In this document: one piece after another, positions 1 to 38,698 of the stretch
How positions within the stretch are numbered: the stretch's first letter is position 1
Layout: each line of letters begins with the position of its first letter
Source of the DNA: a virus
Taxonomy: Duplodnaviria; Caudoviricetes
Direction: 5' to 3' (one strand)
IMG/VR virus record: IMGVR_UViG_3300017548_000074
Coordinates: 1 to 38,698 of that record
Length of the DNA stretch: 38,698 nucleotides
Notes under the pieces: model-generated
Told to the model about the DNA's origin: nothing
Databases searched by the model: none
What the model saw: the letters and a program-made list of their open reading frames with translations, nothing else
Translations under genes and position numbers: made by a program

Positions 1-44
1 GTGCTGTTTTCGCATGGGCCGGTGCCGGACATGGAGTAGGACGA

Positions 45-740
45 ATGAACCGTTCTCATACCGAGAACCATCTGGTTTCCCGCATCGGCTGGTTGCGTGC
101 CGCCATCTTAGGCGCAAACGACGGGATCGTCTCAACCGCCAGCCTCATCGTCGGCGTGGCGTCAGCTTCTGCGGGGCGATCGGAGATACTTGTGGCCGGG
201 ATCGCCGGTCTCGTCGCTGGCGCGATGTCAATGGCGGCCGGCGAATATGTGTCCGTCAGCTCGCAATCGGACACTGAAAAGGCCGATCTGGAGCGGGAAC
301 GGCTGGAGCTCGAAACCCAGCCGGAGTTCGAACGCGAAGAATTGGCACAGATTTACGTTGCGCGCGGTCTCGATAGCGATCTTGCGCACAAGGTTGCGGA
401 TCAGCTCATGGCAAAGGATGCGCTCGGGGCACATGCACGCGATGAGCTTGGGATCTCCGATGTCATGACGGCAAAGCCTATTCAGGCGGCTTTGACCTCA
501 GCAGCGACATTCTCCGTTGGTGCTATCCTGCCCCTCATCGTCGTATCAATTTCTCCGATATCCATACTCGTGGCGACCGTCTCGATCGCCTCGCTGTTTT
601 TCTTGGCTGCGCTTGGTGCGCTGGGCGCCAGAGCTGGCGGAGCTGACACCACAAAAGCAACGCTTCGCGTGTCCTTCTGGGGTGCGCTCGCCATGGCTCT
701 GACGGCCGCAATAGGTTCTTTGGTCGGCACTGCGGTCTGA
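45..740 (+). CDS. VIT1/CCC1 family Fe/Mn transporter (probably host gene flanking the prophage)
   Basis: N-terminal WLRAAILGANDGIVS and GAMSMAAGEYVSVSSQ motifs, acidic cytoplasmic loop, several transmembrane segments. Confidence 0.93.
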   Translation: MNRSHTENHLVSRIGWLRAAILGANDGIVSTASLIVGVASASAGRSEILVAGIAGLVAGAMSMAAGEYVSVSSQSDTEKADLERERLELETQPEFEREELAQIYVARGLDSDLAHKVADQLMAKDALGAHARDELGISDVMTAKPIQAALTSAATFSVGAILPLIVVSISPISILVATVSIASLFFLAALGALGARAGGADTTKATLRVSFWGALAMALTAAIGSLVGTAV

Positions 741-822
741 GTTCATACACGCCGGCGCTTGACCGGCCTCCATCGTCGCACTTGAATGAATTTATGCCGC
801 CTTCATCGAGGGAGATCGCGGG

Positions 823-1002
823 ATGCTGAGATATCTGGAAGCCTACGCCGGCGTGTTCACGCCCGAGCAGGTCAAGCAGATGCAGGAAGAGATGGACAGG
901 GACAGCGTACCAGGCGAGAGCGAGGAAGATCGCGCCAGACGGGCGGAGAAGATCATCCTTCGCTATCAGACCACCGCGCAGCCTGATCCGAACCAAGCTT
1001 AG
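823..1002 (+). CDS. Small hypothetical protein, 59 aa (MLRYLEAYAGVFTPEQVKQMQEEM...), not in ORF track
   Basis: ATG at 823 preceded by GAGGGAG; open to TAG at 1000-1002; GC3-rich codons. Confidence 0.6.
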   Translation: MLRYLEAYAGVFTPEQVKQMQEEMDRDSVPGESEEDRARRAEKIILRYQTTAQPDPNQA

Positions 1003-1017
1003 GCTTGCCTGAAACGC

Positions 1018-1048
1018 AAAAAGCCCCGCCGGCCAGAGCCAGCGGGGC
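1018..1048 (-). terminator. Intrinsic terminator ending the late/lysis operon
   Basis: On the minus strand GCCCCGCTGGC-TCTG-GCCGGCGGGGC followed by TTTTT, downstream of the last lysis-region gene. Confidence 0.8.
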
Positions 1049-1114
1049 GATGCCTGAGATGCGGCCTGGAGGGTCCGCCGCAACCAGAATATTTCCGGCA
1101 AGAATGAAGGCGGG

Positions 1115-1456
1115 TCAAGGCGGCGGACGGCCGGTAATCCACGTATAGGCACCCAGCGCCCAGCCCGCAGCAGTGACGATCGCAATGCCAAGCCGAATCA
1201 GCCAGCGGCCGAGCGTGCCGGCGCCCTGCGCCTTGGTGCGCAGTGTCGTCACCTCGACCGTCACCTTCTCCATGTCGTCGACCTTTCTCCGAATGGTCGA
1301 CAAGTCTCCCTCCAACCGGGTCGTCTGGGTGGACAAATGATCGAGGCGAGAATGGAGCACTGCACGGCTCTGATCCTGCCGCTCAAGCCGGTCCTCGATC
1401 CCGGAGAGCTTTCCGATCACCGTGCCAAGGGCACGTTCAATGTTGCTGTCTGGCAA
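1115..1456 (-). CDS. Coiled-coil plus C-terminal TM lysis-region protein (DUF1515-like)
   Basis: Heptad-like N-terminus, hydrophobic C-terminal helix, last gene of the lysis cassette. Confidence 0.6.
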   Translation of the reverse strand: MPDSNIERALGTVIGKLSGIEDRLERQDQSRAVLHSRLDHLSTQTTRLEGDLSTIRRKVDDMEKVTVEVTTLRTKAQGAGTLGRWLIRLGIAIVTAAGWALGAYTWITGRPPP

Positions 1457-1471
1457 TGTCCCCGCCCCTTG

Positions 1472-1693
1472 TCATTGCTTCTTCCGGCAGGCCGGCGCGC
1501 GCTGGCATGCACGGTTGTTGCCGGCAGTGTCGGCAAGGAACGGCTGATCGTTCTGCCGCAGCCAGGTCACCGTCGCCGGCGCAGGCGCGGTCTGGACGAA
1601 GCCGGCCCCTTCAACCGCAGGTGCCGTCTGGCAGGAGGCGGTAGCCAAACTCGCGGCACCAGCCAGCATCATCGAGGCGATTGATCTCGGCAT
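1472..1693 (-). CDS. Outer-membrane lipoprotein spanin (o-spanin, Rz1-like); start may be 1672
   Basis: Signal peptide with lipobox-like LATASC, Pro-rich mature part, overlaps the 3' end of the i-spanin in another frame. Confidence 0.7.
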   Translation of the reverse strand: MPRSIASMMLAGAASLATASCQTAPAVEGAGFVQTAPAPATVTWLRQNDQPFLADTAGNNRACQRAPACRKKQ

Positions 1694-1880
1694 CGTCCTT
1701 CATCCTCTTTTCAATCAGATCTCTGGCCCGCTCGATCGCGGCTGAACGCTCGGCCTGCCGACCCGCATTAAACTGCGCGCGGCGGTCGATCTGCCATGCG
1801 GTGAAAGCTGCGAGGCAGGCCGCGACGATCGCCACGGCCTGCCAATAGCGCAGAAACACGCCAAGCACCGCGCCCATCAT
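1611..1880 (-). CDS. Inner-membrane spanin (i-spanin, Rz-like)
   Basis: ATG overlaps the endolysin stop (ATGA); N-terminal TM then helical charged domain with C-terminal Cys pair. Confidence 0.7.
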   Translation of the reverse strand: MMGAVLGVFLRYWQAVAIVAACLAAFTAWQIDRRAQFNAGRQAERSAAIERARDLIEKRMKDDAEINRLDDAGWCREFGYRLLPDGTCG

Positions 1881-2548
1881 TTCCTCCGCAGGAGCATTGC
1901 GGCGATGCCGGCAGCCATCAGCGCTACAGCGATGGCAATGCCCCACCATGGCGCATTGTTCTCCGGAACGACGCCTTCAGGCTCGGCCGGCGCCGGCATC
2001 GGCATCGGCGCTGGTGCCGGCTGCGGAGCCGGAGCAGGCAGCGCAGCGCTGGCCGCGCGCGCACCCTCGATGCACAGCGCCCGTTCCTTCTCACGGCGGT
2101 TCACCAAGCCTTGAATGGTGCGCAGCGGATCGCCGCCCTTGACCCACATCATCATCGCGTCGCACGCGCCTCGCACGTCGCCGGCATTGAGGCGGCGCGC
2201 CATGGTCGAGCCGCAGAAGCCGCCGACGCCGATGTTGTAGGTGACAGAGACAAAGGCGATGTAACTCTTGTCCGGCAGCGCGTCCGGGGCGGCGAGGCAC
2301 TTGCGCATACCCGCTTCGTGCTCAGTCAGCGAGCCGATGAACATGGAATCGCACTGCTCACGCGTGAAGCGCATGCCCTTCTTGATGCCCTCCGTCTCGC
2401 CGTAGCAGGCCGTCCATACACCGACGACATCCTGATAGGCGACGAGCCGCAGGCCCTCCAGTGGCCCTGTGAAACCGACAAGCGCGGTGCCCAACCCGGT
2501 TGCGACCAGCACGCCGCCGGTCCATTTTGCGATACGCGAACCCTTCAT
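1877..2548 (-). CDS. GH24 (T4-type) lysozyme endolysin with SAR-like N-terminus and C-terminal hydrophobic tail
   Basis: Catalytic E-x8-D-x5-T (EGLRLVAYQDVVGVWT), YNIG and GLVNRR motifs; start MKGSRIAKW coupled to the holin stop. Confidence 0.92.
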   Translation of the reverse strand: MKGSRIAKWTGGVLVATGLGTALVGFTGPLEGLRLVAYQDVVGVWTACYGETEGIKKGMRFTREQCDSMFIGSLTEHEAGMRKCLAAPDALPDKSYIAFVSVTYNIGVGGFCGSTMARRLNAGDVRGACDAMMMWVKGGDPLRTIQGLVNRREKERALCIEGARAASAALPAPAPQPAPAPMPMPAPAEPEGVVPENNAPWWGIAIAVALMAAGIAAMLLRRK

Positions 2549-2763
2549 TGCTTTTCTCCCATGTCCTGAAGAATGAGACGGGCGACAAGGCCGCCGACGG
2601 CCGCGAGACCCGAAAGGATGGCGAAGCTGCGTTCCGGGATCGGCAGCAGGCCGTCCATGAACGGCAGCGCCGCGTCGATGAAGATGAAGATGACGGCCAC
2701 GGCCCACAGCCGGACGCTCCAGGCGCGCAGCAGCACGCGCCGCCAGTCAGGCAGCAGTTTCAT
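2545..2763 (-). CDS. Holin (two TM segments)
   Basis: 72 aa, MKLLPDWRRVLLRAWSVR start, two hydrophobic helices, directly upstream of the endolysin. Confidence 0.8.
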   Translation of the reverse strand: MKLLPDWRRVLLRAWSVRLWAVAVIFIFIDAALPFMDGLLPIPERSFAILSGLAAVGGLVARLILQDMGEKQ

Positions 2764-2788
2764 AGGGGTTCTCCCGGATGTGAGGGAT

Positions 2789-2821
2789 GGATTCGACAGT
2801 ATCCCCGATCCGTGCTTTCAT
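2789..2821 (+). promoter_or_regulatory. Putative moron promoter, copy 1 (GGATTCGACAG-N10-CCGTG; -35 TCGACA, extended -10 TGnTTTCAT)
   Basis: Motif repeated with identical spacing at 3184; 17-bp spacer. Confidence 0.55.
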
Positions 2822-2853
2822 GGATGCGGGGAACAAACTCTTGGGGTTAGACG

Positions 2854-3021
2854 ATGGTGCGGGAGAACCTTATTTGTCCGGACTGCAAGGGCACCGGGCG
2901 AGCTCTTTCAGCCAGTGAGCAGAAGCCAAACTGCAAATGTTGCGGCGGCAGCGGTCGCGTAAACTACTTCCTTGCGTCGGCCGAACTAAAGGAGAAACTG
3001 GCGAACCAGTATGCTTCCTAG
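2854..3021 (+). CDS. 55-aa DnaJ-type zinc-finger mini-protein (CPDCKGTG...CKCCGGSG), not in ORF track
   Basis: Translated by hand: MVRENLICPDCKGTGRALSASEQKPNCKCCGGSGRVNYFLASAELKEKLANQYAS; two CxxCxGxG motifs; upstream promoter-like motif. Confidence 0.75.
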   Translation: MVRENLICPDCKGTGRALSASEQKPNCKCCGGSGRVNYFLASAELKEKLANQYAS

Positions 3022-3071
3022 CACTTTCTCGCGGTGCGGAACCTTTCTCAGGGCGCCGTGTTTAATGCGAC

Positions 3072-3175
3072 GACTGGCGTACCTCACCCAGTCAGCATCC
3101 GGTCTCTCCACCGGAGCAGGCGGCCGGCTTCCCTCACTCCACACAACCCCATGGCCGGCCGCCGCTTGCCTCTTT
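3072..3175 (+). ncRNA. Candidate structured sRNA or 3' UTR of tandem hairpins with C/U-rich loops
   Basis: GACTGG-cgtacctcac-CCAGTC; TCCGGT-ctctcc-ACCGGA; GGCGGCCGGC-25 nt C-rich loop-GCCGGCCGCC. Confidence 0.4.
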
Positions 3176-3183
3176 AGTCGCAA

Positions 3184-3216
3184 GGATTCGACAGCCCGTT
3201 AGGGCCGTGGTTCATT
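3184..3216 (+). promoter_or_regulatory. Putative moron promoter, copy 2 (GGATTCGACAG-N10-CCGTG; TGnTTCATT)
   Basis: Same motif and spacing as 2789-2821, directly upstream of the protease gene. Confidence 0.55.
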
Positions 3217-3226
3217 CCCCGCCGGG

Positions 3227-3664
3227 ATGGAGGGGAACATGATCTCTGTAGCGTTTCGCTTGATTGACGGCCTCGGCGGGCCGGCAATGGGTGCCAGAGC
3301 GTTCGTTGCTGCCGACTGCGAGGTCGATTGGCACGACAAAACCACCTCGCGGCTTGTCGCTCTTATCGACACCGGCGCTGGCCGTTCATGGATCGACGCC
3401 GACAGCGCGCCGAGTTGCCCGCCCAACGAGTTCGATATCCCAGCGCGCTCAGCTTTCGGGGGAGCCACCACGCATGTCGGCTATAGCGGCAATGTGATCC
3501 TTGGTAACGGCGTGCTTGCGATCAAAACCAATTTGATTGCCGGCCCTCTCTCCAAGAAGCACATGGGCATCGCCATGCTTATCGGCCTTGATATCCTCTG
3601 CCACGGCCGCCTTGACATTGACTATCCGGGAAGGCGCGTAACCTTTTCCGTACCCCACGGATAG
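3227..3664 (+). CDS. Retropepsin-like (clan AA) aspartyl protease moron; likely start 3239
   Basis: ALIDTGAGRSWID catalytic motif and C-terminal MLIGLDIL psi-loop motif; GGAGGG RBS before ATG 3239; opposite strand to the late genes. Confidence 0.8.
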   Translation: MEGNMISVAFRLIDGLGGPAMGARAFVAADCEVDWHDKTTSRLVALIDTGAGRSWIDADSAPSCPPNEFDIPARSAFGGATTHVGYSGNVILGNGVLAIKTNLIAGPLSKKHMGIAMLIGLDILCHGRLDIDYPGRRVTFSVPHG

Positions 3665-3687
3665 GATGCCGAAGAGAGATGCGAGGT

Positions 3688-4191
3688 TCATGCCGGCCAC
3701 TCGAACGCCGGCAACACGGCAAGCACAGCCTCAACAGTCGGCGGGCTCGCCGGGTTCACGTCCGCAAGCATGGCAGTCGACGCTGTCCAGACCGCCGAGC
3801 GCCAGTTGAACAGCGCCAGCGCCTCGGCGGCATAGGCGGGATTCGGATCGTCGCGATAGCTCACCGCCGTCTGGATGCCGTCATAACCCCGCTCGCGCGC
3901 CTTGGCGTCGAGGTGCTGCTGAATGGCGCTGGAGTACATCGCCTGCATGGCGGCCGGCGAGACGTAGCCCGGCTGAAGCTCCGGCAGAATGTCTGCCCGC
4001 GCCGCCAGCGCCTTTTCGGGCGTGTCGACATCGGCCTTGAATGTGATGACATCGACCGTCTCCTCCACCATCGCCGGCACCGTCTCACCGTCGTCGTTGG
4101 TGGCCGTGCCGGGAACTGTCCTGAAGAACAGCCACTGGTTGAAATCAGCGTCGGTTCGACGCGCCTGGATAGCCGAGGCCATGATCACCAT
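3688..4191 (-). CDS. Tail fibre assembly/chaperone-like protein
   Basis: C-terminal IQQHLDAKARERGYDGIQTAVSY...WRSAVW...PAFEWP typical of fibre-associated chaperones; follows the fibre gene. Confidence 0.65.
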   Translation of the reverse strand: MVIMASAIQARRTDADFNQWLFFRTVPGTATNDDGETVPAMVEETVDVITFKADVDTPEKALAARADILPELQPGYVSPAAMQAMYSSAIQQHLDAKARERGYDGIQTAVSYRDDPNPAYAAEALALFNWRSAVWTASTAMLADVNPASPPTVEAVLAVLPAFEWPA

Positions 4192-5033
4192 CCCTGCTTG
4201 AGGACATAGAAGTAGAACGGTCCGACCGCAGAGCCGAGCCTGTTTTCCACGTAGAGGTTGTTCGGCGTAGATGCGCCGACACCGAAGTTGAGCGCGCCGT
4301 CCGCTCCGGTCGTGCCCGTCAGCGCAGTGCCGTAGACGTTCACCGTCGAGGACCCCTGCGCGACTTTCAGGACGCTATTGGAGCCGGTATGTGTGCGCGC
4401 CGCGAGAATTGCGCTGTGGTTCGGGACGTTGGTTGTGACGAGCACGTACGCCGCCTCGACGCCGCTTCCGAGATTGATTGTGACAGCAGCATCGTCCGCG
4501 ATGACGCCGACATTGAAGGCAATACCGGCATTCGTCAGAAACGCCCCCTTGGTCGCCGCCTTGAACGCCTCGCGGCCTACTGCCCCGCCGCCGAGCGTGG
4601 TGAGCATCGTATCGAACGATCCGTCATCGAGAAGCTGGCGCGCCTGGGGGGTGAGATCGGCAAGCGACAATGCTCCCGCACCGGAGAACCAGGGCAGCTT
4701 GTTCGCCTGGCCGGAGAGCCCGCCGAAGGCGGTCAGGTTGGGAACCAGCACCTGCATGAGGTCGGCGCTGGCGGCGACCATGCGGTCGGCATCGGAAACG
4801 CGCAGTATCTCGTAGGGAAGATTGGCCCTGTTCGCACCCGGCCAGCCCTCCGCCAATATGAGCTGTGTGTTGCTCGTCACGCTCTGGATGCTGACCGACA
4901 GGCCGGCGGCCTTGAACTGATCGCCGGCGCGCAGTCCAGCGGTCAACCAGTTCGTACCCTGGCCGTTGACGGTCTGGATGCCATTGCTCGGCGATGCCGT
5001 GCCAGCCTTGTAGATCGGGGTCCAGTCAGCCAT
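4185..5033 (-). CDS. Side tail fibre / receptor-binding protein
   Basis: YKAGT...VNGQGTNW N-terminal attachment motif, ANKLPWFSGAG...LADLTPQARQLLDD fibre motif, beta-rich C-terminus. Confidence 0.75.
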   Translation of the reverse strand: MADWTPIYKAGTASPSNGIQTVNGQGTNWLTAGLRAGDQFKAAGLSVSIQSVTSNTQLILAEGWPGANRANLPYEILRVSDADRMVAASADLMQVLVPNLTAFGGLSGQANKLPWFSGAGALSLADLTPQARQLLDDGSFDTMLTTLGGGAVGREAFKAATKGAFLTNAGIAFNVGVIADDAAVTINLGSGVEAAYVLVTTNVPNHSAILAARTHTGSNSVLKVAQGSSTVNVYGTALTGTTGADGALNFGVGASTPNNLYVENRLGSAVGPFYFYVLKQGW

Positions 5034-5271
5034 TGACCTCGCCCTCCGCAGGCGCGGTCGTCGCGGCGATCTGGGCGCGCAGCGTCTCGTTCTCGGCCTG
5101 GAGCGTCTGCACCTGATCCATCAGGTCGATGACGGTCAGCTCCAGCCGGTCGCGCTGGAGCTTGTAGTAGGAGGCCGTCTTCTTCTCCAGCGACAGGACT
5201 GCTGGCGCGGCTGTGGGCGCCGTGTCCTCAGCGGCGGGTGCCTCAATGCTCTTCTGCTTGGGTGGCATCAT
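5026..5271 (-). CDS. Small coiled-coil tail-region protein
   Basis: AAGGAGA RBS before MMPPKQK; coiled-coil core. Confidence 0.6.
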   Translation of the reverse strand: MMPPKQKSIEAPAAEDTAPTAAPAVLSLEKKTASYYKLQRDRLELTVIDLMDQVQTLQAENETLRAQIAATTAPAEGEVNG

Positions 5272-5278
5272 GTTCTCC

Positions 5279-8200
5279 TTAGAGTTGATTGACCGTCGCG
5301 ACAGCCTTGACGCGGAAGTTGTGCGTCGTGTTGGTGATGTTCTGGCGGGCCTGAAGAAGGTATGTTGCGGGTCCCGTCTGCGGCGCCACGTCGGCAAAGC
5401 CACCCGCCACGCTGCGATAACCACCTGGCGACAGGTCCGGGAGGTTGCCCATGAAGTCGAACGTCAGGTCGTCCGACCGGACCAGACGCATGTTGGCGGT
5501 TCCGCTGCCGCCGGCGCTGATCGTCTGATAGCCGGAAAGGAATATCAGCGGCGGGTGACCGGACCTGTTGTTGAGCGTCAGGCTGACGATCGTCGTCCAT
5601 GTGCCATTGTTCGGCACCGTCACGAAGTCCGGCGGGTTTGGCGGAACGATGTTGCCGATATTGGTCGCGGAACCGTAGGCCTGATCGGCGCCGCTGCCCT
5701 GCTCGATGTTGATGCGCCGGACAACGAGGTTCTCGACGTCAAGGTCGGCGACGCTGAGATTGCCGATGACCGCTTCCTCGATCTCGGCCCAGCCGATGAC
5801 CGCGTTGAGGATGTGTGCCCACTCCACGCGCAATTCATGGGTCCGCAGAACTCCATCTTCGAAGATGAAGGGATATCTGCGCGCGCCTTCCGGACCATCG
5901 GCAATGCCGAAGAAGTCGGCTAGCATGGCGATCCGGCTCTTGCCGCCGGTCAGCGCCGACAGGAACATTGCCGCCTGTGAGGTGGCGGCGCCGTCCGACG
6001 CGGCGGCCGAGATGCCCACCGTGGAGAGCGCGCCGGCCTCCGTCGCCACTTGCTCGGCACGGAACATGCCGCTTGCCGAAAACCGCCCCACCTCCGCGGT
6101 CATGTCGAGCCGCCATTCCGTCAGCGCCTCGATGCCGTCCTCCGTCTCCTCGATCCGGCCGGCGAGCAGGTTGGTGATGTCGATCGACGCCTTGTCCTCA
6201 AGCTCCAGCTCGAAGGCGGTCAAGTCCTGCGCCAGCAGGGTGATGCTGTTCTCGGTCTCCACGATGCGGCCGAGCAGCGCATTGGTGATGCCGAGCGTGG
6301 CGTAGCCAGACAGGCTCAGGTTGATCTGGTTGACCAACTGGCCGACCACCGACACCTGACCATCGGTGATGTCGATCCGGTTGGTCAGGCTCTGCCGCAC
6401 GTCGGCGACGATATCCGCGAGCTGGTTCTGCGCGCGCCGCGAGCCGATGAAGAGGTCGCCCGCCTGCACGGCCTGGCGGTTGACGGTTTGCCGCAACTGC
6501 CGCACGGCCTCGGCCAGCATCCGGATCGTCTCGCCGCCGCCCATCTCCTCGATCTGGGCACGCAGGTCGTCGGTGATGCCGATCGACGCCTTCTCGTCCA
6601 GCTCCAGGCCGATGTCGATGACCGACTGCCCGAGGATGTCGATCTCGTCGCCCTGCGCGTTGAGCTGCACCAGCATGGCCGACTGCGCGGCACCCATCGC
6701 GTCGAGGTCGTCGCCGATGTTCTGCATCTCGGCCTGCACGCCCTGGATGAGCGAGGCCATGGCGGAATCGGCCGTCGAACGGGCCTGCCGCTCGTTGAAG
6801 AGAAGACCGCCGCTCAGCGTCTCCAGCGTCAGGCCATCCGGATCGGGCTGGCCGACCAGCACCGTCGACAACGTCTCTCGCGCCGTTGCTTCCGCGAGAT
6901 CAGCCGAGGCGAGCGCCGACTGGATCGCCGCAAGCTGCGCTTGGCTGGCGCCGGGCGACGGCCGGCCGATATAGGTCCAGTTCAGCTCGAAATAGTTGCC
7001 TGCATCCTGCACCGACGACAGGTCGATCCGAATTTGGTCGATGGTGCCGGTCCACGTCATGTTGACGGTGAGCACCGCCTGACCCTGACCGTCATAGGTC
7101 GGCTCGGCTACCGTGATGCTTTTTCCGCCGACCCATCCGGGCGCGTCGCCGGGGTTGCGCCAGAAGAAGACGCCTTCCCATGTCGGCGAACCCGTCTTAC
7201 GGATGTAGACCTTGATCTGCTTGTAGAGCCCGCCATTGACGGCGAGACCGGTCGGCGAGACGACGAACGGATTGGTCGCGTGATTTGCCGGCCGCAGCCA
7301 GCCGCCGGTCGCCACTGGCGTGCCGTTGCCGCTCCAGCCCAGCACATCGTCGTCCCAGCTCCACTGCTTCAGCCAGTCGAACAGCACGCCGACGCCGGCC
7401 GAGATCAGGTCGATGGCCTGCGCCAGCGCCTGCGTCTCGCTGATCCAAGCCTGCCGGTCCTGAAACAGCAGACCCTCGGTGAGCTGCGTGACATCGTTGC
7501 CGGTATAGTGGCCGACCAGCTGGATGCGCAGCGCCTGGCGCGCGGTGCTCTCGTCGCCGATAGCGTCGAGCAGCACGGTCTGCACACTCTCGATCGCGCC
7601 CTGAAGGTTGATGCGGTCGGCATCGACCTCCGCCTCCAGCAGCGAGAAGCGTTCGGCCAGCGCCGAGCCGGGTCCGACCGCCAGCGTGATCTGGTCGAGC
7701 GCGAAGGCGCGCAGCCCGTTCGCCGTGGCCGTGGCCTCCTGCCGCAGCACGACGCGCTCGCGCGCTGAAGCGACGATCAGGTCGGACGTCCGCAGCGCCT
7801 GCCGGGCAACCGTCTCGCGCAGGTCGCGCGACCACTGCGCCAGATCGCCGGTCGACGACAGCCGCGCATCGCGCTCGGTCGCCACGCGATCATCGATCCG
7901 CTCGATGATCGGCAGCAGCGGGCTGTCAGGATTGTTCAGCCAGTCCAGCTGCTCGCGGACATATTCCTCGAACTCCTCACGCTGCCCAGGCAGGTAAACG
8001 TCTTCGTCGGTCAGCCGAACGTTCGGCGTGGTGACCGCCACCCAATCGGACGGCTCCACGACGCGCGCGGTGCGCGCCACATAGGTTCCGCGCACGAAGT
8101 ATGCCGTCGCGGGAAGCAGCTCGACCGTGTGAAGCAACAGCGAGTACAGCGTATCCTCGGGCGCCTGATACGGGATGTCGATCGTCGCCTCGGCCTCGCC

Positions 8201-10009
8201 GGCCGTCGCACGCCGCACCTCGACGCGAAGATGGGTCACGTCCTCCAGTCCGCCGCGGTAGAACACGCGGATGGAAGGGCGGCGCGGCTCGCCCGTCGCG
8301 CTCAGAATGGCGTCGGGCTGCGCATCGAAATCAACAGTGACCTGCGGCGGCGGCAGGATCGGACCAACGGGGCCGATCGGAATCGGCTTCTCGAAGGCGA
8401 CGTTCCAGTCATAGTCGGACGGGTCGATCTCCTTCAGAAGGACCTGCTGGACCTTCGAGCGCTCGCCGACGATCTCAATGACGAGGAAGAGTTTCGCGAC
8501 ATAGCCGTTGCGGGCCGATGTCCATGCGAGCACATCGAGCGGTTCCAGCAGCCACGCCTCGGGCGGCAGATAGAACGAGTGCTGCCGAAAGCGCCGTTCG
8601 TCGCGCAGCATGGTCCGCTGGAGACGCTGCACCTGCGTGCCATAGGGCACGGCGGGGAAGTTCATGCCGATGGGCAAGCGGCGGCCGCCGTCCTCCGCCT
8701 CAAAGGTCGCATCGGTCAGTGCCGGCGCTTCCTTGTTGTTCCAGCCCTCCTGCGGCTCGGGATAGGTGCTCTCGATCGCGTTGTGCGTCTCTTCCAGCCT
8801 GGGGAACGGCTGGAAGCTCTGCCCCTTGGTGACAAGGATGTCGCCATCGGAGAAGGCATAGACGGCGGAGCCGGGAATGCCGACGAGCGGCTTGAAGATG
8901 CCGCCCACCTCGGCGATCTGGCCCGAGGCGGACTTGCTCAGTTCCTTGACGACGGTGAGCGGAACCATGTCGCCGCGCACCTCGTAGCCGCAGCGGAACT
9001 GCGGCTCGGTCAGCCCCGTCCCGCCGCCCGGCGCATCGGCAATCGGCACCGGCAGGTCGCAGGCGTTCATTGCTGCGAACCATGCCGCCACCGGCAGGCG
9101 GAACGGCGCCAAGTCCTGCCCGCCATAGATCCATTCGCGATAGCCGGCGCCGTCGTCGTAGTAGATGCCGCGCACGAGATTGTAGATGATGACGAAGTTG
9201 TTGCGTGTCGGCTCCCATGTCGCCGGGTTCGTCCAGCGATGCGTGCCGACGCCGCCGGCCGTGCTGTCCTTGCGCGGGTCGTAGAGCCGCAGCGGCGGCG
9301 GCTGTACCAGCATGCCGCTATAGCCGCCCTTGAACACCTCCTGATTGCTGCGCAGCGTCACGATGAGGATCGGCTGGCCCCGGCCGATCATGTCGCTTTG
9401 CCATGGGCGATCCTGGTTGGAGCTCTGCCATGGATTGCTTGGCTGCGTGCCGAACTTCGACAGCAGATAGGCGTCCGTCGTCGTCTGCGTGCCGTCGAGA
9501 TAACGCACCCACATATAGTCGGTGCCGTTCTTCCGGTACTCCTGCACCGGGTAGCCCTGCTCGGTCGGCGTCTCGTTCCACAGGATCGTGCATTCCGAAC
9601 CGCCGTACCAGATGCGCGGCTGGCCCGGCGCCGGCAGGTCCCCAAGCTGGAGCACGTCCACGAGGTAAGCGTTCGGTGTCTTGCCGATGCGGCCCCATGT
9701 GCCGACATAGATGCGCTTGCCGGCTGTGGCGAAGTCGCCCACGACGAAGGCGACAGGATGGTCATCGCCCACCTGCACCTGCATCTCGACGCCGCGCGGG
9801 GTCTCTTGCTGGAGCGCCTTGCGCAACAGGCTGACGCCAATCTGAAGCGCTGTCGTCAGCAGCATCGCCGTCAGCGAGACGATGATCGAGCCGGCCGCCG
9901 CCTTGATGCCGATCAGGCCGAGCAGCGCGATGGAGATCGGCTCGGCATGGGCATGGCCGGTCGCCGCCAGCAGCGACGCCAGCGCAAGGCATGCGATGAT
10001 GAATAGCAT
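5279..10009 (-). CDS. Central tail fibre / host-specificity protein (gpJ-like), about 1576 aa
   Basis: Start MLFIIACL coupled to the upstream stop; LYDPRKDST and related tail-tip motifs, long coiled-coil region, C-terminal beta domain. Confidence 0.85.
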   Translation of the reverse strand: MLFIIACLALASLLAATGHAHAEPISIALLGLIGIKAAAGSIIVSLTAMLLTTALQIGVSLLRKALQQETPRGVEMQVQVGDDHPVAFVVGDFATAGKRIYVGTWGRIGKTPNAYLVDVLQLGDLPAPGQPRIWYGGSECTILWNETPTEQGYPVQEYRKNGTDYMWVRYLDGTQTTTDAYLLSKFGTQPSNPWQSSNQDRPWQSDMIGRGQPILIVTLRSNQEVFKGGYSGMLVQPPPLRLYDPRKDSTAGGVGTHRWTNPATWEPTRNNFVIIYNLVRGIYYDDGAGYREWIYGGQDLAPFRLPVAAWFAAMNACDLPVPIADAPGGGTGLTEPQFRCGYEVRGDMVPLTVVKELSKSASGQIAEVGGIFKPLVGIPGSAVYAFSDGDILVTKGQSFQPFPRLEETHNAIESTYPEPQEGWNNKEAPALTDATFEAEDGGRRLPIGMNFPAVPYGTQVQRLQRTMLRDERRFRQHSFYLPPEAWLLEPLDVLAWTSARNGYVAKLFLVIEIVGERSKVQQVLLKEIDPSDYDWNVAFEKPIPIGPVGPILPPPQVTVDFDAQPDAILSATGEPRRPSIRVFYRGGLEDVTHLRVEVRRATAGEAEATIDIPYQAPEDTLYSLLLHTVELLPATAYFVRGTYVARTARVVEPSDWVAVTTPNVRLTDEDVYLPGQREEFEEYVREQLDWLNNPDSPLLPIIERIDDRVATERDARLSSTGDLAQWSRDLRETVARQALRTSDLIVASARERVVLRQEATATANGLRAFALDQITLAVGPGSALAERFSLLEAEVDADRINLQGAIESVQTVLLDAIGDESTARQALRIQLVGHYTGNDVTQLTEGLLFQDRQAWISETQALAQAIDLISAGVGVLFDWLKQWSWDDDVLGWSGNGTPVATGGWLRPANHATNPFVVSPTGLAVNGGLYKQIKVYIRKTGSPTWEGVFFWRNPGDAPGWVGGKSITVAEPTYDGQGQAVLTVNMTWTGTIDQIRIDLSSVQDAGNYFELNWTYIGRPSPGASQAQLAAIQSALASADLAEATARETLSTVLVGQPDPDGLTLETLSGGLLFNERQARSTADSAMASLIQGVQAEMQNIGDDLDAMGAAQSAMLVQLNAQGDEIDILGQSVIDIGLELDEKASIGITDDLRAQIEEMGGGETIRMLAEAVRQLRQTVNRQAVQAGDLFIGSRRAQNQLADIVADVRQSLTNRIDITDGQVSVVGQLVNQINLSLSGYATLGITNALLGRIVETENSITLLAQDLTAFELELEDKASIDITNLLAGRIEETEDGIEALTEWRLDMTAEVGRFSASGMFRAEQVATEAGALSTVGISAAASDGAATSQAAMFLSALTGGKSRIAMLADFFGIADGPEGARRYPFIFEDGVLRTHELRVEWAHILNAVIGWAEIEEAVIGNLSVADLDVENLVVRRINIEQGSGADQAYGSATNIGNIVPPNPPDFVTVPNNGTWTTIVSLTLNNRSGHPPLIFLSGYQTISAGGSGTANMRLVRSDDLTFDFMGNLPDLSPGGYRSVAGGFADVAPQTGPATYLLQARQNITNTTHNFRVKAVATVNQL

Positions 10010-10431
10010 TATCCGACCCTGAAGACCCGATCCGCGGCGGCAAGGTCCATCGTGCCGATACCATCCTCGCGCAGCACGAGGACGCGTTCGCCGTTGACGA
10101 TGCCCAGCGCGTAGCCGAGCGCGCTTTCCGTCCCGAAGGCGGCCACGTCGCCCACCTGCGCCTGGCTCCAGTGGACCTCGGGCAGCAGGCTTGCGACGAG
10201 GTCGCCCAGGTTGTCGAAGCCGGCGGCGCGCATTGCCGTCACCGCGCCCTTCAGCGTGGAATAGCGGCGGAACCCGCGCGTCAGGTCCTCGCCGGTCATG
10301 ACCGCCACCGCGCGGCCGGTGAAGGCCGGGCCGCAATCATGGTCGCCCCAGACGAAAGGCTTCGCGCGGATGTCCGCGATGAAGGCGGCAAGCTGCTGCC
10401 GCCAGTCCGGCCGGCGTGTGAGCGCGCGCAT
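10009..10431 (-). CDS. Tail-tip NlpC/P60-like protein (DUF6950-like)
   Basis: RRPDWRQQL...PFVWGDHDC and GDVA...ALGI motifs; lies just upstream of gpJ. Confidence 0.75.
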   Translation of the reverse strand: MRALTRRPDWRQQLAAFIADIRAKPFVWGDHDCGPAFTGRAVAVMTGEDLTRGFRRYSTLKGAVTAMRAAGFDNLGDLVASLLPEVHWSQAQVGDVAAFGTESALGYALGIVNGERVLVLREDGIGTMDLAAADRVFRVG

Positions 10432-11051
10432 CAGTCCTGCCCCCATGCGATTTTCCACGTCGAGATTGCATTCGAATAGCGGTTGATCCGGTCACCGCCG
10501 CGGAGCTGCTGCGCCTCGTCCGAGCGGCGGCGTGGATTGGTGCGGGTCAGCATGGAAATGGCATCCGAGACGACGCTGAACTTGATCAGCGATTCACCAC
10601 CGGCCGCGCCGGTCTCGATCGGCGCGCTGTCCACCTCGGCAAGGAACTCGATCTCGGCCGCCGCGACCGGCTGGCGGGTGGCCGGACTGAGCTGGAGCGA
10701 ATGGATTTCCACCTTGGCAAGCCGCGCCTCATAGCCGCGCACGATCTGCTGTGTGATCGTGGGGATGGCCGACATGGTGATCTCGACCTGCACCATGCTG
10801 AGGTCGGACACGCGCGGGATGTTGCCGATCGACAGGTTCACGTCGCCTGTGTAGGTGCGCGTCACCTGCAAGCCGGTCGTGCCGGATATAACCGGGATGT
10901 CGACTGGATAGTCGCCGCTCCAGAAGCCGAACGACCCCGGCGCTCCGGTCGTGCGATCCTTCACGGTGATCCAGAGCAGTTGGCGCGGCGCAAGGCCCTT
11001 GTCACGCGCTTCTGTGAGCGCCTGCTGCGTGGCAAGCGAAACGCTTCTCAT
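10431..11051 (-). CDS. Tail tip/hub protein
   Basis: Position between Dit and NlpC-like genes; C-terminal RRSDEAQQLRGGD...WG motif. Confidence 0.7.
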   Translation of the reverse strand: MRSVSLATQQALTEARDKGLAPRQLLWITVKDRTTGAPGSFGFWSGDYPVDIPVISGTTGLQVTRTYTGDVNLSIGNIPRVSDLSMVQVEITMSAIPTITQQIVRGYEARLAKVEIHSLQLSPATRQPVAAAEIEFLAEVDSAPIETGAAGGESLIKFSVVSDAISMLTRTNPRRRSDEAQQLRGGDRINRYSNAISTWKIAWGQD

Positions 11052-12256
11052 CGGCGGCGCTCCATGGCACGCAGGCCGGCGCCGCTCACCGTCATGCCGG
11101 CGCCCGTACCGGGCTTGTGGGTGTCAGGCATCACGAACATCTTGCAGGCAGGCTTTGCGAGGATCACCGCTGCACCGGCAGAAATCCCGGCAGGGACTCG
11201 CGGGAACACCTCGATCAGCGGCATGACGCCATCGGCGCCCGTGACCGCGCTCTCCGAAAACTCGAAGAAGTAGGTACGTTCCGGATTGGAACCGAACTGG
11301 ATCTGCCCCTTGTCGCCGGGAGACAGCGCGTAGCGCGGGGGAAGTCCCGCCAGACCGAGGGCTCCCCTACCGGCCGCGACGGACGACAGAGTAACCGTCG
11401 ACGGTCCCGCCGCATCGGCGCGCCCGGCATACGGACTAGGCAACAGTCCCTGCTCCATTTGCGCGCCCCAGATGTACAGGCCAGAGGTACCGTCGCCTTG
11501 ATAGGTCACGGATGTACCGATCGCGGTGCGTACCAGAGGAGCGAGGCTGAGACCGGAACCGGCAATCGTCCTCACGCTCAGGTGAATTCTCCACCATCCG
11601 TTCGGATACTGAATCGCGCCAACCCGGGACGGGACGGTGGCCGCCAGGATGCTGCCGCTCTGGAGGTTCAGTATGATGCTGTTCTGCACCTCCTGATTGG
11701 CGAGAAACCCGAGGGACACCTGAACGCTGGTCCTCTCCGCAGCCTTCACGAAGACAGAGAATGTATAGTCGGTCTCGCCGCTGTTTCCGGTCACGTTCTG
11801 CTGGATCGTGTGTGCGCCGTTTGCCACGCCCTCAACCATCTTGTCGGCTGCGGTCGTTCCATCCGGAGCGGTGGTCGCGTTCGCCACCACCGTGGTGTCC
11901 GTCTTGATCCAGGCAGTGTTGTCGAACGCCTCCGTCCAGCGAAGAGGGTTCAGCGACATCAGCACCGCCCCGGCCGGATCGGCTCTCGGATAGCGCCGAT
12001 ACGGATGGCACAGGAAAAAGCTCTCCTGCGCACCGTGCAGCTTGCGGATGATGGCCGCCAGTTCCTCGGCGTCGTCCAGATAGGATGTCGCAAGCCGGAT
12101 ATCGGCGGTCCACAGCGGGTCGGCAAGCTCGGCCTGCCACACGCGGCCGTCGCCGCCGCCGGACAACTCGTCATTGCGCTGGATCGTCCAGTCCACCTCG
12201 GCAATCCGAAGGCGGTCATTCAGATAAGCCAGCGGGTAGGGATAGGTGACCGCCAT
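11048..12256 (-). CDS. Distal tail protein (Dit) with inserted carbohydrate-binding-like domain
   Basis: Follows the tape measure gene; central LRWTEAFDNTAW...APDGT...YTFSVFVKA...GWWRI...IWGAQME beta-sandwich insert. Confidence 0.7.
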   Translation of the reverse strand: MAVTYPYPLAYLNDRLRIAEVDWTIQRNDELSGGGDGRVWQAELADPLWTADIRLATSYLDDAEELAAIIRKLHGAQESFFLCHPYRRYPRADPAGAVLMSLNPLRWTEAFDNTAWIKTDTTVVANATTAPDGTTAADKMVEGVANGAHTIQQNVTGNSGETDYTFSVFVKAAERTSVQVSLGFLANQEVQNSIILNLQSGSILAATVPSRVGAIQYPNGWWRIHLSVRTIAGSGLSLAPLVRTAIGTSVTYQGDGTSGLYIWGAQMEQGLLPSPYAGRADAAGPSTVTLSSVAAGRGALGLAGLPPRYALSPGDKGQIQFGSNPERTYFFEFSESAVTGADGVMPLIEVFPRVPAGISAGAAVILAKPACKMFVMPDTHKPGTGAGMTVSGAGLRAMERRR

Positions 12257-12259
12257 CGC

Positions 12260-14476
12260 CTACTTCCTCCACGGATGCGACTGCGCATAGGCCAGCCGGC
12301 CGGGCAGCGTCTTGTTGTTCTCGTCCACGACCTTGATCGCGACATCCTGGCTCTCGGCCCGGATGACGGGCCGGAACAGGTCTCCTTCTTCGGCGCGGAC
12401 TACGAGCACCACCTGTTGCAGCGCATTCGCGGCAGGGGCCGGCGCGTAGGTCGGCATGGGCGCATTGACGGCGCGGCGCGGCAGAGGATCGGCACTGCCA
12501 AACGACGCCGCGCTGATGCGGTTGTCGTTCGAAGCGAAACCGGCGCGGACGGTATTGCTGCTCTCGGCGGCATAGCTCATGGCGGCGCCGGTGACCGACA
12601 TCGGGCGAGGCGTGGGGATCGGCGCGGTGCCCGGAAGCGTAACGCTGGAACCGCCGCCGCCCAGCAGCCAGCCCAGCCCCTTCATGAGCCATCCGAAGAT
12701 GCCGCCGCCGCCATCCTCACCGGCTGCCCGGACCTTGAAGATGGCGTCCAGAACGTCATCCAGCAGCTTGTCGGTGATGCGATCCAGCGCGTTCAGTGCG
12801 GCATTGGCGAAGGACTCCCATATGCCTTTGCCCTGCTCGATGCCGGAGCGGAAATCGTCGATGAAGCCGCGCACCGTCTCGCGGGCAAACTCCATCGCCT
12901 CACGCGCCTTCTCGACCCGCTCCATCTCCTCGACCATCCGCGCATAGGCGTCGGCCTCTTTCTGGATTTCCGCGATGCGCTCCGGCGACAGGCCGATGGC
13001 GTCCTTCATCGCCGCAGCTTCCAGCTTGCGCGTAACGGTCAGGCGCGCCGCTTCGGCTTCGGTGAGACCGATGGCGTCACGTTCGGCCTTCATCGCCTCG
13101 ATACGGTCGCGGATGCTCTCAAGCTCCCGGTCATAGTCCGTCTGGCGCGAGCGGGCGCCCTTCTTGTCCTTCTGGCGGTCGCCGTAGTTTCGAACGGCAT
13201 TGCGACGGACCCTGTCGCCGAAGTCGCCAAGAGGATCGTCGTCCATGATATCGCCGATGCGCTCATTGCGGCGATCGACGGCGCCGCCAAGTTCCCGGAC
13301 GGCCCGCGAAATGTCGACGCGTCCAAGGGTGACCTTGCCGATGGTTCCAAGGGCCGCGCCGCCTTCTGGTTTCATCCAGTCTGGCATCTTTGCGACCCAC
13401 TCGTTCACCTTGCCTATGAGTGTATCGATGCCCCCTGTGACGTAGTTGATCATGTTCTCAACGCCGCTCACCAGCAGGTTGACGGCACTTCCGATCGCGA
13501 CAGCGACTATGTTCGGGAACTGCGTGAAGACGAGCTTCACGTCCTCGTAAGCTGCCCGAAACGAGTTGATGATGAGATTGCCGGTCCATTTCACGCCGGC
13601 AACCACATTATCCCACACCCAAGAGAACCATGGAGCAATCGCTTCGATCGCCGGCCGGAGCTCGCTGTAAATTACCTGCCCGATGGCTTGCAGGACGCCC
13701 TTGGCGACATCGCCGTAGCTAACGGCCACACCGCTTGTCTCACGAATTTCATGCTGCAAGCCGAGCAGGGCAACACCGGCGACAACAGCAGCGCCAGCGA
13801 TGATCGGGCCGAGCCTACCGAAAATGCCCATGACACCGCGAGCCTCTGCGCCAACGTCCGACAGCGCAGCGCGAACGCCGCCTTGACCGGCATACATCTG
13901 GACGATCTGCGGTCCCTGCTGCATCAGCGTGCGCGTGACACCGAGAGGGCCTATGGTCTGGCCGATGTCGAAGAGCTGAAAGCGCAGGTTCGTGCGACGC
14001 CAGTTGTCGTTAGCCGCGCCGGCCCGCTTAATCGCATTGGTGTTCTGCTCGACCTGAGCCTCTTGCGCGGCCAGCGCGGCGTTCGCTACGGTCACTGCCT
14101 GCGCGAGTTGGGTCTGACCGTTCGCGGCAAGCTGCTCGGCATTCGCAATCAGGCCGTATCGCTGGTGCAGCCCCACAAGGATTTGCTGCGCCCGCTCGGT
14201 CGAGACGTTGCCAGTGTCAAACGCCCGCTGGAGGGTACGCAAACCGGCCTCGAACCGCTGGCTGGCCGAGTATCCTTCGATCGTCTGGCGCTGCAATCGC
14301 TCCAAGGCGTTGCCTGCGGCAGAAATCTTCGTGTCGGTCTGCTGGACTGCCGCCCCAACTTCGCGGCTGGATGCTGCGCCAGCCTTGTCGGCGGCGACCT
14401 TCTGGTTCATGCCGGCGATATACCCAGAAGCATCCATGTCCGCCGTGACGCGGAGGCTGGAGAGTTGGACTGTCAT
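12260..14476 (-). CDS. Tail tape measure protein (738 aa)
   Basis: Ala-rich helical sequence, NLRFQLFDIG...LMQQGPQI lambda-type TMP motif, central hydrophobic segments. Confidence 0.9.
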   Translation of the reverse strand: MTVQLSSLRVTADMDASGYIAGMNQKVAADKAGAASSREVGAAVQQTDTKISAAGNALERLQRQTIEGYSASQRFEAGLRTLQRAFDTGNVSTERAQQILVGLHQRYGLIANAEQLAANGQTQLAQAVTVANAALAAQEAQVEQNTNAIKRAGAANDNWRRTNLRFQLFDIGQTIGPLGVTRTLMQQGPQIVQMYAGQGGVRAALSDVGAEARGVMGIFGRLGPIIAGAAVVAGVALLGLQHEIRETSGVAVSYGDVAKGVLQAIGQVIYSELRPAIEAIAPWFSWVWDNVVAGVKWTGNLIINSFRAAYEDVKLVFTQFPNIVAVAIGSAVNLLVSGVENMINYVTGGIDTLIGKVNEWVAKMPDWMKPEGGAALGTIGKVTLGRVDISRAVRELGGAVDRRNERIGDIMDDDPLGDFGDRVRRNAVRNYGDRQKDKKGARSRQTDYDRELESIRDRIEAMKAERDAIGLTEAEAARLTVTRKLEAAAMKDAIGLSPERIAEIQKEADAYARMVEEMERVEKAREAMEFARETVRGFIDDFRSGIEQGKGIWESFANAALNALDRITDKLLDDVLDAIFKVRAAGEDGGGGIFGWLMKGLGWLLGGGGSSVTLPGTAPIPTPRPMSVTGAAMSYAAESSNTVRAGFASNDNRISAASFGSADPLPRRAVNAPMPTYAPAPAANALQQVVLVVRAEEGDLFRPVIRAESQDVAIKVVDENNKTLPGRLAYAQSHPWRK

Positions 14477-14517
14477 GTGGTTACCTCTGGGTGCCGCGAT
14501 GTCGGAAGGAACCGCTG

Positions 14518-14859
14518 GTGCGAAAGCTCTTCACAATCCTGTTGGTCGCCGTAACTACCGCCGCCCATGCTGATTCATCAGCCAATGACCCGAGGCTTAG
14601 AAAGGCGTTGTTTACGGTCTTCTTCGCCGAAAGCTGCTCGCGAAAGTATGCCGATCCAGCCCTCTATGAAGGCGCGGTCGAAGCGCTAGAACGGCTCTTT
14701 AGGGAGATCAGACCGGAGCACGCTTCCGAGGTCAGACAATGGGCGGAGCAGAATCAGAAGGACCAGGCCGCCAGCGCGCTTAATGCTGACGACTACGCAA
14801 CCGAAGCGTTGTGCGATCGGCTGCGACAGGCAATGGCAAGCGGCACTCTATTTGACTGA
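14518..14859 (+). CDS. Exported moron protein with Sec signal peptide
   Basis: GTG start after GGAAGGA; MRKLFTILLVAVTTAAHA-DSS cleavage pattern; two Cys; opposite strand to tail genes. Confidence 0.7.
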   Translation: MRKLFTILLVAVTTAAHADSSANDPRLRKALFTVFFAESCSRKYADPALYEGAVEALERLFREIRPEHASEVRQWAEQNQKDQAASALNADDYATEALCDRLRQAMASGTLFD

Positions 14860-15207
14860 CTTCGGCCTAGGCCGCACCAGCCATTCCGCGTCGATCGCAC
14901 GGATGTAGAGGGTGAAAATGCGCAGGTCCTCGCCAGCTATCCCATGATCGGCGGCATAGCGGCTGATCGCCTGATAGGAGATCGGGGTTTCGCCGCCGAA
15001 GTCGCTCACCTGCCTGTCGAAGCGCAGTGCGTCGAATGCGTCGAGATACAGCCGATGCCAGTCGGCCGGCTCGTAGAAATCATCCTCCGGCCGCTGAAGC
15101 CACGCCTCGTCGGGATACTCTTCCGCGAGGGCCGACAGCCACTCGTCGGTGGAAATTGCGCCCTCGTCGGCCGCTATACGGCGGGCGAAGGCGCGGCGGA
15201 GTTTTTT
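14848..15207 (-). CDS. Tail assembly chaperone gpT portion (translated as a gpGT -1 frameshift fusion)
   Basis: -1 frame opens across the slippery site; AFDALRFDRQ...PISYQAISRYA...IRAIDAEWL chaperone motif. Confidence 0.8.
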   Translation of the reverse strand, partial: KKLRRAFARRIAADEGAISTDEWLSALAEEYPDEAWLQRPEDDFYEPADWHRLYLDAFDALRFDRQVSDFGGETPISYQAISRYAADHGIAGEDLRIFTLYIRAIDAEWLVRPRPKSVK

Positions 15208-15593
15208 GCCGTCTCCTCGATAAACTCGACATCGGTCTGGGCGACGCGCTCCGCGCACCACTCCACCGCGTCGATGATCCGGCGATAGGCGATGTCGGTC
15301 ATCACCTCCAGCGCCTTCTCCGGCGTGTATTCGATATCGAACCCGCGCCAGCCGAATAGAATGTGCTTGCAGTAGAGCTTGCCCGCCTCCTGCGCCAGTT
15401 CGGCACGAGGCGGCGTTTTGCCCTTGTGCTTGCGCGCCAGTCGCTGGAGCAGAAGGTCGCGTTCCGTCTGGTATGGCTGGTAATGCAGCGACCGCACGCG
15501 GAAGGCCACGCCCGGCCAGTCCGGATAGTCCTGCCAGTCGCCACGCTCCTCAGCTTCGATGTCGGCCTTGATGCTCTCAAGCTTGACGGTCAT
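15174..15593 (-). CDS. Tail assembly chaperone gpG
   Basis: ILFGWRG...YTPEKALEVM motif; lies between tube and tape measure genes. Confidence 0.8.
   Translation of the reverse strand: MTVKLESIKADIEAEERGDWQDYPDWPGVAFRVRSLHYQPYQTERDLLLQRLARKHKGKTPPRAELAQEAGKLYCKHILFGWRGFDIEYTPEKALEVMTDIAYRRIIDAVEWCAERVAQTDVEFIEETAKNSAAPSPAV
15201..15207 (-). other. Programmed -1 frameshift slippery heptamer A AAA AAC
   Basis: gpG codons GCA AAA AAC; the -1 frame reads KKLRRAF into gpT. Confidence 0.8.
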
Positions 15594-15793
15594 TTCTGAT
15601 CCTCTTCCTCGGGAAGGAACTGTGTGCCTGCGCGAACAAGGCCCTTCTCGCGCATGAGCTCGGCGAAGCTCTCAGCGACCGGCACGCTGCGCTCGCCCGC
15701 CTTGAACGCCGTCTTGTGGCCGTAGGGATAGCCAGTGAAGTCAGTGTCCGCGACGAAGGTGACGCGGCTCGTGTCCTTTGCCTTCGCCATCAC
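15590..15793 (-). CDS. Small hypothetical virion-region protein
   Basis: Translationally coupled on both sides. Confidence 0.65.
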   Translation of the reverse strand: MMAKAKDTSRVTFVADTDFTGYPYGHKTAFKAGERSVPVAESFAELMREKGLVRAGTQFLPEEEDQK

Positions 15794-16722
15794 GCCACCG
15801 CCCGCGTCAGCGTTGCCGTCGCCGCGCTCGTGGCATCATAAACGGCCTGAAACGGCACCTCCATGATGACCGCCTGGCTGTTGCCGCCGATGACGGGAGA
15901 ACCCTCCATGAGCTTCAGCTTGGGCAGCGAGAGCGTGTATTTCGAGCCGCTGGCAGCGCCGATCGTCGTGGACAGCGCCACGTCGCTGTGCGCGACAATG
16001 GCATTGTACAGGTCGAGGTTCTCGAAATATGCCTGCATCGTGCCCGACACCTCGAAGCGGCCGAGGCCATGGCTGTCGGGCTCATAGGCCCCCACGACGT
16101 CGTTCTGGTAGATGTTCGAGCGGATCGACAGGTTGAGCGAGCGGATTTTCGGCGTGGCTGTGACGCCCGTCATTGTCAGCGCGCCGACATTGGTCGCCGC
16201 ATTCAGGACAGGTGCCGTCGAGGGCGCGGCATAGGTCGCGCCAGTGATGATGGCGTTGGTCGGCGTCGGGCTTCCGATGCCCACGATGCCCCACGACACG
16301 CGGGCGATCTGGCGCGCCTCAAGGGTGAGGTCGAGCGTGTTCACGCGACAGCCGCGATAGCGGATGAAGCTATCCGTCGCTCCCTGTTCGAAGGTCTTCT
16401 CGATCGCGAACGTCTTGTGAGCGATGCCGTTCTTCAAGACGTTCGTCGTCCATGTCGAACGGAACAGCGCCTCGAAGAAGTCGTCAAAGGTGCCGTAAGA
16501 CAGCTCGCCGGCGATCGGCCCCTCAACGGCGCGACCAACGTCGATGACATCGGTGACGTTGCCGTCACCACGCAGCTCGTCGGACACCACCGTCTGCTTG
16601 GTGAGACGGATGTTCTCGTTCACCAGCCGCAGCGTCTTGAACGACGGGGTCGCGGGGATAGTGCCCGGCGTCACCTCTGCCACATAGGCAAGCCGGGACT
16701 GCGATGCTTCTGCAATCGCCAT
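15790..16722 (-). CDS. Major tail tube protein
   Basis: SRLAYVAEVTPGTIP, SDELRGD and GELSYGTFDDF motifs; 310 aa. Confidence 0.88.
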   Translation of the reverse strand: MAIAEASQSRLAYVAEVTPGTIPATPSFKTLRLVNENIRLTKQTVVSDELRGDGNVTDVIDVGRAVEGPIAGELSYGTFDDFFEALFRSTWTTNVLKNGIAHKTFAIEKTFEQGATDSFIRYRGCRVNTLDLTLEARQIARVSWGIVGIGSPTPTNAIITGATYAAPSTAPVLNAATNVGALTMTGVTATPKIRSLNLSIRSNIYQNDVVGAYEPDSHGLGRFEVSGTMQAYFENLDLYNAIVAHSDVALSTTIGAASGSKYTLSLPKLKLMEGSPVIGGNSQAVIMEVPFQAVYDATSAATATLTRAVA

Positions 16723-16751
16723 CGTGATTTCCTTTCAAATGTGGTGGAGGC

Positions 16752-17156
16752 TTACGAATCCCGCTGCCAGTTCACGGTCAGCGTCAAACGGAAGTAATTG
16801 CCATCGCCCTCGCCGGGCTCTCCGGCGCCGATGGACATGTCGATGATGCGGATGCCGGCCGGCCCCTGCTCACGGAACAGGGAGGCAAGGTCGGAGGCGA
16901 TGACGCGGCCGGCGCGCGAGCCGGTATCGCGCAGCGTCATGACGTGGAAATCTGTCTGGCCGCCCTCGCGCCACAGATTGTCACCGGGCGCGCCGAAGGT
17001 CTCCTGCGCGTAGAACGAGCCGAACAGCTCGACCAGCACCCATGCGGCGGGGCTATTCGGCAGCGTCGTCAGGTCGTTCTCGTAGACGAGCGGCGCGCCG
17101 GACCATGCGGCATCGAGATAGTCCTTGAACGCATCGAATGCTTCAGGCGTCGCCAT
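16752..17156 (-). CDS. Tail terminator protein
   Basis: Position and size; VYEND...AWVLVE...WREGG motif. Confidence 0.7.
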   Translation of the reverse strand: MATPEAFDAFKDYLDAAWSGAPLVYENDLTTLPNSPAAWVLVELFGSFYAQETFGAPGDNLWREGGQTDFHVMTLRDTGSRAGRVIASDLASLFREQGPAGIRIIDMSIGAGEPGEGDGNYFRLTLTVNWQRDS

Positions 17157-17794
17157 CAGGTCACCGGATTGATCACGAGCGCGGGATAGGTGAGAACGGA
17201 ACCAGCTTGCCGGTCCTTACGCCTGCCGCGGGTGCGCTTGAGCCGATACGGCACGTCCGGATGCAGCCCGCCGCCGATATTGACGAACCGGGTCTCGAAC
17301 CGGAAGGCGCGGCCGAACCGGCGGGACACGACACCGCGGGCGCGATCGAAGTGGCGCGGCGGGACCGACATCTTCATGGCGCCCACCTCGATCTTGCGCG
17401 TGTAGGGCCGCACGTTGAAGATGATGACCTCGGCATTGGTCGGTATTTCCGAGAACTCACGCACCGGCCGGCCGCCTGCCAGCACCATGAAGCCGCCGGC
17501 ATAACGGCCCGAGCGCTTCGGGCTGGCCGCGACCAGCGCGTCAAGCGCGGCCCGGATGAGCAGCGGCCAGTTGACGAACTCGTAGAGGATCGGCCCCGGC
17601 GCCTGCACCGCACTCTCTGGAGCGCCGCGCACGCCGTTGACGAAACGCTCGTAGTTCGTGCTCGCCTGCCCGGAGGCGATGACGCTGGCCAGTTCCTTCC
17701 GCGCGAAGGCCGCCAGCGCCGCATTGATCGCACGCGGCTCCAGTCCTGCGGTCGCCACCTTGATATCGCGCTCGAAGGTCTCGAAGCGAGCCAT
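17156..17794 (-). CDS. Neck/tail completion protein (HK97 gp10-like position)
   Basis: SPKRSGRY and NVRPYTRKIEVG motifs; basic protein. Confidence 0.65.
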   Translation of the reverse strand: MARFETFERDIKVATAGLEPRAINAALAAFARKELASVIASGQASTNYERFVNGVRGAPESAVQAPGPILYEFVNWPLLIRAALDALVAASPKRSGRYAGGFMVLAGGRPVREFSEIPTNAEVIIFNVRPYTRKIEVGAMKMSVPPRHFDRARGVVSRRFGRAFRFETRFVNIGGGLHPDVPYRLKRTRGRRKDRQAGSVLTYPALVINPVT

Positions 17795-18117
17795 CAGCCC
17801 CTAGCGATCAGGTTGTAGCGCACCACGACATTGTTCATGCGCACGGCCTCGGGTGGCTGCTCTATTCGATAGGTCTTGCCGGCAATGACGATGCGATGGC
17901 CCTCGGCCGGCGACAGGCCGCTGCTCGGCGACAGCGTTACCCTACGGTCGCCCTGCTTGAGGCCGGACATCAAATCTTGCGGCTTGAGGCCGCGCACGAA
18001 AGCGCGGACCATGGTTCCGGTGCCAGGCACGGCCGATGTGGAGGCGAAGTGCTCGACATCCTCGCCGTGATCCGCAAGTTGCCGGTCCAGCATGGCGATG
18101 GCTTCGACCGGCGTCAT
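17794..18117 (-). CDS. Head closure / head-tail joining protein
   Basis: 107 aa beta-rich; position after the connector. Confidence 0.65.
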   Translation of the reverse strand: MTPVEAIAMLDRQLADHGEDVEHFASTSAVPGTGTMVRAFVRGLKPQDLMSGLKQGDRRVTLSPSSGLSPAEGHRIVIAGKTYRIEQPPEAVRMNNVVVRYNLIARG

Positions 18118-18749
18118 TGATACACCCTCAGCGTGGAAAGCAGCCGCTCAGACGCCTGCCGCACGATCTGCCCGGCCTGCTCCGATACCGTCCACTGCCG
18201 CGTGCCGACGCCTTCGACCTCCTCGGATCGGAGAAACAGGTTCTCGGCACCCAGCGCCTTCATCTGCTGGACACTGATGATGATGGCCTGCCGCGCCCGC
18301 TCGGGGATCGGTCCTGTCTGAACCTCACCCACCTCGGCGCCGCTCGTGCCGTTGTAACCCGCCTTATAGCGGACGCGGACGGCATCGGGAGCGCAGGCCG
18401 TTGCAGGGAAGGCGAAGCCGGCGGCAAACCATAGCCGCTCATTCGCGAGGCGGTAGCTCGCCTGCGGCACGGTCTGCTCAACACCATCCGCGCCGAGATA
18501 GGTCACCGAAACGATGCCGATGATCGGCTTGAATGGCAGAGCGAAATTGCGGCCGCACGAAAAGCCCGGCAGCGTCAGTTCCAGCGTCTGCGCGCCGAGT
18601 GAACGGCCAAGCCATCCTGTCGGCCCGTCAATCTCTTCCGTCACTGCCTGGATCAGCGCCGCCATCTTCGGGTCTGAAGATGAGTGCGAGCCGGCTATAT
18701 CGCCCGGCGCCACGATGGGAGCTGGTGGCGTGACAACGCGCACGGTCAT
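18114..18749 (-). CDS. Head-tail connector (gp6-like)
   Basis: IDGPTGWLGRSLGAQTLEL, AVRVRYKAGY and PIPERARQAI motifs. Confidence 0.8.
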   Translation of the reverse strand: MTVRVVTPPAPIVAPGDIAGSHSSSDPKMAALIQAVTEEIDGPTGWLGRSLGAQTLELTLPGFSCGRNFALPFKPIIGIVSVTYLGADGVEQTVPQASYRLANERLWFAAGFAFPATACAPDAVRVRYKAGYNGTSGAEVGEVQTGPIPERARQAIIISVQQMKALGAENLFLRSEEVEGVGTRQWTVSEQAGQIVRQASERLLSTLRVYQ

Positions 18750-18755
18750 GACAGC

Positions 18756-18974
18756 CTACTTCGCTGCCTTGTTCTGCGCAGCCGCGCCGGCATCCTTGTT
18801 CGACGGCGCCCCCTTGGCCGCCTTGGCGTCGGTGTCGCTGGCCTTCGCCTCCCGCGCGAGACCTCGTTTGATCAGGTCATTGCCGAAGGCGTCGCTCCCG
18901 ACCTCGAAGACCTGACCATCGCTGATCGTCTTCGTCTCGTCGGTATAGAAGCTGTCCAGTGCCTTGAGTTTCAT
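18756..18974 (-). CDS. Small post-capsid protein
   Basis: AAGGAGA RBS; NDLIKRGLARE and K/A-rich APSNK tail typical of genes after the capsid gene. Confidence 0.7.
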   Translation of the reverse strand: MKLKALDSFYTDETKTISDGQVFEVGSDAFGNDLIKRGLAREAKASDTDAKAAKGAPSNKDAGAAAQNKAAK

Positions 18975-18997
18975 GATGGTCTCCTTTTCGGCTCATG

Positions 18998-19020
18998 AGG
19001 AAAGCGGCACGGATGCCGCT
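18998..19020 (-). terminator. Weak terminator or stabilising hairpin after the capsid gene
   Basis: AGCGGCA-TCCG-TGCCGCT then TTCCT on the minus strand. Confidence 0.45.
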
Positions 19021-19044
19021 CCCCGTGATCAACCGAACGAGGGG

Positions 19045-20262
19045 TCAGGGCGTCGTGGTCGAGGCGGTAATCGCGTCGGAGAAGTCGCCCTTCACGAACG
19101 CCTCCGGGCGATAGACAGCGAGTGCAAGGCGCTCCTCGGCACGGATCGTGACGAGGTTCTTGCGGAAGTTGTCGCTGTCTTCCGTGCTGATCTCGACGTT
19201 CGCCTCTTCGCGGTCGAAAATCTGCGCACCGAGCTTGAAGGCGCCGACAAGGAACTTGTCGAGCGTCATGGCCTTGGTCTCGACCACCGGCAGACGCCAA
19301 AGTGTCGACGGCCCGCCGTTCACCGGATTGCCGATGATGTGGCGGCCGGTCGTGTCCTTCACCAGCTCGATCGTCGCCCAATCGGTCGGGTGCATGACAT
19401 GCCCGGTCGGAGGATACTCCGCGAGGAACGCCTGAAGCATCGCGAGCCGCAGGATGTCGATCTTGGTCACCGGCGCCGGGATGGTGATCGGCGGCGCATA
19501 GGTCGTCGCCTGAGTATAGATACCGTTCAGGTTGGTACCCGTACCCGACCCCATCAGAAGCTGCGCGTCCTCCACGAAGGCGAGCCCGTAGCGGAGCCTG
19601 CCGTCGATGTAGGACTGAAGCTGCGGCACGTCATCGAGGATCTGCTTCGTCGCCAGCACCCAATGGGCGATGGTCGACACCGCGGCGGTGACGATATCGA
19701 ACTTGATTTCCGACTGCGGCTTGGTTGCGCCGGTGGTCTCCGACACGGTCGCGGCGTTGTTCGTGAATCCGGTTTCCTTCACGTACTGGATCGCGTTGGA
19801 ATCCGTGTTGCCGGGAGTGAGCAGATCGCGCACCGCAAGATTGGTCTGCGGCGGCGCGATGATGCCGGGACGGCGATCGGGAACGATCAGGTCGCCGGCC
19901 GAGCCATCGGCATCGGTGGTCAGCGCCGAGATGATGGCCTTCACCGGAATGGAGACGCGCCCCTTGCCGCCGGACTTGACGAACGCCTTGAACTCGTCGT
20001 GTTCGGTGACGATCTGGCCGACCGTCTTGCGACGATCCTCGCCATTGCCGGGCCGCGCGACAAGCTTCTGCTCGATCTCGCTGATGCGCGCCGCGATCTC
20101 ATTGTGCTTGACCAGCGCCTCGTCGGCCTTGGCCTTGGTCTCCTCGGTCACCTTGCCGAGGTTCTTCAGCTCGACATTGGTGGTCTCGGCGGTCTTCTTG
20201 ACCTCGTCCGCCGCCTTCTTCAGGTCAGCCGCGAGCGTCTTCATATCGTTTTCGTCGGACAT
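19045..20262 (-). CDS. HK97-fold major capsid protein with delta domain
   Basis: TIAHWVLATKQILDDVPQLQSYIDGRLRYGL and NLVTIRAEERLALAVYRPEAF. Confidence 0.96.
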   Translation of the reverse strand: MSDENDMKTLAADLKKAADEVKKTAETTNVELKNLGKVTEETKAKADEALVKHNEIAARISEIEQKLVARPGNGEDRRKTVGQIVTEHDEFKAFVKSGGKGRVSIPVKAIISALTTDADGSAGDLIVPDRRPGIIAPPQTNLAVRDLLTPGNTDSNAIQYVKETGFTNNAATVSETTGATKPQSEIKFDIVTAAVSTIAHWVLATKQILDDVPQLQSYIDGRLRYGLAFVEDAQLLMGSGTGTNLNGIYTQATTYAPPITIPAPVTKIDILRLAMLQAFLAEYPPTGHVMHPTDWATIELVKDTTGRHIIGNPVNGGPSTLWRLPVVETKAMTLDKFLVGAFKLGAQIFDREEANVEISTEDSDNFRKNLVTIRAEERLALAVYRPEAFVKGDFSDAITASTTTP

Positions 20263-20273
20263 CGGAATCTCCT

Positions 20274-20954
20274 TCAGGTCCGGGTGGGAAGGAAGGCCGC
20301 CACCGCGTCGCGCAGCGCAGCCAGATCATTCGCCTTCTCGCCCTCGGACTCGCTCCGAATGGCTTTCGCATAGCCGACAGAGGCGATCTGTACGGCCATG
20401 GCTTTCGGAACCCCTGCCTCGCGCAGGAGGTCCTCGAACTCTTTGACGGGCATGGGATCGCCATCGCGCAGGCGGCGGGCAAACTCATCCATGCGTTCGG
20501 ATTTGACGGCCTCGACGCGGGCACGGCTGTTGGCCGGGAACGAGACAGGGCTGATCTCCCAGAGATCGAGCTTCTTCAGGACGCGGATGCCGCTTTCCTT
20601 GTCGATGTCCAGTTCGCGGTAGCCGATCGACAGCCCGCGCACCGCCTTTGCCCTGAGCAGCGCATAGACCTCGCGGGCGCGCTGCACCTCCATGATCAGC
20701 CGGCCCTTGCCCCACAGGCCCTTGGCATCCTCGGCAAGGTCTTCCCACACGCCGATGGGCTCGTGGTTGTCGTGCTGCCACAGCATCAGGACCGCCGTGC
20801 CCTCGCGGCGATGCTTCGCGAGGCTGTCGACAAAGGCGCCCGGAACGACCTTCTCGCCGTAGCTGTCGACATTGCCGAAGATCGAGCCGTAGCCCTCAAA
20901 GGTGCCTTCTTCCGAGAGGTCCTTGACCTTCAGGGCAAAATCCTTGGTCTTCAC
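20274..20954 (-). CDS. HK97-family prohead protease
   Basis: GTFEGYGSIF, MLWQHD, GLSIGY and LWEISPVSFPAN. Confidence 0.95.
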   Translation of the reverse strand: MKTKDFALKVKDLSEEGTFEGYGSIFGNVDSYGEKVVPGAFVDSLAKHRREGTAVLMLWQHDNHEPIGVWEDLAEDAKGLWGKGRLIMEVQRAREVYALLRAKAVRGLSIGYRELDIDKESGIRVLKKLDLWEISPVSFPANSRARVEAVKSERMDEFARRLRDGDPMPVKEFEDLLREAGVPKAMAVQIASVGYAKAIRSESEGEKANDLAALRDAVAAFLPTRT

Positions 20955-20964
20955 TGTTGGTCTC

Positions 20965-22203
20965 CTAAACCATGGGCTCGCCGGGGGCGGGCTGGACCGG
21001 ACGCGCCGGAACCTTGCCGAGCATGTCGATCGGCTGAAGATTGGACTGCACCGTGAGCGTGTCGCCGCCTTCGACCGGCGGCAGGTTCTCGCGGCTGCGG
21101 ATTTCGTTGCGCGTCATCACACCGTTCTGTGCGAAGGAACTGTAGAGCGCGGCACGGCCGGCGCTGTCGGCGCGCATCAGCCCCTCGATGACAAACTCGG
21201 CATAGAAGTTGCTGCGATCTGCCGGCGGCAGAAGCTGCTTCTTGATCGACTGCTCGATACGGACGAGGTAGGGGCGCAAGGCGAAGGTGAGGAAGGCGAT
21301 CTGCTGCTGTTCCAGTCCGGTGCCCCAGCTCGTCGAGTTCTGCGTATGGCCGACCATGAACGGCGGCACGCGGAAGATGCGGCATACCTGCTCGACGCTG
21401 AAGCCACGCGTCTCGATGAGCTGCGCGTCCTCCGGGTCCATCGTAAGCTGCTCATACTCCCAGCCGGAAGGCAGCGGCATGACCTTGCCGGAAGCACGCG
21501 AGCCCATGAACTCGGCGAAGAGCTCCATCAGTTCCTTGCGCTGTTCCTTCGTGGATTTGCCGTTCGGGCCTTCCTTCGCGAAACCGGCGATCTGAAGCCC
21601 GCCTTCCATGAACTGCAACGCGGCATCCTCGGCCGCGAGCGCGCCGCGGAACGTCATCCAGCCGTGCCGGATCGGCGAGAGGCCCTTGTCGCCGCCCATG
21701 CCGAAACCGCGCAGGTGCAGCACCTTGTGCGCCGGCAGGATTTCTCGTTTGCCACGGTCGTTGACCGCGTATGTCAGGGCGCCGTTCGCGTCGCGGCGCA
21801 CCATGGTATCGGGCCGCAGCGGCTCCAGTCCTACAAATCGGTCCCCTATGAACTTCTGTTCGGAGAAGCCGTTACCCCAGCCGCAGATATGGGCGACCTG
21901 ACCCTCCCAGAACTCGGCGGCTGTCTGCCACGAGTTCGGGCTGTCGTGCAGGACGCCATACAGAGGATGCGCATCTGCGACCTCGCGCTTGCCCGGCCCG
22001 GTGCGCCGATAGAGCGGCAACGGAAGCGTCCCCGCCGTTTCCGACAGCAGACGGATACAGGCCCATGCCGTCGAGAGCGACAATACCCGGTCGACGGATG
22101 GGTGTGCCGCCTGCATCTGTACGTAGGCGGCCTTGGTCTCCGGATCGTCGCGGCCTGACAGCTTCGCGCGCCCGAACCCCAGCCAGCCGAGGGGATTGAT
22201 CAT
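20965..22203 (-). CDS. HK97-family portal protein
   Basis: AWACIRLLSET, VLHLRG..GLSPI, RIFRVPPFMVG and MTRNEIRSRENLPP. Confidence 0.95.
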   Translation of the reverse strand: MINPLGWLGFGRAKLSGRDDPETKAAYVQMQAAHPSVDRVLSLSTAWACIRLLSETAGTLPLPLYRRTGPGKREVADAHPLYGVLHDSPNSWQTAAEFWEGQVAHICGWGNGFSEQKFIGDRFVGLEPLRPDTMVRRDANGALTYAVNDRGKREILPAHKVLHLRGFGMGGDKGLSPIRHGWMTFRGALAAEDAALQFMEGGLQIAGFAKEGPNGKSTKEQRKELMELFAEFMGSRASGKVMPLPSGWEYEQLTMDPEDAQLIETRGFSVEQVCRIFRVPPFMVGHTQNSTSWGTGLEQQQIAFLTFALRPYLVRIEQSIKKQLLPPADRSNFYAEFVIEGLMRADSAGRAALYSSFAQNGVMTRNEIRSRENLPPVEGGDTLTVQSNLQPIDMLGKVPARPVQPAPGEPMV

Positions 22204-23927
22204 GCCATGGCCTTCATTTCAGCGAGGTAGTCGCCGAGGTCCTGCGTCTCTTCGCCCACCATCCAGCGGGCGAGCGCCATCATGTGCGCCACCGGGCCGT
22301 CGATCTTGTTCTGCTCTCGGTCCTTGCGCGGATAGACATTGTCCTTCGCGTCGGCCTTCGCGACGACGTTCGACAGCATCCATGTGAAGACGGGATCGCC
22401 GTTGTGCGCGATGCGCTTCGACCGGATCAGGCCATCCATCAGTTTCATGGCCGGCGAGAAGTTCAGCACCAGCGGCCGGACCTCGATCGTCTCGAAGCCC
22501 TCGTCGCGCAGCTCGGACATCATCATGTGTGCCTGGTGCGGATCGAAGGCGATTTCCTGAATGAGGAACCCCTGATCCCGCAGGCCGATGATGTCGTCGC
22601 GGATGGTGACATAATCGATCATGTCGCCATCGGTCTGCGTGATCCACCGCTCCGGCGCGTCCCGCCAGCCGCGATAGTGCTGGTTCTCCGGCAGTTCGAT
22701 CGTCGCTTCCGGCAGATAGTACTTGCCGAACCGGACATAGCCGCCATCATGCTCGAACGTCAGTTCCATCGCCGCAATGTCGACCACCGACGCCAGATCG
22801 AGCGCCAGACGGCATGGCTTGCCCCTGAAGTCCTCAAGCCGCAGGTGCGGTCTCGCGCTCGCCTGCCAGCTTGGAATGTCGAAATAGGCGTTGCGCGCCT
22901 GCACCCACATGTTGAGGTGCTTGGTCTTGAACACGCCAAGCTTGCGCGGGTTCTGCTTCGCGTCGCGCTGGCGAGCCTTGAGGAACTCGGCCTTGACGCT
23001 GATGTCGTAGTTCGGATTGGCTTTCCGAAGCGCCACCTCCGACGACCAGTCGTCCTCCTTGTCCACGGTGTAGATGAGGGCGAATAGCTCGTCGTTCTCG
23101 ACAAGGCCCTCAAGCACCTTCTCGGCGTCCTGCACTGCGGCGAAACACGGACCCGCGAGATTGTCGCCGGCCGTCGTGATGATCAGCATAAGCGGCTGTT
23201 CGCGCGCGCCCATGCCGGTCTCCATCGTATCGACCATGCGATCGGTGGCATGCTCGTGATACTCGTCAACGATGGCGCAGGATGGCGACGATCCGTCGCC
23301 GGGATCGCCAATCATCGGCTCGAACTTTGAGCCGTCCGCCAGCCGGTGGATGTTCTTCGCCCCGACGCTGACACCGAAATGGTTGAGGAAGGTCGGCGTC
23401 TTCAGCGCCATCAACCGGGCCGGCTTGAACACCTCCCATGCCTGCTTTTCGGTGGTGGCGCCGGAATAGACCTCCGCGCCGTGATCACCGTCGATCGTCA
23501 TCATGCCGAGGCCGACGCCGGCCGCCCATGTCGACTTCGCGTTCTTGCGAGGCTCCAGCAGCAGAGCTTTACGGAATCGCCGTAGCCCGTCCTGCTTCCG
23601 CAGCCAGCCGAAGATGCAGATCGTCTTGAAGCACTGCCACGGCTCCAGCTTCAGCTTCTCGCCGCGGCGCGCCCACTCTCCCTTGGTGTGCGGCAGCAGC
23701 TCCAGAAACCGGCACCACTTCTCGGCCACCTTCGGATCGAATCGATAGGGGTAATTGTGGCCCTCGCTGCTGTCGATGTCGTCAAGATGCCGCTGGCAGG
23801 CCAGCCGAACCCATTTGCAAGCCGGAACCTTCCCCGAGACTACATCGCGAGCGTATCGGTTGCCGGCGTCAACGTGCGGGAACTCACCCGGCGAGCGAGG
23901 CGAACGGGTTCTGCTCATCCGGGACAC
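22200..23927 (-). CDS. terL: Terminase large subunit
   Basis: PRKNAKST Walker A, IVDEYHEH Walker B, ITTAG, LDLAS and KIDGPVA nuclease motifs. Confidence 0.96.
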   Translation of the reverse strand: MSRMSRTRSPRSPGEFPHVDAGNRYARDVVSGKVPACKWVRLACQRHLDDIDSSEGHNYPYRFDPKVAEKWCRFLELLPHTKGEWARRGEKLKLEPWQCFKTICIFGWLRKQDGLRRFRKALLLEPRKNAKSTWAAGVGLGMMTIDGDHGAEVYSGATTEKQAWEVFKPARLMALKTPTFLNHFGVSVGAKNIHRLADGSKFEPMIGDPGDGSSPSCAIVDEYHEHATDRMVDTMETGMGAREQPLMLIITTAGDNLAGPCFAAVQDAEKVLEGLVENDELFALIYTVDKEDDWSSEVALRKANPNYDISVKAEFLKARQRDAKQNPRKLGVFKTKHLNMWVQARNAYFDIPSWQASARPHLRLEDFRGKPCRLALDLASVVDIAAMELTFEHDGGYVRFGKYYLPEATIELPENQHYRGWRDAPERWITQTDGDMIDYVTIRDDIIGLRDQGFLIQEIAFDPHQAHMMMSELRDEGFETIEVRPLVLNFSPAMKLMDGLIRSKRIAHNGDPVFTWMLSNVVAKADAKDNVYPRKDREQNKIDGPVAHMMALARWMVGEETQDLGDYLAEMKAMA

Positions 23928-24366
23928 TCGCCGACACCTTCGATCTGGCTGCCGGCGACAGGCCGAACTCTACGAGCAAGGACTGCGCATGCCGCATGGC
24001 CTCGCTGCGCTGAGCGACAGCCGGATGTCCCTTGATCTGCTGGCTGACGACGCGTCCCTCCTCGTCGTACTTGATGCCGCTGACGAAGGTGCGCCCGCCG
24101 TCTTCGATCATCGCCGTGCAGATTTCGACTTCCTCAAGCCGGGAGGCCGCTATGGCGAGCATGGCGGTGTCCGACGCGGAGCCGACGCCCATCTTCGTGA
24201 TGATCGCGACCAGATCGTCGAAAATCTGCGCGCCGCGATCGGAAAGCCATTCTGGCGCCACCGGCAGGTCGGGCAGAGGCTTCGGCGCATCCGGATTCAT
24301 CCGGTCAGGCCGGTCGGTGCCGGCGACCATTTTCAGGTAATCCGGGGTCTTCTTGCGTCCGGCCAT
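23884..24366 (-). CDS. terS: Terminase small subunit (P27 family)
   Basis: MAGRKKTP..LK, APEWLS, HPAV and EFGLSPAARSKV. Confidence 0.93.
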   Translation of the reverse strand: MAGRKKTPDYLKMVAGTDRPDRMNPDAPKPLPDLPVAPEWLSDRGAQIFDDLVAIITKMGVGSASDTAMLAIAASRLEEVEICTAMIEDGGRTFVSGIKYDEEGRVVSQQIKGHPAVAQRSEAMRHAQSLLVEFGLSPAARSKVSASVPDEQNPFASLAG

Positions 24367-24455
24367 GGAAAATGTCCTTCATTTTGACGGCGCAAAAGTT
24401 TGACCCCCCAGCGGTCTAGGCCCCCAAGGCCCTGAACTTTCGATCCGCCCCCCCC
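24367..24455 (-). other. Probable cos (packaging) region
   Basis: Non-coding gap with a G-run between the HNH-side genes and terS, the usual cos location in HNH/P27-terS phages. Confidence 0.5.
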
Positions 24456-24683
24456 CTATGCTGGGCTCACCCTCGCCGTCACCTGCATGACGTGGTTGAC
24501 CGCCACCCGGCTGACCTCGCATGTCACCAGCGGCGCATCGGGGAACCAGTCCGCCTCAATCTCGACCCTGACCACGCCGGGGATGCTGCTGGCCTGAGAG
24601 CCACGCACGCCGATGCCGAAGAACGAGAAGGCCATCAGCACTTCCGAGAGCGCTTCGGCATCGATGTCGATAGCTGTCCTCAT
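24456..24683 (-). CDS. Hypothetical protein (MRTAIDIDAE...)
   Basis: ATG overlaps the HNH stop. Confidence 0.55.
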   Translation of the reverse strand: MRTAIDIDAEALSEVLMAFSFFGIGVRGSQASSIPGVVRVEIEADWFPDAPLVTCEVSRVAVNHVMQVTARVSPA

Positions 24684-25012
24684 CGGTTCTCCTGCCTCTG
24701 CTTCTCGCTGGAGTGGCAGCGCCACGGCTCCGCGTCACAAAGCGACTGGAGCGGCTGGTTCCAGAACAGATCGTAGTCGCCTCGGTGCGGGACTGGATGG
24801 TCGGCGATGGTTGCCGGCGTCAGGCGCCCATGCTTGAGGCAGTTGGCACACAGCGGTTCGGCTGCAAGCTGCGCCGCTCGCTTCCGTTGCCAGCGGGCTG
24901 TCTTGTACCAGCGCCGCCAGTCCTGTTGATCGCGGCGGGCGTCAAAGGCCCGGCGACGCTCGATCGCGCTTGCCTGTCCGGGCGGGCTGTGACGTGGCGG
25001 CCTGTGCGGCAT
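24680..25012 (-). CDS. Terminase-associated HNH endonuclease
   Basis: WYKTARWQRKR..QL..EPLCANC...ATIADH..PHRGD..LFW...QSLC...CHS..KQ. Confidence 0.92.
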   Translation of the reverse strand: MPHRPPRHSPPGQASAIERRRAFDARRDQQDWRRWYKTARWQRKRAAQLAAEPLCANCLKHGRLTPATIADHPVPHRGDYDLFWNQPLQSLCDAEPWRCHSSEKQRQENR

Positions 25013-25178
25013 CGTCGGCGCGATCCTTTCGCTCAGCGAGTACCTCGGCGAACGGACGCGGGTCAGACGCCTCGGCGTCGGTCGCGTCGAAGTACTTCCT
25101 GCGCCAGAACTCGCGGGTCGTGGGAAGGGCGCTGTCGACCATCTGGACGATCATGTTGGTGAGATGGCGGGTCAGCAT
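24942..25178 (-). CDS. Hypothetical protein
   Basis: GAGG RBS, phage-like codons; overlaps the HNH start by 71 nt. Confidence 0.45.
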   Translation of the reverse strand: MLTRHLTNMIVQMVDSALPTTREFWRRKYFDATDAEASDPRPFAEVLAERKDRADDAAQAATSQPARTGKRDRASPGL

Positions 25179-25379
25179 GTCATCAGCCTCGGTTCCATGC
25201 TGCGTGAAACAGGTAAGGCCCGGCCTCCTGCCAGAGGACCGAGCCTTTGTCGAAGAACCGCCAAGCAGGGGCGGCGCGCCGTATGCATCCGACGACTTCT
25301 CGGGTGCGGACTAGCATCATGAACCTGAGCCCATGACTGCCGCGCGGGCCGAGCACCCGGCCACTGGCATGGCGACCGG

Positions 25380-25409
25380 AAAAGCCGCCCGATGATAAGT
25401 CGGACGGCT
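25380..25409 (-). terminator. Intrinsic terminator in the late leader
   Basis: AGCCGTCCGA-CTTATCA-TCGGGCGGCT followed by TTT on the minus strand. Confidence 0.6.
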
Positions 25410-25417
25410 GAAAATAA

Positions 25418-25470
25418 TTCGTACTCAGTGCGAAATATCGCTTGCGTACTCAGTACGAAAATGCGATAAC
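25418..25470 (+). promoter_or_regulatory. Promoter (-35 TTGCGT, TG-extended -10 GATAAC) overlapped by two palindromic operators TTCGTACTnAGTACGAA
   Basis: TTCGTACTCAGTGCGAA at 25418-25434 and TGCGTACTCAGTACGAA at 25443-25459. Confidence 0.7.
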
Positions 25471-25515
25471 AAATCACCGACCAATTCCGGTCGGGAACGA
25501 AAGGAGGTGAGGCGA

Positions 25516-25581
25516 TTGAAATTCCGGCTGACGCTGGTGATCAGGTTTAGGACTTGGCGGTTCACCCTGACCATCAGCTAA
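25516..25581 (+). CDS. 21-aa cationic amphipathic peptide MKFRLTLVIRFRTWRFTLTIS, not in ORF track
   Basis: Perfect SD AAGGAGGTGA at 25501-25510, TTG start, TAA at 25579-25581. Confidence 0.65.
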   Translation: MKFRLTLVIRFRTWRFTLTIS

Positions 25582-25659
25582 CAGAAACGGGGATCGGCCT
25601 TCGGGCCGGTCCCTCCGGAAGGAAGATCAGCCTCACCTCCTCTTCGAAGGGAATGTAGC

Positions 25660-26016
25660 ATGACACCTGACGAGTTCAAAGCGTGGCGGAAGGGCACCGG
25701 CCTGTCACAACAGGAGGTCGCGGACTTCCTCGGCGTTTCTCGCGGCTCGATCGAGAACTACGAGCGCGGCCACCGCCGCGAGGACAATCGGCCAGTCGAG
25801 ATTCCGGCGTCGATCAGCCGGCTCGTCACCATGACGGCCTACCTTGCGAAGGAAATGGAGATCACGCGGGACCGCATCGAACTGTTCCGATCGGGCAAGC
25901 TCGGCTACGTCGATATCCCAACCGGGAAGGACATCACACCGGAGGCGATCGAGGCAGACGAGCGGCGCCTTGCCGATCTGACGGCAGTCCTCGAAAGATA
26001 TAAACCCGCCTCCTGA
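25660..26016 (+). CDS. Xre/Cro-family HTH regulator with an extra C-terminal helical domain
   Basis: FKAWRKGTGLSQQEVADFLGVSRGSIENYERG. Confidence 0.88.
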   Translation: MTPDEFKAWRKGTGLSQQEVADFLGVSRGSIENYERGHRREDNRPVEIPASISRLVTMTAYLAKEMEITRDRIELFRSGKLGYVDIPTGKDITPEAIEADERRLADLTAVLERYKPAS

Positions 26017-26040
26017 TCAGGGGCGGGTCTGGACGGCGGA

Positions 26041-26052
26041 CAAAGCTTCGCC
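26041..26052 (-). promoter_or_regulatory. ops-like pause/recruitment element GGCGAAGCTTTG
   Basis: 12-mer aligning with ops GGCGGTAGnnTG, about 60 nt downstream of the late promoter, right after a structured leader. Confidence 0.55.
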
Positions 26053-26116
26053 TGACGCCGGTTGCGAATCCGGCAGCGGGCCGGGCCGCTGGCCCCGTCA
26101 CCCAAGTCGCTCGCGG

Positions 26117-26145
26117 ACTGTAGATTGTTTCGGATGCGAAATCAA
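26117..26145 (-). promoter_or_regulatory. Late promoter (PR'-like) TTGATT-N17-TACAGT
   Basis: Near-consensus sigma70 elements just downstream of the NusG-like gene, pointing at the packaging genes. Confidence 0.75.
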
Positions 26146-26178
26146 GGCCACCTGTCTGAGGCAGGGGCCTGCGGCGAA

Positions 26179-26859
26179 CTATCCCGCCACCTTCAGGAAC
26201 TGGTACGGGACGACGATCGTCTCTTCCGCCTCGTCGAGGCTCCGGAGAAGCACCCTGACCGTCTCCTGATCCTCCCACGCCTGCACCGTCGCGGCGCGGC
26301 CGACCTTCTCGCCCCAGATCAGTTTCACGTCTCGGCCGGCCGACAGCTTCTTGCGGGCGCCGCGCGCCGCCAGCTTCTTCCGTTCCCGAAGAAGCTTCTC
26401 CTCGACCCTCGAAAGCTGAGCGGCTCGGTTCTCGGCCTCGGCCCGGCTGTGCTGCTCGAACATGCGCAGCCGGAACAGATCCATGGGGCTGATCGCAAAG
26501 GGCTTGCCGCAGTTCGCCACCACGCCCTTGATGCCGGGCACGCCGGGGATGCCGGGCGCACCAACGAGGCGGGGCCAGTCGGCATCCGCGAGGTCGGCAA
26601 CGAAGAGATAACCCTTGAGTAGGGCGAACCGCCGCACCTCATAGAGGCCCTTCCGGTGGCGGTTGCGCACCACGCTGTACTCAGTCGGCATGTAGTAGGT
26701 GAACCCGCGATCCATCAGCGCCAGCTCAACCGCCGAGTGTTCCGAAGCTGTCCCGGAAACCACCCGGTAGCCGCGGCGCGTGTGCTCTGCGATCTCCGTC
26801 CAGAACTCGCGTTTCGGCCTTTGAGCGCCGGGGAGTGTCCTGACTGCGTACCACGTCAT
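26179..26859 (-). CDS. NusG-paralogue transcription antiterminator (late regulator, Q position)
   Basis: NGN motifs WYAVRT, YYMP, LLKGYLFV, VPGIKGVV; KOW-like C-terminus; last gene of the early-right operon. Confidence 0.85.
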   Translation of the reverse strand: MTWYAVRTLPGAQRPKREFWTEIAEHTRRGYRVVSGTASEHSAVELALMDRGFTYYMPTEYSVVRNRHRKGLYEVRRFALLKGYLFVADLADADWPRLVGAPGIPGVPGIKGVVANCGKPFAISPMDLFRLRMFEQHSRAEAENRAAQLSRVEEKLLRERKKLAARGARKKLSAGRDVKLIWGEKVGRAATVQAWEDQETVRVLLRSLDEAEETIVVPYQFLKVAG

Positions 26860-27003
26860 TCAGCGAACCTCTCGATACCATGCGCGGGACTGCGCATTGC
26901 GTTGCCTGCGGCGGCGCTCGGACATCCACCGCGTGAAGAACACCCCGGCCGCGAAGGCCAGGATCACGTTGCCGATCGGGATGATGATGCCGGCGGCGCT
27001 CAA
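26860..27003 (-). CDS. 47-aa single-TM protein (MSAAGIIIPIGNVILAFAAGVFFTRWMSERRRRQ...), not in ORF track
   Basis: TTG start overlaps the upstream TGA; stop abuts the NusG-like ATG. Confidence 0.6.
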   Translation of the reverse strand: MSAAGIIIPIGNVILAFAAGVFFTRWMSERRRRQRNAQSRAWYREVR

Positions 27004-27239
27004 TTCGGTCGCCTCGTCATGCGGATGTACGCGTAGCGCAGCGGCTCAAAGCCGTCCGGCGTGTGCGTCATGTCCCTGCGACAGTTGAGCCATCCCCATC
27101 GGTAGCCGGGCGAATGGTTAGGGCCGGGCGCGGGATCATCGGCCTTATGGTCGCGGTATCCGGCGACCACCTCGTCGGTCGGATAGGCGGCGATGTCCCA
27201 TTCATCGCGAGGCGGGAAGACGGTGCCGACGGCGATCAT
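27000..27239 (-). CDS. Hypothetical protein
   Basis: Coupled ORF; EVVAGY...PGPNHSPGYRWGW motif. Confidence 0.65.
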   Translation of the reverse strand: MIAVGTVFPPRDEWDIAAYPTDEVVAGYRDHKADDPAPGPNHSPGYRWGWLNCRRDMTHTPDGFEPLRYAYIRMTRRPN

Positions 27240-27451
27240 GCCGCATCCTCACGCTGATTGAAGAAGGTAATCACGTCCGCATCTTCGGACATGGTTTCGA
27301 ACTTTTCTCGCGTGAGGCGAGGCCAATTCGCCCCGCAGCCACCGCACTCATAGGTGAAGCCGCCACCCCCATGAATTTCCGAGGCCGGAAAATCAGGGTC
27401 GTCTACGTGCGTGCCGCAGAATGGACAGGGCTTAATTTCAACGTCGCTCAT
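27236..27451 (-). CDS. Lar-like zinc-ribbon protein
   Basis: EIKPCPFCG...ECGGCGA...FNQR pattern of Lar-family proteins. Confidence 0.65.
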   Translation of the reverse strand: MSDVEIKPCPFCGTHVDDPDFPASEIHGGGGFTYECGGCGANWPRLTREKFETMSEDADVITFFNQREDAA

Positions 27452-28248
27452 GCCGCCGCCTTTCGCTTCTTCCGGGTCTTCTGAAACCATGTCGAGGCGA
27501 GCCCCTGCCAAACCGAACAGCTATGCGTGGCGGCATAACGCTTCGCATCCGTCTCGGCGGCGCGGCCGAGGCCCTTGATCGCGTCGGTGAGGTCTTCGGG
27601 CTCGATCCAGCCCTTGAACTCGTCGTCCGTCATCAGGTGCTCAACAGCCTTGATGTGGTTTGCCGTGATCGGCGCCAGCTCGGCCTTGGCGAGGATTTCC
27701 AGATACTGCCGCGCGCGCATCGCTCCGCGCCGACCGATGGCCGCCTGTATGGCCGCGATGGCGATGCAGTCGCCGGGGCGGTAGCCGGCGGATGGATACT
27801 TCGGAATGCGGACGCCAGCGCGCTCGCACACCTGCCGGATCGTCTCGGCGTCCTCGTCATCGGCCGCCAGCTTTGCGAAGAACAGTTCCAGCGCGGACAC
27901 ATTCTTGCGGCCGGCATTGATGTCGACAAAGATCGACGCTTCCGACTGGATGTCCTCGGCCTTCACGATCACCGCCGGGACGTGCGTCACCTTCGGGTGC
28001 AGCTTCGCAGCCTCAAGGCGGTGTTGGCCGTCCGTCGCGTGGTAGCGGCCATCGGCCTGCGGCACGACGACTAGCGCACCGAACGAGCGCCACGAGAATG
28101 CCGACAGGATGCCGTCGACCCGGCTCGGATCGAGCGGGCGCTGATACAGCGGATCGGCATCGATCAGGGCCTTATCGATCCAGTCGAGCACCGGCACCTC
28201 GCCGGGATCAGGCAAGGCGCCCGCGTTGATGCGCGCGAGGTCAGTCAT
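27448..28248 (-). CDS. ParB/Srx-fold protein (DUF6551-like)
   Basis: YQRPLD...FSW..FG.LVV...YHATDGQHRLEAA...EASIFVDIN. Confidence 0.75.
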   Translation of the reverse strand: MTDLARINAGALPDPGEVPVLDWIDKALIDADPLYQRPLDPSRVDGILSAFSWRSFGALVVVPQADGRYHATDGQHRLEAAKLHPKVTHVPAVIVKAEDIQSEASIFVDINAGRKNVSALELFFAKLAADDEDAETIRQVCERAGVRIPKYPSAGYRPGDCIAIAAIQAAIGRRGAMRARQYLEILAKAELAPITANHIKAVEHLMTDDEFKGWIEPEDLTDAIKGLGRAAETDAKRYAATHSCSVWQGLASTWFQKTRKKRKAAA

Positions 28249-28673
28249 GCCATCCTCCCGAAGATATGAGGCAGGGCTGCGTGAACCTTGGCGAGAGCGT
28301 CGGCGCGGGTCTTGGCGGTGAAGTCTGCCATGCGTCGGGCGGTCTCCTCCTCAATGGCTCGATCTGCCTCGAAGCCGATAGCGAACAGCTTGTCGCGAAG
28401 GGCCACCATCTCGCCGGAACTACTGGCGGCAGCCACGACGAAGTAGCGCAACCGCCTTTTCCCATCTGGATCGCGGAAGGTCTTCGGCATCACACGGTCA
28501 ACCCTGACCACCTCGAATTGCTGCTCGGGCCGCCATAGCGACTCCCAGCCAGAGCCACCTTCGGAAAGGCATTCGAGAGCGCGTGCCATGCCGCCACCGA
28601 GCACAGCGGGGCAGTAGTGCTCGACGTACGTCAGGACCCACTGACCCGCGTCGATGGGGATGATTGCAGTCAT
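28245..28673 (-). CDS. Hypothetical protein
   Basis: Coupled ORF (ATGA overlaps at both ends). Confidence 0.65.
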   Translation of the reverse strand: MTAIIPIDAGQWVLTYVEHYCPAVLGGGMARALECLSEGGSGWESLWRPEQQFEVVRVDRVMPKTFRDPDGKRRLRYFVVAAASSSGEMVALRDKLFAIGFEADRAIEEETARRMADFTAKTRADALAKVHAALPHIFGRMA

Positions 28674-29242
28674 GCTGCGCCACTCCTGTTGAAAGGCACC
28701 ACATTCGAGCCCGAGGACTTTTCCTCACGGCCCCTGTCTTTGTTGGGGTACTCATAGGGGTACTTGCCCGAAGAATTTTCGGGGGACAGGACCGAAGAAT
28801 TTTCGGGGGACAGGACCATTTTGTCCCCCGAAGAATTTTGGGGGGACAACGAGGTGCGTTTTTTGGCTTTTCGCTGCCGCTCGACCTCTTGGTGATGGCC
28901 GAGCATGACCATTGTCCGCTCGCGTGCTTCATCCCGCCAAGGGTTGACCAGCATGTATCTCGCCAGGTTGCTTCTGCGCCTCACGGGGCTCAGGTAAGCG
29001 CGTCCCTCTTCGTTCTTGCCGAGCAACCGCTTCTTGCTCATTTCTATCTGGCGACCGCTCAGGCCGGTCTTGGCCATAGCCAACGTCATCGCCAGTTCGC
29101 ACTGGCAGCTCGGCCATTCAATCACGGCGACATAGGCAGCCAGAAGCTTGAAGTCGGCTGGCTTAATCATCGGATCGACGTTCGCCGTCTCGATCAGATC
29201 GAGCTTGTAGGACGCCTTCGAGCTATCCAGTTCCTTCTTCAC
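28670..29242 (-). CDS. Replication initiator-like protein containing origin iterons
   Basis: GTG overlaps the primase stop; HTH-like LAMAKTGLSGRQIEMSKKRL; repeated LSPENSS encoded by DNA repeats as in lambda O. Confidence 0.65.
   Translation of the reverse strand: MKKELDSSKASYKLDLIETANVDPMIKPADFKLLAAYVAVIEWPSCQCELAMTLAMAKTGLSGRQIEMSKKRLLGKNEEGRAYLSPVRRRSNLARYMLVNPWRDEARERTMVMLGHHQEVERQRKAKKRTSLSPQNSSGDKMVLSPENSSVLSPENSSGKYPYEYPNKDRGREEKSSGSNVVPFNRSGAA
28768..28848. repeat. Iterons / probable replication origin
   Basis: CCGAAGAATTTTCGGGGGACAGGA twice in tandem (28768-28815) plus a palindromic third copy TGTCCCCC-GAAGAATTTTG-GGGGGACA (28822-28848). Confidence 0.8.
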
Positions 29243-30192
29243 GTCGCGACCCTCCTCGCCATGACGGCGGTTAGGACGCGCTGGACGGCAAAGATGCCGT
29301 CGCGCTGGTGCATGTCGTTGAAGTCGTCGCCCACGGCGGCAGGCATGGCGTACGGAAGGCTGGTGAGCCGCGCATAGTGCTCGCCGGTGCCAAGCCCCGC
29401 GAACTGTTCCAGCGGCTTGTCGTTGTCGGTGGCGACGAACGCCCGGCCCTGAACGTGCTGCGCCACGGCGACGATGTTCGAGGCCGAGAAGCAGCACAGG
29501 ACGGTGGCGCGAACACGCAGGCCCTTGAGGGCGGCGCGGATCGAGAGGCCGGTAGCGTAGCCCTCGCACAGCCATGTGTAGACGCCGGTGGCGAGGCGGT
29601 GGGACGCCCCGCCGATCTCGCCGCCGAACAGGAACTTCTTCGTCCCGTTTTCCCAGACGAGCTGCGCGCTGGTCACATTGCCTGCGCGGCGGGCCGGGAT
29701 CAGGATGGCCCGCTCACCGGCGACAAGGTAGTCGGCCGGGATGAACTCGCCATGGTGATTGACGTGACCCGCAAGCTCGCGCACGTCGGCGGCGGTGACC
29801 ACCAGCGTCTGTTCTTCCCGAAAGCCCTTCGCAGCAAGATAGGGGTGGTTGGACTGGCGGGCGGACGACAGCAGGGCTGATGCGATCTCGGCCGCCCGTA
29901 CAGCGGCGCGGCGCCGCTTCTCATCGGCGGCCGATATGCGCGCCGCCGTCACCTTGCGATCCTCTGCCGTACGCTCCCGGCTGGACAGCCAGACTGTCTC
30001 CTTCTCGCCCGTCTGCCAGTTCCATGCGGTGACGCGCTCGTCGTCCACCATGACGCTGCCGTCGCCCTTGCCGTTCTTGCCGGAAGACGTGTCGGTCCTC
30101 GTCCAGCGGCCGTCGCGATAGGATCGCGGCGGACGGATGCCTACCGCCGCGCATGCCCGGTCCATGGCTTCGCTGATCGTCAGATGGTTCAC
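29239..30192 (-). CDS. TOPRIM-domain primase
   Basis: HPYLAAKG, KKFLFGG, LCEGYATGLSI, ATDND and DDFNDMH. Confidence 0.88.
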   Translation of the reverse strand: MNHLTISEAMDRACAAVGIRPPRSYRDGRWTRTDTSSGKNGKGDGSVMVDDERVTAWNWQTGEKETVWLSSRERTAEDRKVTAARISAADEKRRRAAVRAAEIASALLSSARQSNHPYLAAKGFREEQTLVVTAADVRELAGHVNHHGEFIPADYLVAGERAILIPARRAGNVTSAQLVWENGTKKFLFGGEIGGASHRLATGVYTWLCEGYATGLSIRAALKGLRVRATVLCCFSASNIVAVAQHVQGRAFVATDNDKPLEQFAGLGTGEHYARLTSLPYAMPAAVGDDFNDMHQRDGIFAVQRVLTAVMARRVAT

Positions 30193-31778
30193 GCCGCAGC
30201 CCTCTGCGCGTTCCGCCTGCGGAAGGCTTTCACCTCACGCTCGATCAGGCCCCACTGGTCTTCACGGAGCGCGGATTGGTCGGCCGATGACAGGTACAGG
30301 CCATAGGGCAGCTTCGACCCCGGATAGATGCCGCACCAGATGCCGAACGCCCATTTGCGGGCGGCCTCCTGACCTTTCCGGGTGTTGGCGAAGCAGTAGC
30401 AGAGGGCAGCGTTCCAGATGCCCTTCGGGTCTTTCAGGCAATCGGCGCGCAGGCCCTTCCGGGGTTGGAAGGCATTCTTTAGGCTGACATCGAGGTCGAC
30501 CAGCTCGCCCTGAACAATCTGGATCTGGCCCCGCTTCGGTCGCTGCCATCCGCATGACGGGCAGGTGTCCGAGCCGGCTTCCATCTGGAAGCCGCAGTCC
30601 ATGCAAAAGTACTGCTGCTTGATCTTCTCTGCCGGCTCGCGAACCTCGCTATCGCGCTTCTCGGCGCTGGATAGCGTGTCGACGCCGTGCTCAAACAGCC
30701 ATGCCGTGTCGTTCGCGAAGGCGATGCTGTTCCCGCTGTGATCAAGCCACAGCCCAAATTCCTTGCCCGGAGCGATGCGCATCACCCGGCCCATTTCCTG
30801 AATGTGGGACGAGAAGGATTTCCGGTATGGCCGGCAGGAGATGCCGCAGAGCACGTCCGGCACGTCGAAGCCCTTCGTCAGGACCGCGCAGGAAACGAGG
30901 CCGTGGATGGCGCTGTCGCGCTTGCTGAACTCCTCGATCTTTTCGCGCCGTTCATTGTCCGACGCGTCGAGATAGCTGATCTGCTGGAAATTGTACCCAA
31001 CCTCGGCGAACTGGCGGCATAGCTCCTCGCCGTGCAGTACCGAAGGTGAGAAGACGATAGTCTTCACCGGCCCGCCAAAATGCCGCCGCGTCTGCTCCTC
31101 CCAAGTCTGGATGACATCACCAACGATGGTTATGCCGCGAGCACCAGCGTCATCGTCGTCGTACTCGCCGGTGAACTTCTTCTTGGCCCCCGTCATGTCC
31201 GGCGTCACGCAAGCCTTGATCTTGAGAGGCGTGAGAAACTTCTCGGCCAGCAGCTTGTTTACCGTCGTGCTGTTGACCAGCCCGTCCCAATGATTGGCCA
31301 TGCCAGCGGTGAAAGGCGTTGCCGTCAGGCCGATCGTCTTGGCAGGGGCCTTCGCGATCAGGTCCAGCACCGCCTTCCGGACCTCGTGGCATTCGTCCCA
31401 GACGATGAGTTGCGGCAGTGCATCAAGCTTAAATGAACGGCGTTCCAGCGTCTGGGCACTGACGATCTGCACGAGCTTCGACGCGTCGGTTAGCGGATGA
31501 TCAGCCTGGATGACGCCATGGTCGATACCGTACCGCCAGAAGCGACGGCTCGTCTGGTCGACAAGGGTTTTGCGATCAACGATGAACCAGACCCTCGTCC
31601 CCTTGGCGATGGCGCCCAAGATGATCTTGATGGCCATCTCCGTCTTGCCGGCGGCAGTCGGCGCGACAAGAATTTGCCGGGCAAGGCCCTGCGCGATGCC
31701 GGCTCGCAGCCCCTGAACAGCCTCTTGCTGATATGGGCGCAGGTTGATCGTGGCCACGGAGGAGAGAAGATCGCTCAT
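30189..31778 (-). CDS. Superfamily 2 (DEAD/DEAH) helicase with C-terminal zinc ribbon
   Basis: LRPYQ, APTAAGKT, DECH, GLTATP, GFDVPD, QEMGRVMR, CxxC..CxxC. Confidence 0.92.
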   Translation of the reverse strand: MSDLLSSVATINLRPYQQEAVQGLRAGIAQGLARQILVAPTAAGKTEMAIKIILGAIAKGTRVWFIVDRKTLVDQTSRRFWRYGIDHGVIQADHPLTDASKLVQIVSAQTLERRSFKLDALPQLIVWDECHEVRKAVLDLIAKAPAKTIGLTATPFTAGMANHWDGLVNSTTVNKLLAEKFLTPLKIKACVTPDMTGAKKKFTGEYDDDDAGARGITIVGDVIQTWEEQTRRHFGGPVKTIVFSPSVLHGEELCRQFAEVGYNFQQISYLDASDNERREKIEEFSKRDSAIHGLVSCAVLTKGFDVPDVLCGISCRPYRKSFSSHIQEMGRVMRIAPGKEFGLWLDHSGNSIAFANDTAWLFEHGVDTLSSAEKRDSEVREPAEKIKQQYFCMDCGFQMEAGSDTCPSCGWQRPKRGQIQIVQGELVDLDVSLKNAFQPRKGLRADCLKDPKGIWNAALCYCFANTRKGQEAARKWAFGIWCGIYPGSKLPYGLYLSSADQSALREDQWGLIEREVKAFRRRNAQRAAA

Positions 31779-32116
31779 GCCGCCAAGCCCCTCTCCGCGA
31801 TCTTCGCCCCCTCGCTGACAAACCATGCCCAATCGGCTGCATCAGCGCCGCGGGGCGGGTTCGCGAGCATGAGTTTGGTGAGGTACTCGGCATCGGCTCG
31901 GCGCAATCCGCCGTCGTATTGAAGGATGGCTGCGCGCTCCTCGAACACCGCCTCCTCACTCAGGAAGACCGCGATGGCCTTGGCGTTCTCACGGATATAG
32001 GCTGACGCGCCCTCCGGCAGCTTTGCCGGATTGATGATTTCCAGCCTGCGCCCGTCCAGCAGGATATTGGCGCCGTGGGCGCGCACGCGGGCGATGATCT
32101 TGGCGGCGTCAGCCAT
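31775..32116 (-). CDS. Hypothetical replication-associated protein
   Basis: FEERAAILQYDGGLRRADAE motif common next to phage primases/helicases. Confidence 0.65.
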   Translation of the reverse strand: MADAAKIIARVRAHGANILLDGRRLEIINPAKLPEGASAYIRENAKAIAVFLSEEAVFEERAAILQYDGGLRRADAEYLTKLMLANPPRGADAADWAWFVSEGAKIAERGLAA

Positions 32117-33263
32117 CGATCTCGATGACCTCCCGGCTGGTATAGCCAAGATCGATCGCGATCTTCCGCCACCTGTCGGCCGATCGAAGGTTCCTCACCT
32201 TCTCCTGACTTTCACTTTCGATGCGGATTTTCTGGGATTCGATCACCTTGTCGCGCCCGGCGATCACCGCAGCGAAGCCGCCACTCTCGAACTCGGCCTT
32301 CATTTCGCGGTACAGCTTGTTCTCGGCGCGAAGCTCTTCGACTTCACGCTCAAGGACGCGGTTCGCCTCTTCCAGCTCGGCTATGCGCTGCTCGGCGGTC
32401 AGACCGTTGTACTCGGGCTCGGGCCTGCCGGCCTTCCGGTCAGCCTTGGCCTTCTCCTTGAAGGCTTCTCGGTCCTTGATGGCCTGCGGAAGCTTCTCGG
32501 CGGCGGCGGCTCGGAACGCCTCGTTCTCGTCATCCTCGGCGGCGGCCGGCGCGGGGTCGGCCCCGCTGTCCTCGACCTCGCCGGCTGGCTGTTCCTCGGT
32601 GGCGCCAGCGTCGGCAGTGGGCGATCCGATCGCACCCGTATTCATGACCGAGACGTTGCCATACCTGTTCCTGTAGAAACGAGGCTCACCGCCGGCTGCG
32701 CGGATTTCTTCAGCGCGCGCGGCCACATCTTCCGGCACTTCAGGTGGCGTTGGCGGCGTGGCTTCACTTGCGGTTCTGCAAGTGAGTTCATTCTGAACAG
32801 CCAGCACTAAATCACGGCTGACATGGCAAAGCTGACTGATCCGGTTGACCGACCACTGCGACCATTCCGCGTCGTTCAGCAGCGTTATGACGGCCCGGCG
32901 CTTGTCCTCGTTTGTCCGCCGAAGGCCATGATCGGAGTTGGCTCCGACGCTATGCAGCATCGCCTCCCGGCGGGTGCCCTGTCGAACTTCAACGGCGATC
33001 TTCTTCTTGCCCGCCTGAAGATGTGCGCGGTGGCGGTGGAAGCCGTCCGCCAGCCAGTACGTCTCGCCATCATGGAAGACGACCACAGGCGGGAAGACAA
33101 TGCCATCACTGATGTCCTCGGCGTACGACTGTACCACCGTCCCGTCGATGCCGGCGCGCGATTGCGTTCCGCCGTCGACGCGGATCATGCTGATGTCGAT
33201 GTTGCGGGGCTTGGCCGCCGAGCGCGCGGCCTTCGGCTTCACGAACTGCTTGGCGATGCTCAT
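32109..33263 (-). CDS. ParB/Srx N-terminal domain protein with HTH and coiled coil
   Basis: TQSRA...FPPVVVFHDG..YWLADGFHRHRA...ANSDHGLRRTNEDKRRAV. Confidence 0.8.
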   Translation of the reverse strand: MSIAKQFVKPKAARSAAKPRNIDISMIRVDGGTQSRAGIDGTVVQSYAEDISDGIVFPPVVVFHDGETYWLADGFHRHRAHLQAGKKKIAVEVRQGTRREAMLHSVGANSDHGLRRTNEDKRRAVITLLNDAEWSQWSVNRISQLCHVSRDLVLAVQNELTCRTASEATPPTPPEVPEDVAARAEEIRAAGGEPRFYRNRYGNVSVMNTGAIGSPTADAGATEEQPAGEVEDSGADPAPAAAEDDENEAFRAAAAEKLPQAIKDREAFKEKAKADRKAGRPEPEYNGLTAEQRIAELEEANRVLEREVEELRAENKLYREMKAEFESGGFAAVIAGRDKVIESQKIRIESESQEKVRNLRSADRWRKIAIDLGYTSREVIEIDG

Positions 33264-33442
33264 GCCGCCACCCCTTCACGCGCGGGCGGCGCGCGGCGCG
33301 CATCCGTATGCGTGTGCGAAAGAAGCCGGCGCAGTTCTGCGAGGGCCTCGACCACGCTGCGGCCGGAGGCGGTCAGGCCGGTTTCCGGGTCGCGGACGAT
33401 GACGGTCCCGTCAGAGGTCCGAATACAGGGGAAGCCGCTCAT
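33260..33442 (-). CDS. Small protein with a HicB-like N-terminal motif
   Basis: DPETGLTASGRSVVEALAEL; coupled to cro. Confidence 0.55.
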   Translation of the reverse strand: MSGFPCIRTSDGTVIVRDPETGLTASGRSVVEALAELRRLLSHTHTDARRAPPAREGVAA

Positions 33443-33678
33443 GCCGCTGCCCTCGGGCGCCGGACACCACGCGGCCATGCCGCACCGCTCGGCCAATTCT
33501 CGGAGAGCCAGCAGAGGGAGTTTTCCAGCCGAGAGGTCGTAATGTCAGCGCCGCCGCGAAGCAGGCCGATAGTCTTGCTATCGCCAAACATGCGAAAGCT
33601 CAGGGTTTTCTCAGCGGTCTTCGACGCCGCTAAATAGGCGTCTATGGTCTCCAGCAGTTGGCGGACTAGCAGCGTCAC
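33439..33678 (-). CDS. Cro-like repressor
   Basis: Divergent from cI; TLSFRMFGDSK..LRGGADIT...WLSENWP..AAWP pattern; GGAGG RBS. Confidence 0.8.
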   Translation of the reverse strand: MTLLVRQLLETIDAYLAASKTAEKTLSFRMFGDSKTIGLLRGGADITTSRLENSLCWLSENWPSGAAWPRGVRRPRAAA

Positions 33679-33700
33679 GCGATGACCTCCGTGTCATGAT

Positions 33701-33773
33701 CGGTTTATTAACCGTTTTCATAACACGGTTTTCGAACCGCTAGCAAGGGGGAGCGATGCCGGTTATAAAACCG
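33701..33773. promoter_or_regulatory. OR: three operators CGGTT-N4-AACCG
   Basis: 33701-33714, 33726-33739 and 33760-33773, all perfect, between cro and cI. Confidence 0.88.
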
Positions 33774-33775
33774 GA

Positions 33776-34513
33776 ATGGGAAACGTACTCGTAAACATCT
33801 TGGACCGGCTGGAAGAGGTCGGTCTTACGGCCAGCGCGGCATCGCTCGAAGCTGGCCTTTCCGCCGATGCGATCAGAAACATCCAGCGGACCTATCAGCG
33901 AACTGGCAAGGTGAATGTCACCTTGGAAACGTTGCAGAGATTGGCGCCGGTCCTGCAAACGACGGTCGGAGCCCTTATTGATAGCGACGACGAAACGCCC
34001 TCGCGCACAAGTTCGAGCGAGGTCACCCCGATCCGGCCAAGGCTGGTGCCTGTGCCCATCGTCGGGCGCGCGGCGGCGGGTCTCTTCTATGAAGTCGACA
34101 GCCTCGATCAGTCGTCTCTGGAAGTGATACACCTCCCGCCGGATGACAAGTTCCCGCAGGCGCGGCAGATGGCATTCGATGTCCAGGGCGACAGCATGAA
34201 CGATCTTAAGCCTCGCCCTCTGCTGCCGGGGGACAAGGTAATTTGCGTTGCCTACGATGACGTGGCCGACATCCTGCCCATCATTCAAGGCATGGTGGTC
34301 GTTGTGCAGCGTACCCGCGATGGCGGCCAGACGATCGAGTGGTCAGTGAAGCAAGTGGAACTTCAGCCGGAGAAGACCATATTCCATCCTCGCTCCACAA
34401 ATCCGAAGCACAAGCCGATCGTCATAAACCGCGACTTCCAAAGTGATGACGGCACGAGCGTCGAAATCCTTGCTGTGGTTCGACGCATAGTCACGGACCT
34501 TCCTCTCTCGTAA
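33776..34513 (+). CDS. CI-like repressor (HTH plus S24 autopeptidase)
   Basis: N-terminal HTH, Ala-Gly cleavage site VGRAAAG, catalytic GDSM and SVKQ. Confidence 0.92.
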   Translation: MGNVLVNILDRLEEVGLTASAASLEAGLSADAIRNIQRTYQRTGKVNVTLETLQRLAPVLQTTVGALIDSDDETPSRTSSSEVTPIRPRLVPVPIVGRAAAGLFYEVDSLDQSSLEVIHLPPDDKFPQARQMAFDVQGDSMNDLKPRPLLPGDKVICVAYDDVADILPIIQGMVVVVQRTRDGGQTIEWSVKQVELQPEKTIFHPRSTNPKHKPIVINRDFQSDDGTSVEILAVVRRIVTDLPLS

Positions 34514-34514
34514 G

Positions 34515-34823
34515 CTACGCGACCATCCGCTTGCGCTCTTCGGGCGAAAACCCCGCGCATGCTTCGGATATCTCCGCCATCACGGACCGCGACGGCTCCT
34601 GACACATGTAGGAGTCTCCGTCTGGCGTCACATAGTTCATGATGGGGATGACCACGAAATGATCGTCATCCTCCAGCACCGCCACTGCCGCAACATCGAA
34701 GCTGTAGCGCGGGAAACGTCGCATGAGGTACGAGGCAAAAAGCTCCTTGCACCGAACGAGTTCGCGGCTTCGCCCGGCCGGTGGGACGATGATGAACTGC
34801 GACACCTGAACCGGCTGTCTCAT
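34515..34823 (-). CDS. Hypothetical protein, second gene of the LexA-boxed operon
   Basis: GGAGGAG RBS, ATGA coupling to the upstream gene. Confidence 0.65.
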   Translation of the reverse strand: MRQPVQVSQFIIVPPAGRSRELVRCKELFASYLMRRFPRYSFDVAAVAVLEDDDHFVVIPIMNYVTPDGDSYMCQEPSRSVMAEISEACAGFSPEERKRMVA

Positions 34824-35050
34824 ATCAATTCTCCTCCGCCTACGCCGACCAACTCGCCTATGGGGCTTTCGCACCGCTGGCACGAAAAGCGCAGAGATCC
34901 CAAGTAGGCGCTTTCAATCAGTTCCTCGCCGTCTCTCGGCGCGTCCGGTTCATTCGGAACTGACACCGGCACCGTGCCCTCCTTCAGGCAGTTCGAGCAC
35001 CGGACATAGAGCACGAACAACCGACTGCACTTCTCTGCTGCCAAGCCCAT
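34820..35050 (-). CDS. Small zinc-binding protein (CSNC...CQRC)
   Basis: AAGGAGA RBS; two CxxC motifs. Confidence 0.7.
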   Translation of the reverse strand: MGLAAEKCSRLFVLYVRCSNCLKEGTVPVSVPNEPDAPRDGEELIESAYLGSLRFSCQRCESPIGELVGVGGGELI

Positions 35051-35053
35051 TTT

Positions 35054-35068
35054 GTTCTCCTTCTGTTC
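35054..35068 (-). promoter_or_regulatory. Alphaproteobacterial LexA (SOS) box GTTC-N7-GTTC
   Basis: GTTC-TCCTTCT-GTTC overlapping the RBS of 34820-35050. Confidence 0.8.
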
Positions 35069-35117
35069 CTACACAGAAAGCAGAACATGCGAGGGGAGTC
35101 GAGTCGAATTTTTGCGT

Positions 35118-35196
35118 CGGTTTTTGAACCTGTTGTTTCGTAATCGGTTTTTAGACCGCGACGGCAGTTGACTACGGTTTAAAAACCGATTAGGGT
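35118..35196 (+). promoter_or_regulatory. OL operators and PL promoter (TTGACT-N17-TAGGGT)
   Basis: CGGTTTTTGAACCT 35118, CGGTTTTTAGACCG 35145, CGGTTTAAAAACCG 35175; -35 at 35168, -10 at 35191. Confidence 0.82.
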
Positions 35197-35232
35197 TAAC
35201 GCCGAGAATACAAACAGCCTTCGGAGATCGAC

Positions 35233-35571
35233 ATGACTACGAACGACGCCACGCGGGCGAGCGCTGGAGCTTTGCCTGCACTAAACCGCCGCAACTTCAT
35301 CAGCACCATGGGGGCAGGCGCTTTGGCAACTGCTGCGACATCCGCTGTCGCCGCAGAAGCTGCCACGCAAGAGCATCCGTGGGAGGAAGCCCGTCGTCTT
35401 GCCGACGAACTCGCGGAAGCTCTGGAGAAGGGTGACGGGTGCTTCAGCGGGCCGGGAGGCCGCTGGTACGCCCAGATATATCCGATGAGCCGCGGCGACT
35501 ACACGGTGATGTTCGTCAACATCAAGAGCGCGGAAGGGGCGACCACAACCAACTCGGGAGTTCCGGCATGA
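35233..35571 (+). CDS. Hypothetical protein with a twin-arginine-like signal
   Basis: LNRRNFI followed by an Ala-rich h-region and AVA-A. Confidence 0.7.
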   Translation: MTTNDATRASAGALPALNRRNFISTMGAGALATAATSAVAAEAATQEHPWEEARRLADELAEALEKGDGCFSGPGGRWYAQIYPMSRGDYTVMFVNIKSAEGATTTNSGVPA

Positions 35572-35762
35572 GCGCCGCTTACGTTCCGGACAGCATGGAA
35601 GGTGGCCTTCGCCACCTGAACGACCTCATTAGCATCATCTGTGAAGTCCAGTTCGAATTGCCGACAGGGACCTTTGATGAACGGATCAACGGTCTTCTTT
35701 GGATCGCCCGCGATTTGACTGAAGGTCTGTACGAGAAGCACTTGGGGGAGGAGCAGTCATGA
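35568..35762 (+). CDS. Hypothetical protein (MSAAYVPDSM...)
   Basis: ATGA coupling at both ends, GGGAG RBS. Confidence 0.65.
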   Translation: MSAAYVPDSMEGGLRHLNDLISIICEVQFELPTGTFDERINGLLWIARDLTEGLYEKHLGEEQS

Positions 35763-36250
35763 GGCACCTCAACACGCTCCCGGTGCAGCCCGAGTACAGG
35801 GCGCTGATGATGTACGACACGTTGCCGGCCGGGTGCATCGCTGTCCAGTGCACCGACAACTACAGCTATCCGCATATCCGGCCGGGCGAGCACGTCGTAG
35901 TGGACACTGCCGATCGAGCCCCGCGACACCTCGAACTGTACGTGATCGAGTGGTCGAACGGCCGGAGGGTCATTTGCCAAGCGAGGAATACCGGGAGGAA
36001 GGCCAAGGATCGTCCGGATGAGATGCTCTGGTCAGTCGGCTCTCTGCAAGCAGTTCGGGGACGGGCGGCGATCGAAAGCTATCTGGATCGCATAGCCGCC
36101 GAAACGCCCGGCGGCGGCATTCCAGTCATTCGCGGCCTTGGCTGGGCTGAAGGCTGGTGGATCGCAGATGGCCTGGCGAAGAAGCTCGTCGGATGCGTCG
36201 TCGGCCTGTACGCGTCTGGCTTCGAAGAGCCGAGGAAATCTCGACCATGA
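35759..36250 (+). CDS. Degenerate S24/S26-like domain protein
   Basis: CTDNYSYPHIRPGEHVVVD...LYVIEW...VGCVVG resembles the LexA/CI C-terminal fold without the catalytic Ser/Lys. Confidence 0.55.
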   Translation: MRHLNTLPVQPEYRALMMYDTLPAGCIAVQCTDNYSYPHIRPGEHVVVDTADRAPRHLELYVIEWSNGRRVICQARNTGRKAKDRPDEMLWSVGSLQAVRGRAAIESYLDRIAAETPGGGIPVIRGLGWAEGWWIADGLAKKLVGCVVGLYASGFEEPRKSRP

Positions 36251-36573
36251 GCGTTCATCCCGATGCCGAGCTGCAACGACTTGGTCGCGATCTGGAACTG
36301 CTGCTGCGGGCTGATGCGGTCCTCAGCGAGTGCAACGATTACGACAGTCGCCATTCTGCGCACGCCCGCGCAGTGAAGGTCATGAGGGCAATCCATCGCC
36401 TCCAGCCTTCGACATTCGAGGGCGTGGCCGTCAAGCTTCGCGCCCTTTGCTTCGATTTCGCTGATTTTGACCGGTCGAAGCTGACCCTGAAGGACGGCGA
36501 CGTGGCTGAGCAGCAGCTGGGGCGTCTGATGATGCACGTCCATCAGATGGCTAAACGGAGGGCGCGGTCATGA
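36247..36573 (+). CDS. Hypothetical protein (MSVHPDAEL...)
   Basis: ATGA coupling; PSTFEGVAVKLRA motif. Confidence 0.65.
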   Translation: MSVHPDAELQRLGRDLELLLRADAVLSECNDYDSRHSAHARAVKVMRAIHRLQPSTFEGVAVKLRALCFDFADFDRSKLTLKDGDVAEQQLGRLMMHVHQMAKRRARS

Positions 36574-36827
36574 GCCGCTTCATCAACCAGCGCGACATGT
36601 CCGCACTCGAAGTGTACCGCTGCTGCTCAGAGGCGAGGGCGATCCTGAACCTCTGCCACGCAGCGGCCTGGACGATCCAGAACACGGACAGTCAGCACGC
36701 GATCAAACAACTTGCCGACGACATCGGTGAGGCGACCCGGCTCGCGTCCGAGCTTCTGGATCAGGTCTCGGACGCCATCGAGCGGCATGAGGGCGGTGCG
36801 GTCCATGCGGCGGGAGGCGCCACATGA
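36570..36827 (+). CDS. Hypothetical helical protein
   Basis: Coupled ORF with GGAGGG RBS. Confidence 0.65.
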   Translation: MSRFINQRDMSALEVYRCCSEARAILNLCHAAAWTIQNTDSQHAIKQLADDIGEATRLASELLDQVSDAIERHEGGAVHAAGGAT

Positions 36828-37036
36828 GGCTCCTTCGCGGCATTCTGGCCCTCTACCACGCGTGGCGCGCTGATCGTCACCGTCTGTATCGGCGCCACGT
36901 CGCGGCACGGCTGTTCGTAGCGTCCGGGCGCCGGCCTACGCAGGCTTGCCCGGCCGGCTCGATCCTGCTCGCCTGCATCGTCGGCATGGCGATCTGCACG
37001 GTTTGGATCGCCATCACTTGGGGAGCGGCACCATGA
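36824..37036 (+). CDS. Small protein with C-terminal TM helix
   Basis: Coupled ORF, GGGAGG RBS. Confidence 0.55.
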   Translation: MRLLRGILALYHAWRADRHRLYRRHVAARLFVASGRRPTQACPAGSILLACIVGMAICTVWIAITWGAAP

Positions 37037-37329
37037 AGCGTTCCGACCTCCCCCTGCGGCTGGACGATCTGCCGATATTTGCGACCGACGATCAGATCGC
37101 GGAGGCCATCGTCGGTAAGCATGCTGCTGAAAAATGGAAGCGGGAACGCCTGCCGACACTTGCCAGCAAACCGGGTTTCCCGCCTATTGATGCGTTCCAC
37201 GGCGGACGGCCGGTCAAGTTGGTTGCCCGCTTTTATGAAGAGTACCTTGGAACTGGCGCCGGCAGTGCCATTGCGCCGCGTGGTGTAGAGGATCGGTCAG
37301 CATGGAAACCGTCAAGGCGCCGGGCCTGA
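37033..37329 (+). CDS. Excisionase/recombination directionality factor-like protein
   Basis: Overlaps the integrase start; winged-HTH-like IAEAIVG...GFPPIDAFHGGRPVKLVARFY. Confidence 0.65.
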   Translation: MKRSDLPLRLDDLPIFATDDQIAEAIVGKHAAEKWKRERLPTLASKPGFPPIDAFHGGRPVKLVARFYEEYLGTGAGSAIAPRGVEDRSAWKPSRRRA

Positions 37330-38531
37330 AATGGCGCAAGCTCGCTTCTGGTCTGTCACCAATCTGGGTGGCGGACGAGACCGACGTTAAGAACGGCTAC
37401 CAACCGAAAACCGTCAATTTGAAGCACTTGACCGATCAGCCGGATATGCTGGTCGCCAAGTGTCACGCGCTTCAGGCGGACATGATTCTATGGCGAACGG
37501 GCTACCGGCGCGACCTGCTGAAGTTCGATGGCACCATCCGTTCGCTGCTCGATGTTTACGAGTTGCATGAGCGGAGCACGTATCGGAAACTCAAACCGGC
37601 CTCCCGGCGTCCATACAATCACTACCTCAAGAGCCTTCGAGGGCACATCGGCGCCATTCGCGTCGGTGACATCACCGGCGTCGATATTCTCGACTGGCAT
37701 GATGTCTGGTCCGAAGGCGGCAAACATCTCGCGGCCGCCGCGATGGCGCGGTCGGTACTGGACGCTGCAATCAGCTTCGGCATCCTGTTGAGGTTCACCG
37801 GATGTCCGGATTTATCGGTGATACTTCGGGAAACCCGCAAGAAGCTGCCCGGCCCCAGATCGCGCGACACGGCTATGACGGCGGAAGACGTTGTTCGGCT
37901 TCGGCAAGCCGCCCACGCTCGCGGGGAGCCCACAATGGCGCTGGCCTACGCCATGGCCTTTGAAACCATCCTGCGGCTGTGGGATGTCGTAGGCCAGTGG
38001 GTTCCGCTGGATACTCCGGGTGTCTCGGACGTGATCGACGCGGATCGGCAAGAGAAGTGGCACGGCCTGCGATGGGAGGACATCGACACCAATCTCTTAC
38101 TGGAATACACGCCGTCCAAGACAGCCGACACGACGGGCAAGGCAATGGTCTATCCCCTGACGAAGGCGCCCATGGTGCTTGAGGAACTGGCTCACTGGCC
38201 GGTCGAGAAGCGGACAGGACCTGTTATTGTGGCACCCACGACGGGACTGCCATACCAAGAGCAGAACTGGCGGAAGCGCTTCAACAAAGACCGCAAGGCG
38301 GCCGGGATCGCCACCAACATCTGGGCACGTGATCTTCGCGCTTCGGGGATTACCGAGGGCCGAGGCTACAATGTCTCGATCGACGACGCGGGAAAGGTTG
38401 CAGGCCACACCGGCACGCGCACGACAAAGAGGGTCTATGACCGTGCTGTATTGGAGGCCGCCGATCGCTTCGCTGAAGCTCGCATCAAGGGCCGTGAACG
38501 GAGCGGTAACAGCGGCGGTAACGTGCGGTAA
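37302..38531 (+). CDS. int: Tyrosine recombinase (phage integrase)
   Basis: ETILR (R1), PSKT (K), RDLRASG (R2), AGH and RVYDR (Y) catalytic pattern. Confidence 0.92.
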   Translation: METVKAPGLKWRKLASGLSPIWVADETDVKNGYQPKTVNLKHLTDQPDMLVAKCHALQADMILWRTGYRRDLLKFDGTIRSLLDVYELHERSTYRKLKPASRRPYNHYLKSLRGHIGAIRVGDITGVDILDWHDVWSEGGKHLAAAAMARSVLDAAISFGILLRFTGCPDLSVILRETRKKLPGPRSRDTAMTAEDVVRLRQAAHARGEPTMALAYAMAFETILRLWDVVGQWVPLDTPGVSDVIDADRQEKWHGLRWEDIDTNLLLEYTPSKTADTTGKAMVYPLTKAPMVLEELAHWPVEKRTGPVIVAPTTGLPYQEQNWRKRFNKDRKAAGIATNIWARDLRASGITEGRGYNVSIDDAGKVAGHTGTRTTKRVYDRAVLEAADRFAEARIKGRERSGNSGGNVR

Positions 38532-38532
38532 C
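38503..38532 (+). repeat. Three GCGGTAAC direct repeats, probable integrase arm-type sites
   Basis: Copies at 38503, 38515 and 38525 spanning the integrase stop. Confidence 0.6.
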
Positions 38533-38580
38533 GCGCGCCCGATTTCTTAAGTGAAATTAACCTCTTCGACGCTCCCATGG

Positions 38581-38596
38581 TTAATGCCGCCTTAAC
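38581..38596 (+). promoter_or_regulatory. CtrA-type box TTAA-N7-TTAAC, overlapping the candidate att core
   Basis: TTAA-TGCCGCC-TTAAC. Confidence 0.5.
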
Positions 38597-38698
38597 CTTC
38601 CCCGCCTAGGCTTGGCCCGACTGGCAGGCTGCTCCCCGGAGCGGCCGTCTTGGGTTGACGGGGTAGACACATGCGTTCTGGCTATTCGCCGACAATGA

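Follow-up and report, generated by a model that had tools for sequence, protein, structure and literature searches.

A cassette on the plus strand of a phage genome encodes a 21-aa cationic peptide whose SD is predicted to be hidden by a long-range RNA helix. We consider it probable that this is a type I toxin-antitoxin (TA)-like prophage cassette, made of a predicted beta-hairpin toxin, an antisense RNA antitoxin and an optional Xre autorepressor. The type I reading is based on the order of parts known from ibsC/sibC, on the SD/anti-SD feature recorded in T1TAdb and on the activation of AapA1 by 3' processing. The window (the whole stretch of DNA analysed) is a complete virus record of 38,698 nt; the features of the cassette are given in Table 1.

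Table 1. Features of the cassette and its borders in window coordinates
Feature	Position	Strand	Evidence or remark
Terminator-like hairpin and T tail	25380..25408	-	hairpin 25384-25408, -15.3 kcal/mol
Operator 1, palindrome	25418..25434		predicted Xre site; one mismatch
Predicted sense promoter	25442..25470	+	-35 TTGCGT 25442-25447, 17-nt spacer, -10 GATAAC 25465-25470
Operator 2, palindrome	25443..25459		over sense -35 and spacer; predicted Xre site; one mismatch
Predicted antisense RNA, candidate antitoxin	25468..25645	-	inferred from promoter and terminator-like sites
5' hairpin of predicted mRNA	25477..25494	+	fold; terminator-like on minus strand
SD, 5' strand of long-range helix	25502..25513 (SD 25501-25510)	+	sequence, fold, covariation
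21-aa cationic peptide ORF, TTG start	25516..25581	+	coding selection; candidate toxin
GC-rich hairpin, UUCG loop	25589..25614	+	93.5% of cells paired, 28 sequences
Anti-SD, 3' strand of long-range helix	25630..25641	+	exact complement of 25502-25513
Predicted antisense promoter	25652..25679	-	-35 TTGAAC 25679-25674, -10 TACATT 25657-25652; family comparison
Xre-family HTH protein, 118 aa	25660..26016	+	Pfam HTH_3, E 3.4e-8
Hairpin at Xre gene end, T-tailed on minus strand	26004..26028		right boundary of cassette; X5 contig skip

Genomic setting and extent

The window contains integrase-like, terminase, tail and lysozyme genes, so that the phage is most likely temperate. The cassette opposes a run of minus-strand genes and is flanked by an HNH-terminase block on one side and a NusG-like antiterminator gene on the other. 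The latter gene (26179-26859, minus strand) occupies the place of a late-gene regulator, and adjoins the cassette in two other loci (L002 and L006) as well. The early region also encodes two ParB-like proteins (27448-28248 and 32109-33263, both on the minus strand) with matches to DUF6551 and ParB_N.

A contig with variant letters from one DNA run (X5) joins across the locus and omits 25363-26002, which suggests a related phage without the cassette or with other cargo in the slot. The minus-strand terminator-like site upstream of the cassette is possibly the 3' end of a long antisense RNA, or else the phage's own terminator. Such a site is found in 11 of 23 Xre-bearing and 1 of 7 Xre-less copies of the cassette, against 6 of 88 control windows, and lies 118-124 nt before the SD in 10 of those 11 Xre-bearing copies. 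An RNA run (X8) yielded a single 209-nt contig identical to the window at 25424-25632, and otherwise nothing of the phage in 20 kb; we do not count it as evidence, since it is unstranded, comes from one study, was found with this stretch and may be DNA.

A family of related copies

Many copies were found by the SD/anti-SD pattern. Matches of the pattern scans (59 viral loci, 119 metagenome loci from half of the collection, and 15 viral loci) were mostly due to chance, and members were kept by helix, ORF and profile. A DNA profile run over all loci gave 72 hits, three of them lacking the helix, and 31 distinct helix-bearing copies. With the window counted once, 23 of these copies carry the HTH gene and 8 do not; as the copies are related, counts across them are not independent. 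Most come from phages and metagenomes. The search upstream of Xre homologues that the preliminary description had proposed showed the arrangement of the cassette in all six viral loci found with the Xre protein alone, and in 16 of the loci of a wider Xre search (80 loci, 66 distinct). Further copies are L084, L291, L303 and L306, together with the decayed L008, L290 and L302.

The named carriers are Alphaproteobacteria (Shinella, Bosea, Azospirillum and Haematospirillum records); one carrier is a Caudoviricetes genome, in which the peptide is unannotated. Eight of 15 viral copies checked adjoin terminase or HNH genes, as in the window. Elsewhere, L075 lies in the opposite orientation between the terminase and portal genes, L201 lies beside host genes such as ruvX, and L306 is on a plasmid record. 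The cassette is rare among genomes of the class: an RNA model of the cassette finds it in 2 of the 150 searched there. For one order the count is likewise 2 of 150, with one match marginal. A pattern scan of 401 genomes gave four matches, none of which was confirmed by the RNA model, and the model exhibits no match in two Sinorhizobium records. The window DNA has no match in a search against plasmids and phages. In Rfam, the window gives two weak chance matches only (E 0.76 and 2.6) and no member reaches the gathering score. A literature search returned no paper on the cassette, and peptide motifs only in unrelated papers; the family may already be listed, unnamed, in the Fozo 2010 candidate tables, in T1TAdb, in small-gene catalogues or in subscription papers.

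Two variant arrangements were also observed. In a 33-kb Haematospirillum record (L291, 598-1128), an alternating 25-aa peptide and a hairpin are followed by a 55-aa hydrophobic ORF and then by Xre; this variant adjoins a RelE/ParE toxin gene. In a phage group (L098, L099 and L111-L137, upstream of 1201), Xre lies downstream of a GC hairpin, which is conserved, and of a similar -10-like sequence; no SD/anti-SD helix was seen there, and the element is possibly related to the cassette RNA.

The SD/anti-SD helix

The region 25470-25660 has a predicted fold of -97.8 kcal/mol (z -7.58), equalled by none of 200 shuffles. The 5' hairpin, the SD and the anti-SD given in the preliminary description are all read directly from the sequence, and a hairpin occupies this 5' position in every one of the 30 copies that are long enough. 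In the anchored register, all 31 copies pair at helix positions 1-10 and 12. Positions 1-8 were partly selected for in finding the copies; positions 9-13 were not. At the latter, 148 of 155 cells are paired, compared with 97.7 on average and never more than 117 when partners were swapped 2000 times, and 13 different 5-mers occur there. In a 28-sequence alignment, 90.8% of cells pair, against 82.1% when shuffled and at most 57.1% when slid, with both-side changes at 14 of 28 pairs. Sequence comparison supports an SD-hiding helix that covaries beyond the SD itself.

The UUCG-capped hairpin is present, at 25589-25614 rather than at about 25590-25613 as first described; we predict that it forms the 3' end of a trimmed, translatable mRNA. 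The stem described within the ORF forms in the window but lies outside the family consensus structure. The mean unpaired probability of the SD across 30 copies is predicted to be 0.02 in the full-length RNA and 0.61 in the trimmed form, and in the window it would rise from 0.01 to 0.46 once the anti-SD is removed. The ribosome site of Xre is predicted to be open in the window fold (0.84). All 31 copies have a central hairpin whose mRNA-strand form is more stable than its minus-strand form.

The peptide

The window peptide contains five K/R and no D/E, as first described, but its start codon is TTG, not ATG. Across the 31 copies the start is TTG in 12, ATG in 7, CTG in 5, GTG in 5 and absent in 2. 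Net charge is +5 and GRAVY 0.4 in the window, the charge ranging from +3 to +9 among the peptides. The alternating polar/hydrophobic pattern noticed earlier is borne out in the family: all 22 aligned peptides have hydrophobic residues at positions 5, 7, 9, 11, 14, 16, 18 and 20. A basic residue occupies position 4 in all of them and position 10 in 21, and 16 have G or P at position 13. The alternating hydrophobic positions and the G/P position suggest the register of a hairpin that turns over the two residues 12-13 and has a single hydrophobic face. Accordingly, we predict a beta-hairpin from the sequence pattern, the 21-aa peptide being too short for folding tools. Of 26 peptides, only 13 have a beta moment above that of shuffles (p<=0.05), and none has a helical moment that exceeds shuffles.

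Apart from the pattern, the peptide is loosely conserved (mean column identity 54%). pN is smaller than pS in 225 of 276 peptide pairs and in 13 of 14 close pairs, which supports a conserved ORF under protein-level selection. The window peptide exhibits no match in Pfam, NCBIfam, PHROGs or PDB, in agreement with the earlier view that it lies outside named families. An Atlas search with a 32-aa relative (L006) gave no usable match, and the peptide motif is not found among the entries listed in the S. meliloti Ribo-seq supplement (PMC10117765). The peptide exhibits no export signal or leader, so that the signalling role envisaged earlier appears unlikely.

Other peptides occupy the same RNA frame. 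Two copies carry hydrophobic 22-mers (L012, 719-784; L058, 766-831) of the usual type I toxin make-up, which have no family match, and three copies carry 32-mers. A class of 29-32-mers with an acidic tail (L006, 1821-1916; L009, 1324-1419; L303) likewise exhibits no family match. Single-sequence AlphaFold2 models the 32-aa peptide of L009 as one helix (pLDDT 86.8), and the long-type peptides may thus be helical. Five copies (L240, L241, L290, L008 and L302) have lost the SD, the start codon or the frame. Two of these, L302 and L008, are in the same genome (G002); their SD and start codon have decayed with the fold kept, and the Xre frame of L008 contains a stop.

Predicted promoters and antisense RNA

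The sense promoter that the preliminary description placed under the palindromes, with a predicted start near 25476, has the same spacing in relatives, but a strict promoter scan lists no sigma70 site on either strand of the cassette in the window. Both promoters proposed here consequently rely on comparison across copies. The predicted antisense promoter has a 16-nt spacer with an extended TG and overlaps the start of Xre; in the window it matches 8 of 12 consensus bases and is not listed by the strict scan. Its -10 lies 6-17 nt beyond the anti-SD in all 31 copies. On a sigma70-like score with our own weights, the site is above shuffles in every copy. The 8 Xre-less copies score 14.9 where shuffles give 9.1, and the 23 Xre-bearing ones 14.5 where shuffles give 9.8; 0 of 1000 shuffles reach these values. 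The promoter evidence from Xre-bearing copies is weaker than that from Xre-less copies, because in the former the -35 coincides with Phe-Lys codons of Xre, and 50 Xre genes without the cassette already score 12.2. The Xre-less copies, which provide the clean test, retain the site, several of them as a relic of the first Xre codons, and the -35 of L306 is not part of the Xre coding sequence.

The RNA predicted to start at this promoter is a candidate antitoxin; its 3' end is uncertain, at about 25580, 25468 or 25380. The earlier proposal of double control, by Xre autorepression and RNA fold-back, stands in that the fold-back covaries and the operators track Xre, but Xre is dispensable and the conserved minus-strand sigma70-like promoter 3' of the anti-SD had been missed. 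With this predicted promoter added as a third control layer, the cassette would possess the full anatomy of a type I TA system.

The Xre protein and its predicted operators

Conservation of Xre is limited to the N-terminal ~55 aa, and its resemblance to antitoxin HTH models is weak, below cut-off. The two near-perfect palindromes noticed earlier are confirmed: 0.06 are expected by chance and none of 100 shuffles contains two. A perfect promoter palindrome with arms of at least 6 is found in 18 of 23 Xre-bearing copies (1.9 expected) and in 0 of 7 Xre-less copies, L186 being too short. The half-sites track the recognition helix, with RGSIEN-like helices accompanied by CGTACT, most L-ending helices by CATACT and KRSVQL by GGCGAAA; this match is support and not proof, since related copies share both. 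It is likely, from these patterns, that Xre represses the operon through the two palindromes. Xre is dispensable, being lacking in 8 of 31 copies, 6 of which keep an intact peptide ORF and the fold; on a quick tree the Xre-less state corresponds to five changes in several places, with weak support.

Proposed mechanism and alternatives

What the comparisons show is conservation of the cassette, covariation of the helix, selection on the peptide ORF, joint loss of operators and Xre, and retention of the antisense promoter motif; transcription, trimming, the fold and Xre binding are inferred, and likewise the toxicity and target of the peptide. The full-length mRNA would allow translation of Xre and not of the peptide. 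A cut, or trimming back to the GC hairpin, would remove the anti-SD and free the SD. The antisense RNA would form a duplex with the mRNA over the peptide region and so deliver it to RNase III, as with SibC and IsoA1, and Xre would repress the operon. If the prophage were lost, or if stress or infection silenced the antisense promoter, the peptide would be made and would most likely attack the inner membrane. The helical cargo on the same frame and the decayed translation signals fit a costly, membrane-active product.

The same RNA controls might instead serve a non-toxic effector, one that uses strand pairing to bind a protein or nucleic acid of the host or the phage, for instance in superinfection exclusion or lysis-lysogeny control. 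The absence of a hydrophobic helix, the low GRAVY and the charge of the window peptide, as well as the conservation of the slot in temperate phages, agree with such a role, but we hold it unlikely: tight multi-layer silencing and the hydrophobic replacements in L012 and L058 suit a membrane-active toxin better than a specific binder, loose conservation beyond the pattern better suits a toxin, and decay strikes the translation signals. It is quite improbable that the antisense RNA turns the peptide on, by way of a short form that stops at the central hairpin, pairs with the anti-SD and thereby frees the SD. A short form covering the anti-SD only could indeed activate instead of silencing: the first bases of the antisense RNA repeat the SD strand of the helix, and the 10 nt after the central hairpin contain on average 4.5 T on the minus strand, compared with 0.3 on the plus strand. 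Yet G-U pairs favour the mRNA strand, the hairpin being weaker on the minus strand in every copy, and SibC, of the same geometry, represses (PMC4147584).

Very improbable, in our judgement, is a type II-like pair or leader control, in which the peptide is a binding partner of Xre, or the act of translating it determines how much Xre is made. Operators accompany Xre, and the peptide-then-Xre order resembles toxin-first type II operons such as higBA; this fits poorly with the Xre-less copies, six of them with intact ORF and fold, with the five changes on the tree and with the open ribosome site of Xre. Hardly any credence is due to the reading of the minus-strand promoter as a phage late promoter like pR' of lambda, with the hairpins as termination signals and the peptide as a passenger. 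That promoter does point into the HNH-terminase operon, just downstream of the NusG-like antiterminator gene, and about half of the Xre-bearing copies (11/23) have the minus-strand terminator upstream, but the promoter is kept beside host genes (L201) and on a plasmid record (L306), L075 has the other orientation, the related phage contig omits the whole segment, and the peptide ORF is under coding selection.

Beyond the type I reading that we favour, the cassette could be the first case of an amphipathic beta-hairpin type I toxin, carried by an exchangeable RNA frame into which phages load either beta or helical peptides, the first codons of the Xre autorepressor doubling as antitoxin promoter, and the whole acting as a lysogen addiction or abortive-infection device in Alphaproteobacteria. 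This bolder proposal is tentative; we regard it as possible rather than probable. The membrane-active type I toxins known to date are hydrophobic helices, and hydrophobicity is what searches for new ones look for (PMC8309996, PMC2887945); the design of such searches would therefore have let cationic beta-hairpins go unnoticed. The cassette also bears on the question of the range of type I systems, which may be narrow in reality or may only seem so for lack of detection (PMC5367252). If correct, our reading extends type I systems to alphaproteobacterial phages and adds a dedicated repressor to control by an RNA antitoxin. Each layer can be tested directly on the natural variants, which include copies with or without Xre, copies with beta or helical cargo, and decayed copies.

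Comparison with known systems

HigBA-like type II operons place the toxin first and the Xre antitoxin after it. The cassette resembles them in its small gene followed by Xre and in the palindromic operators over the promoter. In contrast to these operons, its Xre is dispensable and control is predicted mainly at the RNA level; a type II toxin is always paired with an antitoxin protein, whereas six Xre-less copies have an intact peptide ORF.

As a short, cationic, amphipathic predicted hairpin, the peptide resembles arenicin-1, which keeps its hairpin tendency and activity when linearised (PMC6627698). The likeness is an analogy only: arenicin-1 is an animal, secreted and disulfide-closed peptide, whereas the window peptide has neither cysteine nor signal sequence, and a PDB search gave no sequence match.

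In AapA1 and hok, 5'-3' pairing makes the full-length mRNA untranslatable and a shorter form is translatable (PMC5416894, PMC5367252); for AapA1, 3' processing brings about activation, after which the antisense RNA captures the message (PMC5416894). The cassette RNA is, by prediction only, likewise closed at full length and open when trimmed. Unlike the mRNAs of AapA1/IsoA1 and hok/Sok, it continues into a regulator gene, so that activation would need a cut or trimming, and the toxins are unrelated.

E. coli ibsC/SibC presents the same order of parts: 5' hairpin, SD, ORF, stop, GC hairpin, anti-SD and antisense promoter. No homology was detected: SIB_RNA (Rfam) has no match in 12 member-side loci (133.8 bits in a control locus), the cassette RNA model has none in ibsC/sibC, and the Ibs peptide models of Pfam and NCBIfam have none in the window peptide or 12 relatives. 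The cassette peptide is cationic and alternating instead of a hydrophobic helix (a hydrophobic alpha-helical TM segment is approached, in make-up, by L012 and L058 only), a repressor gene with operators is attached, and the carriers are phages and Alphaproteobacteria. Sib spans the whole ibs ORF (PMC8594479, PMC4147584); the cassette's predicted antisense promoter is in the same place as Sib's, the 3' end of the predicted RNA being uncertain. The scale is also that of Ibs/Sib, with ~140 nt from the SD to the anti-SD-side hairpin, a 19-22 aa peptide and the antisense promoter directly after the anti-SD. By the definition given in PMC8594479, a type I toxin is a protein of 20-60 aa encoded by a short mRNA, a range that includes the 21-aa ORF; long-distance SD/anti-SD pairing, which T1TAdb treats as a key feature of toxin mRNAs (PMC8594479), is what fold and covariation predict within the mRNA of the cassette.
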